Origin: Candidatus Heimdallarchaeota archaeon
GTDB taxonomy: Archaea; Asgardarchaeota; Heimdallarchaeia; Hodarchaeales; Hodarchaeaceae
Length of the DNA stretch: 64,000 bases
Direction of reading: 5' to 3'
Assembly: GCA_048881705.1 (NCBI GenBank)
Contig: JBHLSH010000003.1
Location: forward strand, 37,890-101,889
Shown here: positions 1 to 64,000 of the stretch, piece by piece
Position numbering within the stretch: the stretch's first letter is position 1
Layout: each line of letters opens with the position of its first letter
Program-made: the position numbers and the translations under genes
The notes under the pieces: generated by a model
The model's input: only the letters and a program-made list of their open reading frames with translations
What the model was told of the DNA's origin: nothing
Databases searched by the model: none

Positions 1-3000
1 AGTTATGAGGTTTTAGCTCGGCCAACCAGTATCACTGGGCAATATGGGAGTCAACCACTTACCAATGATACCACCATTATTACGAGGTTTTTTGCGAACA
101 GCTCCGCTGATAATGTAATAATCAATCTTGAGTATTATGATGTCTTAACCTCCAATGTCTTGGATACGGGTGGTCCGTTTGTCCTATCCCTCATCCCAAG
201 CACAGGCACCATAAAAGAAAGTAACCTGTCCTGGACCTTGACTTTTAATCCCAATCGGACCGGGACCTTCCTCATCAATATCACCTTCAGCTTGCTAAAT
301 CATTCTGATGCCTTGTTTATTTTCCATTTGACTGTTTTGAAAGCCACAACAGCAATTTACAGTGAATTACCTGCAAATTCATTGCTCTATTACAGTGAAA
401 GCATGGACTTCTTTCTCCTATATAACAATACTAACTACAATGAGAATATAACGGGCTTAACGGTGGGATCGGGCATCAGTCTTAATAATACGTACCTCAT
501 ATTTCTTAATCAGACCGGAGATTTTTACTGGTTCCGTTTGAATCCTGTCGCTTTGCCCCTTGGAATATACGGTACGAATATCACCTTTGAACACGTTTAT
601 TTTAAATCTAGTTTCATCCTGGTGAGTTTCGAGGTTTTACCGCGTACTACCGACCTCACGGGACAGACCGGGAGTCAACCCCTGATTAATGATACAACGG
701 TTATCACCCAGTTCTTTGCTAATAGTTCCGCCGATAGTGTGACAATCAATCTCGAGTATTATGATGTATTAACCTCCAATGTTTTGGATACGAGTGCTCC
801 GTTTGTTGTATCTCTCATCCCGACGACAGGCACCGTAAAAGAAAGCAACCTGTCCTGGACCTTGACTTTTAACCCCAATCAGACTGGTATCTTCTTAATT
901 AATGTCTCCTTCAGCTTGGCAAATCATACCGATGCCCTCTTTGTATTTCATTTAACAGTTAATAAAGCCCCAACAGCTGCCTACAACAGCTTACCTACTG
1001 ATCCTAAAGCCTATTATAATGAAAGTGTTGATTTTTTCCTTGTTTACAACAACACCTACTACAATGAAAACATCACGGGTTTGATAGTGGGGTCGGGCAT
1101 CGCTCTTAATAATTCCAAGGTCAGTTTTCTTAATCGAACGGGAGACCAGTACTGGTTCCGCTTAAGTCCATCTACCCTACCGCTTGGGATTCAGGTTACC
1201 AATATTAGCTTTTCACATGTATACTTTGAATCCAGCTCCATAGTGGTGAATTTCGAGGTTATACCTAGGCCGACCGATCTCACGGGACAGTTTGGGAGTC
1301 AACCCCTAATTAATGATACAACCATTATTGCCCAGTTCTTTGCTAATAGCTCTGCTGATAGCGTGGCTATCAACTTGGAATATTACGACGTGTTTTCTTC
1401 AAACGTCCTAGATACGAGTTTACCCCAAATTTATTCCCTCATCCCGAGCACAGGCACGGTAAAAGAAAGTAACCTGTCCTGGACCTTGACTTTTAATCCC
1501 AATCAGACAGGAATCTTTCTCATCAATGTCACTTTCAGTTTGGCAAATCATACTAATGCCCTTTTCATTTTCCATCTTACAGTCGACCAAGCGCTGACAG
1601 ATATTTACAATGAATTACCACCCATTTCGTTGGTCTACTATAACGAGAGTTCTGATTTCTTTCTCCTCTATAATAATACCAATTACAACGAAAACATAAC
1701 TGGGTTAACGGATAACGATGGTATAACAATTAACAACAGTAATATTGTTTTCCTGAACCGAACTGGCAATTATTATTGGTTTCGCCTAACGCCAAATCCC
1801 ATAGGTCCAGAAACCTACGGTACGAATATTACGTTTGGACATGTTTACTTTGAATCTAGTAGCGTAGTGGTGCTTTTCGAAGTTTTGCCTAGACCAACCG
1901 ATATTACTGGTCAGTTCGGGAGTCAACCTCTAATTAATGATACAACCGTGATCTTTCAATATTTTTCCAACGGCTCCGTTGATAGTGTAACAATCAATTT
2001 TGACTATTATGATGTTTTTACAAGTAATACTCTTGACTCAGATGCTCCTCAAGTTGAATCCCTCATTCCAATCTCAAGTACATCCCAAGAAAGCAATCTA
2101 TCCTGGACCTTAACATTTAACCCAAATCAAACTGGAGTATTCCTAATTAATATCACCATTGGCTTAACTAATTACACCGATGCCCTCTTTGTATTTCATT
2201 TGACAGTTAATAAAGCCACAACAGCTATCTACAATGGCCTGCCACCTGATCCCACCCTTTATTACGGTCTATCCACCGATTTTTACCTGCTTTTCAATAA
2301 CACGATTTATAATGAGAATATCACGGGATTAACAGAAGGAACAGGTATCATCCTTAATAACACTAATGTAAGCTTCCTCAATCGAACGGGAGACCTTTAT
2401 TGGTTTCGACTAAGCCCGATTTCCCTCGCAGTCGGGATTTACGCAACCAATATCACCTTATCCCACGCAGATTTCGAATCGAGTTTCGTAGTAATTAGTT
2501 TTGAGGTTTTGCCGAGTCCAACTGGTATTAATGGGCAATACGGTAGTCAACCACTTACCAATGATTCGACCGTTGTTAATTTGTTTTTCGCCAACAGTAC
2601 AGCGGATAGTATAAGTTTCAATCTTGAGTATTATGATACTTTGACTTCTAATGTCCTGAATACGGGTTTTCCTCTGATCCTCTCTATGATTCCGACCACA
2701 AGTACCGTTAAAGAGAGCAATTTATCTTGGACGTTGACCTTCAATCCTAATATGTCCGGAATCTTCCTTATTAACTTCACCTTCAACCTAGCCAATTATG
2801 AAAGCGCCCACTTTATTTTGCATTTAACCGTCGAGAAAGCCCAAACCTCGATTTATAACGGGTTTCAAAGTGTTTCCGCCGTCTATTACGATTTACCGAC
2901 CGATTTTTACCTGCTTTTCAATAACACAAATTATAATGAGAATATCACGGGCTTAACAGTCGGTTCGGGGATCACTCTCAATAATACCAAGGTCAGTTTT

Positions 3001-5658
3001 CTTAATCGCACAGCCGATTATTATTGGTTCCGCATTAGTTCAACTACACTACCACTGGGGAATCACGCCACCAATATTACCTTCGATCACGCCTACTTTG
3101 AATCCAGCTCCGTTGTCATTTCCTTCGACATCATTACGCACCCCACCGATATGGTAGGAAGGCAGGGTGGTCAGCTTCTAGTAAACGATACAACAATTGT
3201 TACAAGATATTTCTCAAATAGTTCTGGAGATGCCGTGATTATCAATCTCGCATACCTTAGTGGAATAAATGGTACCATCCTTGATACAAATACCCCCCAA
3301 GTTGTTTCAATGATTCCAATCACGGGTACCGTAAAGGAAAGCAACCTTTCTTGGACCTTTACATTTAATCCAAACAAGACTGGAATTTTCCTCATAAATG
3401 TCACTGCTACCCTAGCTAACTACGAAGATGCGCTATTTATATTCCATTTTTCTGTTAACAAAGCCCCCACAGCCATTTACAATAGTCTCCCCCTAAATCC
3501 AGATATTGCCTATGATACCGTTTTGGACTTTTTCTTAATATACAATAACACCAAATATAACGAGAATATCACGGGATTGACCGAGGGTTCGGGAATCATC
3601 ATTAATAACACCGATGTGGGTTTCCTTAACCGCACAGGAGACTTATATTGGTTCCGCTTGAGTCCATCGCCAATATCTCCTGGATTTCACGCTACAAATA
3701 TCACATTTTTGCATTTGGACTTCGAAAGTAGCGCAATAATTATCAATTTCAATGTATTCAACAGGTCTTTAATCATTGATAATCTCCTCTCCAATCCAGG
3801 GAGTGGGCAGAATATTGATTATTTATTGTTTGGAGAAGTGTTTTATTTTAACGTTTTCATAAACGATAGTCTAACACTATTGCCTATTAACTCCTCTTCC
3901 GTTTTTCTCCCGAATTATGTTGTATTTCTAGGGACAGTTAAAGAAGGGAACCATTCCTTCAGTTTTAACGCCTCAAAGATCGGTCAGTTCTTAGATCTAA
4001 AAATAGTATTTGCTTTGGAGAATTATGAATCGGTAACATATAACATCTCCTTTGTTGTTGCTCCTGCAATAACAGGCTTTGGACTAGGAACTACTCCCGT
4101 TAACGGTTCCATACTAGGTAACACAGGAGATTTTTGGCTTACGGATTCACGTAACATTTCAATTCGATGGATAGAGACAGTATATGGATCAAGCATCACT
4201 GATCCGACCCCAGAGCTTTTTGGTGATTGGGTAGGATTCATAACATATATAGAATTTTCTAAAGATGGAAGACACATTTTTTCGCTTAATGGTACAAAAT
4301 TAGGAAGTTTTCGCATTTCCATTATCTTTGAGACACAAAATTATTCAAAATCAATATTCCTCATAGAGTTTAATATTAGTGTGATCCCAACGTTCGAACC
4401 TGTGGTTACATTTCCGTCGGAACTTATTGTCGGGCAACTATTCCCAATCTCACTGGAACAATGGTTGAGCCTACAAACTCTAAGTGTGCCGCTTTGGGAG
4501 ATCCATGTTCTCAATGGAAGTTCATCCATATTTGCTATGTCGGATCATTCGCAGACTTTTCCTATCACCATAAATATCTCAACTGAAAACTTTAGACAAG
4601 GGATTCATACTCTGACGATTTTTCTAACGAGTACCTACGGATACGAGAACCAAACATTCGAAATCACGTTTAATTTGATTGGAAGAGAAATTCTGATTAC
4701 CATTTTAAGAGATCCAGAAGTGCTCGTTCAAGGCGCCGATTTCACAATAATAGCTATTCTTGAGTACGCCTCTCTGAGGACTCATTTGAGTGGAATTGGG
4801 GCTGGAATAACCCTTTCGTCTTTGGAAGGGATGCCAGTAACATTTAAAGTCGATATACTTTATTTAAACGGCACCGTCAAAACATTAACACATTCTACCG
4901 AAGCTAATGCAACAGGAGTGGCAACATTCTTGGTGGGAGGTCAATTTACTCATAATGCTGATGGGATTCAGGGAATCACCGTAACCACTGGAATTAATGC
5001 CTCAGCTAAAAGCAGTTCGGCTACCACCCCATCGAATTTTATTGATGACAATAAGTTTGCTTCTGAAGGAGGGGATGATCCTCTGAGCCCCTTGTATCCC
5101 CTAATCTGGGTTTCCCCCCTAATAGTGTTTTTGATATTTATGACGCCCGTCCTTCAGAAAGTAAATCGAAGAAGAAAAAAGGATGGTTCAAAAGTGCAAA
5201 GAATAGAAACACCTAGCGGCAAACCAGGGGATAGTACGCCGTCTATTGAAAAGAAAGAGTCTCCGCCACCAGCTGCAAGGGCTGTTTCTCCATCCCCTCA
5301 ACAGATTTCTGGCGTGCACAAAGTTTCAGATGTTAAAGATGAAAAACCCTCCATACCTGAAATCAGCATCTCAGAAGAATCAAGGTGGATAAATAAGTTT
5401 CCTAAATCCTTTTCCAATTACGAAAATGAGCTAAAGTTTCTTTTCAAATTAGTAGTGGAGCGGGCTGGGGCTTATCGTTATCAAACATCCTTAAAATATC
5501 TCCTTTCCCGCGCTCCCAAGGGCCTTTCTAAAACAAATCTAGAAATGATCTTTAATGACATTTCTGTAAAGACAGACTATTTTGAAATAAAAAGAAGGTC
5601 GATAGTTATCACAGAAAAGGGGAAAAAGATCGCTTTAAGTATCCTGAATTCAAAATGA
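1..5658 (+). CDS. Giant single-pass surface protein with tandem 208-aa beta-rich repeats, C-terminal TM helix and cytoplasmic Pro-rich linker + winged-helix-like domain (5'-truncated by the window)
   Basis: Frame is open from base 1 (SYEVLARPTSITGQYGSQPL...), upstream of the tracked TTG at 160. Six repeat units. Hydrophobic LIWVSPLIVFLIFMTPVL (~5101-5154) followed by RRRKK. Tail ends in IVITEKGKKIA. Confidence 0.9.
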   Translation, partial: SYEVLARPTSITGQYGSQPLTNDTTIITRFFANSSADNVIINLEYYDVLTSNVLDTGGPFVLSLIPSTGTIKESNLSWTLTFNPNRTGTFLINITFSLLNHSDALFIFHLTVLKATTAIYSELPANSLLYYSESMDFFLLYNNTNYNENITGLTVGSGISLNNTYLIFLNQTGDFYWFRLNPVALPLGIYGTNITFEHVYFKSSFILVSFEVLPRTTDLTGQTGSQPLINDTTVITQFFANSSADSVTINLEYYDVLTSNVLDTSAPFVVSLIPTTGTVKESNLSWTLTFNPNQTGIFLINVSFSLANHTDALFVFHLTVNKAPTAAYNSLPTDPKAYYNESVDFFLVYNNTYYNENITGLIVGSGIALNNSKVSFLNRTGDQYWFRLSPSTLPLGIQVTNISFSHVYFESSSIVVNFEVIPRPTDLTGQFGSQPLINDTTIIAQFFANSSADSVAINLEYYDVFSSNVLDTSLPQIYSLIPSTGTVKESNLSWTLTFNPNQTGIFLINVTFSLANHTNALFIFHLTVDQALTDIYNELPPISLVYYNESSDFFLLYNNTNYNENITGLTDNDGITINNSNIVFLNRTGNYYWFRLTPNPIGPETYGTNITFGHVYFESSSVVVLFEVLPRPTDITGQFGSQPLINDTTVIFQYFSNGSVDSVTINFDYYDVFTSNTLDSDAPQVESLIPISSTSQESNLSWTLTFNPNQTGVFLINITIGLTNYTDALFVFHLTVNKATTAIYNGLPPDPTLYYGLSTDFYLLFNNTIYNENITGLTEGTGIILNNTNVSFLNRTGDLYWFRLSPISLAVGIYATNITLSHADFESSFVVISFEVLPSPTGINGQYGSQPLTNDSTVVNLFFANSTADSISFNLEYYDTLTSNVLNTGFPLILSMIPTTSTVKESNLSWTLTFNPNMSGIFLINFTFNLANYESAHFILHLTVEKAQTSIYNGFQSVSAVYYDLPTDFYLLFNNTNYNENITGLTVGSGITLNNTKVSFLNRTADYYWFRISSTTLPLGNHATNITFDHAYFESSSVVISFDIITHPTDMVGRQGGQLLVNDTTIVTRYFSNSSGDAVIINLAYLSGINGTILDTNTPQVVSMIPITGTVKESNLSWTFTFNPNKTGIFLINVTATLANYEDALFIFHFSVNKAPTAIYNSLPLNPDIAYDTVLDFFLIYNNTKYNENITGLTEGSGIIINNTDVGFLNRTGDLYWFRLSPSPISPGFHATNITFLHLDFESSAIIINFNVFNRSLIIDNLLSNPGSGQNIDYLLFGEVFYFNVFINDSLTLLPINSSSVFLPNYVVFLGTVKEGNHSFSFNASKIGQFLDLKIVFALENYESVTYNISFVVAPAITGFGLGTTPVNGSILGNTGDFWLTDSRNISIRWIETVYGSSITDPTPELFGDWVGFITYIEFSKDGRHIFSLNGTKLGSFRISIIFETQNYSKSIFLIEFNISVIPTFEPVVTFPSELIVGQLFPISLEQWLSLQTLSVPLWEIHVLNGSSSIFAMSDHSQTFPITINISTENFRQGIHTLTIFLTSTYGYENQTFEITFNLIGREILITILRDPEVLVQGADFTIIAILEYASLRTHLSGIGAGITLSSLEGMPVTFKVDILYLNGTVKTLTHSTEANATGVATFLVGGQFTHNADGIQGITVTTGINASAKSSSATTPSNFIDDNKFASEGGDDPLSPLYPLIWVSPLIVFLIFMTPVLQKVNRRRKKDGSKVQRIETPSGKPGDSTPSIEKKESPPPAARAVSPSPQQISGVHKVSDVKDEKPSIPEISISEESRWINKFPKSFSNYENELKFLFKLVVERAGAYRYQTSLKYLLSRAPKGLSKTNLEMIFNDISVKTDYFEIKRRSIVITEKGKKIALSILNSK
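46..3789 (+). repeat. Six tandem coding repeats with an exact 624-nt (208-aa) period
   Basis: G(S/G)Q(P/L)L codons start at 46, 670, 1294, 1918, 2542 and 3166. Recurrent motifs ESNLSWT(L/F)TFNPN, YNENITGL and YWFR. Confidence 0.95.
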
Positions 5659-5739
5659 GATTCACTCCAAAGAGAGAAATTTAATTGGAAATATTTTAAT
5701 CAGATAAATATCGCGTTAACAAAATGGAGTCTATAGAAC

Positions 5740-8700
5740 TTGCGAATAATTCGATGGAACCACACCCTACAATATATTAGGATTGGGTCGCTAGTAATCC
5801 TTATGCTTATGTTAAGTTCAGTGTATACTCAATTATCACTAATCTTACCCTTTACTGATTCCTTACACGATGATGATGTCGATGTGAACACCCTCGCCGG
5901 CAATAATGCCAGAATCAGAATACCAAGCTTGATGACGGAAACTGGTGGTGGTTCCATTTCTGATTTAATCTCAAGTTCACATTACGATAGTTCCTCTATT
6001 AAATCTGCCATCGGACAACAAACTGGCTTTGGTGGTAAGAGTTATTCGGTCTATGATTCATTTAACTGGACTAGTGTTGAAATTCTTACGACTCAGAACA
6101 CGCTTTCGGGGGGCCTGCCAACAGGTCGGACTGATTCGCTCACCATTTCTGATCCAACGGGGTTCACCAGGCAATATGGAGAATTCAACATTTCTAGTGT
6201 CGCTGCTAGCTCTGACTGGAGGTTGATTGAAAACTTCGATAACACTCTGCGGGGGCCCGTGAATTCGGATCCTAATGGACTGGGATATTACGAAGTGGCC
6301 ATGTCCTTTAATATCACAGAAGCATTTGTAAACGTGACAAAGGTTCGAATCATCAATAATTTTAATCCCCTCGGCTCACCCCAAGGAACCTTGTACATCG
6401 TGAATTCTACGGGTGCAGGACAGCCAGATGACAATCAGGTACTTACAGAGAAATTGACTTTGCAGGTAACGGGGATTCAATGGGATACATACACCTTCTC
6501 CAGTCCTGTTTTTCTCACAAAGGGAATGTATTTCGTTGTTATGAACGATACATTGCAGGATCCATCCAATTACTGGCTTTGGTATTGGCAGCATGATCTA
6601 ATTGATGATGGGAGTGAAGATGGCACTGCATATTCTAAGCAATTCAGTCATTCAACATGGCAACCATGGGGAGGTGGGATTGCAACATTACCTCTTCAGA
6701 TCGAGGCCCTTCCTCTGGAGTTCAATGGGACTGACTATGTAAATAGAACCTATACTGATCCCTATTCCCTAGGTTTCAGTTATAATACTTCTGCTGGCAA
6801 CAGAGAGCTGACCACATTTACCTGGTTTGCCTGGAATGATACAGCGACCCATTCTTTTCAGACCAATACTTCTGTCACATTTGAGTTGACGTTTGTGGCC
6901 AATTACACTTATTCGTTAAATCCTATCCTGGCTGGATCGTCTTACATCGCTGTCAACAATTCAGTTGTTAGCTGGAATTTAACCTTTTCAACTTCCGTCT
7001 TGAATACCACTTATAACGTTCGGAATCACACCGTGAAAATTTCCAATTTCGAATCAGATTGGAATGGGACAAGTATCTACTGGAATAACTCACTTACCCA
7101 GCAATATAGCGATCTTCCTACCAACCTGGATGTATCACCCTTTGGAAATTACGCCACGCGATATCAACATGGGGTGCATACAACGATCTACATCAATGCC
7201 AGTGATTTGTCTGAAAATACCACGTGGCATACCTGGTTCGAAGCCCCGAACCATCTTCTCAATTTCACTATTAGTTTAGGTAGCACTCCGCTTGGGTTCC
7301 CCTATAAAGCTAATGTCACCGATGTATTAAACCTAACATTCTACAACTCAAACATTGGTAATCTAACGTATTGGATTGATTTTCCAAATGGATCTACCCG
7401 TACTCGAGTTAATATCAATACGACGCACTCAATTTTTTGGGAAGAATGGGATATTAACAACACAGTAGATCAAACAACCTACGTCAATGGGACCTATCAG
7501 CTCCAGGCGTTTTGGAACAACAGTGATCTTACCCAAGTGGGAACTTTTACCAGAAAGTTGGATATTTACATCAATACCTCGCTTTCGGTACAGGCTGATA
7601 CTGAAGTTATCATAGGAGAAAAATTCAATGTTACTGCGCTCTACAAAACGATACATAATGATACGGATATTAGTCGAGTGAGGATCTGGGCCAATGCAAG
7701 TTGGCCGCATGGTTCAAAACAAAATACCTCCATGAACCAGCTCATAGATGATTCATATAATGCATCCTTCATAACTACGGGACAAAATAAAGGTTTTATT
7801 GGGACGGTTACGGTGAGTACCCACTTGGGGTGGTTTGTCAACTGGTCACGTATAATATCAGTAAAATTTGTCGAAGCTTCAACACTCACTCTAAATTCCA
7901 CCAATATAAAACTACAATGGCGAGAGAATGTGACGCTGAGAATTGAATATAATGACACTACCCTCTTTAATGCTATCGAAAATGCCACTATAACTATAGA
8001 CGGAAATTCAGCATTTAACGATAGCGACAATATTTACTACTTTCGCCTAAATTCAACATCTTACGGAATTGGACCCCAAACTATACCAGTAAGTGCGAGC
8101 CACAACAATTATTCCTCGCAAAATGCGGTCATAACACTTTCCATAACACCTGGCGAAACTACGATAGAGGGAGCTTATAAAGGGCAGGCCCTAGGCAACG
8201 CAACAACTGTTCCGGAAAATCTAATTTTTGCAGCGAGTTCTCAGGATCAAGTCACTATTAATTTAAGATATTATTCCACCTTTCCGACGGATCTAGCCCT
8301 GAACAATACCCCGTCCGTGAATTCGCCCGGAATATCCGATGTGACTCTTCAACCAGAAACCAATTTCACGTGGACGATCGTTCTCAATCCCTCCGCAATT
8401 GGACTTTTTACCGTTGATGTAACTTTTTCAATGCCAAATTATAATTCAAGCAAATTTTTCTTCCAAATAAACGTAATAAAGGCAGCCACCGAGATTTCTA
8501 GTGGTATATCGTTTCCATCACCAATATATTTCACTGATAGTTCCGATTTTTATTTACTCTATAATAATACTGTCTATAATGAATTGATTCCCTCAGTAGT
8601 CCCAGGAATCAATGATTCTGCAAAAATCCGGTTTCTGAATCATACTGGATTCCAATATTGGTTTCGATTTAATTCCAGCCAATCTACTATTGGAACAAAT

Positions 8701-10320
8701 GCGGTGTTGATTTCTTTGGCAGGGGCCGATTTTGAAACCAGTAACATCACCGTGGTTTTTACTGTAACGGAAATGCCTACCCTTCCAATACCCCTATCTC
8801 TAGTACACCCGATCAATGACGGGACTGTGCTAGTGGAAGACTTTCTAGAAATAACCATTGATTATTTCCAAACATTTAGAGGAGTAAACATAACCAATCT
8901 TGATGAGATTTTATTGCGGTTAAATGGGACACTTGTGCCTGAATCGACCTTTATGATTAAGCAGTTCTCTCAGGCACCGTTCTCGATTTCTGTTTCAACC
9001 GAAGGCTGGCAATACGGATTTTATAATCTCACATTACAAGTACAAACCATCGGATACCAATCGCAGTTTGTTTCACTAGATTTAACACTCCTAGGGCGTC
9101 CTACTTGGATGGAACTTGAGATCTTGCCTGGTAAAACGATATCACAAGGTGAAAACGTCACATTCACAGTTTCACTACACTATAATGTAACAACTGGAAG
9201 TGGGTTTGGATCAAGTCTGAATTTAGTTCCTCTTGAAAACGTAGAAGTTTTCTTTTACGTCATTCTTATGTACGGTAATGAAACATCCACAATATATGAG
9301 CAAACTGTGCTAACTGACAGCAACGGACAGGCTACGTACGTTATTGACGGTCAATTTACCCTAGAATCCATCGGATTTGAAAATATTACGGTTAGTACTG
9401 GCCCGTCACTTTCAGGCCTACCTACCAAACTTGGATTAACCAATCTGGAGGAATATCACTTTGTGACCCCTCCTCAGGACCTTTGGGAACTTTTAGCCCC
9501 TCTGTTATTGCCGCTTGCGGGTTTCTTGCTAGCCTTTGGTTTGGCGGCGGCTGGTGTTTATAGGTTCAATCAATCCAGGAAAGCCCGTAAGGTGCGAACA
9601 ATTCAAGTTGACCGCACCATTGAAAAGGGATTTGAAGATATTAAATCCATAAGGTTGGTAATTGCACGGCATCAATCTGGGCTTCAATTTTATTCCGAAA
9701 AAACCATCGCTGAACTTCAAGCGGATACTGATGCCTTGTCAGGTATGTCCGCGGCCCTTTCTTCATTCATGGAAGAGGTTTCAGAGAGCATGCGCTCACG
9801 AAAAGAAGATGCAGTCGAAGCAAAAATTGAAACCATGAGTAGAGAGGGCTTACATATGCTTGTGTGGCATGGACGGTATTCCAGCCTACTCATCATATCG
9901 GAAATTGAGCTCCCTGATTATTTCAGGGACCGTCTCGATGGCTTAGGACATGAAACTGAAGGAAAATTTGAACTCGAACTCAAGGACTTTTATTCGACCG
10001 ACCAAATTCCTTCCTCAATTGTGAAAAAGATTGTACGAAGACACATTCCTCTGCATTATTTCAGCGCATTTGTCTTGAATGAAGGAGTTCTAACGCTAAA
10101 GGACATAAAGCTTTCAAAAAAGCACAACAAGATGCTTAAAATGATCAAAAAGATCATGTTTACAAAAGAAGGTGTTGAATATTTATTCTCTGAACAAATT
10201 ATATCATATTTGGCAACGAAGTATAAGAGAAGTGAAGCTATCAAGTTCCTAGATCATGCTATAGAATTGAATCTGTTGGTGGAATGTAACCAGGAGGATC
10301 TAATACAGCTCGGAAGATAA
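5740..10320 (+). CDS. Large single-pass surface protein: signal/anchor, beta-rich ectodomain, TM helix, cytoplasmic longin-like domain + winged-helix-like C-terminus
   Basis: N-terminal hydrophobic LVILMLMLSSV. One copy of the 208-aa unit at ~8155-8781. TM LLAPLLLPLAGFLLAFGLAAAGVY then RKARK. Cytoplasmic IRLVIARHQSGLQFY...ALSGMSAALSSFMEE pattern is typical of Asgard longin/roadblock-like domains. TTG start with GGAG upstream. Confidence 0.85.
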   Translation: MRIIRWNHTLQYIRIGSLVILMLMLSSVYTQLSLILPFTDSLHDDDVDVNTLAGNNARIRIPSLMTETGGGSISDLISSSHYDSSSIKSAIGQQTGFGGKSYSVYDSFNWTSVEILTTQNTLSGGLPTGRTDSLTISDPTGFTRQYGEFNISSVAASSDWRLIENFDNTLRGPVNSDPNGLGYYEVAMSFNITEAFVNVTKVRIINNFNPLGSPQGTLYIVNSTGAGQPDDNQVLTEKLTLQVTGIQWDTYTFSSPVFLTKGMYFVVMNDTLQDPSNYWLWYWQHDLIDDGSEDGTAYSKQFSHSTWQPWGGGIATLPLQIEALPLEFNGTDYVNRTYTDPYSLGFSYNTSAGNRELTTFTWFAWNDTATHSFQTNTSVTFELTFVANYTYSLNPILAGSSYIAVNNSVVSWNLTFSTSVLNTTYNVRNHTVKISNFESDWNGTSIYWNNSLTQQYSDLPTNLDVSPFGNYATRYQHGVHTTIYINASDLSENTTWHTWFEAPNHLLNFTISLGSTPLGFPYKANVTDVLNLTFYNSNIGNLTYWIDFPNGSTRTRVNINTTHSIFWEEWDINNTVDQTTYVNGTYQLQAFWNNSDLTQVGTFTRKLDIYINTSLSVQADTEVIIGEKFNVTALYKTIHNDTDISRVRIWANASWPHGSKQNTSMNQLIDDSYNASFITTGQNKGFIGTVTVSTHLGWFVNWSRIISVKFVEASTLTLNSTNIKLQWRENVTLRIEYNDTTLFNAIENATITIDGNSAFNDSDNIYYFRLNSTSYGIGPQTIPVSASHNNYSSQNAVITLSITPGETTIEGAYKGQALGNATTVPENLIFAASSQDQVTINLRYYSTFPTDLALNNTPSVNSPGISDVTLQPETNFTWTIVLNPSAIGLFTVDVTFSMPNYNSSKFFFQINVIKAATEISSGISFPSPIYFTDSSDFYLLYNNTVYNELIPSVVPGINDSAKIRFLNHTGFQYWFRFNSSQSTIGTNAVLISLAGADFETSNITVVFTVTEMPTLPIPLSLVHPINDGTVLVEDFLEITIDYFQTFRGVNITNLDEILLRLNGTLVPESTFMIKQFSQAPFSISVSTEGWQYGFYNLTLQVQTIGYQSQFVSLDLTLLGRPTWMELEILPGKTISQGENVTFTVSLHYNVTTGSGFGSSLNLVPLENVEVFFYVILMYGNETSTIYEQTVLTDSNGQATYVIDGQFTLESIGFENITVSTGPSLSGLPTKLGLTNLEEYHFVTPPQDLWELLAPLLLPLAGFLLAFGLAAAGVYRFNQSRKARKVRTIQVDRTIEKGFEDIKSIRLVIARHQSGLQFYSEKTIAELQADTDALSGMSAALSSFMEEVSESMRSRKEDAVEAKIETMSREGLHMLVWHGRYSSLLIISEIELPDYFRDRLDGLGHETEGKFELELKDFYSTDQIPSSIVKKIVRRHIPLHYFSAFVLNEGVLTLKDIKLSKKHNKMLKMIKKIMFTKEGVEYLFSEQIISYLATKYKRSEAIKFLDHAIELNLLVECNQEDLIQLGR

Positions 10321-10327
10321 AAGGAGG
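10321..10327 (+). promoter_or_regulatory. Shine-Dalgarno-like site AAGGAGG
   Basis: AAGGAGG lies directly after the 10320 stop and 7 nt before an in-frame CTG at 10335. Confidence 0.65.
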
Positions 10328-10334
10328 ACAAACT

Positions 10335-11258
10335 CTGGAAGCCTATCGTTTTTGGCTCATTAATGATCAGGGGTTTTATATCTACGATGAAAAGTATCAA
10401 GGTAGAATTGTTTTAACACGGGAGGAAGAAGATGCTCTTATAGCGGAAATCTATAACGATCCAAGGTTGAAAACCCCAGATACCACGATTCTTTCCCGCG
10501 ATATCCTACCCTCTTACACGCGACTGTATTACAGAAAGTACCACAGTGACTTGTATATTCTCCTAGTTGATGAATTAACTGATTTCACAGAAACAATCGA
10601 GGTTTTTTCGAAATGGGCTGAAAAGCGAGATCAACAAAGAGAGCAATTAAAAGGCCTGGTGTTTGTGGTTTTCGACGATGTCGAAGGACCTAAAGTTATT
10701 TACAATAACATGCTGAAAGAGGAAATTGCTATTCTTTTAGCTGTTCAAGGACAAACCGTATCCTCAATGGGTCGCATGAAAAAATTCAAGATAGGATTCA
10801 AAGAACCTCTAAATGTTCCTAATCGCAATGACTTGGTTCATATGGCCTATGATTTTCTCCAGCCCGCACCGGAATCGGCCGATCCTCGAATTGCAAAAAT
10901 GGGACGGATATCAAATTTATACCTTATTTTTGATCGTTCTTTTCCCTATCTTAACGAAGAGCATTTTAAACTTTCTATTGAAGGGTACCTGGATGAATGG
11001 GTATACAATCATTTTTCCCAGAACTCTGGAGAAAGGCATCCCAAATCATATTCCAACGTGTTTTTTGATGAACTCCTAGAGGATCTTCGTACAACAATAT
11101 CGTCAGCTATAGATGTCGCAACCCATGAGGAGCGAGAAGTGGCACGCCTTAAGGTTTTTGTCATGGAGTTACTTACACAGAACAAAGTACTAACATACCA
11201 AGTCAGAAGATTGAGAGAACGTATCAAAGAACTAGAGGATCTCATAAAAACATCGTAA
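10335..11258 (+). CDS. Longin/uDENN-like domain protein with C-terminal coiled coil (probable CTG start at 10335; tracked start 10467)
   Basis: Frame is open from CTG 10335 (EAYRFWLINDQGFYIYD...). Motifs VFVVFDDVEGPKVIY and DPRIAKMGRISNLYLIF resemble uDENN/NPRL2-type longins. Heptad-like tail VLTYQVRRLRERIKELEDLIK. Confidence 0.7.
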   Translation: MEAYRFWLINDQGFYIYDEKYQGRIVLTREEEDALIAEIYNDPRLKTPDTTILSRDILPSYTRLYYRKYHSDLYILLVDELTDFTETIEVFSKWAEKRDQQREQLKGLVFVVFDDVEGPKVIYNNMLKEEIAILLAVQGQTVSSMGRMKKFKIGFKEPLNVPNRNDLVHMAYDFLQPAPESADPRIAKMGRISNLYLIFDRSFPYLNEEHFKLSIEGYLDEWVYNHFSQNSGERHPKSYSNVFFDELLEDLRTTISSAIDVATHEEREVARLKVFVMELLTQNKVLTYQVRRLRERIKELEDLIKTS

Positions 11259-11535
11259 CAGACTCTTTGATGGCTCGAATGTGGCAATAGGGGAAAAATT
11301 AAAGACAGTAGAGAAGAAATATCAAATAAATCCTTTTAGAAATTAAATATACTCAATGGAGGGTAATAAATTGGGAGAGAAAATCTGAACCACTGGTCGA
11401 AATGATATCGTTTTATATGAGAAATCACATTATTGATAATAAGTTACTATCTTAAAATAGAATTATTATTATGTTATAACAGAATAAATCGGAACCATAT
11501 GAGGTTTCCTCTGACTAAATAATCAATTTAAATGG

Positions 11536-12696
11536 GTGTTAAGAAAATTGCGCGTGCTTCACGTTGAAGGTAAGAACTTGGTTGAACTATCACCCCCATA
11601 TGAATTTTTAAACGGTGATGTTTATATTGTTGATAACTCAGATGTTTCGGCTGGTCTCCTAAAAAAGGTTTACATCTGGGTTGGATCACAGGCCTTTGCT
11701 GATGACAAGGCTGTTGGAGCTTGGGCCGCAAAACAATTGGATTTAAGAGATAAAGAAATCGATATCGACACCGTAACCGAAGGCAATGAACCAGAAGATT
11801 TCTCATCTCTTATTGATTTCGTTGTAGTTACGGGAGATACACCTGGATTTCTCAAACATGTCGATGTTAATGCTGAAGAGGTAAGTTATGCGCTATACCG
11901 GGTTAAAGACGCTGACCTTAGTGACGGGTCTTCCTCTGATGATATTGTAATCGAAAATGTTCCAATGACAACTGATAGCCTGGTCTCTGATGATGTGTTT
12001 GTCCTGGATGCTTATCACGATTTGTATGTCTGGATAGGTTCTGGTAGTCAAGTGGGAGAAAAGGCTGCAGGAAATCGGTTGGTAAGGAAACTCGATGTAG
12101 AACGTGAAAGAAATCCAATGATATATACAATTCACCAGTACAAGGAGCCACCAGGCTTTTTCGAATTACTCGCGAATATCGCTGGTTCTGGAAAAATACG
12201 GACAGAAGACGCTTCTCAAATCGGGAAAGGAATCATGGATCGGGCAGCCGATATTCCATCTTTAGGTGCCCCGCCACCCTCTGGACTTCCAGAAGTTAAG
12301 CCAATGCCGAAACCTCCTGCCCCTAGTGGATTCAAAGAAGAGCCTAGCCCTAAAGATCTCGGACTAACCTCTACAGCGACAACTCCACCTCCAGTTAGTA
12401 GTGCAGTGGTAAGACTATACTACAACCATGCCGCTCAAGCGTTCAGTGAAAGGGGCAGCAAAGACGAGGCTGTTCTGGAAATTGATGAAGCAAATCTAAT
12501 GGCCAGTTTGATCTTTGCGGAAGGTTCCAGTCTGATTTTGCAGCGGACAGCCAGCAGACAAGCCCGTGGAATCTGCAAAACTGGTTTTTTGCTCTCGAAT
12601 GGTAAACGAGTAGGACAAAACTGTAGTCTCTCGGAATTTAAGGGTGAAATGTCAATTGATGATCGTTTGTTACAAGTCGGTCATCATTACAGATAA
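11536..12696 (+). CDS. Two-domain gelsolin (Asgard 2DGel-like) with Pro-rich linker and C-terminal domain of unknown family
   Basis: Gelsolin motifs FLNGDVYIVD...VYIWVGS...EGNEPEDF and LVSDDVFVLD...LYVWIGSGS...KEPPGFFELL. Linker GAPPPSGLPEVKPMPKPPAPSG. Confidence 0.88.
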   Translation: MLRKLRVLHVEGKNLVELSPPYEFLNGDVYIVDNSDVSAGLLKKVYIWVGSQAFADDKAVGAWAAKQLDLRDKEIDIDTVTEGNEPEDFSSLIDFVVVTGDTPGFLKHVDVNAEEVSYALYRVKDADLSDGSSSDDIVIENVPMTTDSLVSDDVFVLDAYHDLYVWIGSGSQVGEKAAGNRLVRKLDVERERNPMIYTIHQYKEPPGFFELLANIAGSGKIRTEDASQIGKGIMDRAADIPSLGAPPPSGLPEVKPMPKPPAPSGFKEEPSPKDLGLTSTATTPPPVSSAVVRLYYNHAAQAFSERGSKDEAVLEIDEANLMASLIFAEGSSLILQRTASRQARGICKTGFLLSNGKRVGQNCSLSEFKGEMSIDDRLLQVGHHYR

Positions 12697-12925
12697 CCAA
12701 AACCTCTCTCTTCCTTTTTTACTAATTTATCTCGTTTTTCGTGCTCGGGAATCGATTTCAATGCCTTCTCCCTAATCATATTGTGAGGAGTAAGTTAAGG
12801 CCTTCTACCAACATTAAAGGATCATTTTTAGACCTCTTGAGGCAAGCCTATTTATTCGTGATAAGAAAATTACGTTACAAGGTTAAACCATAATTTTCTA
12901 CGCTCTAATTGGTGCTTGAGTTCGA

Positions 12926-14200
12926 ATGATTGACATTAAAATCTTCCGTGAAAATCCTGAGATTGTTCGGGAGAGCGAAAGAAATCGATTCAAAAACCCA
13001 GACCAAGTTGATCGTGTAATCGAATTTGACAACGAATGGCGCTCCTTATTAAAACAGATTAATGAAATGAGAAAAGAAAGAAACAAGGTAAGTAAACAGA
13101 TCGGATTATTGAAAAAAAAGGGAAAAAATACGGATTCCCTCAAAGAGAGAGTATCTAACATAAATAAAGACATTTCTATCCTCGAAAAAGGGGCCGATAA
13201 AGCGCTTACTGAGCGTGATAAGGAGAGATATTCAATTGGAAACATTCTTGCCCCAGGAGTACCTATTGCGAAAACCGAGAAGGATAACGAAATAATGAGG
13301 ACATGGGGCAGACCCTCTAGCTTTGATTATCCCGTAAAAGGACACACAGATTTAGTTGAAGGTTTAGATTTAGCAGAGATTCAGAAAGCCGCCCAAGTAA
13401 GTGGGTCACGAACTTTTTATCTAAAGAATCAGTTGGTTTTCCTTAATCTTGCTTTGATTGAGTATTCTCTTGATTTTCTCGTCAATGAACGAGGTTTTAC
13501 TCCTTTCTGGACACCTCCCTTTTTAAGGCGACAATTAATGGAGGGTGCTAGTGAATTGACTGATTTCGAAGAGCAGCTCTACCATGATTCCAATGAAGAC
13601 GTCTTTTTTATAGCGACCAGCGAACAAACTTTGGCTGCGCTTCATTCCAGTGAGTTGATAGATGTCGATACGCTACCGCGCAAATATTGCGGCGTTTCTC
13701 TCTGCTATCGTCGTGAAGCAGGGTCACACGGTAAAGACACCAAGGGAATCTTTAGAGTTCACCATTTCCATAAGATCGAACAGTTTTGCTTTGTGCATCC
13801 TGATGAATCCTATAAGATGCATGAGGAGCTGATAGGAAATGCAGAGCAATTGTATCAAAGATTAAAACTACCATACCGCGTAGTAAACATTGCTTCAGGG
13901 GAACTTAACGACAACGCGGCCAAAAAATATGATCTAGAAGTCTTTTTTCCAGCACAAAACGAATATAGGGAGCTAGTCTCGTGTTCAAACGTCACTGACT
14001 ACCAAGCCAGAAAGCTTGACATAACAACTGGCAAAGCTGGAGGGGAAAAAGAGTATGTTCACACCTTGAATTCAACTGCCATAGCCACCGAACGAACTAT
14101 CTGTGCAATTTTGGAAAATTATCAACAATCAGACGGAAGCGTGTTAATTCCCGAAGCATTGCAGCAATACATGTCTGGACAAACCAGGCTTAAGCTGTAA
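12926..14200 (+). CDS. serS: Seryl-tRNA synthetase
   Basis: MIDIKIFRENPEIV N-terminal coiled arm, ATSEQ, CYRREAGSHGKDTKGIFRVHHF, ELVSCSN, HTLNSTAIATER. Confidence 0.97.
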   Translation: MIDIKIFRENPEIVRESERNRFKNPDQVDRVIEFDNEWRSLLKQINEMRKERNKVSKQIGLLKKKGKNTDSLKERVSNINKDISILEKGADKALTERDKERYSIGNILAPGVPIAKTEKDNEIMRTWGRPSSFDYPVKGHTDLVEGLDLAEIQKAAQVSGSRTFYLKNQLVFLNLALIEYSLDFLVNERGFTPFWTPPFLRRQLMEGASELTDFEEQLYHDSNEDVFFIATSEQTLAALHSSELIDVDTLPRKYCGVSLCYRREAGSHGKDTKGIFRVHHFHKIEQFCFVHPDESYKMHEELIGNAEQLYQRLKLPYRVVNIASGELNDNAAKKYDLEVFFPAQNEYRELVSCSNVTDYQARKLDITTGKAGGEKEYVHTLNSTAIATERTICAILENYQQSDGSVLIPEALQQYMSGQTRLKL

Positions 14201-14214
14201 TAGATTAGACCGAT

Positions 14215-15057
14215 CTAAATGTATGTTCTATCTTTGCCGCCAGCGGGTGACACCTGCTCCGACTGGATAGCCGCATTAGCCTGGTCCCTCATGGAGAGCG
14301 CCATTTGTTCGATTTTTTCGGCCTGTGCCAAAATGGGTTCAATCCTGATGGCGGGATCAATTGGAATAAGATGATTTAGGACTTCTATTACCCGAGCAGC
14401 CGTACGAATTTCGGGAAAATGCTCGCGAACCTCACCAAGCAGAACAATTACTTCGTACTTATTGTACCATCCCTCATTGAGCAAAACCGCGCTGAGACCT
14501 TTTATCACACCTTGGTTCAGGGGGGGAATCTGTTTTTCATTGAGAAAGGTTCTACATGTCTCGGTCGTTCCGACCCCAAACACTCTCATTGGTAATTGTT
14601 GAGGGGAATCCGAGTAATCACTTTTAAATCCTTCAACAGAGATGATCCGCTTCATTTCTTTCCTTTTAGCCCATTCTATTACTTTCTTTCCGATTTCACG
14701 GGTGATAGGAGGATATTGAGGTACCTCTGATGATAGAAGGGCTAGTTTTAGATCTTCGTTTGCATAAATTCGAATCGGGAATTTGGGTTTGCTGTAATAA
14801 ACAACACAAATCGCTGGAAGTTGATTACTATCTCCGACCGCAACTTGATCAAAACCATTCTGACCGATTCCCGCTTCCAAAATGATATTAGCAGTGATTA
14901 GCGCCAATGCGCTAATTGATGGGAAACATTCGATCAAAGTTCCCCCTTTCAAATCGATATCCGATACATCCCGAATTTCAAAGTCTTTAGATTCCTTTAG
15001 CGTCAAATTACTCACCGCATGCTGTTTGTATTTACGAAAATAGGTCGATTCAGGCAA
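14215..15057 (-). CDS. PAC2-family (proteasome assembly chaperone/PbaB-like) protein
   Basis: GGTLIECFPSISA, FPIRIY, IISVEGF, GVIKGLSAVLL, PEIRTAARVIEVL; ends DRTYI. Confidence 0.85.
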   Translation of the reverse strand: MPESTYFRKYKQHAVSNLTLKESKDFEIRDVSDIDLKGGTLIECFPSISALALITANIILEAGIGQNGFDQVAVGDSNQLPAICVVYYSKPKFPIRIYANEDLKLALLSSEVPQYPPITREIGKKVIEWAKRKEMKRIISVEGFKSDYSDSPQQLPMRVFGVGTTETCRTFLNEKQIPPLNQGVIKGLSAVLLNEGWYNKYEVIVLLGEVREHFPEIRTAARVIEVLNHLIPIDPAIRIEPILAQAEKIEQMALSMRDQANAAIQSEQVSPAGGKDRTYI

Positions 15058-15089
15058 GTATTAATTTATCTCCTTTCAAAACGCTAGGG

Positions 15090-15740
15090 TCATAATTTTA
15101 CTGATACTGTCAGCCCGTCTCTAATCGGGATAATTGTGCTAAGGACACGCGGATCGCTAAATGCAAGCCGATTATATTCTTGGACTCCCTTTGTTGACTC
15201 TCTTGTAGGGTTATTTTCCAAGACTCGTCCTCCCCAAATTGTATTATCTGTAAGAAGAACCCCTCCATTTCGAAGACGCGGGACAGCCAATTCAAAGGCC
15301 TTAGGGTACCTTTCTTTATCAATATCACAGAAGATTATGTCAAAAAGCCCCTCTAACCTTGTAATTGTCTCCAGAGCGTCTCCTAAAACGAAGTTAACTG
15401 ATTTTAGGCCCATTAGATGTTTATTATGATTTACCATTGAGGAGAAATTCGATAATGCCATCGATCGGTTCTCTTCCGAAGTATCTGTACATATCAGCTC
15501 TGCTGATGGGGCACCTAGGGAAAACCAGATGGCAGAATAGCCAAATCCTGAACCTAGTTCTAGGATTCGTTTTGCTTTTACCAATTGGGCATATTGTTTT
15601 AGAAATCCTCCCACCAAGGGTCCAACAATCGGAAAATCCTTCTGCCTCGCGTACTTTTCGAGCTCAATCAGTACTACATCCCGTTCTTTGGGGATTAATG
15701 AATTAAAATAGGAGTGCAAATCTGTCAAAGATACATTCAT
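15090..15740 (-). CDS. Class I SAM-dependent O-methyltransferase (caffeoyl-CoA OMT-like)
   Basis: ILELGSGFGYSAIW, FDIIFCDIDKERY, GGVLLTDNTIWGG, PIRDGL. Confidence 0.9.
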   Translation of the reverse strand: MNVSLTDLHSYFNSLIPKERDVVLIELEKYARQKDFPIVGPLVGGFLKQYAQLVKAKRILELGSGFGYSAIWFSLGAPSAELICTDTSEENRSMALSNFSSMVNHNKHLMGLKSVNFVLGDALETITRLEGLFDIIFCDIDKERYPKAFELAVPRLRNGGVLLTDNTIWGGRVLENNPTRESTKGVQEYNRLAFSDPRVLSTIIPIRDGLTVSVKL

Positions 15741-15990
15741 CAGTAATTCTCCAGGGTTCCCGTTTTGTGTAATTAGCTAAATCCGTAGAGCGGGTATAAT
15801 CCTTATCTTCCGATAGTCAGAAACAATCTTCTGAATCCAGTATACCCCCTCGGACTTCAGATCGTTCCTGTTAATACAAAAACATTCACGAACTATATTG
15901 TGTTGTTGAACGAAACGAAATTATATCCCCGAATAGCGTAGCTAGAGAAGAACTGGGGCCATGAGAGAAAAAAAGGATTGGCACGCGGTT

Positions 15991-18186
15991 TTAGACGAAA
16001 GACAACCTGTCAACGTCCTCTTGCATCGCTTCTATCTTCTCTCTTGCCGTTACCTTGCCTGCCTTGCGCGTTTCTAAAATCTTTTTGTAAGCAAGGTCAA
16101 AGTCTTCCTGTGACACACTATATCCAGCAAAATCTTGATTATCAGGATTTAAGCTAGGTAAATGTCTTTGTATCGAATTTAAAACGGCCTCATGACAAAG
16201 ACTTGCCAGCTCCGCCCCAGAAAATTTCTCCGCTCTTTTCGAATAGTCCACCAGGTCCACATCCTGATCGAGAGGAACCCCCTGTGTATGGATTTTCAAA
16301 ATCTCAAGACGAGCTGTCTCGTCAGGTAACCCGATTCTTATTATCTTATCGAAGCGGCCGGGACGAAGCAAGGCGGGGTCGATCATGTCCGGACGATTGG
16401 TTGCTGCCACGACAACAACTCCCTTAAGTTCCTCTAATCCGTCCAATTCGGTAAGAAATTGGCTGATCATTCTTTCCGTTACACCTGAATCAAATGATTT
16501 TCCCCGAATGGGGGCAATGGAGTCAATTTCGTCAAAGAAGATGATAGATGGGGCTGCCTGCCGAGCTTTACGAAAAACCTCACGGATTCCTTTTTCACTT
16601 TCACCTACCCACTTTGAAAGCAGTTCTGGTCCTTTAACCGAAATAAAATTCGCTTGTGTTTCATGAGCTACAGCTTTCGCTAGAAGAGTCTTTCCCGTTC
16701 CGGGAGGGCCAAATAGCAAAATCCCTTTTGGTTGCTTTGCCCCCATATGCGAGAAGAATTTTGGGTGTTTTAATGGCAGCTCAATACTGTTTTTTATCTC
16801 TTCTTTTTCCTCAATAAGGCCTCCCACATCATCCCAAGAAATATTAGGTACTTCAACAAAGACTTCGCGTAATGCGGAAGGTTGGATCCCGAGTAAAGCT
16901 TCGTTGAAGTCATCCTTGGTCACTCGAATTTCGTTTAGAATATGCGCTGGTATTGTATCTTCTTCCAAGTTTAATTTCGGAATTATTCGGCGAAGAGCGA
17001 TCATTGCTGATTCTTTGACAAGCTGCTCAAGATCGGCCCCAACAAAACCATGACTTACGGCTGCTATACGTTCTAGATCAACATCATCTCCGAGTGGCAT
17101 TCCCCGGGTATGAATAAGCAAGATTTCTTCGCGCCCAAATTTATCAGGAATACGAATCTCTATTTCTCGATCAAAGCGTCCACCGCGTCGGAGGGCTGGA
17201 TCAAGGGCATTTATGCGATTGGTTGCACCGATGACAACCACGTCTCCTCGGTCACTCAGTCCGTCCATGTTTGATAATAGCTGGGCAACCACACGCCTCT
17301 CGACTTCCCCAGTAGTTTCCGAACGCTTGTTAGCGATTGAGTCGATCTCATCTAGAAAAATGATACTCGGCGCGTTCTCTTTGGCCTCATCGAACATTTT
17401 TCGGATTCTTTCTTCCGATTCACCGTAAAATTTGCTCATGAACTCTGGTCCAGAAACAGAAATGAAATATGAATCAGTTTCAGTTGCGACTGCCTTAGCT
17501 AGTAGCGTTTTTCCAGTTCCTGGAGGACCATGCAGCAAAACACCCCGTGGAGGAGTAATTCCCAAGCGTTTAAAGAGTTCTGGATGACGCATTGGGAGTT
17601 CAATCATCTCGCGAACCATATTGATTTCTTTCCCCAGCCCACCGATATCCTCGTACCGAATCCTCTGAAAAGTATCTTGTTTAACATCTTTCACGGGAGT
17701 TAGTGATATAGCTATACGCGTTGTTGGCTGCATAATTACTGCATCCGCGTTAGGATTGATTTTAGAAACGACCAGAATTATTCGCTGGTTGTAGACGGGA
17801 ATTTCGATAAAGTCTCCCTTGGTCAGAACCCGCCCCAATAATAGGTGTTGAAGATGTGATTCCCCGCCTTGAATTCTAAGGTTCTGTACAGGAGCAAATT
17901 CGATACGTACAGCATCTTTGGCTTCAACTGGCTGAATACTAACCGTATCATCAATGCCAACCCCAGCGTTGCGTCGAGTCGCTCCATCGATTTTTATAAT
18001 CCCTGTATTTCGATCTTGTGGGTACCCTGGCATATATTTCGCAGCAGTACGTCTTTTTCCAATAATTTGTATCGCATCGCCAGCTGAAATGTCTAGCTGG
18101 TCCGCTATGTTTGGATCAATGCGAATTATTCCCCTTCCGACATCTTTGGCGCTTGCCTCTCTTACTCGGCATTCCGTGTGTTCCAT
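15991..18186 (-). CDS. cdc48: CDC48/VAT AAA+ ATPase, canonical (both rings intact); start likely ATG 18186 rather than 18213
   Basis: N-domain DVGRGIIRID. D1 GPPGTGKT/IIFLDEID/SKFYGESE. D2 GPPGTGKT/IIFFDEID/SKWVGESE. GGTGAG upstream of 18186. Confidence 0.96.
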   Translation of the reverse strand: MEHTECRVREASAKDVGRGIIRIDPNIADQLDISAGDAIQIIGKRRTAAKYMPGYPQDRNTGIIKIDGATRRNAGVGIDDTVSIQPVEAKDAVRIEFAPVQNLRIQGGESHLQHLLLGRVLTKGDFIEIPVYNQRIILVVSKINPNADAVIMQPTTRIAISLTPVKDVKQDTFQRIRYEDIGGLGKEINMVREMIELPMRHPELFKRLGITPPRGVLLHGPPGTGKTLLAKAVATETDSYFISVSGPEFMSKFYGESEERIRKMFDEAKENAPSIIFLDEIDSIANKRSETTGEVERRVVAQLLSNMDGLSDRGDVVVIGATNRINALDPALRRGGRFDREIEIRIPDKFGREEILLIHTRGMPLGDDVDLERIAAVSHGFVGADLEQLVKESAMIALRRIIPKLNLEEDTIPAHILNEIRVTKDDFNEALLGIQPSALREVFVEVPNISWDDVGGLIEEKEEIKNSIELPLKHPKFFSHMGAKQPKGILLFGPPGTGKTLLAKAVAHETQANFISVKGPELLSKWVGESEKGIREVFRKARQAAPSIIFFDEIDSIAPIRGKSFDSGVTERMISQFLTELDGLEELKGVVVVAATNRPDMIDPALLRPGRFDKIIRIGLPDETARLEILKIHTQGVPLDQDVDLVDYSKRAEKFSGAELASLCHEAVLNSIQRHLPSLNPDNQDFAGYSVSQEDFDLAYKKILETRKAGKVTAREKIEAMQEDVDRLSFV

Positions 18187-18231
18187 TACTGAAAACCTCT
18201 CACCAATATGCAAATAAGTATGCTTTCCCGA

Positions 18232-18681
18232 CTACCCATCAATATTTACTTTGTATTTTTCGCCCTTTTCCGCCAAAGGGGCAGTAATAGTCAAGAGTCC
18301 GGCTTTCATTGAAGCCTTAACCATTGTCGGATCAATAGATTTACGCAGAAGAAGATTTCTACGATATTCTTTATCTAATTCTTCATTTCTAGCTTCAAGC
18401 CAGATCTCGTCTGGCCCAACTTCTAACTCGATGTTTTCTTTGGATATCCCAGGTAATTCCACTTGAATTGTGTATTTTTCATGGTCTCGAGAGATATATG
18501 CTCGAGGATAAGCAGACCAGTTTCTATCTCCATGAAAACGAGAATGTCTTCCTCTCCTGTGATGTGGGCCGCAATTAAAGGCAAATTTTCTCATAAATGG
18601 GCCAAATGGCGGAAATTCAAATTGAAATCCTGCACAATCATCAAATTCATCGGTCTTTGGATCATCTTCCACTTTAATCAC
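18232..18681 (-). CDS. hsp20: Hsp20/alpha-crystallin small heat-shock protein
   Basis: YTIQVELPGISKENIEL...KASMKAGLLTITAP; directly upstream of cdc48. Confidence 0.9.
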   Translation of the reverse strand: MIKVEDDPKTDEFDDCAGFQFEFPPFGPFMRKFAFNCGPHHRRGRHSRFHGDRNWSAYPRAYISRDHEKYTIQVELPGISKENIELEVGPDEIWLEARNEELDKEYRRNLLLRKSIDPTMVKASMKAGLLTITAPLAEKGEKYKVNIDG

Positions 18682-18822
18682 TTTATTAACGTTTTAATTA
18701 CATGAATGATAATTTGAATTAATTTTGACGTTGTTTGAATTTATTCACATATTGTTTTTTATATTTTCGGTATATGGAAATAGAAGTGAATAAAATCCCT
18801 TATTCTGGTAAAATCAGTGGGT

Positions 18823-19419
18823 TCACTCATAAGGGATATGAGTCGTTAAAGAAGCGGAATCATGATCGAGGGCCTTGCTAACAGGAGCTCCAATAATTTT
18901 TGTGAATAGATTCAAAAACGCGGTATCGACTCCCGAATTTTCTTTTGCAGAAGTCTTTAAAAGCGGTATTTCTGGTTCCTCACTCATAGGATGACGCGTT
19001 TGCTTTATTTGAAGATCTTCCAAATCTGCTTTATTTCCCACAATCACCATAGGGACTTTCTTATGGCAATTATCTCTACACTCCTTAACCCACGATTGAA
19101 CGTTTCTATAGGAGTTGGCACTAGTTAGATCGTAAACAATGAGAGCGCCACTTGTTCCAGAATAAAACCTGGAACGAAATCGCTTGAAGTGTGTTTGACC
19201 GCTCATATCCCACAATACAAAGCGAATAGGTTTCTGGGTTCGCGTGATGATAGTATTTAGGGGGGTTATATCAACTCCGATGGTAGTCTTATATATCCGG
19301 GAAAATTTACGATGGACAAATTGTTGAACCAGTGAAGTCTTGCCTACTCCGCCGTCACCAATCAAAATAATTTTAACAGCTTTTGTGTCTTTGGAAGAGT
19401 CGGTGTTATCTGGAATCAT
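18823..19419 (-). CDS. Rab-like small GTPase
   Basis: G1 GDGGVGKT, G2 TTIGVD, G3 WDMSGQ, G4 NKAD, G5 TSAK; no C-terminal Cys. Confidence 0.93.
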   Translation of the reverse strand: MIPDNTDSSKDTKAVKIILIGDGGVGKTSLVQQFVHRKFSRIYKTTIGVDITPLNTIITRTQKPIRFVLWDMSGQTHFKRFRSRFYSGTSGALIVYDLTSANSYRNVQSWVKECRDNCHKKVPMVIVGNKADLEDLQIKQTRHPMSEEPEIPLLKTSAKENSGVDTAFLNLFTKIIGAPVSKALDHDSASLTTHIPYE

Positions 19420-19421
19420 TG

Positions 19422-20132
19422 TTACTTTCCTGCCATTAGACGTTCAACGAGCTCTTTCGACATTTCTTCTGGAAGGTTTTTCTGGATGTGCATAATTGTT
19501 TGGGTGGGATCGTACTCGAGGCGTCGGAAAGTTATATCATGTTGGGAGGAATCGTAGATCGCATATGAGGCACGAGCATCTCCATCTCGAGGTTGGCCAA
19601 CACTTCCAGGATTACAGATGATTCGACCCTCCAATTCTGCCTTAAACGGAACGTGAGTGTGACCTAGGAACAGTACGTCAACATTTAACATCTTCATGTA
19701 AGAGAATGTACTGTGAAGATCCTCCTTATTGTTTGGATAAATATATTGGTCATAGGGATACTCTGGGCCGGCATGGATCAACATGATATTCTTATCGCCA
19801 CAATTGGTTGTTACCTGAGTAGGAAGATCATTCAGGATTTTGCGTTCTCGAACGGTTAGGAGACCATGGGTTATTGTCAATGGTTGATGTGACTCATCTC
19901 GGTAATGTTCTGGTACATCGCCTGTAATAGCCGCTACATCATGATTTCCCTTTATCACTATTTCGCATCGACCCAATACAAGGTGAATGACTGGAATCGG
20001 TTCAGCAAAGTATCCTACAAGATCTCCCAGGCAAAAAATCCTCGAAATCCGCTGTACATGTATATCAGCCAAAACGGCTCTGAGCGCGCTCAAATTTGCA
20101 TGTATGTCTGAAATGACAGCCACAGGAGGCAT
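19422..20132 (-). CDS. Calcineurin-like metallophosphoesterase
   Basis: SDIHAN, LGDLVGY, GNHD, GHTH, NPGSVGQPRDG. Confidence 0.92.
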   Translation of the reverse strand: MPPVAVISDIHANLSALRAVLADIHVQRISRIFCLGDLVGYFAEPIPVIHLVLGRCEIVIKGNHDVAAITGDVPEHYRDESHQPLTITHGLLTVRERKILNDLPTQVTTNCGDKNIMLIHAGPEYPYDQYIYPNNKEDLHSTFSYMKMLNVDVLFLGHTHVPFKAELEGRIICNPGSVGQPRDGDARASYAIYDSSQHDITFRRLEYDPTQTIMHIQKNLPEEMSKELVERLMAGK

Positions 20133-20302
20133 GGTTTATTCCTTAAACACGTTTAACTTGAAGAACGCATGGTTTATGGCCCGAAGGAACTTCAAACAGA
20201 AAGTAAATCATTATCCCAAGAGAGCCAAAAATGCCCTAAAGGTTTCTGTTTGATTGAATTTTCTTTCGAGCTTATCCCAAATTTCAACAAAATCAGTTTC
20301 AT

Positions 20303-21109
20303 TTAATTGATCGAGTGACCTACCGCTAAATTTCCATCGAGAGATCGTGCCAGCCTTCGCCAATCTGTTCCTATCCCCAAAATTGCATAGAAAAAATGAA
20401 TATGTGCTTCTTTTTCTTCAGTGATTTGCAACAACAGATCGATAAAACCTCCTCTACGGATATAATCGCTAACTAGTAGCAATTTCTTCCCTTGGATACC
20501 TTTTTTCCGAGATGTAAAATACACTTGAGAGATTAATTCATTATCAATAAAATAAGGGTAACTACGGAAACGAGAAGGTGGTTGATTCGGTGGACGGAAA
20601 GATATACTCCTCCATGGTATCCTCATCACAGTAGAAAAGGCAATAGCGATGGGAACCGCCTCGGGATGAGTTAAAATGGCATCAAACTTGTCATTCGGAA
20701 CCAGCTTTCGTTCCAGGGTGTGGAATACCAAAAGATTGATTCTTTCTGGATAGGAAAGAATGCCGTTGAGATCAATTAAAAGCGGAATTAACGTTTGATC
20801 AACTTCAATATACGGAAGGATGAGATCCCTTTCAATATTGAGCTCGCTCTTGAGGAAATCCAAGAAAAATACTTCCTTCTCAAGGGGAATCGACACTTCT
20901 CCTCTTAAATAACGGGAGAGCTGGGGATAGGAAAATTTCTTAGATTCTTGTCTTCCAAACTGTGCGATGGACAAATATAAAGCCCTTACTGATTTGAATC
21001 TTTTCAACAACAGCCTTAAACTTAGGAGAATCAAGCTTTTTCTATAACAACCTTCATATTCAGTCATGGAATAATCTTCCCTAAGATTACACAAATATGA
21101 ACAATACAT
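20303..21109 (-). CDS. HTH + phosphoribosyltransferase-fold protein (PurR-like regulator); start may be ATG 21067
   Basis: HTH-like YPQLSRYLRG. PRTase-like FDAILT...AVPIAIAFS and LLLVSDYIRRGG. Confidence 0.7.
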   Translation of the reverse strand: MYCSYLCNLREDYSMTEYEGCYRKSLILLSLRLLLKRFKSVRALYLSIAQFGRQESKKFSYPQLSRYLRGEVSIPLEKEVFFLDFLKSELNIERDLILPYIEVDQTLIPLLIDLNGILSYPERINLLVFHTLERKLVPNDKFDAILTHPEAVPIAIAFSTVMRIPWRSISFRPPNQPPSRFRSYPYFIDNELISQVYFTSRKKGIQGKKLLLVSDYIRRGGFIDLLLQITEEKEAHIHFFYAILGIGTDWRRLARSLDGNLAVGHSIN

Positions 21110-21234
21110 TGTTTTATGGGCAGAAAATATTTCCAGTTTTTTAAACTATGTCGTGAAAATGCAATATTCCTGATTGACACGTCTTTATTCAATAGTTAAG
21201 CTTTTTACCTATCCAACACTTAGACCTTTTCACC

Positions 21235-22002
21235 ATGTCTTCCGCTCAAAGTTCCCCTTCGAGGGATATAATCCTGGTGAGACAGGTGGCACTGGCCGCG
21301 ACTTTTACGGCCTTGGTTTTTTTGGCTACTTCCCTCTTTTACCTGGCTCTTGTTGCATCTTCTGGATTTTTCAATCTTGGAGAAGCTTTTGTTTATCTGG
21401 CTGCATTAATTGGCGGGCCCATAGTTGGTGCCGTGGCAGGAGGCCTTGGTTCCGCTATGGCTGATGCTTTTCTTGGTTATGGGACGTTTGTTCCAGCTAC
21501 TTTGTTCTTAAAAGGATTAGAAGGCTTTGTTGCGGGTTTCCTGTTTCAATATGGTAAAGAAGGAGATCCTCGTTTGCGTAGGATCATCCTCATTGGAGTA
21601 ACAGGATTTGTTATCCTATTCTCTGTATATGTTACAACTCCAGTGCTAAATGGAGTTCCTGAGTCAGTGAATGTCCAAGGAAGTTTTGTATTTGGCGATA
21701 GCGAATTTCCATTCTCTTTTCCAGGACTTATCCTCGTGATGATTTCCATAGTTCTCTCAGTAATTATCTGGTGGATAGAATTTCGATTGGGAAGTAAAGG
21801 CCAGATGGCCATTGCTTGTATAATAGCAGGCCCGATCATAATTGTAGGATACTTTTTGTATGAAGTCATGATCCTTTCAATCGCTCCAGAGGCTGCTCTT
21901 TCCGAAGTTCCGTTTAATATTGCCCAGGTGGTCTTTGGGACGTTAATTGCGGTTCCGATTGTAGCCTACTTAAAAGAACTCGGAATACTTCGTGAACCCT
22001 AA
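21235..22002 (+). CDS. ECF transporter S component
   Basis: GFFNLGEAFVYLAALIGGP.VGAVAGGLGSAMAD, KGLEG, EVPFNIAQ; followed by A, A' and T genes. Confidence 0.85.
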   Translation: MSSAQSSPSRDIILVRQVALAATFTALVFLATSLFYLALVASSGFFNLGEAFVYLAALIGGPIVGAVAGGLGSAMADAFLGYGTFVPATLFLKGLEGFVAGFLFQYGKEGDPRLRRIILIGVTGFVILFSVYVTTPVLNGVPESVNVQGSFVFGDSEFPFSFPGLILVMISIVLSVIIWWIEFRLGSKGQMAIACIIAGPIIIVGYFLYEVMILSIAPEAALSEVPFNIAQVVFGTLIAVPIVAYLKELGILREP

Positions 22003-22064
22003 GGCTATCGATCATCTAGGATGCTGCTGTAGCCCCTACAATATTTATTAGTTGGAGAAACCTA

Positions 22065-22877
22065 TTGCTCGAACTTAAGGACGTTTCCATGAAATATAAT
22101 GGTTCTTCAAGTTGGACCTTGAAGCATATATCCTTCTTGGCAAAGAAAGGTAATTTGGTGGTAGTTACAGGGGAAAGTGGTTCTGGAAAATCGACGTTGG
22201 CTAGTTTGATAATTCGATTGATACCTGATTTTATTTCTGCGGAAATTTTGGGAGAAATTTTGTACCATGGAACAAGTATTCACAATATACCCCGCACAGA
22301 ACTATTTGCTGCTTTTGGGTACGTTCCTCAGTACCCAGCTGACTATACTACCACAATGGTGGTAGAAGAAGAAATAGTATTTCCCCTTGAAAACCTGGGA
22401 TTATCTCGCGAGGAGATCTCTATCCGTCTAAACGATGTATTGAAAGAGTTGGAAATATCTCATCTACGGCATCGGCTTTTACTAGAGCTCAGTTCAGGGG
22501 AGCTACAGAAGATCGCGTTGGCAGCAGCGTTGGTAACAAGCCCAAAAATCCTTATCTTGGATGAACCCATGGCTAGGATTGATCCACGGTCTGAGATAAA
22601 ATTAGCCACGAAGCTCAAAAGTTTGGCAAGAAAGGGGATACTAGTTATTGCATTTGAACACAGACTGGACTATCTACTCGCAGAAGCAGATATGGTTATT
22701 GTTTTGAAAAACGGGAGAATCACTAACATTGGATCTCCCAAGGAAGTTGTATCGGGGATGAAAGACGTAGATATCCCAGAAATATCAACCCTAATTGTGG
22801 GTACCGAGCGGTCATATCCCCTGGCAATCGATGAGGCGATTGACATAATGAAGAACAATATAGAACTACAAAGGTGA
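22065..22877 (+). CDS. ecfA1: ECF transporter ATPase A
   Basis: GESGSGKST, YVPQYP, LSSGELQK, LDEP, EHR. Confidence 0.9.
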   Translation: MLELKDVSMKYNGSSSWTLKHISFLAKKGNLVVVTGESGSGKSTLASLIIRLIPDFISAEILGEILYHGTSIHNIPRTELFAAFGYVPQYPADYTTTMVVEEEIVFPLENLGLSREEISIRLNDVLKELEISHLRHRLLLELSSGELQKIALAAALVTSPKILILDEPMARIDPRSEIKLATKLKSLARKGILVIAFEHRLDYLLAEADMVIVLKNGRITNIGSPKEVVSGMKDVDIPEISTLIVGTERSYPLAIDEAIDIMKNNIELQR

Positions 22878-22881
22878 TTTA

Positions 22882-23658
22882 TTGGTTTCTGTCCAGACCC
22901 GTGACATCTGGTTCAGATACTCAGGCCACTCTGAGTTCATTTTAAAATCCGTATCATGGGGAGTTTCCAATTCACAATCGATTGGGGTATTGGGAACAAA
23001 TGGATCTGGGAAGAGTACTTTTTTACGCTTATTGGCCGGAATAATTACCTCAGAAAGAGGATCTGTATTAATCAATGGGAAAAAGGTTGTAGGGGTGGAA
23101 ACGACTCGTGGTCTTGTCAGTTTTGTACCTGAGAATGCAAAACTATTTTTGGTTGGGCCTACAGGTTTCCGAGACCTACTTCGAATAGATCCGGACCCAG
23201 ATAAAGTCAATCGACTCATAAACAAATATAAACTTACTGATATTATCAATTCAAAACTATACGCACTATCAGAAGGTCAACGAAGATTATTAGCTCTGTT
23301 TGCTGCGTTTCAGCTGCCCTGTCAAATACTATTATTCGATGAACCAACTATTGGCCTTGATACGAGTGGAAGACAGCTCTTCACTCAATTAGTCGGAGAT
23401 GCGACTCAGGCTGGAAAGATAGTATTCATTGCAACAAATGATTCCCGTTTGTTTTCTCATGTGGACAAAATCATTGTACTAGAGGGGGGAGGGATAAAAC
23501 TGAATGGAATGACACGGGATATCCTGTATCGTCTGGAAGGAGAATCAAATCTGGTTCCGTCTCAATTAGTTCGAACTGTTAAACGTCTTCAATCCTTATA
23601 CCCTAATTTTCCGTCTGTGTTACATATCGAGGAATTAAACTCAGTATTGTCGAGGTAG
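22882..23658 (+). CDS. ecfA2: ECF transporter ATPase A'
   Basis: GTNGSGKST, LSEGQRR, FDEPTIGLD. Confidence 0.88.
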   Translation: MVSVQTRDIWFRYSGHSEFILKSVSWGVSNSQSIGVLGTNGSGKSTFLRLLAGIITSERGSVLINGKKVVGVETTRGLVSFVPENAKLFLVGPTGFRDLLRIDPDPDKVNRLINKYKLTDIINSKLYALSEGQRRLLALFAAFQLPCQILLFDEPTIGLDTSGRQLFTQLVGDATQAGKIVFIATNDSRLFSHVDKIIVLEGGGIKLNGMTRDILYRLEGESNLVPSQLVRTVKRLQSLYPNFPSVLHIEELNSVLSR

Positions 23659-23666
23659 GGATAACA

Positions 23667-24365
23667 TTGTCTCATATGCTAAGAAGAATTCGCCAAGGCC
23701 TTCTATATCGTCCCGAGGCATTTCATCTTCACCCAGGATTGGGCCTGCTTATCCTCGTTATACAGTTTACGCTTCTAATTCGACAATCCCCCCTTCTACT
23801 CATCATCCTGGTTCTGATTACATTTCTGGAAAACTTGCTGGTCGGAAATCTGCGTGGGTCTCTTGAACTGATTTGGGGACTATTACCCCTTATGGTTCTT
23901 CTAGGTATCATTACTTTGCTTGTAGCAAATATAGGCAGCGTAATTACGCTAATCTTACGTTTGATATCAGGGGCTTTGATTTTTTCTTTCTTTTTTGTTG
24001 TCACAAACCCAGCAGACCTAACCCGGTTCTTGGAAAGACTAAAAATTCCCGCTCGCTGGGCTATTATTCCAAGTCTTGCCTTAACCCTGGTTCCTCGAAT
24101 AGCAAAGGATACAGAAGAAACATTCGAAGCTTTGACATTTAGGGGTGAATTATCGGGCAGGTTCTATAGATGGGCTCCCCGTGCCCTTGCGATTTTGGTT
24201 GCTTCTGCTCTTTATCGATCTGAACTGTTAGCTCAGGCTTTATACTACAAGGGTTTTGGTGTTAGATCGCGAAAGCATTATCGCTCAATATTAATAAGAA
24301 GATTGGACCTTATCAGATTCGGTTTGTGGATATTTATCCTATATGGGGCCATAACAGTATTTTAA
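23667..24365 (+). CDS. ecfT: ECF transporter T component (CbiQ-like)
   Basis: Multiple TM helices, TNPADLTRFLERLKIP, ALTFRG, ALYYKGF. Confidence 0.85.
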   Translation: MSHMLRRIRQGLLYRPEAFHLHPGLGLLILVIQFTLLIRQSPLLLIILVLITFLENLLVGNLRGSLELIWGLLPLMVLLGIITLLVANIGSVITLILRLISGALIFSFFFVVTNPADLTRFLERLKIPARWAIIPSLALTLVPRIAKDTEETFEALTFRGELSGRFYRWAPRALAILVASALYRSELLAQALYYKGFGVRSRKHYRSILIRRLDLIRFGLWIFILYGAITVF

Positions 24366-24369
24366 TGAG

Positions 24370-25071
24370 TTATTTGGGATGTGATAGCGGATTAGATTGA
24401 AGAAAAACGACCTGTTGATCTTTGATGCGAATAAACGAAAAATCAGCCATATGAATGAAAAAACCTGGGTAATTTTCATCTTCAAATTTCTTACCTAATA
24501 AAAGAAGAAAAATAACTGTAAAAGGGCCACCGTGGGCAACTATGCCAATTTTCTCCTTATCAAAATGAATGTGGGAATCAAAAAATCTCGTAAAACCGAT
24601 TTCTACACGGTTCCAGAATTCTTCTATGCTTTCTCCGCCAGGAAATTTATAATCCTTGCGCGTTATCAATAATCGAAATACTAAGGAAGAGGGAAACTCC
24701 CACCATCTCTGTGGGGGATGATATTCAACTGGATATTTCCGTAAGACATCGTGTTCCGACATCCCTCCCAGCTCCCCGAGATCAATTTCAGAACACCATA
24801 AATGCTCTTGGGGGTCGTGGAGAGGTGGCAGGCTTGGATTTTCTTTACAGATGATGGAAGCTGTTTGCCTAGCCCTTTTCAAAGGACTGGATATAAGTGA
24901 GTCCAAAGAATATCTTCTGAGAGCGAGTCCAAGGATCTTAGCTCGCTGAACGCCATGCTTACTTAATGGTGTTTGCGGATGAACCCAATGACCCGATAAG
25001 AAAGCGGGCTCAGCGTGACGGATTAAAAATAGGTCAAGATTAAGATTTTGTAGATCCATTGATGAAATCAT
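24370..25071 (-). CDS. Histidine phosphatase (phosphoglycerate mutase family)
   Basis: IRHAE, SSPLKRARQTA, EIDLG, GGES, AHGG. Confidence 0.9.
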   Translation of the reverse strand: MISSMDLQNLNLDLFLIRHAEPAFLSGHWVHPQTPLSKHGVQRAKILGLALRRYSLDSLISSPLKRARQTASIICKENPSLPPLHDPQEHLWCSEIDLGELGGMSEHDVLRKYPVEYHPPQRWWEFPSSLVFRLLITRKDYKFPGGESIEEFWNRVEIGFTRFFDSHIHFDKEKIGIVAHGGPFTVIFLLLLGKKFEDENYPGFFIHMADFSFIRIKDQQVVFLQSNPLSHPK

Positions 25072-25199
25072 CCTTCAGCTGTAAAGTCGATCGAATTAAG
25101 GTTCATCTGACGAGGGGAATAATCTTACCGGCTTATTTTTCTGGGGAACAAAAACCACAATTTGGACTCAAGTATATCAATCGGACCATATTAATGATT

Positions 25200-25991
25200 T
25201 CATCCTCGTGCTTTTCCCGATATTGATTCGTTTCGAGCACGCGCCTCATCAAGGATCTTTTGAGCTGCGCGGAGGTGTTGTTTTATTGTCAGCTGAGTAT
25301 AGGATGGAGTCGGTGATGCTAATAGTTGCATAACTCCGGAAATTCGGTAATTATTTCTAAGGAGAGAATCGATCAGTTCCCGATCAATTGACGGAAAAAG
25401 AAATGTAAAATGAATTATATTCTCAAAAGAAAAAACATAGCGCTCCCACAATTCCGACTGCTTGGGAAGATTTCTGATCACTTCTTCACGCCTTTTTTTC
25501 CAGTTCTCAGAGATCCCTTCTCTTAAACGATCAAGGAATTGATCAAGTAGTGTCTCTTCCTTGATGACTGTCCGCATAGTATGCATGATCGCCATGGGAT
25601 AATACGGAACCGCGTCTTGAACCGAATAATAGTCACGAACGTGCGTAGTAGAAAACGTAAAAGGAACGAGAAGAAAGAATCCGCTGGCGGCACCTATAAT
25701 TTCCTTGGAATCAGCATCCTCAAGCCAAATTGAAAAAAGTCTTGCGCTCCGCGGATCTATGTCAGGAATATCTTTTGACCAAGCATGTAGATTAGTAAAA
25801 TCAATAACCCATGGACCAAACATTTCGAATATCTTTGAAGTATCAACCTCTCGATCACCAAAATATCTCTCAATAGCGCTAGCTTGGTCGAATCTTATCA
25901 TCCTTTCAAGATCGATTGGGTCCTCTCTGCCGTCATGTATTATCAAGTTCAGACTTTGGGGTGTTCTTTTCATTGTATCCAACCGTAGCAA
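25200..25991 (-). CDS. Hypothetical protein, possibly GNAT-like fold
   Basis: 263-aa ORF filling the gap with no recognised motif; weak GNAT-like pattern (EIIGAASG...LLRNNYR). Confidence 0.6.
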   Translation of the reverse strand: MLRLDTMKRTPQSLNLIIHDGREDPIDLERMIRFDQASAIERYFGDREVDTSKIFEMFGPWVIDFTNLHAWSKDIPDIDPRSARLFSIWLEDADSKEIIGAASGFFLLVPFTFSTTHVRDYYSVQDAVPYYPMAIMHTMRTVIKEETLLDQFLDRLREGISENWKKRREEVIRNLPKQSELWERYVFSFENIIHFTFLFPSIDRELIDSLLRNNYRISGVMQLLASPTPSYTQLTIKQHLRAAQKILDEARARNESISGKARG

Positions 25992-26143
25992 ATAATCAAT
26001 TCGTATTTAGAGAGCTCAGATCAGTAATCTGTTGCCCGATAGGAAGAGGGATGCAAAATTATAAGGATGGGCAAAGACGTATTTAGGTTTTGGTCATAAG
26101 TATCAATGCAATAACAGGCACATGGGTCATATGATCCGTCTAA

Positions 26144-26175
26144 AAATAAAGAAAAAGGATTGATTGAAAAATCAA
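26144..26175 (-). terminator. Hairpin + U-rich terminator of hsp20
   Basis: TTGATT-gaaa-AATCAA inverted repeat (26160-26175). On the minus strand it is followed by TCCTTTTTCTTTATTTTT. Confidence 0.55.
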
Positions 26176-26189
26176 CCAATCTAGGGAAG

Positions 26190-26558
26190 CTACTCAACGC
26201 TTACGTCGAAAAATTCAAGCTTTTCCACCAATGGGACATCTATCAATAGCAGCCCATTTTTATATATGGCGTTAATGTTCTCTGTATCTATTGGCCGGCG
26301 AAAATCGAAGCGACGGTTGTATTTGACCTTCTCCTTTCCCGAGTCTTTATCTTTGTAGGTAGTTCCGATTTTTAAATGGTTGTTACTCGCCTTGATGCGG
26401 ATATTTTCTTTTTCAATTCCTGGCAGTTCGATATTAAATCGGTACAAGTTTTTATCTTCGTCGTAGTCGTATGTAGCTCTGGGTTTAAACCATCGTTGTT
26501 TACGTGCCCAAACAGGTGGAGCACAATAGTATCTAGGGTAATGCATAATTTTTTTCAC
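26190..26558 (-). CDS. hsp20: Hsp20/alpha-crystallin small heat-shock protein
   Basis: YRFNIELPGIEKENIRI...AIYKNGLLLIDVP. Confidence 0.9.
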   Translation of the reverse strand: MKKIMHYPRYYCAPPVWARKQRWFKPRATYDYDEDKNLYRFNIELPGIEKENIRIKASNNHLKIGTTYKDKDSGKEKVKYNRRFDFRRPIDTENINAIYKNGLLLIDVPLVEKLEFFDVSVE

Positions 26559-26950
26559 CTTTTGTTAATAAAATGGTCGTGTGAGTAGATATTATTAGAT
26601 CCTTTAAAATGACCTAGTCTAAGGTAAAACTCATAAATAAGGTGTAATTTCGAATTTCCAAGTGAATCCAATTAGAATTTAGGACAGAATAGTCTGCTTG
26701 ACAGGCAGAGAGTTCCTACCAACGTTATATTGCGAAGATGATTGTTAGTATTGGGAATCTTGGTACTTCTTCATCAACGGGACATAGGATCTACGTGACG
26801 AAAAACTGTGCATTTTTCGGTGTCTCTGAAGAATATAAGAGCCAAAAATAGCTTCTCCGTAATAATATGACAGAATCTCCCTTCTCGCCTCCTTTAAAGT
26901 AAGTTCAAAAATGACTACTCTAGGGTTGTATAAGGATCATCTAGTGATCT

Positions 26951-27886
26951 ATGGTGATTTTATTGACACTAACTCTACGAGTTAAAGAAATTCTATCCTG
27001 GTACAGCTCTGAGAATCCAGGAACGATACGTAACTTAGCTAGAATGTTAAATTTCGGAACTCTGGCAGGTACAGGAAAATTCGTAATATTACCCGTGGAT
27101 CAAGGATTTGAACACGGACCTGCTCGTAGTTTCGCTCCGAATTCAATGGGATATGATCCGCTTTACCATGCAGAATTGGCTTTGGATGCTGGTTGTAATG
27201 CGTATGCGGCTCCGTTAGGTTTCATAGAATCCGTTGCTCGTGAGTATCCCGAACTGCCGCTTATCTTGAAACTCAATAATGCTGATTCTCTTTACACGTC
27301 GCCTGATCCCGTCCCTGCGGTTACCGCCTCTACTGATGATGCCTTAAGGTTGGGGTGTTGTGCCATCGGTTATACGATATATCCGGGTTCAGCATTCCGA
27401 AATGAAATGTATGAAAAACTCCAATACCTGACTCAATCAGCCAAAGAAGTAGGTTTAGCCGTCGTTGTTTGGAGCTATCCGCGTGGCAGCGGCATCACGT
27501 CAAGGGAGGGTGAAACGGCCATTGATGTGGTTGCATATGCAGCCCAAATTGCGGCACAACTAGGGGCAAATATCATCAAAGTAAAACCTCCGAGCTCCTT
27601 CATTTATCAAGAGGCCGCTCGAAAAATCTATGATGAACAGAACATTCCCATCGGTACACTAACAGATCGAGTAACACACGTATTACAAGCTGCATTTAAC
27701 GGTAGACGGATTGTTATCTTTTCTGGCGGCGCAGCCAAAGGCCGAGAAGAAATTTTGCAAGAAATTCGTGAAATCCACAAGGGTGGTGGTTTCGGATCAA
27801 TTATAGGGAGAAATTCCTTTCAACGCCCAAAAGAAGAAGCTATATCTCTTCTCAATGAGATAATGGAGATTTACCGAACCGCCTAG
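26951..27886 (+). CDS. fbaB: Class I fructose-bisphosphate aldolase, FbaB/DhnA type (start may be TTG 26963)
   Basis: ILPVDQGFEHGP, GYTIYPGS, VVWSYPRG, Schiff-base region IIKVKPP, GSIIGRNSFQRP. Confidence 0.93.
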   Translation: MVILLTLTLRVKEILSWYSSENPGTIRNLARMLNFGTLAGTGKFVILPVDQGFEHGPARSFAPNSMGYDPLYHAELALDAGCNAYAAPLGFIESVAREYPELPLILKLNNADSLYTSPDPVPAVTASTDDALRLGCCAIGYTIYPGSAFRNEMYEKLQYLTQSAKEVGLAVVVWSYPRGSGITSREGETAIDVVAYAAQIAAQLGANIIKVKPPSSFIYQEAARKIYDEQNIPIGTLTDRVTHVLQAAFNGRRIVIFSGGAAKGREEILQEIREIHKGGGFGSIIGRNSFQRPKEEAISLLNEIMEIYRTA

Positions 27887-28271
27887 AAATTTCCATCTTT
27901 AGATGGGCAAGGCGATTCGCCTAAGTCTGCTAAGGTTTAGCTTACCGTCCTTTGAAAAAATACTCTTGCAACGTTTACAACAGTTAAACCAAAAGCTGCT
28001 TATCTTGGCTTATTTACATTGCCTTTTCCTAGTTGCCCCTTTACTTTAGAAATCGACTCCCGATTCAACAGTTCATTAAATCAAGATACCCTTTACCTTT
28101 TCATAGAAGCTAACCGATAGACAAGTCTCCTAATCGCATACATTCTCTATTCCCTCAGCATCAGATCTTGTCAAAAGGAATCAATCGTTCGATAGTGGTA
28201 TTGGAATTACTTTTAAAGCAATCTACGAATGCTGTACTCGGATGCGATAAAAAGGAACCTGAGATGGGATA

Positions 28272-29855
28272 TTGGCTGAACAAATAGATCTCGATCGAAA
28301 TGCAGGTAATTTGGAACTTTCAGACCTCACGATCGAGAGACGTGAATATCAAATAGCTGCAACCAAAGAAATCATTGACAATCTATCCAATTCAGTCCTA
28401 TTGAACTACCCGTATGGAACAGGCAAGACGATTATAGCATTATTGACTTTTTTAGCTCTTAGGAAAGAGTACCCTAGCGCACAGTTTGTTTTCACTTCTG
28501 CTCGAGAGGCAGCTGCGCTCCGTTGTCGTCAAGCGTTAGAAATGGCAAAGGAATTCGGGTTTGTGGGTAAATTAGGGTATCTTTTGGATCCAAAAGGAGG
28601 AAAGGGATTAAGTCTTACTCAGCGAGTCAAAATGTTCAAAGCAAGCACAGTGATTTTCTGTCCAATCACAACGCTGATGAATGAAAGATTTCAAATCAAA
28701 AGTCGACTTAATATTGATATTCTTTCCTCTGTGCACCTTATGGTGATCGATGAAGCGACAGATGTGTTGGCTCGGTCAGTAACGGGATTTCGTCTTTCCA
28801 AACACTTTGATGAAATGTTTAGGGTGAGAGCGAAAGTTAATCCATTTCCTATACTTGCTCTGACAGGAAGTCGCGATCAGACACGAATCCAGGCCATTCT
28901 TCGCTATATCGGAGATTCTTCACACTTGATGCAAAAGATGGAATTGTCTCCATACGAAACAATTACCAGGATCCACCAAATAGTGAGGAATGACTATATC
29001 AATTCAGATCAATGGATATCCTCTGCCATGGCAAAGCCAATAGCCAACATACAAAACATCCTAAGTCCCAAATTAACAAGACTTGAAATAATTAAGATGT
29101 CGTATGGAGGAGTTTTGGATAGGCTTCAATCTTCCTCTGGACAATTTCCCATTAAAATCGGAAATTATGAAATTTCTGACGATAAAGCCAGACAAGAAGC
29201 TATATCTGCGTTCATTCTACTCTTCAAGCTTCTTCATGCTAGGTTACTGTTATTAGAGTCAACCCCAGGGGAGTTTTTGAGGTATATTAAGGACGGGGGA
29301 AATCAGGAAATCTTTGAGGATCTAATTCCGCTAAGCTCGGATATCATTTCCCATAGAGCCGAATTTACACCTTTCGATAATCCCGACGATCGTAAACCTA
29401 GGGGATTAATACATCCAAAGGTGGAACGGGCGATAGGTATCATCTATGATCATCTGACTCGGGGGGCCAAAATTTTACTGTTTTCTCGATATATTGCGTT
29501 AGGAGAACAACTTAATGCGCTCTTACAAGCTTTAAAATTTCCAGGGGTCAAGTTTCTATCAGGAAAAACCCCGGAGGAGACAAGACGGATTATTATCGAC
29601 CAGTTTCGAAAAGAGGATGTAGATGTATTGATCTTTACCCCAGTGGGAGGTAGAGGGTTAAATTTAGGTGAGGCTGATGTTGTTGTTCATCTGGATGTAA
29701 CCAGCAATTTAGATGATATGACTCAGCGTAGAGAACGGGCAAGGGGCTGTATGGAATATGTACTTGTTCTGATGCAGACAAGTGAAGAAGCCAAAGTTCT
29801 AGAGTACCAAAAATTAACAGGTGCAAGTGTAGATAACACTAGAATGCGTTCCTAG
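28272..29855 (+). CDS. Divergent SF2 helicase, Hef/FANCM-like, no nuclease domain
   Basis: Q-motif RREYQ, Walker A YPYGTGKT, IDEAT, HPK, IFSRY, GRGLNL, QRRERARG. Confidence 0.78.
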   Translation: MAEQIDLDRNAGNLELSDLTIERREYQIAATKEIIDNLSNSVLLNYPYGTGKTIIALLTFLALRKEYPSAQFVFTSAREAAALRCRQALEMAKEFGFVGKLGYLLDPKGGKGLSLTQRVKMFKASTVIFCPITTLMNERFQIKSRLNIDILSSVHLMVIDEATDVLARSVTGFRLSKHFDEMFRVRAKVNPFPILALTGSRDQTRIQAILRYIGDSSHLMQKMELSPYETITRIHQIVRNDYINSDQWISSAMAKPIANIQNILSPKLTRLEIIKMSYGGVLDRLQSSSGQFPIKIGNYEISDDKARQEAISAFILLFKLLHARLLLLESTPGEFLRYIKDGGNQEIFEDLIPLSSDIISHRAEFTPFDNPDDRKPRGLIHPKVERAIGIIYDHLTRGAKILLFSRYIALGEQLNALLQALKFPGVKFLSGKTPEETRRIIIDQFRKEDVDVLIFTPVGGRGLNLGEADVVVHLDVTSNLDDMTQRRERARGCMEYVLVLMQTSEEAKVLEYQKLTGASVDNTRMRS

Positions 29856-29994
29856 TGTTTTATGATTGTTTCAATGGTTTTATCCTTGATTAAGGTTAAC
29901 TGGAGATGAAGGATAGGGGGACAAGGTGATCCTCCACTCATGGAGTAACCTAGCTTCATATAAAGAGATTTGTAAGATCCCTATAAAGCTAGTT

Positions 29995-32529
29995 TTAGGA
30001 TAATACGGTTAGTCTGATAGGTTCAACTTTCTTATAATCTTTCAATAAAATCTTCAGTGGATCTTCCTTCTCCATCGTTAGCGAGATGGGGATTTGGAAG
30101 AGTCTCTTATTTTCTTCAAGAAATGGAATGAGTAGGTTCAAGTCGGCCTCTTGAATACTTGATAGCTGGCCACCATTCAGTTGGTCGGTATCCACTTTAT
30201 CCTCTGGATCACGAACATAGATCGCACCCCCAGATGCCAAGGAGAACAAATTGCTGCCAGGATAGGGAGTATCGAGTGATTCCAATTCCCCCAATCCGTT
30301 AAACTTGATACCATTTAGAATAACAAACCCTCCGCCCTCCAAAGGGTCTCCAGCCATGAAGGATTCCGCAAGGTAATCCAAACATGTACCGTTTATTATA
30401 ACACGAGGTTTTCCCACAGCATTGATCAGAGGTCGTCCTGCAGCGTTACCCAGAACATAGGCTTCCCCTCCCTTAGCACCATACATGAAAGTTTGACCTA
30501 CATCACCGTAAATGACGACTTTGCCCGCTTTCATTATGTTACAGACCTGATCTTGTGCACTAGTATGGACATAGATTTCAGCTCCGTCTAGACCAGATCC
30601 CAGATAATCTCCTGGATTTCCATAGACATCTATTCGAAATCCGTGAGAATTTGGACCCAATCCGCATCCACAAAATCGCTGGCCTCGCCAGTCAAATGTG
30701 TACACACGTTTCCAGCCCAATTTATAAGCTTTGACGATATATCGGGCCGCAGATTCATCTCCTTCGGCAGGGAACTCAGACGCATCCATGATTAAAGCTG
30801 TTTCATGTGAAGACGGACGTCTCAAATAAGTTCGCGATTTCCAGTCGAATCGAGTCCAGGATTGGATTGAATCACGATCTATTTTAGGAATCTCTCGAAA
30901 AATCTTTGAAATAGTGGTTTCAATAGTATCCCTGGCCTTCCCGTTCCTGCCAAAAGGGGAGAGATGTAAGCTGTCCAGTAACGAAGTTAATAGGTGGATC
31001 GAGTTCTGCATTCGCTTCTCTGACCCCGTTGTTTGATTAAAAATGCTTGTACAAAAATCGAACAGAGTCGGAGACTGATTTAACTCAGTTCGGTTTTCCA
31101 AAACTTGATTTAGAGAAAATCGGGAGAGGAAAGTGGAAAGATTGTCAAACGTAATCCGAGGCTTTCGGGCATCAATTGGTCTGCCAAACTTATCGGTACA
31201 TATCAGCTTCATCTTTCCATCTTTCAACTTATGAATGGTGTAAACAAATGCTCCTCCGTCTGTATAACTGCCCCCTCGTGCATTCCAATAAATATCAGCC
31301 TTGGCTGCAAACCTAGAATCAGTCTCAGCAAGGCTTCGGAGCAAGGCATCAATTGCCTGACGCTCCGAAGCAATTATACCTATTTCCTCTTCATTCTGTT
31401 GCAGAGCAAATACCTGGGGACGAAGCATCGAGGTATCTGTTATTCCGATTAATTCGATGTTTCCTGTCTGAGGTTTTGACCTACCGACAATGAAAAACCA
31501 AGGGCCGTCAGGGGAGCCATGAATATGTGTAGTTTGGAGTTCACGGTAAATTCGCTTTCTATCCTCGTCGAGCATTAAAAAATCTCTTTCCATGGTGGGT
31601 GCCAGAGCTTCTAGCACGTATTCCAGGGGGTATTTGTAGATTCGATCCCACAAATCAAACAAATAGACTGCAACTTCCGTATCGGTAAGAAATAGAGGGT
31701 ATATATTGCGTTGAGCTAAATATTCTGAGACCGAATGATAATTCGAGAAATCTCCATTGTGTACGAGCGCCTCATGCAACCCAATGAAGGGATGGGCACC
31801 TCCAGGATGCCACACGGTTCCTTTAGTCGGGTATCTATGATGGCCGATCCAAATATGGCCGGAGTTGTTCAAGAGTTTGTAGTATTGAATCGCCTGATGA
31901 CCATAACCTACAATTTTGAAGACCAGCATGTTTTTTCCATGACTGAGTACAAATGCTCTTTTTTCACCCAAGGACGCGTAAAACTTCTTATTCAAAGCAT
32001 ACGAGTTTTGGTAGACAAATTCGTCCTCAATATCTTGATCACTTCCATTTAATCCGTGTTTATCCTTGAAATCAACCAGTATTTTCTTATTAACCCTACA
32101 GAAATAGCGATAAACACGCGGGGGTGCTATTTCTAACCCTATTTTCTGAAAATCATCAAGTGAGTCAACCCATCCCTCCGAATGAATGTCAAAAAAGGGG
32201 ATTATGAACTCCTCTTCCAGTTGTGATTTACAGCTTACTTCTAGAAAGGCAATTTGAAGGATATAATCATTGTCAAGTGTCTTCTGAGAGATGCCAAGTT
32301 CTTCGGCTGAAAGGCCAAGTATAGCTACGCCGCCACCCTTACCATTTCCTCGATTCTTCATCTGAATTAGTGCGTTCAAAAGGTGAAATCCTTTAATTTG
32401 GGTTGAACTGGCCACCCCAATAACTCCACATCCTCCTTCAGCAACTTTTTTCTTTGAAATCTCGGAATTTTCAACGAGAGAAGACCTGGATTTCAATAGG
32501 TTCTCTATTAATGCCAATCTAGCCACCAC
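29995..32529 (-). CDS. Glutamate synthase-related class II glutamine amidotransferase + GXGXG domain fusion
   Basis: EGGCGVIG (Cys34), NRGNGKGGG, HHRYPT, LVHNGDF, TDTEV, DGPWFF; C-terminal GNPGDYLGSGLDG...GQTFMYGAKGG repeats. Confidence 0.9.
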   Translation of the reverse strand: MVARLALIENLLKSRSSLVENSEISKKKVAEGGCGVIGVASSTQIKGFHLLNALIQMKNRGNGKGGGVAILGLSAEELGISQKTLDNDYILQIAFLEVSCKSQLEEEFIIPFFDIHSEGWVDSLDDFQKIGLEIAPPRVYRYFCRVNKKILVDFKDKHGLNGSDQDIEDEFVYQNSYALNKKFYASLGEKRAFVLSHGKNMLVFKIVGYGHQAIQYYKLLNNSGHIWIGHHRYPTKGTVWHPGGAHPFIGLHEALVHNGDFSNYHSVSEYLAQRNIYPLFLTDTEVAVYLFDLWDRIYKYPLEYVLEALAPTMERDFLMLDEDRKRIYRELQTTHIHGSPDGPWFFIVGRSKPQTGNIELIGITDTSMLRPQVFALQQNEEEIGIIASERQAIDALLRSLAETDSRFAAKADIYWNARGGSYTDGGAFVYTIHKLKDGKMKLICTDKFGRPIDARKPRITFDNLSTFLSRFSLNQVLENRTELNQSPTLFDFCTSIFNQTTGSEKRMQNSIHLLTSLLDSLHLSPFGRNGKARDTIETTISKIFREIPKIDRDSIQSWTRFDWKSRTYLRRPSSHETALIMDASEFPAEGDESAARYIVKAYKLGWKRVYTFDWRGQRFCGCGLGPNSHGFRIDVYGNPGDYLGSGLDGAEIYVHTSAQDQVCNIMKAGKVVIYGDVGQTFMYGAKGGEAYVLGNAAGRPLINAVGKPRVIINGTCLDYLAESFMAGDPLEGGGFVILNGIKFNGLGELESLDTPYPGSNLFSLASGGAIYVRDPEDKVDTDQLNGGQLSSIQEADLNLLIPFLEENKRLFQIPISLTMEKEDPLKILLKDYKKVEPIRLTVLS

Positions 32530-33775
32530 GGTAAACCAACAAATCAGTCCGGCCCCTTAGCTCACGAATCGACTTCATATCATAAAAAGATAGCAAACGC
32601 CGCCATTGAATGGCCCACGAGTTGTATAGGTTAACAATACGCTGTGCCCCCCAGTTTGGATCTATTAATAGGGAGAGTTCGGGATCAGTCGTTGTAATAC
32701 CGATCTGACAGCCACGGCCCCGCTCACAGTTTCCGCAATGTGTACATCCAACGGCCACAGCCTCCGCTGTTCCAATAACGCAGCCATCTGCACCTAAAGC
32801 GATTGCCTTGGCAACATCATATGCTGTTCTAATCCCCCCGCTGGCGATAAGGACGATTTCGTCTCTAACTCCCTCGGATTTCAGATATTTATGAACAATT
32901 GGAATAGCATATTCAATAGGCATTGCGATATTCTTTTTTGCAATTTCGGGAGCAGCTCCCGTCCCACCATAGGCACCATCAATATGAAAAATGTTTGCTC
33001 CAGCATAATAGCTTCCTATAGCTACCATGTCAATGTCTCCTGGAGTTGAAACTTTAACTGAAACCAACGCTGCGGGATTTATGGTTCTAATCCAATCTAC
33101 ATGCTTTTTGTGATCTTCCACAGAGTAAACAGAATGAAAAGGGAAAGGAGAATATAAAGTGGTAAAAGGTATTGATTCACGCATTTTCGCAACCATGGAG
33201 GTTACCTTATCGGCTAAAAGATGCCCACCCAATCCCGGTTTCGCCCCTTGAGCATATTTAAATTCAACTACCCGTGCATATTGAACTGTTTCCTCTCGTA
33301 CTCCAAATAGGCCAGTTGCAACTTGAGTAATAACGTGATCCCTAAAGGGAACTAATATTGGGGGATATCCACCCTCTCCAGTTGAAGTAAAAGAGCCAAG
33401 TCGTTGCGCTGCAATTGCCCTTGCCAACATGAAATTCAAACTGACTGATCCTAATGACATCCCTCCGCCATACACAGGGATTAAGGATCGGATTGATGGC
33501 CCCTCATTTCTAAGGTTTAACGGGATCGAAAGGTCAATATTCTGAGTTGCAGGCAGATCTGATGTTTTAATCTGACTTAAGGCCTTAAACTCAAGCCTAT
33601 CGAATCCCCCCCCAGAGTATCCAACCTTATATTCGAGTCCGGAGTCGGGAGGTGTTCCAGTCATGGCTTGGTGGTATGTCGCCAGAAGGAGCTCCATTGT
33701 CCATCTTTTATCGCCTAATCCCAAGGAAAGGCCATACTGCAGAGTAGGTAAAACCGACAATCCTTCTGAGATCAT
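32519..33775 (-). CDS. FMN-binding glutamate synthase subunit (GltB2-like); start likely ATG 33775 (tracked 33877)
   Basis: GGGMSLGS, STGEGG, QVATGLFG, EFKYAQGAKPGLGGHL, ASGGIRT, CTHCGNCERGRGC. Confidence 0.92.
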   Translation of the reverse strand: MISEGLSVLPTLQYGLSLGLGDKRWTMELLLATYHQAMTGTPPDSGLEYKVGYSGGGFDRLEFKALSQIKTSDLPATQNIDLSIPLNLRNEGPSIRSLIPVYGGGMSLGSVSLNFMLARAIAAQRLGSFTSTGEGGYPPILVPFRDHVITQVATGLFGVREETVQYARVVEFKYAQGAKPGLGGHLLADKVTSMVAKMRESIPFTTLYSPFPFHSVYSVEDHKKHVDWIRTINPAALVSVKVSTPGDIDMVAIGSYYAGANIFHIDGAYGGTGAAPEIAKKNIAMPIEYAIPIVHKYLKSEGVRDEIVLIASGGIRTAYDVAKAIALGADGCVIGTAEAVAVGCTHCGNCERGRGCQIGITTTDPELSLLIDPNWGAQRIVNLYNSWAIQWRRLLSFYDMKSIRELRGRTDLLVYRGG

Positions 33776-33803
33776 TTTTGCATGTTTTTCAATCTCTACG
33801 GAT

Positions 33804-35321
33804 TTATCCCCTAGCAATATCAGCAAAAGCCTCCTTTTCCAGATCTTCATTGAACATGGCTCGACCAGCGTCCCCACGAAGTCGTCTCACATCTCGTATC
33901 CCCATAGCCGATAGAATCTCTATTAGCTGGTCATGCCACGAAGCCATTAGGTTTATCAAGCGCTGTTTACCCCATTCAATAGGAAAATTCTCTTTCTGAA
34001 CGCGTCCTGTTTCTCCTGTTGAACATTCCCCTTTAAATTCACACTGCAAAGCAACCAAAATTGAAGTATCGATGGCTACTAGATCCGCTCCACAGATAAT
34101 AGCTTTAGGAACGTGTTCCGCCAAGATGATTCCACCACTGGCTATAACGGTTATTTCGTCCCTCATTCGCTCCCTAATTAAGTCTAGATGAACTCTCCTC
34201 AGTAAATCCATTATAAATAGTGAATTTGGGCTCTTAAACTGTTTTCCGTGATAATTAGCATACAGATGTAACGAATCTATACCTCTTCTGGTAAGATCAA
34301 TTGCCCTGGCGGTATTCATCTCATGTTTTTCAAAAGGAACTCTTACAATGATCAATAATCGGTCATACGAGGATTTAATTTCTTCATAATTCCATGAGGG
34401 GTGGAAATCCAGTTCGACTGCCTGAAAACCTTCCAGATCAAGAGTTTCGGTTTGACGAAAGTCTTCGTACTTTATCAGGGGAATAAGAGAGGATCTTAAA
34501 GCTTTTAATTCTCTATTAGGATTGGAAATACGTTTAATAAACATAGTTCCGATTTGTTCACTTGTTTCACTAATGCTTTCCTGAACTGATTGCATATTAA
34601 GATTTGAGGGCAGATGATCAAAGATAATAGGTAAAGGAATTGTTAATGTCTTCGATGGATTGATAATTCTTCCCTGCCTAATTTTCAGATAGGCAGGCTT
34701 TCTTCCAAGGTTTACCAACGTAGAGATATATTCTCGTCCATGAACACCGTCTCTGGTTGGACGAACAATTTCAGACATATCTGTCCACATACTATCCCAC
34801 CCAGCTCCTGCAAAACTGCCCTTGTACCCCATCCCTTTAATCGGAATTTTACCTGTTTCTGCTTCATAATTTATCGTTGCTATCGGGCTAATTGATAACC
34901 TCTCTGGATCCTCTCCGCTCCAGTACGAATCAGCGAAGGAAGTATACGCCTTGTTACGCTCTACGCTACAAAAGCCAGGAAACTCCTGAACGCAGCGATA
35001 ACAGCCCGTACATAACTCTTTTCGTGGTGAAAATCCACCAAGATGTCCGTCAAAAACCCCATAAATACAAGGTCTGCTTAAAAGCGCTGCTCTATACTCT
35101 TTCTTAAACAGCAGCTTTGTATTATAATGTAGAGCTTCCTTAATCAACATCTTGGCCAACCCAGTCTTTTTCACGTGTGGGATAAACGGATGGGGTTGTT
35201 TTTTGCGCGATGGTGCCAAAACTGGCTCAAGATGTAGTCTTGCGTCATTTTTCGACGATTTTACTTCCGTAACTTTTCCAGGCTGTTCTACCAACACTTT
35301 AAAGCACTCTGGAACTGGCAT
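33804..35321 (-). CDS. Second glutamate synthase FMN-domain paralog with N-terminal Fe-S motif
   Basis: CTGCYRCVQEFPGFC, WDSMWTDMSEIVRPTRDG, IASGGIILAEHVPKAIICGAD; lacks AQGAKPG. Confidence 0.82.
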   Translation of the reverse strand: MPVPECFKVLVEQPGKVTEVKSSKNDARLHLEPVLAPSRKKQPHPFIPHVKKTGLAKMLIKEALHYNTKLLFKKEYRAALLSRPCIYGVFDGHLGGFSPRKELCTGCYRCVQEFPGFCSVERNKAYTSFADSYWSGEDPERLSISPIATINYEAETGKIPIKGMGYKGSFAGAGWDSMWTDMSEIVRPTRDGVHGREYISTLVNLGRKPAYLKIRQGRIINPSKTLTIPLPIIFDHLPSNLNMQSVQESISETSEQIGTMFIKRISNPNRELKALRSSLIPLIKYEDFRQTETLDLEGFQAVELDFHPSWNYEEIKSSYDRLLIIVRVPFEKHEMNTARAIDLTRRGIDSLHLYANYHGKQFKSPNSLFIMDLLRRVHLDLIRERMRDEITVIASGGIILAEHVPKAIICGADLVAIDTSILVALQCEFKGECSTGETGRVQKENFPIEWGKQRLINLMASWHDQLIEILSAMGIRDVRRLRGDAGRAMFNEDLEKEAFADIARG

Positions 35322-35633
35322 TAATAGTTTGGTTTTTTCTATAAAGAATTTAAAAAGTTGACTTATCGATCCACGTCGAAAACAAATTTCTGATAGTTTG
35401 GTTTTTTCATTGGAAAATTAATTGGATATTTGCCACTCTCTTTATTTTTCTGAAACCAATCCCTGCTAATTTCACCCCATATTGTTCCTTCCCATCCAAA
35501 AACAAAGTATCCAATGAATAACTTATATAGACTGTTGTTAGCGCATATTAAAGTAGATTTAACATTCTATTAAGGTCGTGCATGCGTTGACTTCCTTTTA
35601 AGACCAGCCTAGTAATAAAGGGTTCTCGAAAGC

Positions 35634-36113
35634 CTAGTCGCTTTGCGGTTCATAAGATTTCTGGGAAACCCGAGACAAGAGAAGGTGGTTAAACCACGGA
35701 GGTAAAGCTACTTGCTCTACTCGGTCTCCATTAGGTAGATATGGCTTGAGATCCAAAATAGGAGTCCCATCGTAAGCATCAATTGAATCAATATAAACTA
35801 GATTATCCTCTATGCATAAGATCTTAACTAATGTCATACCTATAGGATTAGGCCTGTTAGGAGACCGAGTTGCAAATACTCCCATCTCTTGGGGATCATT
35901 ATGCTGCTTTGTTACACGTGGAATAACCTTCAAAACGGTCCGTGCATTTGGCGTGTCTCTTCTGTGAATCCACCATAGAACAAAGACATGTGATATCATT
36001 TCCAGACGAAATAGTCCCGATTTATATTCTGGGAGGATTTCCAAAAAAGCTTGGTTTTCTGTATGCCGAATCCTACCAATTGGATGGAGTTTAAATGTTC
36101 GCTTTTTAGCCAT
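35634..36113 (-). CDS. trmO: tRNA N6-adenosine(37) methyltransferase TrmO/TsaA family
   Basis: LHPIG, SHVFVLWWIH, GVFATRSPNRPNPIG, IDAYDGTPILDLKPY. Confidence 0.93.
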   Translation of the reverse strand: MAKKRTFKLHPIGRIRHTENQAFLEILPEYKSGLFRLEMISHVFVLWWIHRRDTPNARTVLKVIPRVTKQHNDPQEMGVFATRSPNRPNPIGMTLVKILCIEDNLVYIDSIDAYDGTPILDLKPYLPNGDRVEQVALPPWFNHLLLSRVSQKSYEPQSD

Positions 36114-36271
36114 CTATCCATATCTCCTCAGGTCGCGAAAGGCGAATTACTTTTAGTATCAGACCGTGTGCATCGTTTTTTAACCGTAACGCCACTTCAT
36201 AGGTTTCTTACCCTCCCCCCTCACGAGGTTGGATTAGATAGCCTGTAACAAGAATCCCTTATGATGTGAGA

Positions 36272-37579
36272 TTAGATTTCATCTTTTTTGAATGGAGTTC
36301 CGCAATCTCCACAGAATTCTGCATATAAGGTCAGTTGTGAAGCACCACACACGTCACAAATTTCTGATGGTTTTTCTAAAGTTTCTTGAACTTTAATTCT
36401 AGATACGGAATCAGCTGCGGCCAAAGGCGCTCCTACTCGAAAAATGAAGAACGAAATTATTCCCATCAAGGGAAATAAGAGTAAAACCTCCATTATCATT
36501 TCTAGGAATTCCTGGTAAATCCCAAACTGTTCTAAAACGGCCGGGATAAGCATAATAATGACATTTCGGCCGCCTTCTATTATTGCGAATACCAGAATCA
36601 ACCATAACACAGGCAATAGACGAGACCTTCTAATATTTACATCCTTGAGAATAAGCAGCCAAGTTGGTTGGGGTCCATCGGAATCCCAATAACGTTCGAT
36701 TGTAAACAAAACTCCAACGAACACCAAAAAACCGACAAGAATTCCAATCAAGAGCCAATATCCCGCCAAAGTAATTATGAATCGATCATTACTCTGAATA
36801 GCAAGCGTTGACAAAGCCAAAAAGCCGTTGGAAATTCCGTGCAATACAATCGGGTAAAGGACGTTTCTTGTTCTTATGTAAATATACCCAAACGCGACCC
36901 CGCTGGCAAAGATAGAGGCAAAATTAAGAGCGGCATAATGGAGGGAATTTTGAAATAGATCTAATGGTGTATGAATACTTGCAAATAGCATACTGGAGAG
37001 AATGAGGATCCAGAAGGTTCCAAATCCACGGCGTTCAAGAAAGGGAATAAGTGTTCTACGGAAAATTAACTCCTCTGCGATCGATGCGCCGATGACGATG
37101 ACAACAATGTAAAGAAAAATATAAGGCGGAAAATCAGCTAGTTCCGCAGTTGGGCCCAAGCCTCCAGTACTTATCTGGAAGGTTTCCGTTATGGAGGTGC
37201 CAAGTTGAGTCTGGAGAATCCGATCAATTAGGGTTAGGCCTGCAACCAAAAAAAGGAGAAGTAAAGTATATACGAAATATAGGCTCCTCCAATGGTTTCC
37301 CGGGGGCATTCTTACGTCGTCTGGTTCAATTGCCTCCTTTCGTGACATTAAGATATACAGCGAAACTGCTCCAACTTGAGAAAACAGAATTAGGATTAAG
37401 TTTGCTATTGGTTGGTAGGTGCTGGAGTCAATTTGTAAAATTTGGAGGAAAAAAAATGCCAGAAAACTTGCCCCAGCCACTCCTCTAGATATATCAAGGA
37501 AAAGGAGGAGAACTAGGACTACTGCAAAGGGATAAATCAAATCCCTCCTTAAGATTGAAACAGACGTAGGATCTTCCAA
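36272..37579 (-). CDS. CPBP (Abi/Rce1-like) intramembrane metalloprotease with C-terminal zinc ribbon
   Basis: AEELIFRR, FASIH, LHGISN; CDVCG...FCGDCG. Confidence 0.9.
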   Translation of the reverse strand: MEDPTSVSILRRDLIYPFAVVLVLLLFLDISRGVAGASFLAFFFLQILQIDSSTYQPIANLILILFSQVGAVSLYILMSRKEAIEPDDVRMPPGNHWRSLYFVYTLLLLFLVAGLTLIDRILQTQLGTSITETFQISTGGLGPTAELADFPPYIFLYIVVIVIGASIAEELIFRRTLIPFLERRGFGTFWILILSSMLFASIHTPLDLFQNSLHYAALNFASIFASGVAFGYIYIRTRNVLYPIVLHGISNGFLALSTLAIQSNDRFIITLAGYWLLIGILVGFLVFVGVLFTIERYWDSDGPQPTWLLILKDVNIRRSRLLPVLWLILVFAIIEGGRNVIIMLIPAVLEQFGIYQEFLEMIMEVLLLFPLMGIISFFIFRVGAPLAAADSVSRIKVQETLEKPSEICDVCGASQLTLYAEFCGDCGTPFKKDEI

Positions 37580-37660
37580 GAGTAACCAACCTATTGAGGT
37601 TGGTAATATAATAAATTTTTTTTATTTTAAAATGTAAATATTCGTTTTAGAAGTGTTGAG

Positions 37661-39112
37661 TTACTCTGTATTTCCTCCTAACCTTGTTCCGCAAAACACG
37701 CAGAACGATGCGTTTGGTAGCACATTCTGGTTACAAGTCGGGCAGCGGGGCTCTTGTTTTATTATCTCCGTGAAGTTGGTTCCACAAAAGACACAGAAGG
37801 TCACCCCTGGAAAATTTCGCTTTTTGCAGTTAGGACAAAGAATGGGCTTTCCGGATTCTGACTGGAATGAGACTGCTTTTGGCTGAGTGGAATGGCCAGA
37901 GACAAATGGCGAAAAGATCGATGGTGAAATCCAATCTGGTTCCGCTATCGGGTGAGTCATACGGAATATAAAATACAATAAAGCTGAAATCAAGATCCAA
38001 AAATAACCTGTTTCAATGATTAGCTCCAAGAGGGTTCTTTCTCTGCTTATTGGACCCAGAAAATCAAAAATGATGCTAAACACCAAGTCTCTTCCCCCTT
38101 CGATCAATACGAATCCTACCATCATTATGAGAACGGGAAGAAGCCGTTTATCTCGATACTTAAAATCCGTAATGATTCTCTTCCAAGTCGAAGGCTCCTT
38201 CGATGTTCTGAAAAAGTCAAAAAGCAACCAAAAGAAAACACAACCCCCAATTAGAAGTGAAACCAGCAGAAAATAGCTGAGAATACTCATAAGGATGAAA
38301 TTTCCTGATTCCAAAGCAATCAGACTAAGGCCGGAAACTCCATTGGAGAGTCCATGCATGATCATCGGATAAATCACCTTCCTGGTTCTAATATACAAAT
38401 ATCCGAGAGTAAGACCCCCGGCAAAAGTCCCCAAAAAGTGAACCAATGTAAAACGAATGGTGCCTAATAAAAGATCGGAAGGTGTATGAATCAATGAGAA
38501 CATGAAGGACGATATCACAAGTGTCCAAAACATTCCCAGTCCCCGTCGCTCTAAAAGAGGAATTAAGGTTCGTCTGAAGATCAATTCCTCAGCCAGAGCA
38601 GCACCAAATACAAGTACCCCAAAAAAAAGGAGGTAATAGATGGGAGTCGCCAAGAGATCGGGTGTCGGAAATATCTCTTCATAGCTACTAACATTTTCTC
38701 CCAGTGGTTCAAGAAGGAGGTCTATGAAATATAAAACACCTAGTAAGAATGAAATATCAAGAGCAAATACGTAGTATAAAACCTGTAAAGGATTATGTTG
38801 CGGCATTTGTTTCTCTTCAGGTTCCACTTTGTTGGTCCTTTTGAGGAATAAAAACATCAGAATGCCGCCAAGTTGAGCAATTATATTAATTGCAAGGTTC
38901 AGTAACGTCGCGAGACTCGCCTCCAATTGAAATAAATTAAGTAGGAGCATTGTTACAATTCCAAAAGATGCCAGAGTTCCTGCCAGGTCAAAAAAAGATA
39001 GCATCAATAATACAACCGCAAAAGGGTAAAGAAGATCTTTGGTATCGACCATGCCTTCCTTATGTTGGCTGTCTGATAAGGTTTCCATACTTATTTCATT
39101 TTCATCTTTCAT
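37661..39112 (-). CDS. CPBP intramembrane metalloprotease with C-terminal double zinc ribbon (paralog of the previous gene)
   Basis: AEELIFRR, FSLIH, MHGLSN; CPNC...FCVFCG and CPTC...FCVFCG. Confidence 0.9.
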   Translation of the reverse strand: MKDENEISMETLSDSQHKEGMVDTKDLLYPFAVVLLMLSFFDLAGTLASFGIVTMLLLNLFQLEASLATLLNLAINIIAQLGGILMFLFLKRTNKVEPEEKQMPQHNPLQVLYYVFALDISFLLGVLYFIDLLLEPLGENVSSYEEIFPTPDLLATPIYYLLFFGVLVFGAALAEELIFRRTLIPLLERRGLGMFWTLVISSFMFSLIHTPSDLLLGTIRFTLVHFLGTFAGGLTLGYLYIRTRKVIYPMIMHGLSNGVSGLSLIALESGNFILMSILSYFLLVSLLIGGCVFFWLLFDFFRTSKEPSTWKRIITDFKYRDKRLLPVLIMMVGFVLIEGGRDLVFSIIFDFLGPISRERTLLELIIETGYFWILISALLYFIFRMTHPIAEPDWISPSIFSPFVSGHSTQPKAVSFQSESGKPILCPNCKKRNFPGVTFCVFCGTNFTEIIKQEPRCPTCNQNVLPNASFCVFCGTRLGGNTE

Positions 39113-39130
39113 CTATAGTTTCCTACCTAT

Positions 39131-40093
39131 CTACGGGATAAAAAACGTACCCAGGAAGAAAGCACCCATGGCAATCCACAGAGACCAACGGGTGTATTTT
39201 CGTGCCTTTTTTCCTCCAAGTTCTTTCTCAGTTAGAATTGTATAAGATGTTAATCCTAAGATCAAGGTTAAAATCACCAGTAAACTCCAGAAGACAACGT
39301 TTTCGTAAACTAAAAGACCGATGAGAGTAGCACATATTATTGCCACCAAAAAAAGACCGCTTGCAATCCATCCTGCCTTAACTGGACCAATTCTAACCGG
39401 TAGAGATTTCAAATTGACTGATCTATCACCTGCAAGGTCTTGGATGTCCTTTACGATTTCTCTACCGGTAGCGAGGAAAAATGTTACAACAATCATTAAT
39501 CCGCACGCTAAGAGAATAAAGTCTTCTGTTGGATTTAGGAGGAAAAAACCTGTGAAAAGCGGCGATACATAACCTATTGACACCCACATGTTTCCGATAA
39601 AGCCCGTTTCTTTTAATCCCAAGTTATAAAATACTCCTACAAGTATAAAGATTATGGTAAATCCAAGTAAAGCAATGGTTACATCATAAACAATAACAAG
39701 AATGGATATAATAGCAGTTGACATAACAAAAAAGGCAATACTCAAATTTTTAACGTATTGAGGACTGAAGGCTCCTCTAGCTATGGGTCGATCGTACCTC
39801 TCATTGGCAATGTCTGTCTCAACATCAAAATAGTCGTTTATACTTTCAATAGCTGATGCCAAAAGCAGAGTTGCAATTATTCCCAGAACAAGGCCATCAA
39901 GTGGTAAAACTCCGTTTTTAAACATGAAATCAATAAAATTAGGGGAATTTCCCCTCAAGACGTATACAATAAATCCTGCAGCCAAAACTGCAATGACACT
40001 CAAGATCCCCAAGGAAAATCTGAAAAGATCAAGATAATCCTTCGTTCGTCCGTACGAAGGAATCGAATTTTCATTCAACATTTCGTTAATCAC
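39131..40093 (-). CDS. UbiA-family prenyltransferase, DGGGP-synthase-like (start GTG 40093 or ATG 40081)
   Basis: INDYFDVETDIANERYDRPIARG and REIVKDIQDLAGD; polytopic membrane protein. Confidence 0.9.
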   Translation of the reverse strand: MINEMLNENSIPSYGRTKDYLDLFRFSLGILSVIAVLAAGFIVYVLRGNSPNFIDFMFKNGVLPLDGLVLGIIATLLLASAIESINDYFDVETDIANERYDRPIARGAFSPQYVKNLSIAFFVMSTAIISILVIVYDVTIALLGFTIIFILVGVFYNLGLKETGFIGNMWVSIGYVSPLFTGFFLLNPTEDFILLACGLMIVVTFFLATGREIVKDIQDLAGDRSVNLKSLPVRIGPVKAGWIASGLFLVAIICATLIGLLVYENVVFWSLLVILTLILGLTSYTILTEKELGGKKARKYTRWSLWIAMGAFFLGTFFIP

Positions 40094-41972
40094 TCCGACG
40101 AGAGATAGTAACTTTAACTTTTCCCTTCCGTTTTGTAACGAGTTGTACTAATTGGCGAGATTCATCAAATGAATATTCTCCTTCTGACGTTTGCACTTGA
40201 AATCCGTTTGGATATTGAATTCTTGGGACAAAAATCTCTGTTACAAGTTTAGAATGCCCTTTACTTGTGAAAACATAATTAAAAATCCCTTTCTTCTGAT
40301 TAAAACTCATTTCCAGTGGGGTTCCCGCTGTTCTCTGTACATAAGGTCGAGAAAATCCTAAAATTGCTCTTCCGCCGCTGTTGATGTTTAAGGGATCATT
40401 CCGTTGATCCCGACTGAAAATCGACAGATCTTCCAGGTTCCATTGATCACCCCATTCGTTGGAATTATCAGATGTATAATTCCATATGGTGGAATGAAGC
40501 AGCAAACGATCTATCGCATCATAGTACATCGTCAAGGCTTGAATGTGCTTGTTATAATTGCCCGTCCGATAAGCTTGTTTATTTTGGAGATCGAACGGAA
40601 CCCCAAATTCGCCTAGAAGGGTTGGAATGCCATCATGAATTCGTCGAGAGATTTCCTTATGGCTTTTTAGATTATTATGGTACATTTTCCTGATATTACG
40701 TGGTAAGAAGACTGGTCTTCGGGTAGAAACATCAATATTCACCCATGGGTTAAACTGCTTGGTAAAGAGGGTGAAGCCATCATACCAATGGGACGCATTT
40801 ACCACGTTCTTTGGGTCTGAGTCCTCCCAAACAAGCTTGTGATGCGTCAGTACCTCCCGGCTTATGAAAATTGGAATTTCCGGCATTATTCCCCGAACGG
40901 AGTCCGTAAAGTCACGGATGAAGGGTTTAAGGAAATTATTGAAGAAATCTATTGGAATTCCATCTTGAGTTGCAAAGAATGTGGGATTCAATAACCGTGG
41001 GGTTCCGTCATTCCTTTCCTCCCATATACCCTCCTCTTGCCAGATATCCCTACGGCCTTGTAACCAAACTGATATTTTATCAGGATTTACGATTTCTTTT
41101 CTAACTTCTCCCATACCCAACCATTTACGACCATAAACTGAGATCTCTCGGGAATGACCTCCCGCCGTTATCATCGCCTCATATGCGGTTGGAGCCAAAC
41201 CTGGAATCACTAGATCGGGTAAACGGTTTAAATTGGGGTTTCCAATAAATCCCCTGCTCGGTTCATTAAGGGGCTCCCATCCCAGAATGTGGTTCATGTC
41301 CTTACAACGTTTGACCAGTTGCACAATCGATTGTATGAAATGTTTTTGGAGATAGCGCTGAATGTTATCACCCTGAATCCGTATTTTGGGCGCAAAAGAA
41401 CTTCCACCAAAAAATAAAGAAAACATTGTTGCAGGCGCGAATAAATTATAATTGCTTGCCCACGACATGGCTTTATATCGGTCTGGGAAGCGATACTGCA
41501 TTAAGTGCGCAGCGTTGGTTTCCTCAAATTTTTTGATATCTAACCCTGCTGTTTCGAACGTCCAACCTGGTGCGCCATCGCCCCCTGACATTCGAGCCCA
41601 AACATCTTGGTGAGGATCAATGAGAATATAGAAATCGTGGTCACCAGCCAAACTCAAAAGTTCTTCAATATATTCTAAGTAGTCCTTATCGTATTGTCCG
41701 GGGCCAGAATGTTCAATAGCTTCCCACGTGATTAAGAATCGGATGCAATTGAATCCCCAGTGCTTCAACCTCCGAAAATGCTCTTCAGCTTTGTTCAAAG
41801 GAAAGGGCCTATTTACAAAGGACACCTGTCTATGATCGCGGAAATCAGTCGCAATGTGCGTTGCCCCACTTGGAACCGTGGGAACCTTGCTACTACCTCC
41901 CAAGTTAACGCCCCTGAGTAGAATTTTTCGCCCTTTTTCATCGACAAACCAGTGTCCTTGTATTTTCATCAT
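40086..41972 (-). CDS. Glycoside hydrolase family 5, endoglycoceramidase-related (GH5_12-like), with C-terminal beta domain
   Basis: RGVNLGGSSKVP, RFLITWEAIEH, DPHQDVW, acid/base NEP, nucleophile LGEFG, SRPY; no signal peptide. Confidence 0.9.
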   Translation of the reverse strand: MMKIQGHWFVDEKGRKILLRGVNLGGSSKVPTVPSGATHIATDFRDHRQVSFVNRPFPLNKAEEHFRRLKHWGFNCIRFLITWEAIEHSGPGQYDKDYLEYIEELLSLAGDHDFYILIDPHQDVWARMSGGDGAPGWTFETAGLDIKKFEETNAAHLMQYRFPDRYKAMSWASNYNLFAPATMFSLFFGGSSFAPKIRIQGDNIQRYLQKHFIQSIVQLVKRCKDMNHILGWEPLNEPSRGFIGNPNLNRLPDLVIPGLAPTAYEAMITAGGHSREISVYGRKWLGMGEVRKEIVNPDKISVWLQGRRDIWQEEGIWEERNDGTPRLLNPTFFATQDGIPIDFFNNFLKPFIRDFTDSVRGIMPEIPIFISREVLTHHKLVWEDSDPKNVVNASHWYDGFTLFTKQFNPWVNIDVSTRRPVFLPRNIRKMYHNNLKSHKEISRRIHDGIPTLLGEFGVPFDLQNKQAYRTGNYNKHIQALTMYYDAIDRLLLHSTIWNYTSDNSNEWGDQWNLEDLSIFSRDQRNDPLNINSGGRAILGFSRPYVQRTAGTPLEMSFNQKKGIFNYVFTSKGHSKLVTEIFVPRIQYPNGFQVQTSEGEYSFDESRQLVQLVTKRKGKVKVTISRRSD

Positions 41973-42081
41973 TAAATCGTTTCATAAGAGAGAGAAGTGA
42001 GTTTTATCAACATTTCTAGTCTACTTGAAAAAACAGATATGGCAGATTTAGCAAAATCGACTAAATAATGGGAATTCCGGC

Positions 42082-42537
42082 TCAATTTCCCTGACGTCTT
42101 GACTTGATGATAAATTTTAAATGTCTCCCGCCATGGGTGGCAAAAATTTCAAGGTATTGATCTAACGTCAGGCTACCGATTTCAGGATGCACGAGAGTCC
42201 GAGTCCAGTCCTTTTCATCCAATTCTTTCAATACTTGGGTGATACGCTGATGCACTGAACGAATCATCGCCAAGGATAGTTCGATATTCTGCTTATAATC
42301 TGGTAGCTCAGCCCATGCAGATTCATTATACGGTTTGATGGTTGGATTCTCTTCTGTCAAGGCCATCTTGATTCGAATATAGCTATTGAGATGTGAATCA
42401 GCTATATGGTGCACAACCTGCCTTAGGGACCATTGGACAACCTTTTTATTCAATTCGCCACTTGCAAGGCCTTTCACTACACTTTCTAATTCAGCGGGGA
42501 ATATTTCAATCATTCTCAGGAATTCGGCTCTTTTCAT
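42082..42537 (-). CDS. DinB/YfiT (bacillithiol transferase-like) family protein
   Basis: WSLRQVVHHIADSH, ALTEENPTIKPYNESAWAEL, HGGRHL. Confidence 0.88.
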   Translation of the reverse strand: MKRAEFLRMIEIFPAELESVVKGLASGELNKKVVQWSLRQVVHHIADSHLNSYIRIKMALTEENPTIKPYNESAWAELPDYKQNIELSLAMIRSVHQRITQVLKELDEKDWTRTLVHPEIGSLTLDQYLEIFATHGGRHLKFIIKSRRQGN

Positions 42538-43228
42538 CCCAATTCCTCCATTATTCCTGAATCATTTAATGTATGTTCTTAAACCGCGAGGACAAAGAAA
42601 AGCAATGAACCAACTCCCTAATTCAACTGATCATCACTTACTAAAATCCCGCGTCAAGCTCTTCAGTATTCCAAGAAACTATGGCTTCTAGAGGCCGCCA
42701 TATTAGCTTGGACATAAAATAATCTAAATTCCTCATCTGAGACTCAGTACGAAAGTAATTTCATCCCACTCCTTCCAAGAGACAAAAAAAAACCGGATGA
42801 ATGTACGAATATAAACCCAGAATTCTCCTCCAAACCTATTTGATTATCGAAATGAAGTGGTGTCTACTAGACAGGGCTAAATTTTGAATTTATTATAATG
42901 GTTTTATGGTACAGCTAGGCAGAAGAGAAGGATTTAAGTAATCCGGATTGATTAGTTTCGTTGGACTACCCAAATCCCCGGATTGAAATGAAGTCCCATA
43001 ATATCTATGTGTACATGCATATTTTAACAAGTAAACATTTCAGGGTGGGGAATGTCAATGCTGAGTTCCTTCTACCCAAAAGGATAGCTTTCGTTTATCC
43101 TCTTCTGGCGAAAAAAGAACTGTTACCCATTTTCCAGGTAGTCTCATTTCAGAATAGAAGTGTATGAGTGAGTAAACAGCTTCAGACATTGAAAATTAAG
43201 TAATAACCGAATCAAGAGAGAATGAATC

Positions 43229-44497
43229 ATGCCTGAACAACAAAGAGTATTTATCGCAGGCGGTAATACAACCCCCTTTGATTATCCACTTAATCTCCAA
43301 ATCGAGGAAATGACTGCCAATGTTGTCCGCCAATTATACAAAGATGTTCCTGAATTTCACCTCAGGGATGTAAGAGATCACGGAATGGTGGTATATTCCC
43401 ATTTTTCTGTTCATTTTAGTCACCAATTGACTGCATACTGGATTCTGCACGATCATCTGGGTCTGGTCGGTGTTCCACACTTTAGAATAGACAACGGAGG
43501 AAACACCGGTGGATCTGCCCTTTATGCCGCTTATGCCCTGATAAGAAGTGGGCTCGCAAACGTGGTACCAGTGATTGGTTACGAACTGATGGCCTCTGTC
43601 TCCCAATCCAAAGGGAGCGAATTCATTGCCATAGCGTCTGATACCAGATATGAAGCCATGTTAGGGGCAAATTATACCAATTACTATGCAGGTTTAGCCC
43701 GGGTCTTTATGGAAAACCACAACCTTTCTGAAGAGGAATTTGCCGAGATTGCGGTAAAGAATAAGAATAATGCTATGGCCACAGGTGAAAAAACGCAACA
43801 TTTTCGTAGTATAGGCCGAAAAGTTACAGTAAACGATGTAATGGACTCTCGACTCATAGCTTATCCTCTGAAAAAACTAGATTGCTGTTTTATGTCCGAA
43901 GGGGCGGCTGTAGTTTTGCTTTGTAATGAAAAATTTGCGAAGCAATATAGCCCAGATCATTACGTCGAAATCACTGGTGTTGGCTTATCTTCGTGTACCA
44001 TCCGTGCAGGAGATCGATATAATTTCCCTGGTTGGACCCAACGTTATGGTGAGGGATATCCTGGGCTTGGAGAATTCGGAGCCTGTCGAAGAGCCGCGGA
44101 AGTGGCTTTCGATATGGCTAAAATCCCATGGAAAAACTCTTACAAACATTTAGATGTCGCTGAAGTCCATGATGCCTTCTCAACATCCGAAGCCCAAATC
44201 TATAATGCGCTAGGTTGGTGTGAGTCAATGTCAGTCAAAGAGTTCATTCGTGATCGTCTTCCCATGATGGAAGGTGAAATTCCTACAAATCCTGGAGGGG
44301 GTTTGATTGGATACGGCCATCCTGTGGGAGCCACGGGGTTAATGAGCGCCATAGAATGCTATTACCAGTTGACAGGTCGGATACCCAAGGAGCACAAGTC
44401 TACGGATAACGAAGTTAAAGATGCAGAAGTAGGACTCGTTAATAGTCACGCTGGGACTGGAACCAGCATTTCCAATTTTGTACTACAAAGAGCTTGA
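43229..44497 (+). CDS. Thiolase-fold protein (SCP-x type) lacking the catalytic Cys
   Basis: DNGGNTGGSA where active thiolases have NACASG; DCCFMSEGAA, EVHDAF, NPGGGLIGYGHPVGATG. Confidence 0.88.
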   Translation: MPEQQRVFIAGGNTTPFDYPLNLQIEEMTANVVRQLYKDVPEFHLRDVRDHGMVVYSHFSVHFSHQLTAYWILHDHLGLVGVPHFRIDNGGNTGGSALYAAYALIRSGLANVVPVIGYELMASVSQSKGSEFIAIASDTRYEAMLGANYTNYYAGLARVFMENHNLSEEEFAEIAVKNKNNAMATGEKTQHFRSIGRKVTVNDVMDSRLIAYPLKKLDCCFMSEGAAVVLLCNEKFAKQYSPDHYVEITGVGLSSCTIRAGDRYNFPGWTQRYGEGYPGLGEFGACRRAAEVAFDMAKIPWKNSYKHLDVAEVHDAFSTSEAQIYNALGWCESMSVKEFIRDRLPMMEGEIPTNPGGGLIGYGHPVGATGLMSAIECYYQLTGRIPKEHKSTDNEVKDAEVGLVNSHAGTGTSISNFVLQRA

Positions 44498-45167
44498 GGT
44501 GATAATTATGGCAGATCATTTACATCCAACTCCATTCAATAAGGACTTTCGGTGGGATGCTTGGAAAGAGATTTCTACATTAGTCCCCGAGAAAGGATGG
44601 ACATGGCAAAATGTCCGAACAGGTACCGCTGGAGGGACGGAGTGGATCGAACAGCAAATATACTTTGACATGTTGTACACCTTCCGCCTAGGCGCTTTGA
44701 GTCCCTATGCCAAGGGTTTACTGGAGGGGAAACTCCTCGGGACCAAGTGTCCGAATTGCGGCGATATCACATTCCCCCCAAGAGTAAATTGTTGGAATCT
44801 TGATTGTGATCTAATAAAAATGGATTGGGTCGAAATGCCAAGAACTGGGATCCTTCATGCATGGACCATTTGTGGTTTCGCTGCCAAAAGCGCCTTGAAG
44901 AAGTTACCATTTGTTCTAGCCTATGTTCTGATTGGAGATAGCAGAACAGCAATCGCAAATATACTACGTGTCGAGGAACCTTGGCATACAGAGACCGAAA
45001 TGCCAGTAGTAGTCAAAATGGCGCCGAAAGAGGAAAGAGTGGGAAATCTTATCGATTTTTGGTTTGAACCGGCTCCAGATTGGAGACCTAGTCCAATGAC
45101 ACCAGAAAAAGAACGCATCAGACAGCTGTGTGAACCAGTTTATGCGTGGGTCGCTCAGATGAAATGA
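44478..45167 (+). CDS. DUF35 Zn-ribbon/OB-fold protein (thiolase partner)
   Basis: GKLLGTKCPNCG...PPRVNC, WVEMPRTG, PFVLAYV; coupled to the thiolase gene. Confidence 0.88.
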   Translation: MYYKELEVIIMADHLHPTPFNKDFRWDAWKEISTLVPEKGWTWQNVRTGTAGGTEWIEQQIYFDMLYTFRLGALSPYAKGLLEGKLLGTKCPNCGDITFPPRVNCWNLDCDLIKMDWVEMPRTGILHAWTICGFAAKSALKKLPFVLAYVLIGDSRTAIANILRVEEPWHTETEMPVVVKMAPKEERVGNLIDFWFEPAPDWRPSPMTPEKERIRQLCEPVYAWVAQMK

Positions 45168-45200
45168 TTTGAGCATCACGTATCATATTACTAGCTGTAC

Positions 45201-45470
45201 CTATAAACGTAAGATAAAATTCATTAGAACAAACAGAGTTCCAGCCAATCCAATTCCTAAATCTGCCTGAATCAGTATCAATTGAAGGTTCTCTGGTAAG
45301 AAGGGGCCATTGGGCGGCTGATTTCCCGGGCTTTCATTGAGAAACTGTATTAACACGGTACAACCAGTAAAACCACAAATTAGATTAATAATAGTACATG
45401 TAGCATTATACACGTCGACTGGTTGTCCATGTACGAAAGGATGTATTGTCATTCCGTCCCAATAAAACAT
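45201..45470 (-). CDS. Possible small hypothetical protein
   Basis: 89-aa ORF between convergent genes, no motif; may be spurious. Confidence 0.25.
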   Translation of the reverse strand: MFYWDGMTIHPFVHGQPVDVYNATCTIINLICGFTGCTVLIQFLNESPGNQPPNGPFLPENLQLILIQADLGIGLAGTLFVLMNFILRL

Positions 45471-45563
45471 TTCAGTTACTGAATCATCAAGAAGATCTGT
45501 ATAGTACGGTGAGATACAAAGATAATTGAAAAGAAAACACCAAATCTGATTCTAAGCCTTTTT

Positions 45564-47921
45564 TCATACGAATGAAGGAGATTGTTTTGACAGAAGTTCT
45601 TTTTTCTTGTTTCCCAGGACCCTTGCTTCAAATTCATCATAATAAGCTTCGAGATTGGAGTCTACGCTTGGAAAGCAATTTTTTAGGGCATTCTCAAAAT
45701 CCTCAAACATGATAACACGCTGGCTGAAATCCTTTCTCAGTGCGATCATCACAGCTTCACGACACAAATTTTCCAGATCGGCCCCGGAGTATCCAGCTGT
45801 TCTTTCTGCAAGTGAATCAAGCAGGTGATCCCGGTCACCTTGAAATGGAATTTTCTTTGAATGAATATCTAGAATTTCTCGACGTCCTGATTGATCTGGG
45901 GAGGGAATAAGAATTAATTTATCTAACCTCCCTGGCCTAAGCAGTGCCAAATCAAGGGCGCCTGGTCTATTTGTGGCGCCTATAACAAAGATATCCTGTG
46001 TATCTTCTATCCCATCCAAGAGAGTTAGGAGCTGATTTACCGTCGCATCAATCTCTCGGCCGCCATCTGACTCGTCCCCTCCTCGTCGGGGAACCATAGC
46101 ATCAATTTCATCAAAAAAAAGAATACAGGGCGCCAATTTTTTTGCCTTACTAAACAGCTCTCGGACAATTCGGGCAGATTCTCCAAACCAAACAGATAAC
46201 AGTTCCGGACCCTTGATTGAGATGAATGATGCATCTAGTTCCGTGGCAATAGCCCTCGCCAGTAGCGTTTTTCCGTTACCAGGTGGCCCATAGAGAAGGA
46301 TTCCTCTAGGAGGGGTGACACCCATCTCCTTCAAAACCTGTGGTTGATGAAATTGCCATTCAAGCTGTTCTTGCAGCAGATGTTTTATTTCAGTAAGCCC
46401 TCCGATGTCGGCCCAATGAACATTGGGTTTTAAAATGCGGGAGTGCACCGTACGAAGTGCTGAGGGTTCTACAGTTCGAAAAGCTTCTTCAAAATCCTCA
46501 CGGGCTACTTTAATTTCCAGCATCACAGATGGCGGAATCGAGGTTCCCCAGAGATTAATTAATTCCGCATATCGAGCAACACAGCGCATGCAGGCTTCTT
46601 TAACAAGAGCAGCAATGTCCGTTCCTACATATCCAGTCATTCGATTTATGTACGACCTCAGATAATCTTCGGTAACATCATTTTCGAGCGGGACTGTTCG
46701 TAAATGAATATTTAGGATCTCTTCACGCTCCTGCTCCGATGGAACATTACATTCCACTTCGATATCGAAGCGACCTGGGCGTCGTACAATAGGATCTATA
46801 TCATCGGCTGACTTGCAGGCTCCTAGAACAAATGCGTGGGTTCCCTTGAGAGTGTCCAGCCCTAAGGCAAACTGAATTGAAAATCTACGAACATATTCTG
46901 GTAAATTTAAATCCGGTGCTGGCGTGAGAGTATCCAAATCATCCAATATTAAAAGAGCTGGACTTTTCTGAGCTACTTTTTGTACATCAGCAAAGAGAGT
47001 CCGGATATTTTTCTCAGTAGGGCCCACCCCAGCAAAGAGGTTCGCTGGAATTCGAAATATTTCTGCCCCAGATTGGGCCATTTCAGCTGCTAACGTATCC
47101 AATAGTAAGGTTTTGCCCACTCCGGATCCCCCAACAAGAAGAATTCCATGCGGGGGATCTATATTTATTGCACTAAAGACCTCAGGTCTTCTGATGGGCG
47201 TGATAACCAACTTCCTTAGACGTCGGATTACAGACTTGAGGCCTCCAATACTCTCCCACGAAATGCTTTCCAATTCTTTAGAACTTGGTATAAAGGTTTT
47301 ACTAAGCTGAAATTTGGTGGTTTTAGAACTAACTAAAACTATTCCGTCTGGACTTGTCGCTTTAATTAATAAGGTTTCTTTTTTGAATGTATAACCAGTT
47401 AGATTGATTTGGAGCCCCGATGAGACGGGTTGGTCTTTTAACTGGTTTCTCAATTGTACCAGAAGTAAATGGCGTTCCGCATCATTAAGTTTCGATGGGT
47501 CCTGTCCAACGAGAGTTACGTGAACTTTTTTGGCAATTGCAGGTTTCAATATCGTATCAACTTCAACGAGGTCCCCAAGGGAAAGGCCCAAGGATTGTCG
47601 TACCTCACCATCTAGTTTCGCCGTAAAAATGCCCTCACGGTCTATTTCCGAATACCCCTGAAACCGACGACCTCGTGGCCTCGGGAGATAATCTTCAGAA
47701 GTTTTCTTTTCTTTCTCCTCGCTTTTTATGGATGTTGTTGATTGTCCAAACATAGGAGGAGCATCTGGTTTAACAATGACCCCGAATCGCTTATCCTTGT
47801 GAATAACCTCAATAACGGTTTCATCTTCCACGCCAAGAGTTAAAAGTGCTTCTGGTGGCAAGCGAATTATCCTTTTGCCGAAATCCTCTGCCTGGGGTTC
47901 TGCCAGTTCACAAGCAACCAT
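45564..47921 (-). CDS. CDC48-like AAA+ ATPase, degenerate D1 / intact D2
   Basis: CDC48-type N-domain. D1 GGSGVGKT and LILDDLD. D2 GPPGNGKT, LFFDEID, LLRPGRLD. Confidence 0.92.
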   Translation of the reverse strand: MVACELAEPQAEDFGKRIIRLPPEALLTLGVEDETVIEVIHKDKRFGVIVKPDAPPMFGQSTTSIKSEEKEKKTSEDYLPRPRGRRFQGYSEIDREGIFTAKLDGEVRQSLGLSLGDLVEVDTILKPAIAKKVHVTLVGQDPSKLNDAERHLLLVQLRNQLKDQPVSSGLQINLTGYTFKKETLLIKATSPDGIVLVSSKTTKFQLSKTFIPSSKELESISWESIGGLKSVIRRLRKLVITPIRRPEVFSAINIDPPHGILLVGGSGVGKTLLLDTLAAEMAQSGAEIFRIPANLFAGVGPTEKNIRTLFADVQKVAQKSPALLILDDLDTLTPAPDLNLPEYVRRFSIQFALGLDTLKGTHAFVLGACKSADDIDPIVRRPGRFDIEVECNVPSEQEREEILNIHLRTVPLENDVTEDYLRSYINRMTGYVGTDIAALVKEACMRCVARYAELINLWGTSIPPSVMLEIKVAREDFEEAFRTVEPSALRTVHSRILKPNVHWADIGGLTEIKHLLQEQLEWQFHQPQVLKEMGVTPPRGILLYGPPGNGKTLLARAIATELDASFISIKGPELLSVWFGESARIVRELFSKAKKLAPCILFFDEIDAMVPRRGGDESDGGREIDATVNQLLTLLDGIEDTQDIFVIGATNRPGALDLALLRPGRLDKLILIPSPDQSGRREILDIHSKKIPFQGDRDHLLDSLAERTAGYSGADLENLCREAVMIALRKDFSQRVIMFEDFENALKNCFPSVDSNLEAYYDEFEARVLGNKKKELLSKQSPSFV

Positions 47922-47938
47922 TTGAATACCCCTATTTC

Positions 47939-50209
47939 CTACACGAATGTCCTTTCTTCGTTTGAATAATCCGAAATTCGGTGTTTTTTCATCGCTTCTA
48001 CCTCTACCTCAAAATACTTGACTATATTCTCGTTAATACTTGGCCGACACTTATCCATTGCAATGTTAAAGTCTTCAAAAGAAAGCGATCGCGATGTAAA
48101 ATCACGGCGCAATCCAGCAAATGCGGCCTCTCTACAAAGGTTTTCAATATCAGCTCCAGTGAAGTTTTCAGTCGATCTGGCAAGTTCTTTTAGGTCCACT
48201 GTCTCATCCAGCTCCATATGACGAGTGTGGACTTCAAAGATCTTTAATCGGTTTTCCATATCTGGAATAGGGACATAGATTAACCTGTCCAAGCGACCAG
48301 GACGGAGTAAAGCTGGATCAATGGCGTTAGGTCGATTTGTGGCACCGATTACATATACTCCAGTTAATTTTTCCATTCCATCCAAAGAGGCAAGAAGTTG
48401 GTTGATAATCCTGTCCCTTTCTCGGGAGGCATTGGTAAATCCTCCTCCTCGTTTGCCGGCAAGTGCGTCAAGTTCATCAAAGAAGATTATACACGGAGCC
48501 AACTGTCGTGCTCTTTGGAATAATTCTCTCACCATTCTTGCCGATTCCGAGAACCATTTAGACAATAGCTCGGGTCCACGGACCACCAAAAAATTTGCTT
48601 GGATTTCACTGGCCAATGCCTTGGCAATTAGAGTTTTACCTGTTCCCGGAGGGCCGTATAAGAGAGCACCTCGAGGCAATCGAATGTTCATTTCGTGAAA
48701 AACCTCTGGACTGCGAATAGGCCATTCAACCATCTCCCGTAGTGACTGCTTGACATCTTCCAGCCCTCCTACATCATTCCAAGAGACCAATGGAATCGAT
48801 GTTGTAATCTCTCGTGTTGCAGACGGTTTTACTTCCGTTAAAGCTGTAAAAAGGTCCTCTTGAGATAAGTGAATTTCAATGCCATGCGATTTGGGATTGT
48901 TGTCACTCTCTTCGCCTGAAACCTGATTGATTTCAGGATCTAGTAAGTTTTGTCTTTCTAAAGCGTGCATCCCCGCCATCTTTATAAGGAATTCTAGGTC
49001 TGCGGGAGTGTACCCGCCCGTATTTTTTGCTATGTCTTCTAGGTCAAGTTCCTTGGTAGGAATACCTCTAACGTGGGTTTTCAGGATTTCCAACCGATCA
49101 CGATAATTCGGGATGGGTACCGCGATTTCGATCTCAAATCTACCTGGTACTCTTAAGGCGGGATGAACGCTATCAGCATCAGTTGTTGTGGCAATAACAA
49201 TAACCTTTCGGCCACGGATGATTTTGTCCAAGTTCTGAATCAGGCTAGTTGTGGTACGTCGTTCAAGATCTGATAGGTGCCGACTAGGTGCCGGCGCAAG
49301 AGCCTCGATTTGATCGATAACGATGACTGCGGGTTCATAGTTTATAATGTGTTGAAAATACTTGTTCATATCCTTCTCCGTAGTCCACCATCCTCTAATC
49401 ATCTCAGTTGCCATGATGAAAAATCGAGTTACTCCAGATTCACAAGAGAGAGCCCGACTTAAATGACTTTTTCCTACCCCCAATGGACCTGTCAGTAAAA
49501 TTCCCTGTGCAGGTTGGATATTAAGCATTTCAAAAACCTCAGGATATCTTAGAGGTAGTTCAACGAGATTTCTTAGCCGTGAAATTAACTCAGAGTGTCC
49601 TCCTACTTCATCCCACATAACAAAGCGATCTAGTTCATCTTCTACTAGTTCCTTGGGTATTTCATTTGAAATGCGAACATCGGTTTCCGGGACAATTCTC
49701 ACTATCCCTGAAGGAGTTGTGGAAAGAATCGCGACTTTAAGATCTCTTCCCCCGAGTAGCCGCCGTAGCTCAATTGTTTGCCCTCTAATCACTGGTCGAT
49801 CTAGTAAATATTCAATGAATACTTTATCCTTGTCTTCCATACTATAAGTGCTTATTAGTACCTTTTTGGCTTCAGGACAAGCAGTCTTATCTAAGAAAAC
49901 CTTCTGGCCAATTCCTACACCGAGATTTGCTCGAAGGAATCCATTTAGGTGCAGAATGAGATCGCCCGTCTGTCGGATTGATCGTTGAGGTGCAGGGTAG
50001 AGAGGTACTTCCGGTAACTGGGAGGGGACATTAATTTCCTCCAAAGGTTTCAGCAGGATCCCTACTTTCCTGTCCCCACTGACGACTTCTACAACCTCTC
50101 CTTCCTTGATATCAAAATCGTCAAAGCGTTTTTGGGAAATTCGGCCTATATTTTTGGCATAATCATCTTGGAAACCATCAGCCACCGTTGCAATAACCAC
50201 TAATGTCAC
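47939..50209 (-). CDS. CDC48-like AAA+ ATPase, degenerate D1 / intact D2
   Basis: CDC48-type N-domain. D1 GPLGVGKS, IVIDQIE, ALRVPGRF. D2 GPPGTGKT, IFFDELD, LLRPGRLD. Confidence 0.92.
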   Translation of the reverse strand: MTLVVIATVADGFQDDYAKNIGRISQKRFDDFDIKEGEVVEVVSGDRKVGILLKPLEEINVPSQLPEVPLYPAPQRSIRQTGDLILHLNGFLRANLGVGIGQKVFLDKTACPEAKKVLISTYSMEDKDKVFIEYLLDRPVIRGQTIELRRLLGGRDLKVAILSTTPSGIVRIVPETDVRISNEIPKELVEDELDRFVMWDEVGGHSELISRLRNLVELPLRYPEVFEMLNIQPAQGILLTGPLGVGKSHLSRALSCESGVTRFFIMATEMIRGWWTTEKDMNKYFQHIINYEPAVIVIDQIEALAPAPSRHLSDLERRTTTSLIQNLDKIIRGRKVIVIATTTDADSVHPALRVPGRFEIEIAVPIPNYRDRLEILKTHVRGIPTKELDLEDIAKNTGGYTPADLEFLIKMAGMHALERQNLLDPEINQVSGEESDNNPKSHGIEIHLSQEDLFTALTEVKPSATREITTSIPLVSWNDVGGLEDVKQSLREMVEWPIRSPEVFHEMNIRLPRGALLYGPPGTGKTLIAKALASEIQANFLVVRGPELLSKWFSESARMVRELFQRARQLAPCIIFFDELDALAGKRGGGFTNASRERDRIINQLLASLDGMEKLTGVYVIGATNRPNAIDPALLRPGRLDRLIYVPIPDMENRLKIFEVHTRHMELDETVDLKELARSTENFTGADIENLCREAAFAGLRRDFTSRSLSFEDFNIAMDKCRPSINENIVKYFEVEVEAMKKHRISDYSNEERTFV

Positions 50210-50490
50210 CTAACAGATAGGATTCTTTATTCTTGCGTCTCAGTATAAGTTGTTGTTGGGGAAAGATCAGCAATATATTAACGTACGCCGACTATATTCA
50301 AAGTGAAATTAAGTTTTTCGAAATAAGGAGGAATCTGGGTTATTTAGCAGAATAAAAAATCCGCAGCGGATCCTTTACGTTTCCACAAGGTTTTGGATTT
50401 TTTTTTCGTTCCTGGCAACATAATCCTTTGTTAGCTCCGACTCCAAAGCAAAACTCTTTTTTCGATTTAAGATGGACTTGAAAGTCCATA

Positions 50491-51846
50491 TCAGTCTTGA
50501 GAACTGATCCTGGCCACAAAAATAAGAGTTCCGACAATTAAACTCATGATAACACCCCCAAGAAAGATTAACAACTCGATTCTTGGATTCGGATTTGACC
50601 AGGAGACATAGGCGATAAGTAGATTCAACCCTGAAAGAGATCCAAAGAGAGCTGTCAATAAATTAAGGCGGCGGGTCACTCTTTTCTCTTGGTCCAAGGC
50701 CAACAAGTTCATTTTACCTCGAATATACGATGTCGCGCCTTCAACACTTCTTTCGACACTTCTCGCAAAATCCAACCAGGAGTTAACTAGCTCCAAATTA
50801 AACTCAGGCATTAGTTTTTGAACCAGAGGATCAGATAACAGAGGGACTACGGGGCTCAAATGACCTTGCATGGAGGAGAGAGTAGGCTTAATTTTAAGAA
50901 ATTGTTCTTGAATGTCCTGAATGTTATCCAAGAGCTGACTAAGCCTTGAAACAGTTAAATGAGGATTGATAACCCTCATTTCGCTAGTAATAATTGATAA
51001 ATCATTTAGCATATTCACTAGAGTAGGTTTAATTGTCTCCCATTGTATTATGAGCCCTTTCTGCATAATAAGGGTTTCATTGATTTTTTGAAACGAGAGG
51101 GCTGGGATGTGCTCTAGGCCTGTGTTCACGATGCATCTTTCATCATCAGAAGTACTCTCATAATCTGGTGCAAGAATATCTATAACCATGTTCTCTTCTG
51201 TCTCGAAACCCAAATAATATGAGGCATAATAGGAGATCTTCTCATTTCCCGCGTTGGAATTTACCGCGAAGAACTCTGGGGGATCCATTTGAAAATTAGT
51301 ACTTAGCCACTCAAGGACATCACGAAACAATTCCCTTAATTGAGAGAAAACCGTCGCCCCAGCTCTTGACGGAAATCCAGCTAAACCGAAAACCAAGGGA
51401 TCTCGTAAAAATGAAACATTCATATCTAAAGGCCAAAAATTGTGCCTAATTGTGCAGATCCAATTTATGTGGTGTGTAAAACTGATTTCAATCGTCCACC
51501 CGTGCTTCCACTCGTAAAGTAAGCCAAGCTGCTTAGGGGGGACTTTCTCAAGCCTGAACGCCGACCGTACAATTGCCTCCGTAATTGCCGTTCTAAGGGG
51601 AACTACAATTTGAAATCCTGCCATAAAAACGCTCCCCTCATTCCAATGTGTTAACATGGATTCTAAGCCATGCTCAACAAAGATACCACAGGATGGACAA
51701 CAACTATAGCCAGTGTGAACACGCTGGGGACAGGCATCTACGGAACCCAACGAAGTGGCAACCTCACATCTCATACAACAATGTAAAAAGTCAGGATCAT
51801 TGTTGAGTCTTAATCCATGATTCCGAGACAAATCATCAAGTATCAT
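50491..51846 (-). CDS. Hypothetical membrane protein with CorA-like C-terminus (long helix + two TMs) and Cys-rich N-terminus
   Basis: RVTRRLNLLTALFGSLSGLN then a second TM; N-terminal HCCMRC...CPQRVHTGYSCCPSC. Confidence 0.65.
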   Translation of the reverse strand: MILDDLSRNHGLRLNNDPDFLHCCMRCEVATSLGSVDACPQRVHTGYSCCPSCGIFVEHGLESMLTHWNEGSVFMAGFQIVVPLRTAITEAIVRSAFRLEKVPPKQLGLLYEWKHGWTIEISFTHHINWICTIRHNFWPLDMNVSFLRDPLVFGLAGFPSRAGATVFSQLRELFRDVLEWLSTNFQMDPPEFFAVNSNAGNEKISYYASYYLGFETEENMVIDILAPDYESTSDDERCIVNTGLEHIPALSFQKINETLIMQKGLIIQWETIKPTLVNMLNDLSIITSEMRVINPHLTVSRLSQLLDNIQDIQEQFLKIKPTLSSMQGHLSPVVPLLSDPLVQKLMPEFNLELVNSWLDFARSVERSVEGATSYIRGKMNLLALDQEKRVTRRLNLLTALFGSLSGLNLLIAYVSWSNPNPRIELLIFLGGVIMSLIVGTLIFVARISSQD

Positions 51847-52090
51847 TCTTGCTCACATGGGCTACTGGACTCGTTTATTCAGCCTGATACCATAAAAGGA
51901 CCCCTAGATGCATTTACCAGACCAGATGAGTCCATTTACCCTCAACACTTTTTATTCTTATCCTCCTTGTTTTGAAATCTCTTCTCGCCCTAATTTTGAA
52001 AAAGGGCGTCCTCAACTCATTTCGAATAAAGATTTCACTACAGAAAAATATATTATAACAAATCGCGATTTTATAGAAGGTCATCCAAAA

Positions 52091-53023
52091 ATGGTACTTG
52101 AGGAGTCTTTAGGTGTTTTGTTAGCACTTTCTGCAGCTACTGCTTGGGGTGCGGCAGTAGTGATGTCAAAATCAGCATTGAAAATTGACCACTCGCTTGC
52201 CATGGTAATGGTCATTAGAGGAACTTTCGCGGTTCCATTTATCGCAACCCTTGCAATACTCGCGTTCGGTATGGAGTCAATTTTACGATTTTTTCAAGCT
52301 GATGTGTTCTGGTTAATGGTCCTCTCCTCCATTTTTGTAGGGATAGGGGATTTCTCGCTTTTTTCTGCGTTAAAACGAGTGGAGGTTTCCAAAGCTCAAC
52401 CCATTACCTCAGTATATCCCCTTTTTACCGCGATCATTCTGATTCTTTTTGGAGTGGAAACTATTACAGAATTTGTTCTCCTAGGAACATTATCTATTGT
52501 ATCTGGGGTTGCTTTGATTTCGACACAGAGGTCGTCAGTCCAAGAGCAGGGGACTTCGATCGAAACAATCGGATTATTGTTATCAATTGGAGCGGCTTTT
52601 TTTTGGAGTTTTGCAATCTTGACGCTCCGGATGGTCCTTACATTTTCTGGGGTACAAGTTCTGGGCCTGGCCACGGTGCGTTTTGCAATGATGACCATTC
52701 TAATGGCAGGCCTTTGGTTAATCCAAACATATCTGTTACCCCAATTTTCAAATAAGAAAGAAATTCGACCTTTAAACATTGGAAAAAGGGACACAATAGT
52801 TCTAGGAATCGGGGGACTTGTTACGTGGGGAATAGGCGGGGTAGCTTTCTTTTACTCAATTGATATAATCGGTGCAGCTCGTGCAACTCCAATATCATCT
52901 ATCAATCCCCTAATAGCGGTTCTCTTGGGTATTTTGATTTTAAAAGAACGTCTAACGCGGATTCATACCCTTGGAATCCTATTAGTTACCCTGGGAGTCA
53001 TTTTCATATCGATTTTCCATTAA
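52091..53023 (+). CDS. EamA/DMT family transporter (start likely ATG 52091; tracked 51908)
   Basis: About ten TMs; ALKRVEVSKAQPITSVYPLF; GAARATPISSINPLIAVLLGILILKER. Confidence 0.9.
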   Translation: MVLEESLGVLLALSAATAWGAAVVMSKSALKIDHSLAMVMVIRGTFAVPFIATLAILAFGMESILRFFQADVFWLMVLSSIFVGIGDFSLFSALKRVEVSKAQPITSVYPLFTAIILILFGVETITEFVLLGTLSIVSGVALISTQRSSVQEQGTSIETIGLLLSIGAAFFWSFAILTLRMVLTFSGVQVLGLATVRFAMMTILMAGLWLIQTYLLPQFSNKKEIRPLNIGKRDTIVLGIGGLVTWGIGGVAFFYSIDIIGAARATPISSINPLIAVLLGILILKERLTRIHTLGILLVTLGVIFISIFH

Positions 53024-53071
53024 ACAGAAGTTTGCATTCTTGTTTCTTGATCCAGAGCTGGGTTTTCATGC

Positions 53072-53674
53072 CTATTTCTGAGAGATCTTGGGGACCTTTC
53101 TGGCACTCTCAATAAACCATTTCTCACTCCGGATCTTATGGAATGCATTGCAGTCCATTATCAGAGTAGAAAGAATTGATGGTGATGATCGAGATTCCTT
53201 GAGAAACAATAAACAATCTCTAATAGTTTGTTGCAGCGGTTTTCCTTCTCTACTTAAGCCAGGACATCGTTTTAACCTTCCATCATCATCACCTAACATT
53301 TTCAAAGCAGTTTCAAGGGTTATAATGACCTTTTCATTAACAATTACTGGAAAATAAGGATAAATACGACATCTAAGAGGGCGATAGCGATGTATGGAGC
53401 AAAAAAATCCCTTATCATTGGGTTGAAAGAATGTACATCGCCTTGAACGGACATTGATTAAATATCTCTCGTTTTTTAAAGTTAGGTGTTCTTTTATATG
53501 ATCTGGGAGGTTTTCGACCTCGGATGGCAGATAATAAGCATGTCCACAGCACTTTGAACACTGATCGATACATGAGAAGTTTGCATATACCGAATCGGAT
53601 GTAAAATCAAATATGCGTTCACTATTCAACGCTATTTTCAGAATCCGCTCATTTTCCGAATTTGACACCATCAA
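53072..53674 (-). CDS. YkgJ-family cysteine-cluster protein
   Basis: CIDQCSKCC, RCTFF, CSIHRYRPLRCRIYPYF. Confidence 0.87.
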   Translation of the reverse strand: MMVSNSENERILKIALNSERIFDFTSDSVYANFSCIDQCSKCCGHAYYLPSEVENLPDHIKEHLTLKNERYLINVRSRRCTFFQPNDKGFFCSIHRYRPLRCRIYPYFPVIVNEKVIITLETALKMLGDDDGRLKRCPGLSREGKPLQQTIRDCLLFLKESRSSPSILSTLIMDCNAFHKIRSEKWFIESARKVPKISQK

Positions 53675-53695
53675 TGGACTCCTTGCTAAATCTGG

Positions 53696-54292
53696 TTATT
53701 TTCGGAACACTGGTATATGAAAAGAAAGGTTTGCATCGTACATAAATTGTGCCAAGCTTTTTCTTAAATTATCTGTAGTTAGTAGGGAAACGCAGAAGAA
53801 AGGGGAATCCCCTGTCGAATTCGAACGTTCATTTTCTTGAAACCTTTGCCTTAATGCATTACTTGAATAATTCCGAAGGTCAGTTTTATTTCCAAAAATT
53901 CCCTGATAAGTCCCATCCACTGTTCGCCGTGCCATTACAGCTTTGTACAGATCTACTCCTTCCTCTATGCTCTGGTCAGTTGATATATCGACAACAAAGA
54001 TAGTGGCAGTCACACCATGAGTCATAGGGCTCCATTCTTCATAAGAAAGTTCCTTTTCTACGATATTAATCGCTCTTAGCAGGATAGTATCCACTCTTAC
54101 CTGTTCAATAGGTCTGCTAGGAGCCATTGGGGCATTTTTATAGAAGATTCCTGAGTAGAGTCTATAAAGTAGAGATGTTTTTCCAGAATTCGGTGCACCC
54201 AGAATTATTAAAGTGGGCCATTTATCAGTTTCTTCGAAGGGGATGTCCATACCACCTGGAACAACTATTAACAGAACTTTCGATTCTTTCAT
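53696..54292 (-). CDS. Atypical Arf-like small GTPase lacking G3
   Basis: G1 GAPNSGKTS, IFVVD, G4 FGNKTD; no DxxG. Confidence 0.75.
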   Translation of the reverse strand: MKESKVLLIVVPGGMDIPFEETDKWPTLIILGAPNSGKTSLLYRLYSGIFYKNAPMAPSRPIEQVRVDTILLRAINIVEKELSYEEWSPMTHGVTATIFVVDISTDQSIEEGVDLYKAVMARRTVDGTYQGIFGNKTDLRNYSSNALRQRFQENERSNSTGDSPFFCVSLLTTDNLRKSLAQFMYDANLSFHIPVFRK

Positions 54293-54737
54293 GCCATTTA
54301 TAACAGTAGAACTCGAAATTAACCTTCTATTATGATTAATAAATGTATTGGTTCCTTTATGATACTGATTAAAGATAATGATCGATCTTCTAGAATCATT
54401 CTAGGATAATTCCCCTTTTCAGTTAATTCGGAGTCTTTCCCAGTACGTTGAAAGGAATTATGGCAGATAAGCGAGGCTTATGAAGATTGGTAGGCTCAAC
54501 ATCCAAGGAAACTGTTCCTAGCTCAAAGTTCTTAGCCAGCAACCAGGTTCAGGTCTAAATACCTATCAACTCTGTTGATCAACATAACGTATGTTTGGAG
54601 AAAGGAAATTCCCGCTTTTATGCAACCGATACTACAATTTTGTTGGATCCATTCTATGGGGAGGCACAATAACCACTTTTGATGCTAATCCTAAGAAAAA
54701 ACGCTTGAAAAGGTAATTGTGCTGATCAAGAGAAACC

Positions 54738-55994
54738 GTGGTGAGTAAAGAACCCGTAAACAGTATTAAGTATTTAGACCAAGAATCAGCTCCCATGCCT
54801 CCTAAAGTTTATTTTGGCTCTGTTCAACACGGAGTAAAGAAAAAGTTCGCATCCTTTGCTGCAAAAGTTGATCGAGTTGTGGAATTGCTTGATCTCTCAA
54901 GTATTGAGAAAGAAGATAAAGTAGTCGTGAAAATGCACCTTGGTAATGGCGATGGATATCAAACTATCCCCGTTTTCTTTATCCGCCGTATTGTTAAAGC
55001 GATTAAAGAAGCTGGCGGTTGGCCGTTTATAACAGACAGCCCTACCGCAGTATATAACGCCGCAGATCGGGGTTACACGCAAGAAACGTGCGGTTGTCCT
55101 ATCATTCCAATTACAGGAGTGAAAGACGGATATGTTGTTAAAACTCCAGTAGAATATGGACCTGTAGATAAGGTAAGTCTCGCTGGGGTGTTACATGACG
55201 CGGATGTCCTCTTTGATGTAACTCACGTAAAAGGCCATAACTCATGTGGTTTTGGAGGGGCAATCAAAAACCTTGCACTTGGCGGGTTTGCTGCTGAGAC
55301 TAGATGGAAGAAAATTCACGGAATATTTAGTTCTATCCCATTTTGGGACGCCAATAGATGTACCCCTGAACATGCGGAAAAGTTGGTTGCTTCGTGCCCT
55401 TATCAGATCATCAAATATGACCGAGAAGAACACAAGTTATCCATCAATTTCAATGGCTGCTATAATCAGAACTGTTGGGAATGCATGAAAGCAGATCAGG
55501 AATTTGGAAGCCTCAACCTAACCCAGGAGCATTTTTCTGCTTTCAATGAGTTAATGGCCGTAACATCCAAACAAGTAGTCGATACGTTCTCTGAAGATAA
55601 GCGTTTCTACTTAAGTTTCCTGCTTCAAATTACTCCCACGTGTGATTGTTGGGGTATTGGCCAACCAAACATCGTAAATGATATCGGGGTACTTGGGAGT
55701 CGTGATATTGTGGCCATTGAAACTGCCGCGCTCGATTTGATCGCGAAAGAAGGTCTTATAGAGAAAAATATCCCGCCATTTATGAAACACGTAAATCTGG
55801 AACCCAATGTAGATCTACACCCTTTTCAACGCCTGCAAGGCCCGATGAAGAATCCCTATTTGTCACCCAACTATCTTGAAAAAATAGGTGGTGGTTCAAG
55901 AGATTACGAGCTGATAGAAGTTCTTTCGCCCGAAGAAACTATGACAAGTCCTCCTCCCCAGCGTGTGACAGAAAAAGCTCCAACTTTCTTTTAA
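54738..55994 (+). CDS. DUF362 Fe-S protein
   Basis: VVVKMHLG, THVKGHNSCGFGGAIKNLALG, TPTCDCWG, DIGVLGSRDIVAIE. Confidence 0.88.
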   Translation: MVSKEPVNSIKYLDQESAPMPPKVYFGSVQHGVKKKFASFAAKVDRVVELLDLSSIEKEDKVVVKMHLGNGDGYQTIPVFFIRRIVKAIKEAGGWPFITDSPTAVYNAADRGYTQETCGCPIIPITGVKDGYVVKTPVEYGPVDKVSLAGVLHDADVLFDVTHVKGHNSCGFGGAIKNLALGGFAAETRWKKIHGIFSSIPFWDANRCTPEHAEKLVASCPYQIIKYDREEHKLSINFNGCYNQNCWECMKADQEFGSLNLTQEHFSAFNELMAVTSKQVVDTFSEDKRFYLSFLLQITPTCDCWGIGQPNIVNDIGVLGSRDIVAIETAALDLIAKEGLIEKNIPPFMKHVNLEPNVDLHPFQRLQGPMKNPYLSPNYLEKIGGGSRDYELIEVLSPEETMTSPPPQRVTEKAPTFF

Positions 55995-56026
55995 GGCCAA
56001 AAAAAGGATTAATCTGTGTATTCGAA

Positions 56027-57991
56027 CTATAGCATGTCCTTTATTTGTTCGAAATAATCCAGAGATTCTGGATTTTGAAGGGCATCCCGGTTCAAAACCG
56101 GCCTTCCATGGATAATATTCGCTATAGATATTTCTACTTTTTTCCCTGAAAACGTGTATGGAATATCTGGTGTCTCTAATATGAGGGCCGGTACATGTCG
56201 AGGTGAACCTTTGGTTCTTAATTCGGACACTATCTTTTTCTTCAAATCCTCATTGAGTTCCTGTCCTTCGGTTAACCTAACAAAAAGAATTACGCGTTGA
56301 TCACCTTTCCAGTTTTGGCCAATGGCTACGCTGTCAACGATTTCAGGCAATGATTCCACTATATTGTATATCTCTGCGGTTCCAATTCGAACACCACTTG
56401 GTTTTAGAACGGCATCTGACCTTCCATAAAACGTAACACCCCCTGTTTTGCTGTTTATAACGATATAATCTCCATGTCGCCATACATTTTTGTTTTGAGA
56501 TTTATAGAAGTCAAAATAAGCAGCGCGATACTTTATGTTGTGCGGATCATCCCAAAAGTACAGCGGCATACTAGGTGATGGAGCCTCGCATATTAGTTCA
56601 GCCTGCTGATCAAACACGGGTTCTCCTTTTTCATTATAAGCAAAAACTCTCATTCCCAATCCGCGAGCTTGTAGTTCGCCAGCGTAGACGGGGAGAGTAG
56701 GGCTCCCGGCTGCAAAGCAACCGTTGATATCTGTTCCACCTGAAATCGAATTAAAATGAAGGTCGGGTTTTACATGATCATATACCCACTCCATCCCTTC
56801 TGCAGAGAGTGGAGATGCAGTTTGCGAGATTTCACGGAGCGAAGCCAAATCATACCTTTTCCCAGGTGCGGCCTTAATACTCATCAGATAGTTGATATAA
56901 CTCGCACTACAACCCAATATAGAGATTTGCTCTTTCTGAACTAGCTCCCACATTCTCCCCCAATCAGGGTATAAAGGGTTTCCATCATATAAGATCACCG
57001 TAGCTCCGACTGCTAGTGAGCTGATAAGCCAATTCCACATCATCCACGACGGACTTGTGATATAGCAGATTCGATCTTTACGTTTAAGGTCTGTGTGGAT
57101 AACTAGCTCCTTAAGATGATTTATCAACACCCCAACGCCTTGTACCATGCATTTGGGTTTTCCTGTTGTTCCTGATGAAAACATAATATAGATTGGATGA
57201 TCGAATGGTAATTGTTCAAACGTTATTTGATCAGTGAGCGAAGTTGAGAGCCGAAACTCCTTCTCAAGGACACAATTTTTAATAGAACTGATATCAAGGC
57301 TTTTTTCAACATAGGGTACAATGATGGTTTTCTGAAGCGAAGGGAGTCCATTTACAATTTGTTCAACCTTGGATATGTTAGAGAACTTTCTATCCTTGTA
57401 AAAATAGCCATCAGCAGCGAATAATATTACAGGTTTAATTTGACCAAATCTATCCAGAACTGCTTGAGAACCCAGTTCCGCTCCGCACGAAGACCAGATT
57501 GCGCCAAGGCTAGTGGCTGCTAACATAGCTATAGCGGTCTCAGGTAGATTGGGCATATATCCCCCTACTCTGTCTCCTGGATTAACTCCAAAATCCCTTA
57601 AGGCAGCAGCTAATGTTGCTACTTTCTTGTATAGTTCCTTATAGGTTATTTGGGATGATTTTCGATTTTCTCCGTGAAATATAAAGGCCAATTGGTCGTC
57701 ACGAAAGCGTAAAAGATTTTCTGCGAAATTCAATTTGGCCCCAGGAAACCAAGCTGCTCCAGGGAATTTTGACAGGTCATCTACCACCGTAGTGTATTTT
57801 CTAGAATATATTATATCCCCAAATTTCCACACGGCCTCCCAAAATTCCGGAATATTGTTAATAGACCAATCGTAGAGTGAGCTATACGTTTCGAGGCTCA
57901 GATTGTACTCTGCATTTACCATCTTAACAAAACGTCTAATATTCGCCTCTTCTATCGTTTTTTCAGAAGGTTTCCAGAGTAAATTGTTCAT
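56027..57991 (-). CDS. Acetoacetate-CoA ligase
   Basis: WFPGAKLNFAENLL, FSSGTTGKPKC, SISGGTD, WRHGD, GRSDAVLKPSGVRIGTAEIY, SGKKVE. Confidence 0.93.
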   Translation of the reverse strand: MNNLLWKPSEKTIEEANIRRFVKMVNAEYNLSLETYSSLYDWSINNIPEFWEAVWKFGDIIYSRKYTTVVDDLSKFPGAAWFPGAKLNFAENLLRFRDDQLAFIFHGENRKSSQITYKELYKKVATLAAALRDFGVNPGDRVGGYMPNLPETAIAMLAATSLGAIWSSCGAELGSQAVLDRFGQIKPVILFAADGYFYKDRKFSNISKVEQIVNGLPSLQKTIIVPYVEKSLDISSIKNCVLEKEFRLSTSLTDQITFEQLPFDHPIYIMFSSGTTGKPKCMVQGVGVLINHLKELVIHTDLKRKDRICYITSPSWMMWNWLISSLAVGATVILYDGNPLYPDWGRMWELVQKEQISILGCSASYINYLMSIKAAPGKRYDLASLREISQTASPLSAEGMEWVYDHVKPDLHFNSISGGTDINGCFAAGSPTLPVYAGELQARGLGMRVFAYNEKGEPVFDQQAELICEAPSPSMPLYFWDDPHNIKYRAAYFDFYKSQNKNVWRHGDYIVINSKTGGVTFYGRSDAVLKPSGVRIGTAEIYNIVESLPEIVDSVAIGQNWKGDQRVILFVRLTEGQELNEDLKKKIVSELRTKGSPRHVPALILETPDIPYTFSGKKVEISIANIIHGRPVLNRDALQNPESLDYFEQIKDML

Positions 57992-58447
57992 AATACCACT
58001 TCATCCGCCTAAACTGCTATATACAGATTTTTGGTCAGATATATAGATCTTACTCGTGCCATCAATTGGATTTATTATGCACTCGCTTTTCTCAAGAAAT
58101 GCATTATAATCCGAATTCTGGAATAAATAGCTCAAATTTCATCCTAAAAATGAAAATAATGGATTTGGTAATGGTTTGTGGAATAAATAAACTCACTTAC
58201 GTCATAGGGGCGTAAATTTGCTTGAAGGATCCTTTTTTAATCAGAAACGTAGGTTTTCAATATAAAACTCGACTGATTTATATTAGACCAATCTGAGATT
58301 TTTTTCATTAAAATCCCTATTGTATTCATTAGGTGAATTTCGGCATATTGAAAACAGGCCATCCACGGATCAAGGTTGAATCGCATAATAAGATTAATTG
58401 ACGTCGAATCCAAGCTATAAACGGTTCTCTACTTAAAGGTCTTAGCT

Positions 58448-59608
58448 ATGCCTACCATCAGTTTGTCATTATCTCAAGCCCCCTATTCGCAGGTTTTCTC
58501 GTTTTCTCCAGGCGAAAAGATAAATATCAACGTCTTATTCGATGAGGGACAGGTTCCTGAGAGGTATCGTCTTCAAATTCTTGATCATAAAAAAAACACC
58601 CGATTGAATCGCTATGGAAAAGGCTTCGCTAATATCATCGTAAATGAATGGCCCATTCCGACCCGACTACGTGACGAGCACTTGGGAGTATGGCAGGTTT
58701 GGATAGAAGATTTAAAAGGGACTACGAAGCCCTATGGACATTTTTTCTATGTTGAAAAGGAAGGACGACGAGAAATACCTATGATTGAAGGGATCTCTGT
58801 ACTTCAATTGCCTCAACAGCTCTTCTTGGATCAAATTATGGAAGGCGAACCCATTGGAAAGCCAGACCTGATTTCTGCAAGAATGACATCCAAAGCACCC
58901 ACAGGTGGCGTCATTGAATCTGCGATCCCCGTTACTGCTATTCATGGAATTGGAAAAACCTATGCAGACAGATTATCTCAATTAAAAATAATTTCCGTAT
59001 CCGATTTGTGGAATTTTCGTGATCGGCTAACCCTTGCCCAAACGATGCGAGTCTCAGACAGGAAACTGGATTCGATAATGCATAATGCTAATCTAATCTT
59101 GGAGCAAGAATCAGGATCAGATGTTTATAGGCAAACCAAAGGCGTAAAAATTGAACAAATGAGCCCGCCAAAACCAGGTGATGCTTTAAGTATGCCCGTA
59201 ACGAAAATTAAAGGGATAGGTCAGGTGACGGCCAGGAAATTGAGTATCATAGGGATCGTTACGATCGAGGATTTTCTTAACTCTAGCTATGCTGATATGG
59301 ATTCAATAACAACCAAAAAAACCTTTTTGAAGTGGATGAATAATGCATCATTGTTAGAGACGGGTCCGCCATCCGCTAAAGCGCAACCTCTTAAACCCAC
59401 GAAAGGACGAGTTACAACAGACCTGGAAGGAGGACAACTTTCAAATCTCCGAGGAATTGGCCAGAAAACTGAACATAAACTGAACCTATTGGGCATTTAT
59501 ACGGTGAAAGATATAACGACTTATGAGAACCGAGAAGAACTCAGAAAAGTACTTAGAATGTCTCAATTGCGTTTCCAAACCTTTCTGGAATCCTTGAAGT
59601 TGGAATAA
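58448..59608 (+). CDS. Ig/MG2-like N-terminal domain + three helix-hairpin-helix (DUF4332-like) modules
   Basis: FSPGEKINI...WPIP...GVWQVWIE; IHGIGKTYADRL, IKGIGQVTARKL, LRGIGQKTEHKL. Confidence 0.75.
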   Translation: MPTISLSLSQAPYSQVFSFSPGEKININVLFDEGQVPERYRLQILDHKKNTRLNRYGKGFANIIVNEWPIPTRLRDEHLGVWQVWIEDLKGTTKPYGHFFYVEKEGRREIPMIEGISVLQLPQQLFLDQIMEGEPIGKPDLISARMTSKAPTGGVIESAIPVTAIHGIGKTYADRLSQLKIISVSDLWNFRDRLTLAQTMRVSDRKLDSIMHNANLILEQESGSDVYRQTKGVKIEQMSPPKPGDALSMPVTKIKGIGQVTARKLSIIGIVTIEDFLNSSYADMDSITTKKTFLKWMNNASLLETGPPSAKAQPLKPTKGRVTTDLEGGQLSNLRGIGQKTEHKLNLLGIYTVKDITTYENREELRKVLRMSQLRFQTFLESLKLE

Positions 59609-59752
59609 TGTATCTCTTAACTTTCATACTAGCAGTGCCAGGAGTGGACACCAGTAATTGCGTTTTTAAAACTAAATCCCTTGCATAAAATTTTATTACT
59701 TTTTGAGATTGTTTCCTTGTTACGAAAAATTGTTGTTTAATCCCTGTTAAAA

Positions 59753-61987
59753 TTGAAAGATGTGAAGCTTGTGTCGATGCAGTTTGAAAATCTTGAATCT
59801 AGTGATAAAGATACTCGAAAAAGCGCCGCTATCGCGCTGGGAAATGTTCGTACGAAGTCTTCTCTTCGTGCGCTTTTAGACGCGGCAAAAAATGACCTGG
59901 AAAAGGATGTAAGGAAAGCAGCGATCGATTCAATTACCAGCTTGGGAGATCCAGAGGCCATACCTGTTTTGGAACAGATTTCTATTGATGATAAGGATCG
60001 TGGAACTCGAAATAAGGCAAGAGATGCAGTTGACGCCATTCGTGCTTCTGGAATCTCTTTACCGGAAAGCGAGGATTACTCCGAAAGTGACGCTGATAGA
60101 GCACGATCCGATTTTCGGGCTCTAGAGGAACACGAAAAAGGCCAATCAGGTCTTAAGGTTCGATTACAGGAAACTATAAAATATCGCATAGATCGGGAAA
60201 ATAATCTAGTAAACCTAGAAGGGGAAAAAATCACGTCTTTGACTGGTACTGGAAAGCTTGAAATTGCTAACACGGGAAAAAAAGATAGAATTTGGGGTAT
60301 TGATGCTGAGCTGGAGGGAGTCGAGAATGTACTTTTTGACGCGGATATTGAACAAGGGACCGCGGTATTTGATGATTCTTTCGCATTGAAAGAATTGAAT
60401 CCATCAGAGGCGAAAAGTGTTCCATTTACGTTTGATCTACCCGCTCCCCAAGTATTACTTGTAGAGCATTTCTGGGATTCAGAAAAAACTGATTCTCCAC
60501 CTATTTTTTCTCGTGGAGAAGAAGCAAGTATGCGTTTCACAATTGAAGTAGCGAACCAGTTCGATTGGCCACTGAAAAATGTTATTATCAAGAAATATAT
60601 ACTTGATGGCGAAACTAGGGTAAATAATTTTGAAACCACCACTGGTACAATGACTGATGCCTCCGATGATGATGGGCACCACTTATTTTGGGAAATAGAA
60701 GAGATTCCTGCCAATAGTAAAGTAAATGCTGGTTGTAACTTTACCGTAATTTTGCCTGAAGGCACCAATGAACCGTACAGGATTGGAAGTACCCTGATTA
60801 CCTATCACGGGATTGATAACAATCTTTCTGGTGTGAATCTAAAAACCATCACGGGCAGCTCATCCGTTTTCCAGTTTATCTCCAGAGAAGAACAGGAAGA
60901 AAATCCCGGTGATTTTGACTGCCGGTTCGAATTGGAGAATACTAGTGAATTTGAAATGGATCTAAAAACTGTCCGAATCTATGAAGGCCCATTGGATGAT
61001 GGTAATATAAGAATAGAATGGCTGGGAAGAGATTTTCCTGAAGAGGAACGATCCATTGATCCTGGTGAGACATTTACACTGGATCCTTGGACTATCACGG
61101 TTGACGAACCTGATAACATCCCACAGTTTGGCCGTGAATTAGATCTTAGCGTTAAATACTTGTTTGACTCTGAAATAGTAGCTGAAGTAACTCTGGCTGG
61201 TTATGCGCTACCTTTCATGGCGATCGAAGTAGAAAAGGCCTACAATCCCCTAGAAATCCCTTCATACCGTCGCACTGAGGTTATGTCAGGACATACAATC
61301 AAATCAATTGGTAGTACCGAGATTGAGTACCTTAAATTAGTTAGCAAGTTACCTGAAGGATTTGAAGGGCCTGAGAGAGAAAATATTCAAGTAGTAAAGG
61401 GTGATATGCCATTAGAAGATTTTTATGCCGAAGTATCGTCTGAGGCAGTTACCATAACAATGGAACATCTCGAAGAGTCACCCATAGGTCCTTTCGCGCA
61501 AGGAGAAGAAATAGAAGTAAAATATCCCATATATACAACAGCAAAACCCAACGAGGAATTCATGGGCTCAGTGATTGTTTACGGAAATATCTATCCGGAA
61601 ATAAAACCAATAACAGCAGAAACTGAGGCTGGTCCTATCACTGTCATTCACCAACGAAGAAAACTAAAGATTGGGAAAATGGTTTCATCAACTGCTAGCG
61701 AGGATCCGAATGAATATGAGATCATCATTCGTGGCGAGAATGACGGAACAGCAATCATTAGAAACGTTGAAATTACAGATTTCTTGCCAGCAGGCTTTGA
61801 ATTGGCATCAGATACAGAGGAAGATCCACCCGTAGGTTTTGAAGATCAGTACTCTGTTCAAGGTGGAAGAGCCATGAAATGGGTTTTTGGAGAGGTTAGT
61901 CCCGGGCAAAAAGTGCATATTCGCTTCAAAATCAAAGCGCCTGGTGATCACGATCCCAAAGACGTCTATAGAATGTTACTCGGGTAG
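59753..61987 (+). CDS. Acidic soluble protein: N-terminal HEAT-like repeats + array of beta-sandwich domains
   Basis: DTRKSAAIALG, DVRKAAIDSITSLG, GTRNKARDAV; NVEITDFLPAGFE...KWVFGEVSPGQ; no signal peptide or TM helix. Confidence 0.8.
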   Translation: MKDVKLVSMQFENLESSDKDTRKSAAIALGNVRTKSSLRALLDAAKNDLEKDVRKAAIDSITSLGDPEAIPVLEQISIDDKDRGTRNKARDAVDAIRASGISLPESEDYSESDADRARSDFRALEEHEKGQSGLKVRLQETIKYRIDRENNLVNLEGEKITSLTGTGKLEIANTGKKDRIWGIDAELEGVENVLFDADIEQGTAVFDDSFALKELNPSEAKSVPFTFDLPAPQVLLVEHFWDSEKTDSPPIFSRGEEASMRFTIEVANQFDWPLKNVIIKKYILDGETRVNNFETTTGTMTDASDDDGHHLFWEIEEIPANSKVNAGCNFTVILPEGTNEPYRIGSTLITYHGIDNNLSGVNLKTITGSSSVFQFISREEQEENPGDFDCRFELENTSEFEMDLKTVRIYEGPLDDGNIRIEWLGRDFPEEERSIDPGETFTLDPWTITVDEPDNIPQFGRELDLSVKYLFDSEIVAEVTLAGYALPFMAIEVEKAYNPLEIPSYRRTEVMSGHTIKSIGSTEIEYLKLVSKLPEGFEGPERENIQVVKGDMPLEDFYAEVSSEAVTITMEHLEESPIGPFAQGEEIEVKYPIYTTAKPNEEFMGSVIVYGNIYPEIKPITAETEAGPITVIHQRRKLKIGKMVSSTASEDPNEYEIIIRGENDGTAIIRNVEITDFLPAGFELASDTEEDPPVGFEDQYSVQGGRAMKWVFGEVSPGQKVHIRFKIKAPGDHDPKDVYRMLLG

Positions 61988-62126
61988 TTAGAGAAAGGAA
62001 TACCTCCTTTTCTCACTTTATCTTCAAGCCAACTGTAAGGTCAGGATTTGGTCTTTCGTGAATGTCTCTGACATAACCGAGGTTCTATTATTCAAATCAA
62101 GGTTCCCTTAAAAACCCAAGAGCGAA

Positions 62127-62852
62127 TCAATTAAACACGCCCAATGAATAACTATCGAAAATCAAGAAAATCCCAGTAAAAATGATGAGTATTCCAGCAA
62201 TGCGTGGCAAATGCTGAAACAAGGATGACTTAGATTCCAGGATAATCGATTTAATCGAGGGAATAACTCCCGCAATTAGAAAAAAAGGGGTTCCGACTCC
62301 GAGAGAGAAAACTGCCACCAGAAGTACGATCCCGATGAGGGACGATTCTAAACCTATTAGTGTAAAGAACGTTCCAAAGACAACTAATCCACAGGGGGCG
62401 GCGAGAACCGCAAAGAAAATCCCAATAAGATAACTTTGGATCCAAATACTTGAGATCCTTTCAATAACCTTCATACTTGGCCCGACAGCTTTATTGATCC
62501 GCCAATAAGACATACTTACGTTTAAAACCAATAAAACGCCCAGAGATACCAGAAGAACTCCCTGAAGGAACCTAAAAATGAGATAGTTGAAAGAAAAAAA
62601 ATCTACGATTGCTTGAAAAGCAAAAGCTAATCCTAAAAATACAGTCATAACCCCTAATGTTACCAAGAGACTTAGTATAATAGCACGGCCACGGGAAAAA
62701 CTCCTCTGCTCCTGATTTAGTACGTCACCAGATTCTGATTGAGTTAAGAATGACACAAAAAACGGTAGAAGGGGAAAGAGGCAGGGCGCAAAGCTAGCGA
62801 CCAACCCGAGAATATACGAAGTTAGGATTTCATATAAAGCAACCAAAATCAA
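62127..62852 (-). CDS. ccdA: CcdA/DsbD transmembrane electron-transfer protein
   Basis: SFAPCLFPLLP and LAAPCG; about six TMs. Confidence 0.9.
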   Translation of the reverse strand: MILVALYEILTSYILGLVASFAPCLFPLLPFFVSFLTQSESGDVLNQEQRSFSRGRAIILSLLVTLGVMTVFLGLAFAFQAIVDFFSFNYLIFRFLQGVLLVSLGVLLVLNVSMSYWRINKAVGPSMKVIERISSIWIQSYLIGIFFAVLAAPCGLVVFGTFFTLIGLESSLIGIVLLVAVFSLGVGTPFFLIAGVIPSIKSIILESKSSLFQHLPRIAGILIIFTGIFLIFDSYSLGVFN

Positions 62853-62986
62853 TTAGCTTCCATTCGGATAACGAATTTCGTATGAGAAAACGAGTAAAAA
62901 AGACTTTTGATTCAATTGATACGAATATCGTTTCTTTCACAAAACGTAGAACAAATTCTATTAACTTTGATAATTAATCTCGGATC

Positions 62987-63658
62987 ATGAACCGGTTTTC
63001 TCGTCAGTTGGCCCTTGTAATCTTCATTGTGTCAATCCTTTTGATCTCGTCATCTCACAATCAACTTCAAGCTAATTCTCCTAACTCTGTCCAAGAATCC
63101 TTTGCTGCCATCTCCGCTTTTGATTTTACACTAACTAACGGTACAATAGTGAACATTCTCAATTTTACAGATAAGCCAATTCTTCTTGAGTGGAGTGCCT
63201 CTTGGTGCTCCATCTGTGCCCTAAACCACGATAACATTGACACCATTTATGCAGAGTACAAAGATCGTATCAATTTCTTGTCTATCAGCTATAAAGGTTC
63301 CGGAGATGATCTTAGTAAAGTTATTTCTATGAAAGGATCTTATGAATGGGAATTTGGATTAGACCATCTAAACTGGGCTCAAACGTTTAATGCCCAGAAC
63401 GCAGACACGTGGATTCTTTATTCCAACTTAACACAGGTAATAATCGGCGATTATTCACTGTTAACCGTTGCGTTATTGAGATCACATTTAGATAACGTAC
63501 TGTTGGACTTGAATACAACGGGAACTCCGAGCTCGCTACCGCCTCAAGAGCTTTGGGCTCTTGATCTCCTTGTGAAAAACCCTCTCTTTCTCGGATTCCT
63601 TGGTGTAATGATAGTGTCAGCTATAGGTCTAATACTGATAAGAATTCGGCGGCAATAG
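62987..63658 (+). CDS. TlpA-like membrane-anchored thioredoxin, divergent from ccdA
   Basis: Signal sequence, FDFTL, WSASWCSIC, C-terminal TM + RIRRQ. Confidence 0.88.
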   Translation: MNRFSRQLALVIFIVSILLISSSHNQLQANSPNSVQESFAAISAFDFTLTNGTIVNILNFTDKPILLEWSASWCSICALNHDNIDTIYAEYKDRINFLSISYKGSGDDLSKVISMKGSYEWEFGLDHLNWAQTFNAQNADTWILYSNLTQVIIGDYSLLTVALLRSHLDNVLLDLNTTGTPSSLPPQELWALDLLVKNPLFLGFLGVMIVSAIGLILIRIRRQ

Positions 63659-63722
63659 ATTAGATCTTGCAAGTGCGTTCTAATCATCCTGGAAACGGGA
63701 TATTAACCTGGTTCCCATGTAA

Positions 63723-63998
63723 TCAGTTTAATGAGGGAGTTAGGTCCCGAAGTTTGATGGCTTCTTTGAGATAGGCTTCTACCTCTGAGAAGGCAATCCG
63801 TTCTTGTAATGGCGCGTTTCGATCTGATAGCTCCTTCCACTGTGATAATTCCTTCTCCAAGCGATCTTGTTCTCCTTTTACTTCATCCAATAGATGACCC
63901 AAGCCTTTTTTGTCTGCCACCTCTGCAGCTTGGGTTAATAGCTGAAAAGCATCTTGTGCATCTCCTTCGACAAGCTTAAATTTTGCCTGCAGAAGTTG
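63723..63998 (-). CDS. C-terminal end of a TPR-like protein (gene starts beyond the window)
   Basis: Frame is open to the window edge: QLLQAKFKLVEGDAQDAFQLLTQAAEVADKKGLGHL, resembling C-termini of Asgard TPR proteins. Confidence 0.65.
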   Translation of the reverse strand, partial: QLLQAKFKLVEGDAQDAFQLLTQAAEVADKKGLGHLLDEVKGEQDRLEKELSQWKELSDRNAPLQERIAFSEVEAYLKEAIKLRDLTPSLN

Positions 63999-64000
63999 AA

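Follow-up and report, generated by a model that had tools for sequence, protein, structure and literature searches.

A predicted winged-helix domain as the cytoplasmic tail of a giant repeat-rich surface protein in a Heimdallarchaeota archaeon

Asgard archaea form close physical partnerships with other microbes, and the mechanism by which they sense contact is at issue. The stretch of 64,000 nucleotides of a Candidatus Heimdallarchaeota archaeon analysed here (hereafter the window) begins inside a gene encoding a giant surface protein, whose short tail behind the membrane helix was proposed in the initial annotation to be a winged-helix (wH) transcription factor, either tethered or released by proteolysis. 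The question raised by this locus is what such a tail is and what it may contact inside the cell. The wH tail module on this protein is real, unannotated and a new architecture, and a literature search returned no account of wH tails on giant surface proteins of Asgard archaea.

Architecture of the giant protein

The frame occupying positions 1..5658 of the + strand lacks a 5' boundary, as the gene begins upstream of the window. In the genome, the frame opens at C3:31107 and its first ATG is found at C3:31113, giving a protein of about 4,144 aa. Two hydrophobic segments were identified in it by a hydropathy scan (residues 15-39 and 3961-3980), and its elements follow the order N-terminal anchor, ectodomain, single transmembrane (TM) helix, RRRKK cluster, linker and C-terminal domain (Table 1). 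The ectodomain had been announced as longer than 1600 aa, which underestimates the actual size, about 3,920 aa, owing to the window edge. Its repeat motif recurs with an exact spacing of 208 aa, and the only match of the ectodomain against Pfam was a Filamin repeat below threshold. There are 209 N-x-S/T sequons ahead of the TM helix and 0 behind it. This split, together with the basic cluster located behind the TM helix, which follows the positive-inside rule, argues for a type-I topology in which the C-terminal tail is cytoplasmic. Judged from its sequence, the giant protein is a type-I, single-pass, repeat-rich surface protein with a predicted capacity for heavy N-glycosylation.

The linker contains several S/T-P sites and is probably disordered, the predicted pLDDT of its end (model residues 1-8) being below 50; its length and sequence vary among relatives and are not conserved. 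The sizes first proposed for linker and domain, some 70 and 90 aa, agree with the 72 and 94 aa measured, and so does the basic character attributed to the tail, as the last 100 aa have a pI of 9.8 with 19 K+R versus 11 D+E.

Table 1. Features of the giant-protein locus, in window coordinates.
Feature	Position	Strand	Basis or remarks
Ectodomain, 3' part	1..5097	+	208-aa repeat units; rich in N-x-S/T sequons
Single C-terminal TM helix PLIWVSPLIVFLIFMTPVLQ	5098..5157 (residues 3961-3980)	+	Hydropathy scan
Basic cluster KVNRRRKK (RRRKK 5167-5181) and 72-aa P/S/E/K-rich linker	5158..5373	+	51% P+S+E+K
94-aa C-terminal domain	5374-5655	+	Terminus ...SIVITEKGKKIALSILNSK
N-terminal helix and W-I-x-x-F-P motif ahead of the wH core	5374..5421 (model residues 7-22)	+	Model helix 7-14
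Helix 1	5422-5460	+	AlphaFold2 model
R-x-G-x-(W/Y)-x-G-(Q/K)-T-(S/T) loop and strand 1	5461-5490	+	Conserved; AlphaFold2 model
Helix 2	5491-5508	+	AlphaFold2 model
Helix 2-helix 3 loop, 7 residues, Pro-containing	5509-5529	+	AlphaFold2 model
Helix 3, wH 'recognition helix' position, KTNLEMIFNDISVK	5530..5571	+	AlphaFold2 model
Beta hairpin 'wing' FEIKRRSIVI, basic tip	5581..5610	+	Strands 76-79 and 82-85 in model
T-E-K-G junction, C-terminal helix (5614-5646) and stop (5656-5658)	5611..5658	+	Model and alignment
Paralogous 1,526-aa surface protein	5740..10320	+	Same head and repeat modules

Fold, family and conservation of the tail domain

The AlphaFold2 model of the domain (pLDDT 89.7) contains helices at residues 23-35, 46-51 and 59-72 and strands at 43-45, 76-79 and 82-85, so that the order H1-b1-H2-H3-b2-wing-b3 is present. 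Most of the model can be superposed on wH domains of solved structure, and all its top neighbours in Foldseek and VIA were wH proteins (F93, MarR, PadR, HxlR and IclR), the best Foldseek E-value, 0.02, being weak. In addition, ITEKG occupies the place of LTxxG in MarR-type domains, at the junction between strand 3 and the C-terminal helix. According to this model, the last 94 residues of the giant protein form a cytoplasmic wH fold held on a flexible linker of about 70 residues. The wH fold anticipated in the initial annotation for the last 95 aa or so was thus recovered. It resembles the MarR/PadR type in its fold neighbours and in the TEKG position, but the profiles of the MarR, PadR, ArsR and HxlR families gave no significant match. 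With respect to MarR, PadR, HxlR and the viral F93, the tail domain is without a sequence-family match, its Pro-containing helix 2-helix 3 loop is longer in the AlphaFold2 model than the canonical HTH turn, and its helix 3 is neutral or variable. Moreover, those proteins are small soluble dimers, whereas the tail domain sits behind the TM helix of an ectodomain of about 3,900 aa.

Sequence searches with the tail domain gave no match to any Pfam or NCBIfam family, among them Trans_reg_C and the other DNA-binding Pfam families, and the PADLOC and PDB sequence searches were likewise unproductive. A PDB profile search yielded nothing below E 0.48 (MCM WH), and ESM Atlas provided leads below threshold only (0.86; WHD_DUF6293). 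HTH_45 was matched at 2e-4 by one of 21 members of the wH family, the remaining 20 being without a match to a DNA-binding family. A search of 1.84 billion representative proteins detected only sixteen relatives, all of them from Asgard archaea. In other Asgard genomes and metagenomes there are 39 copies of the domain with 20-60% identity, every one at the extreme C-terminus, and this conservation indicates that the tail domain did not arise as a chance extension of the ORF. The genome under study (91% complete) has one copy, that of the giant protein, and a tandem pair occurs only in the orthologues of G062 and P0004.

The family appears in two settings. In the same genus and its close kin it forms the cytoplasmic tails of giant surface proteins, and in several Asgard families it lies at the C-termini of soluble STAND-like ATPases, which have no TM helix and in which the wH likewise hangs on a long linker. 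The P-loop region of the latter matches only AAA_16, ATPase_2, KAP and, weakly, Orc1/Cdc6, and defence-like genes (AAA_15, for instance) are found in the vicinity of their genes. Linker-tethered wH modules at the C-terminus are also known from Orc1/Cdc6 (WHD), MCM and RPA32-C, and the ATPase-type members share the layout in which such a module follows a P-loop ATPase. However, the P-loop similarity is weak (24 bits for Orc1/Cdc6 versus a cut-off of 181), and the MCM WH profile match mentioned above is not significant. In a survey of 400 genomes the tail-type and ATPase-type members fell in different families; no sampled genome had both, and the ATPase-type gene is absent from this 91%-complete genome. 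From these comparisons, the tail domain belongs to an unannotated wH family, small and confined to Asgard archaea, whose wider home is the C-termini of STAND-like (AAA_16-type) ATPases, and the domain tree suggests that the tail version was taken once from the ATPase version in the surface-protein lineage of the genus. The wH tail defines an unannotated domain family, offers a 94-residue expressible handle on the intracellular links of these receptors, and constitutes a clear case of domain shuffling between soluble STAND-like ATPases and surface receptors in Heimdallarchaeia-type archaea.

The ESCRT-II-like alternative of the initial annotation found no sequence support. When the Vps25-like and EAP30-like (Vps22-like) proteins of the genome were compared with the family profile, hhalign gave a probability of 0.2-0.35%, and this kinship was rejected. 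ESCRT-II (Vps22/25/36) and the tail domain are both cases of a wH used as a cytoplasmic Asgard module, and the tandem copies of G062 and P0004 recall the two wH of each ESCRT-II subunit; the giant protein, in contrast, has a single wH with no detectable sequence relation.

Regarding individual positions, W11 is present in 18 of the 19 tail-type sequences; all 19 have F15 and P16. R36, G38 and T44 are invariant or almost so, and T86 and G89 are invariant across tail-type members; for most of these unchanging positions (S/T caps and Gly) a structural role looks likelier than a functional one. The family as a whole is basic. Its constant basic patch is the helix 1-strand 1-helix 2 stretch, and wing positions 78 and 80 are K/R in 17 of 19 tail-type members. 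The net charge of helix 3 in the giant protein is 0 (K59, E63, D68 and K72). Within this helix N61 is found in 17/19 tail-type members and K/R63 in 15/19, the giant protein having E63 instead, while the helix is acidic in distant ATPase-type members, starting with D-E-E in f19 and f20. The exposed positions of helix 3 are variable within the tail-type, exposure and surface electrostatics of the domain being deduced from helical periodicity only.

What the tethered winged helix may contact

Most prokaryotic wH domains bind DNA, and the fold likeness of a model to such proteins does not show function. Tentatively, we favour that the basic wH remains anchored at the membrane, where it would contact a polyanionic ligand of the cytoplasm, DNA being the most probable one; the giant protein would then resemble the transmembrane transcription regulators of archaea, or would tether DNA to the membrane. 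The contact would be established through the wing, through helix 3 and through the basic face formed by helix 1, strand 1 and helix 2. The wH would probably work as a dimer, since some orthologues have two tandem copies, and its state would depend on whether the giant ectodomain is clustered or engaged. Proteolytic release would be unnecessary because the cell has no nucleus, and the giant receptors or adhesins of this family would exchange their cytoplasmic output domains, the wH being one among several. The basic domain, the basic wing and the retention of N61 and K/R63 in most tail-type members are in favour of DNA binding. Against it are E63 and D68 in a helix 3 of zero net charge, the long Pro-containing helix 2-helix 3 loop, the failure of Pfam, NCBIfam and PDB profiles of DNA-binding families to give a significant match other than HTH_45 in that single member, and the longin-type, protein-binding tails of the sister receptors.

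Transmembrane transcription regulators such as ToxR, TcpP, CadC and those of the archaeal ArnR type have been surveyed, and membrane-bound regulators are common in archaea (PMC10269533). All these types have in common with the giant protein a TM segment and a cytoplasmic domain of wH/HTH fold, and also the logic that, in a cell without nucleus, a protein at the membrane has access to DNA. However, ToxR-type regulators present an N-terminal wHTH of the recognised OmpR/PhoB type and a small periplasmic sensor, while the giant protein has a giant repeat ectodomain and a C-terminal (type-I) wH of generic fold and unrecognised family, for which DNA binding is conjectural. A more ambitious proposal, that the giant adhesin or receptor signals to the genome through a wH binding specific DNA, either at the membrane or after presenilin-type cleavage, is unlikely. 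If it were true, contact with a partner cell or surface would alter transcription, and the closest archaeal relatives of eukaryotes would own a Notch/ToxR-like outside-in pathway made by grafting the wH of a STAND ATPase onto a receptor with swappable tails.

A possible, if somewhat doubtful, explanation is that the wH does not bind DNA and acts instead as a tethered adaptor that recruits a cytoplasmic protein (cytoskeletal, trafficking/ESCRT-like or GTPase-related) to the receptor tail. Its models would be the wH modules of RPA32-C, MCM-C, ESCRT-II and PCI proteins, and wH domains are protein-interaction blocks in archaeal and Asgard ESCRT (PMC11188069). Consistent with such docking are the other tail modules of seven paralogous giant receptors in the genome, the helix 3 that is neutral here and acidic in distant members, the long helix 2-helix 3 loop, the near-invariant W-x-x-x-F-P motif of tail-type members ahead of the core, the long flexible linker carrying the domain in both architectures, and the gelsolin and 263-aa genes directly downstream. 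However, the domain is strongly basic across the family, its nearest solved structures are all DNA-binding regulators, it shows no sequence kinship to the ESCRT-II wH proteins of the same genome (hhalign probability <1%), and the downstream synteny runs into housekeeping genes, so that it does not demonstrate linkage. A role of the basic wH in binding the head groups of anionic lipids, in the manner of DEP-type wH domains, or in dimerising or clustering the tails without any separate ligand, is rather improbable. A basic domain kept near the membrane, N- and C-terminal helices flanking the core as in dimeric MarR/F93-type proteins, and the tandem duplication, which points to a pair as the functional unit, would fit this; nevertheless the same domain is found on soluble ATPases without TM helix, and the neighbours listed include no DEP-type structures.

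Very unlikely is a Notch-like regulated intramembrane proteolysis, by which a ligand would induce shedding and cleavage and the freed linker-wH would become a soluble transcription factor. The giant protein shares with Notch/RIP type-I receptors a large repeat ectodomain, a single pass and a cytoplasmic effector tail, here of wH fold, and a presenilin-family homologue is encoded in this genome (C88; 41-42 bits summed over pieces versus a cut-off of 34.3), which shows only a capacity for cleaving type-I helices. There is no homology with those receptors, cleavage of the giant protein is hypothetical, and the Notch tail, composed of RAM and ankyrin repeats, is not itself DNA-binding. Besides the needlessness of release already noted, the surroundings of the locus contain no protease gene, searches of the 91%-complete genome detected neither rhomboid nor PF06550, the S2P enzymes that this genome encodes act on type-II helices, relatives have no conserved juxtamembrane or linker motif, and all the doubts about DNA binding hold here too. 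Finally, by analogy with the death-fold or TIR domains linking eukaryotic receptors to STAND NTPases, the receptor-tail wH might pair with the identical wH of a STAND-like ATPase, as the same domain ends both proteins on flexible linkers and defence-like genes such as AAA_15 are near the ATPase-type genes. This is extremely improbable given that the two forms co-occur in 0 sampled genomes, and homotypic pairing was rejected for this genus.

Gene neighbourhood and paralogous tails

The genes upstream of the giant-protein gene are metabolic, and the gelsolin gene and the conserved 263-aa gene are closely downstream of the locus. The order wH-giant, longin-giant, 263-aa ORF and gelsolin is preserved in G058, G062 and G071, where SerRS, PAC2 and Cdc48 are equally colinear. 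Gene order consequently gives no support for an operon or functional linkage, since colinearity is genus-wide and reaches housekeeping genes.

The neighbouring paralogue has its TM helix at residues 1251-1273, followed by a 253-aa tail (9559-10317) whose model predicts a longin/roadblock fold with a match to the Sec22b longin domain (Foldseek E 3.5e-4). A kinship between the wH and the longin-type tails was discarded, as hhalign between the two families showed none. In this genome, the giant protein and its paralogues bear one wH tail, three of longin/roadblock type, assigned by profile match to the neighbour's tail, the only one of them modelled, and four of a third, uncharacterised class. 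Very large glycosylated single-pass proteins with exchangeable folded tails correspond to the layout of a receptor family and not to that of a passive envelope. The longin-type tail carried by the neighbouring paralogue is present in 162 of 400 Asgard genomes.

Topology and fold of the cytoplasmic tail

The window spans positions 37890-101889 of contig C3. The frame that ends at position 5658 of the window (plus strand) extends beyond the window's 5' end; on the contig it opens at position 31107 and, with the first ATG at 31113, encodes a product of about 4,144 residues. Only two hydrophobic segments were found in this giant protein by a hydropathy scan, namely residues 15–39, corresponding to an N-terminal anchor or signal, and the transmembrane (TM) helix listed in the table below. 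N-x-S/T sequons numbered 209 between both segments and none after the second. The ectodomain contains a repeat motif with a spacing of exactly 208 residues. The initial annotation was right in calling this surface protein giant, but its ectodomain measures about 3,900 residues, not the "more than 1,600" proposed. The description of the region following the TM helix was accurate: the basic stretch given as RRRKK reads KVNRRRKK and is followed by a 72-residue linker, 51% of which is P, S, E or K, and by a terminal domain of 94 residues. On the basis of the TM helix, its positive-inside cluster and the asymmetry of the sequons, this tail is assigned to the cytoplasm.

Features of the tail and of the genes that follow it
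Feature	Window position (nt)	Strand	Remarks
TM helix of the giant protein	5098-5157	+	residues 3961-3980; hydropathy scan
Winged-helix (wH) domain, 94 residues	5374-5655	+	C-terminal to the linker
Longin-giant, paralogue of 1,526 residues	5740-10320	+	next gene; shares head and repeat modules with the wH-giant
Cytoplasmic tail of the longin-giant, 253 residues	9559-10317	+	differs from the wH tail
263-residue ORF	10467-11258		directly after the two receptor genes; kept at 51-55% identity, like the gelsolin gene behind it, in three of the genus's genomes

An AlphaFold2 model of the terminal domain, built on a seven-sequence alignment, reached a mean pLDDT of 89.7 and a pTM of 0.81. Its elements (H7-14, H23-35, E43-45, H46-51, H59-72, E76-79, E82-85, H87-97) follow in the model the canonical winged-helix order H1-b1-H2-H3-hairpin, with an additional helix at either end. 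The ITEKG motif noted initially is placed at the junction of strand 3 with the C-terminal helix, and the LTxxG of MarR-type domains occupies this same junction. The winged-helix-like domain initially proposed is thus borne out by the element order of the model and the structural claim is solid, while the transcription-factor role suggested for it is a hypothesis.

A wH family shared with STAND-like ATPases

No family for the wH domain was found in Pfam, NCBIfam or PADLOC, nor any sequence relative in the PDB, and HTH_45 was matched by just one of 21 relatives, at 2e-4. Only 16 hits emerged when 1.84 billion representative proteins were searched exhaustively with phmmer, and a profile search detected the domain in 17 of 400 Asgard genomes, always at the extreme C-terminus of its carrier. 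Those relatives of the tail that carry names belong to assemblies of Candidatus Hodarchaeales, Hodarchaeota, Kariarchaeaceae and Heimdallarchaeota. The organism itself is an Asgard archaeon and probably a member of the Hodarchaeales.

Two architectures were distinguished. In the tail type, a TM helix separates a sequon-rich ectodomain from a variable linker that leads to the wH domain; this type was present in metagenomic Hodarchaeales and Kariarchaeaceae proteins and in 5 of the 22 genomes of this genus, a lower bound as assemblies are broken by these repeat genes. The ATPase type comprises soluble proteins of 640–940 residues, without TM helix, in which an N-terminal P-loop domain matching AAA_16, ATPase_2, KAP and STAND-like models (and Orc1/Cdc6 very weakly) is joined to the wH domain by a long linker that is acidic or rich in Pro. 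It occurs in the Asgard families f18, f19 and f20 and in Heimdall/Hodarchaeales metagenomes, and a weaker match in an 822-residue frame of f31 is a candidate. Both types were not found together in any sampled genome. The genome studied here carries a single copy of the domain, and no ATPase-type gene was detected in its assembly (completeness 91%, contamination 7.5%).

A maximum-likelihood tree was built from 39 domain copies (midpoint root, several forks weakly supported). In it, 15 of the 16 tail-type copies fell into one group, nested among ATPase-type copies beside a Hodarchaeales/Heimdall ATPase clade, and one or two changes suffice to explain the architecture labels. This nesting and the wider distribution of the ATPase type speak for the wH module having been captured once by a surface-protein gene. 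Two tandem copies are present in the orthologues of genome G062 (L008/L021, G062:C33) and in P0004; first copies group with each other and second copies likewise, indicating that the tandem duplication is old.

The wH fold and membrane-bound regulators were already known. What is new is the unannotated, Asgard-restricted wH family, its position at the cytoplasmic C-terminus of type-I surface proteins of giant size, and its being common to these and STAND-like ATPases; no published description of such tails or family was found in a literature search of incomplete coverage.

In some ATPase-type carriers (P0026, P0021, P0014, L046:12399-14972(-) and L047:515-3277(+)) a conserved PDVFVEF stretch is followed downstream by an invariant Q-V-K motif, and both together might form a PD-(D/E)xK-like nuclease core. 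Carrier genes adjoin SAP-domain, TrmB and AAA_15 (OLD/Abi-like) genes, with a defence-island flavour. One complete Asgard genome has, at a distance of about 6 kb from its full ATPase-type gene, a second, short wH copy (L022, G134:C1:2565783-2566184, minus strand; 121-residue frame, the match being interrupted by an in-frame TAA), which is a fragment or else a domain that stands alone.

Paralogous giant proteins and gene neighbourhood

In the model of the longin-giant tail (pLDDT 82), a juxtamembrane helix precedes a longin/roadblock fold, and a small helix-strand part with wH-like element order forms the C-terminus. The longin/roadblock fold matched Sec22b (E 3.5e-4), the longin domain of VAMP7, AP sigma subunits and MglB. 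Of the 400 Asgard genomes, 162 encode large proteins with this type of tail, and no sequence relation between it and the wH family was detected. In a genome scan, no fewer than eight giants proved to be sequon-rich and single-pass, and their tails measure 166–282 residues; one of the eight carries the wH, three a longin-type tail and four a conserved tail of a third class. The wH thus belongs to a set of interchangeable cytoplasmic modules, an arrangement that has the logic of a receptor family. The third-class giants (1,546–3,424 residues; contigs C19, with two genes, C4 and C60, outside the window) have a conserved tail of about 190 residues with the motifs SFFDQ..GP.PI and NPEARGGQENL.

Genes for a gelsolin-repeat protein, a Ras-family GTPase, Cdc48, PAC2 and SerRS neighbour the wH-giant. 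The order wH-giant, longin-giant, 263-residue ORF (without Pfam or NCBIfam match) and gelsolin is conserved in three further genomes from this genus. Because SerRS, PAC2 and Cdc48 are likewise kept there, this is colinearity and no proof of a functional cluster.

Possible ligands and release of the tail

Binding of DNA or another polyanion from the membrane is our tentative reading, at somewhat below even chances. All family members are basic (core net charge +2 to +9; +7 and pI 9.8 in the giant protein), the nearest solved structures are DNA-binding regulators, and tandem copies suggest a pair as working unit. Moreover, archaea commonly possess transcription regulators that are bound to the membrane, with about four in each genome (PMC10269533). 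Among tail-type members, K/R is kept at wing positions 78 and 80, and N61 and K/R63 appear in 17 and 15 of 19, respectively; however, helix 3 of the giant protein, at the place of the recognition helix, is KTNLEMIFNDISVK; its net charge is 0, and position 63 is occupied by E. Exposed helix 3 positions are variable, with a D-E-E helix start in the f19 and f20 ATPase-type proteins, H2 and H3 are connected by seven residues with a conserved Pro instead of a tight turn, and the majority of the invariant residues are S/T caps and glycines, which look structural. These features, together with the protein-binding modules on sister receptors and the established role of wH domains as building blocks for protein interaction in the ESCRT systems of archaea, including Asgard archaea (PMC11188069), speak against nucleic acids; that the tail is a protein-docking module is only slightly less likely than the DNA or polyanion reading. 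ESCRT-II genes are present in this genome, but no sequence relation of the wH family to their products was found, so that the ESCRT-II-like alternative initially offered gains nothing on the sequence side. Lipid binding or self-association, proteolytic release and homotypic pairing share the remaining probability.

Presenilins and rhomboids cleave type-I helices, while S2P and SPP cleave type-II helices. The genome has three S2P-type genes and a presenilin-family homologue (C88:3077-4081, minus strand; 378-residue frame), and neither Rhomboid (PF01694) nor PF06550 was found in the 91%-complete assembly. Judging from this inventory and these preferences, the genome has the capacity for proteolytic release of the tail. 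Nothing connects it to the wH-giant, since no protease gene lies close to the locus and its relatives share no conserved juxtamembrane motif. The linker (window 5158-5373) contains several Ser/Thr-Pro sites (TPSG, STPS, SPPP and SPSP), whose reading as phosphorylation sites is pure speculation.

Follow-up and report, generated by a model that had tools for sequence, protein, structure and literature searches.

Double-ring AAA+ motors and a Hodarchaeales gene pair

VAT forms homohexamers in which both rings are active, p97 is a homohexamer in which the D-E of the D1 Walker B motif is retained, and AFG2A/AFG2B (SPATA5/SPATA5L1, the 55LCC complex) is a motor of the Cdc48 family in which two paralogs make up a heteromer. 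Pex1 and Pex6 are sister type II AAA+ paralogs whose D1 domains lack the hydrolysis motifs, with the Walker A lysine kept, and whose D2 domains act as the motor (PMC9265785). In NSF, one of the two rings binds nucleotide without hydrolysing it and serves for assembly (PMC5070193). The genes described here, A and B, lie in a 64,000-nucleotide stretch of Candidatus Heimdallarchaeota DNA, hereafter the window. The most probable reading, at roughly 0.55, is that they form a two-gene operon of specialised Cdc48/VAT paralogs, which arose in the Hodarchaeales lineage when a paralog whose D1 was already dead was duplicated in tandem, with a mixed ring as the working model.

47939..50200, minus strand: gene A, a divergent Cdc48/VAT paralog of 753 aa with an N-domain, a predicted dead D1 and an active D2
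45564..47921, minus strand: gene B, a second divergent Cdc48/VAT paralog of 785 aa with the same predicted layout
47922..47938, minus strand: A-B spacer of 17 nt with an AGGGGT ribosome-binding site, indicative of translational coupling
50352..50373, minus strand: short hairpin and T6 after the upstream gene, read by eye

Both open reading frames and the gap with AGGGGT, which is located 7 nt before the ATG of B, are present as originally predicted, as is every motif quoted there. The start of A had been placed at 50209, but the GTG at 50200 is the most likely one, given the 753-aa database record, the M-[VI]-I with which the orthologs begin and the AGGTGA upstream; the GTG at 50209 is an alternative that gives 756 aa. 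The hairpin and T6 suggest that A-B may have a promoter of its own in the 290-nt spacer. The canonical CDC48 at 15991-18186(-) is also where it had been reported, three more canonical paralogs are found elsewhere in the genome, making four in all, and 20S proteasome genes are present as well.

Like VAT, A and B show the Cdc48/VAT architecture of an N-domain (double-psi barrel and beta-clam) ahead of two AAA modules with AAA_lid_3, with a full D2 motor and an aromatic residue near the C-terminus. Pfam returns AAA twice and AAA_lid_3 twice in both proteins, CDC48_2 above the cut-off in A and a weak CDC48_N in A and B. Unlike VAT, they are an obligate gene pair with a predicted non-hydrolysing D1, altered D1 pore loops and an insertion in the N-domain, and their TIGR01243 scores (639.3 bits for A and 586.4 for B, versus 966.5 for the canonical copy) fall below the NCBIfam curated cut-off of 802.65 bits. 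The AlphaFold2 models are folded over N-D1-D2, with mean pLDDT values of 83.3 (A) and 84.9 (B), and in a Foldseek search B matches p97/CDC48A over its full length (E 2e-65).

With Pex1/Pex6 the pair shares the sister type II paralogs, a D1 with the Walker A lysine, the D2 motor and, as proposed below, the alternating arrangement. In contrast, Pex1 and Pex6 have N1 and N2 domains and about 1000-1300 aa, whereas A and B have a single N-domain; the aromatic D1 pore loop of A, both D1 arginine fingers of B and the lack of a conserved membrane-anchor gene are further differences. The original prediction had considered kinship with Pex1/Pex6 or SPATA5/SPATA5L1, which the comparisons do not bear out, as VAT and p97 lead the ranking of solved structures and the order is the same for A, B and the canonical protein (VAT, p97, AFG2A, Afg2, NVL, AFG2B). 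VAT is the best sequence match among solved structures (569 and 601 bits), Pex1/6 are absent from the best 60 solved sequences for either protein, and no PEX-type N-domain is found among the Pfam matches listed. The Pex1/Pex6 resemblance is, as judged from sequence, convergent. The likeness to AFG2A/AFG2B consists in the paralog pair; a specific affinity was rejected, both ranking below VAT and p97 for A, B and the canonical protein with similar relative scores. NSF is homomeric and has D2 as its inactive ring, whereas that of A/B is predicted to be D1.

Predicted D1 and D2 rings, N-domains and tails

49304..49321, minus strand: Walker B motif of A D1, Gln in place of the catalytic Glu (D-Q in 13/14 A orthologs)
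46932..46949, minus strand: Walker B motif of B D1, D-D here and D-N in most orthologs (catalytic Glu absent in 13/13)
49376..49396, minus strand: pore loop of A D1, [KR]-G-W-W (RGWW here; GWW invariant in 14/14 A orthologs)
47013..47036, minus strand: pore loop of B D1, F-A-G-V-G without the Lys and aromatic pair
49133..49159, minus strand: arginine-finger segment of A D1, second Arg of RR..R replaced by Val (lost in 14/14 A orthologs)
46764..46790, minus strand: arginine-finger loop of B D1, RRPGR, retained (both fingers kept in 12/13 B orthologs)
48287..48655, minus strand: A D2 catalytic core with Walker A, KWF pore loop, Walker B DE, sensor-1 and RPGRLD
45921..46289, minus strand: B D2 catalytic core with Walker A, VWF pore loop, Walker B DE, sensor-1 and RPGRLD
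49961..50041, minus strand: A N-domain insertion of ~25 aa between the halves of the double-psi barrel, disordered
47634..47762, minus strand: B N-domain insertion in the same loop, longer (~35-55 aa), charged and disordered
47942..47953, minus strand: A C-terminal tail, HbYX-like, with penultimate Phe (F/Y in 14/14 A sequences)
45567..45578, minus strand: B C-terminal tail, HbYX-like, with penultimate Phe (Y/F in 13/13 B sequences)

Motif conservation was followed in 14 A, 13 B and 20 canonical sequences. The D1 Walker B motif is D-E in all 20 canonical copies, whereas the catalytic glutamate is missing in 13/14 A and 13/13 B orthologs, so that its predicted degeneration in both proteins proves to be family-wide. 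The D1 Walker A motif is intact in all A and B orthologs and the sensor-1 asparagine is lost in the pair, which for A was confirmed in the window. The predicted loss of one D1 arginine finger likewise holds for A, where the valine replaces what we take to be the position of R359 in p97, and B retains both fingers. The D1 pore loops had been described as replaced, and both are indeed altered, but the invariant [KR]-G-W-W of A is not simply a degenerate loop. Measured against a competent D1 of Cdc48/VAT (D-E, sensor-1 Asn, two arginine fingers, aromatic pore loop), both proteins fall short. Pex1/Pex6-type D1 domains have the Walker A lysine but are devoid of Walker B, arginine fingers and aromatic pore loops; here both proteins lack the Walker B glutamate and have the Walker A lysine, yet A has its GWW loop and B its two fingers. 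The D1 pore loop of p97, as in B, has no aromatic residue, whereas the D1 Walker B glutamate of p97 is absent from A and B.

Within each family D1 is 57.6% (A) and 55.9% (B) identical versus 64.5% and 61.4% for D2, while only 35-36% of D1 and 44-48% of D2 is identical to the canonical domains; of the 10 positions at which conservation differs between A, B and the canonical copies, 7 fall in D1. The dN/dS values between genomes G000 and G001 are 0.045 (A), 0.076 (B) and 0.045 (canonical). These data support the view that the D1 changes are conserved family signatures under purifying selection. D2 is canonical in 27/27 A and B orthologs, and not only Walker A/B and RPGR, as predicted, but also sensor-1 is intact in both proteins. 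The A/B D2 domains have WF, APC, a loop after Walker B that is two residues longer and RPGRLD in common with the D2 of eukaryotic Cdc48, including p97.

The N-domain insertion occupies the same double-psi barrel loop in A and B, in agreement with the original prediction, and pLDDT is below 50 over most of residues 56-79 of A and over 57-89 of B. HbYX-type proteasome activators end in a hydrophobic-Tyr-any tripeptide. In the A and B tails the penultimate aromatic mostly follows E, S, T or G and not a hydrophobic residue, so that they depart from the classical HbYX motif.

Co-occurrence and descent of the pair

In 11 of the 13 A-bearing loci read, B lies directly downstream of A in the same order, with gaps of 17, 17, 0, 0, 0, 3, 8, 1, -1, 0 and -1 nt; one of the remaining two has a gene between A and B, and in the other only the N-domain of B is left. 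Another two A/B cluster pairs lie on shared contigs, and B without A was found in none of the 83 genomes of the class. The co-occurrence of the pair thus holds, and supports a conserved, translationally coupled unit. In the single-contig genome with the shortened gene (G016), A is intact and only the first ~196 residues of B are left, while the closest A relative has a full B; an intact A beside a truncated B counts against a mixed ring. The pair is missing in 15/22 species of the genus, including genomes that are 93-99% complete, and is therefore dispensable, which counts against a mixed ring as well.

A and B are each monophyletic (support 100) and form sister clades, supported at 96 when full-length sequences are used and at 100/98 in the careful D2-only tree; within the archaeal radiation neither has a closer relative than the other. 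The inner branching of the two clades is similar, and the families diverge congruently. The next relative of A+B is X, a singleton dead-D1 paralog family (G026, G030, G034). As X presumably forms a homohexamer, loss of D1 activity alone need not mean that a partner exists.

A mixed-ring model and its alternatives

A and B likely assemble into a mixed ring, and we infer the steps that follow except where motif or conservation results are given. The two proteins would be made together and form one mixed double ring, most simply an alternating A3B3. Its D1 ring, with Walker A intact, would bind ATP but could not split it, because the sensor-1 Asn is lost and the Walker B glutamate is replaced by Gln in A and by Asn or Asp in B; we propose that the bound but unsplit ATP glues D1 into a static platform for assembly and a collar at the entry. 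B would give a complete arginine-finger pair to the ATP-trapping pocket of A and A only one finger to that of B, which would result in two different ring interfaces. In the D1 pore three conserved GWW loops of A would alternate with three small loops of B. The D2 ring, with all catalytic motifs and WF pore loops, would be the motor that threads and unfolds substrates, which the two different N-domains with their disordered insertions may choose directly or through adaptors, and the penultimate aromatic of both tails might attach the ring to the 20S proteasome or to some other partner.

A complex model of D1(A) and D1(B) with ATP scored 0.66 versus 0.00 for the best control, a mark reached by 58/80 solved complexes and 2/110 mismatched pairs, counts that are no more than a rough guide for this pair. 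At least 85% of contacts are common to the runs, the partner pLDDT is at least 83, and the B arginine-finger loop (377-386) is placed on the P-loop of A (240-241). Since solved p97/VAT rings are alike, the pass may simply echo those rings and indicates likeness, not proof. Any two Cdc48 paralogs might pass such a model.

Separate A6 and B6 homohexamers, co-transcribed for the same pathway with different N-domain specificities, are a possible but distinctly less probable arrangement. It would agree with X being a dead-D1 singleton, with the genome that has an intact A beside a truncated B, with the several homomeric Cdc48 paralogs common in archaea (four canonical ones here) and with the complete ring-forming elements of each AlphaFold2 model; the kept fingers of B and the lost finger of A are also compatible with it. 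Strict co-occurrence and tight translational coupling across roughly 50% sequence divergence argue against it, as do the complementary, family-specific asymmetry of arginine fingers and D1 pore loops, the concentration of differential changes in D1, the assembly ring, and the A-B complex model, although the latter may echo solved rings. It is improbable that A and/or B instead enter rings of the canonical Cdc48 paralogs or, in place of a fixed A3B3, serve as regulatory pseudo-subunits whose stoichiometry varies: the strict mutual linkage points to self-sufficiency, and the pair is missing from most congeners that keep canonical copies, even if four canonical paralogs coexist with it and the D2 domains resemble theirs at the identities given above. 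Relaxed drift of redundant duplicates heading for loss is hardly credible and was rejected, for although the patchy distribution within the genus and the one truncated B would fit, the dN/dS values of 0.045-0.076, the same D1 substitutions fixed across 27 orthologs and a D1 nearly as conserved as D2 within each family contradict it.

The original prediction left open whether the pair was an independent invention or a relative of the eukaryotic complexes; the data favour the former and lend no support to kinship, the heterohexamer itself being something that we infer. The pair is probably not the ancestor of Pex1/Pex6 and similar human motors but their parallel in archaea. That it is the archaeal orthologue or direct ancestor of Pex1/Pex6, AFG2A/AFG2B or the whole eukaryotic Cdc48 family is very unlikely, and hardly better are the odds of the A/B branch being nearer than any other archaeal one to the D2 domain of the eukaryotic Cdc48 family, which would mean that the eukaryotic radiation, heteromeric members included, began from a Hodarchaeales-type paralog and not from a canonical VAT-like copy. 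The host is of the Hodarchaeales type, the D2 signature is common to A/B and eukaryotic Cdc48, the D2 cores of A and B, unlike the canonical one, score at least as high with p97 as with VAT (202 vs 201 for A, 199 vs 192 for B, 205 vs 244 for canonical), and a clade uniting A+B with plant Cdc48 D2 survives the AU test (p 0.19), the eukaryotic sampling of the D2 tree and test being two plant Cdc48 sequences. However, eukaryotic D2 falls elsewhere in the careful D2 tree, the constrained tree being 6 lnL units worse, X lacks the D2 signature, the full-length structure ranking equals that of the canonical protein with Pex1/6 outside the best 60, and A and B have a single N-domain and only 750-790 aa. 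The D2 signature also recurs in Aenigmarchaeota and other, unrelated CDC48s, and is therefore homoplastic.

The WF pore loop of D2, originally regarded as unusual, is what eukaryotic p97/Cdc48 normally has in D2, and other archaea have it too; among the search matches it is found in 11 of 216 other CDC48-like proteins, nearly all of which are prokaryotic.

Conservation of the A-B pair and of its ATPase motifs

The divergent Cdc48/VAT paralogs A and B, both with an N-domain followed by two ATPase ring domains (D1 and D2), are a lineage-restricted, co-inherited pair in which D1 is dead and D2 is active.

47939-50209, minus strand: longest reading frame of A
45564-47921, minus strand: long open reading frame of B

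The more probable start codon of A is the GTG at 50200, which gives a protein of 753 residues, since the database record has the same length, the orthologs open with M-[VI]-I and an AGGTGA is located just 5′ of this codon. The 17-nt spacer between the genes contains AGGGGT seven bases 5′ of the ATG of B. Pfam identifies two AAA domains, each with an AAA_lid_3, in both proteins, along with CDC48_2 in A, and CDC48_N matches the two proteins weakly. With the NCBIfam CDC48 model A and B reach 639 and 586 bits, below the cut-off of 802.65, compared to 966 for the canonical Cdc48 at 15991-18186. In the AF2 models, built from an alignment of 49 rows (mean pLDDT 83.3 for A and 84.9 for B), the N-domain, D1 and D2 are all folded, and the N-domain insertion is a disordered loop between the halves of the double-psi barrel (56-79 in A, 57-89 in B). 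A Foldseek search matches the B model to p97 and plant CDC48A over its whole length.

When the N-D1 part of A was compared with 5.8 billion proteins in a word-indexed search, only about 16 clusters of 44-100% identity were found, below which the score falls sharply to generic Cdc48 at 34% identity. The close orthologs of A and B carry the source names Hodarchaeales, Hodarchaeota or Heimdallarchaeota. P0125, a near-identical B ortholog of the closest relative, is labelled "Thorarchaeota archaeon" at NCBI while the names Hodarchaeota or Hodarchaeales are used for other members of its genus, and the label is probably a stale one of a MAG. Seven of the 22 species of the genus carry A and six carry a full B; several of the congeners that lack the pair are 93-99% complete, and neither gene was found in the rest of the 83 genomes of the class. 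The co-occurrence of the two genes in relatives, proposed as a check in the original prediction, is clearly seen: a full B follows directly 3′ of A in unchanged order in 11 of the 13 A-bearing loci read, with gaps of 17, 17, 0, 0, 0, 3, 8, 1, -1, 0 and -1 nt, and B without A was not found in the 83 genomes or the database clusters. Two further A/B cluster pairs share contigs. A and B are separated by a metallophosphatase gene of opposite orientation on one metagenomic contig, and in the 3.16-Mb single-contig genome G016 A is intact and B is reduced to its first ~196 residues.

L025:6478-9514, minus strand: truncated B of G016, cut to the N-domain (273-aa ORF)

Since the closest relative of the G016 A has a full B, the truncation is either recent or an assembly fault. 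About 0.9 kb beyond the truncated gene, G016 encodes a protein of 441 residues with a RING finger (zf-RING_2, Prok-RING_1) at its C-terminus.

The motifs quoted in the original prediction are all present in A and B, and their conservation was tallied in 14 orthologs of A, 13 of B and, for comparison, 20 canonical archaeal Cdc48s, all 20 of which have D-E in the D1 Walker B.

Table. Motifs in the A and B orthologs (motif; A; B)
D1 Walker A; intact 14/14; intact 13/13
D1 Walker B; D-Q 13/14, D-E 1/14; catalytic Glu 0/13 (Asn 12, Asp 1)
D1 sensor-1 Asn; absent from canonical position 14/14; absent 12/13
D1 Arg fingers; second Arg of RR..R replaced 14/14; RR..R retained 12/13
D1 pore loop; [KR]-G-W-W 14/14; F-x-G-[VI]-G 13/13
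D2 motifs; all canonical; all canonical
D2 pore loop; K-W-F; [VM]-W-F
D2 Arg-finger motif; RPGRL (RPGRI in 1); RPGRL
Penultimate residue; Phe or Tyr 14/14; Tyr or Phe 13/13

Both D1 domains have thus kept the P-loop and lost the catalytic Glu and sensor-1, and both D2 domains are complete in sequence. The identity of the D1 domains to canonical D1 is only 35-36%, but within each family D1 is conserved almost like D2 (57.6 vs 64.5% identity in A, 55.9 vs 61.4% in B), the dN/dS values between the genome of the window and its closest relative are low (A, 0.045; B, 0.076; canonical copy, 0.045), and of the ten positions whose conservation differs between A, B and the canonical proteins, seven lie in D1. 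The D1 changes are therefore fixed characters of the two families, and unconserved drift, named beforehand as an outcome that would speak against a specialised pair, is contradicted by these values and by the ortholog-wide conservation.

Origin of the pair and its relation to eukaryotic motors

The genome of the window encodes four canonical Cdc48 paralogs, located on contigs C32, C27 and C1 (loci L002-L004) and at window 15991-18186, which are 54-60% identical to the window's canonical copy, compared to 38-39% for A and B. In the C1 protein and its relative in G067 a Gly/Pro-rich stretch is inserted into the Nc part of the N-domain, and ~6.6 kb separate the C32 copy from one 20S proteasome gene. 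The full-length tree shows A and B as monophyletic groups (support 100 each) and as sisters (96), and the same arrangement is found in a careful tree of D2 alone (100/98), the domain that is canonical in both proteins and has short stems. The next relative of A+B in the D2 tree (97/90) is X, a singleton paralog from another family of the class that is found in G026 and in the following two genomes.

L030:1206-3572, plus strand: X of G030
L031:7020-9326, minus strand: X of G034

The D1 of X is likewise dead, with D-N in Walker B and a pore loop without an aromatic residue. The D2 of X resembles that of VAT, and its N-domain has an insertion at the same loop as in A and B, though a shorter one. 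Branching inside A broadly resembles that inside B. The simplest history starts with a D1-dead paralog, followed by its tandem duplication and a divergence of the two copies that chiefly affected D1 and the N-domain. Congeners also have Cdc48-like open frames of 1123-1241 aa (G003:C36, G008:C9, G017:C136); these are probably intein-bearing Cdc48 genes, as a 1214-aa database relative (P0081) has intein and LAGLIDADG Pfam domains.

The suggested kinship with Pex1/Pex6 or SPATA5/SPATA5L1 found no backing. The ranking of solved structures is identical for A, B and the canonical copy (VAT, p97, AFG2A (SPATA5), Afg2/Drg1, NVL, AFG2B (SPATA5L1)), the best 60 solved-structure matches of A and B include neither Pex1 nor Pex6, and Pex1/Pex6 have two N-domains (PMC9265785), whereas A and B have one each.

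Table. D2 core scores (protein; p97-D2; VAT-D2)
Canonical copy; 205; 244
A; 202; 201
B; 199; 192

The D2 domains of A and B do share with eukaryotic Cdc48 the WF loop, an APC N-terminal to Walker B, a loop after Walker B that is two residues longer, and RPGRLD, a signature that X does not have. In the D2 trees the eukaryotes are represented by two plant Cdc48 gene models, trimmed of internal duplications; with this sampling the eukaryotic D2 has no resolved place in the backbone of the careful tree, and placing A+B with it costs 6.0 lnL units and is not rejected (p-AU 0.19). A quick D2 tree missed a better topology, the constrained tree being 10.95 lnL units higher, and the careful tree alone was therefore relied upon. 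Of 216 other CDC48-like proteins sampled, 11 have the WF pore loop, and the full signature (WF pore loop, APC, RPGRL) was seen in six CDC48s (P0148, P0213, P0227-P0229 and P0240), three of them labelled Aenigm(at)archaeota, which group neither with A/B nor with plant Cdc48. As the trees give no support and the signature recurs in other archaeal CDC48s, it was rejected as proof of eukaryotic kinship; it is read as homoplastic, and with the sequences sampled a kinship of A and B with the eukaryotic families is not supported.

A possible mixed ring of A and B

The D1 domains of A and B would form a nucleotide-binding, non-hydrolysing assembly ring and the D2 domains the threading motor, the same division as in Pex1/Pex6 (PMC9265785) and, with the rings reversed, in NSF (PMC5070193). 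At one D1 interface the A pocket, a D-Q trap, would be closed by the two Arg fingers of B, and at the other the B pocket would face the single Arg finger of A; the asymmetry between the proteins fits a mixed ring, such as A3B3, with these two kinds of interface. A model of D1(A) and D1(B) with ATP scored 0.66, compared to 0.00 for the best control. Among reference cases, 58 of 80 solved complexes attained this level, as did 2 of 110 mismatched pairs, counts that are only roughly valid here. At least 85% of the contacts agree between runs, the partner pLDDT is at least 83, and B 377-386 is placed against A 240-241, which corresponds to the first of the two interfaces. The model indicates likeness and not binding, as the solved p97 and VAT rings look alike and close cousins of true partners also pass.

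A mixed ring is given a probability of roughly 0.55. It has to be weighed against co-expressed but separate homohexamers, A6 and B6, from which it is set apart by indirect arguments. The singleton occurrence of X, the retention of A without a full B in G016 and the dispensability of the pair in most congeners speak against a mixed ring; the complementary D1 asymmetry points the other way, and separate rings are considered less likely. Of the specialised alternating-subunit unfoldase originally envisaged, the conserved pair with fixed D1 changes stands and the relation to eukaryotic complexes is not supported, and a mixed-ring unfoldase of A and B probably evolved in parallel to Pex1/Pex6.

The tails may in addition serve in docking to the proteasome, as archaeal Cdc48 does (PMC5070193), given that a penultimate aromatic residue is present in 27/27 A/B tails and the genome has 20S genes; the suggestion is tentative since the residue preceding the aromatic is not hydrophobic. 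The (S/T)-F-V tail was also considered as a PDZ-type ligand and rejected, only the penultimate aromatic being conserved across orthologs.

Hetero-oligomeric double-ring motors of the Cdc48 family (Pex1/Pex6, AFG2A/AFG2B) are considered to be inventions of eukaryotes. A broad survey (PMC5070193) reports a single Cdc48 type as the general rule in prokaryotes, and full-text literature searches gave no description of an archaeal pair like A/B. The dead-D1/active-D2 paralogs A and B are conserved and inherited together in the archaeal lineage closest to eukaryotes. If the mixed ring is true, the step from a homomeric to a heteromeric unfoldase was taken independently in Asgard archaea, and A/B would provide a small prokaryotic system for studying the reason behind the silencing of one ring and the division of labour between two kinds of subunit. 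An unidentified archaeal Cdc48-like ATPase has been proposed in a 2026 preprint to disassemble Heimdall SNARE complexes (10.64898/2026.10.19.760048), for which A/B is one possible candidate.

Gene neighbourhood

No neighbour gene conserved with A-B was found across the loci read, so the unit consists of these two genes alone. The gene 5′ of A encodes pyruvate kinase in most loci; in the genome of the window and its closest relative its place is taken by an unrelated gene for a Cys-rich membrane protein.

50491-51846, minus strand: 451-aa gene upstream of A; no Pfam match, Cys-rich N-terminus, two C-terminal hydrophobic helices

This gene was rejected as a membrane partner of A/B due to its restriction to the two genomes, the pyruvate kinase elsewhere, and a hairpin with a T-run 3′ of it. 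The N-terminal Cys residues of its product have a zinc-ribbon-like spacing, and the long helical stretch followed by the C-terminal helices recalls a CorA-like tail. A thiolase-like gene and a DUF35 (zf-ChsH2/OB) gene at 43229-45167 on the plus strand converge on the end of B, and such a pair is also found near A-B in several congeners. In one Hodarchaeales MAG, a gene for a 665-aa GTPase of the Arf / Gtr1-RagA family (L052:9797-11794, plus strand) is located directly 3′ of A-B.
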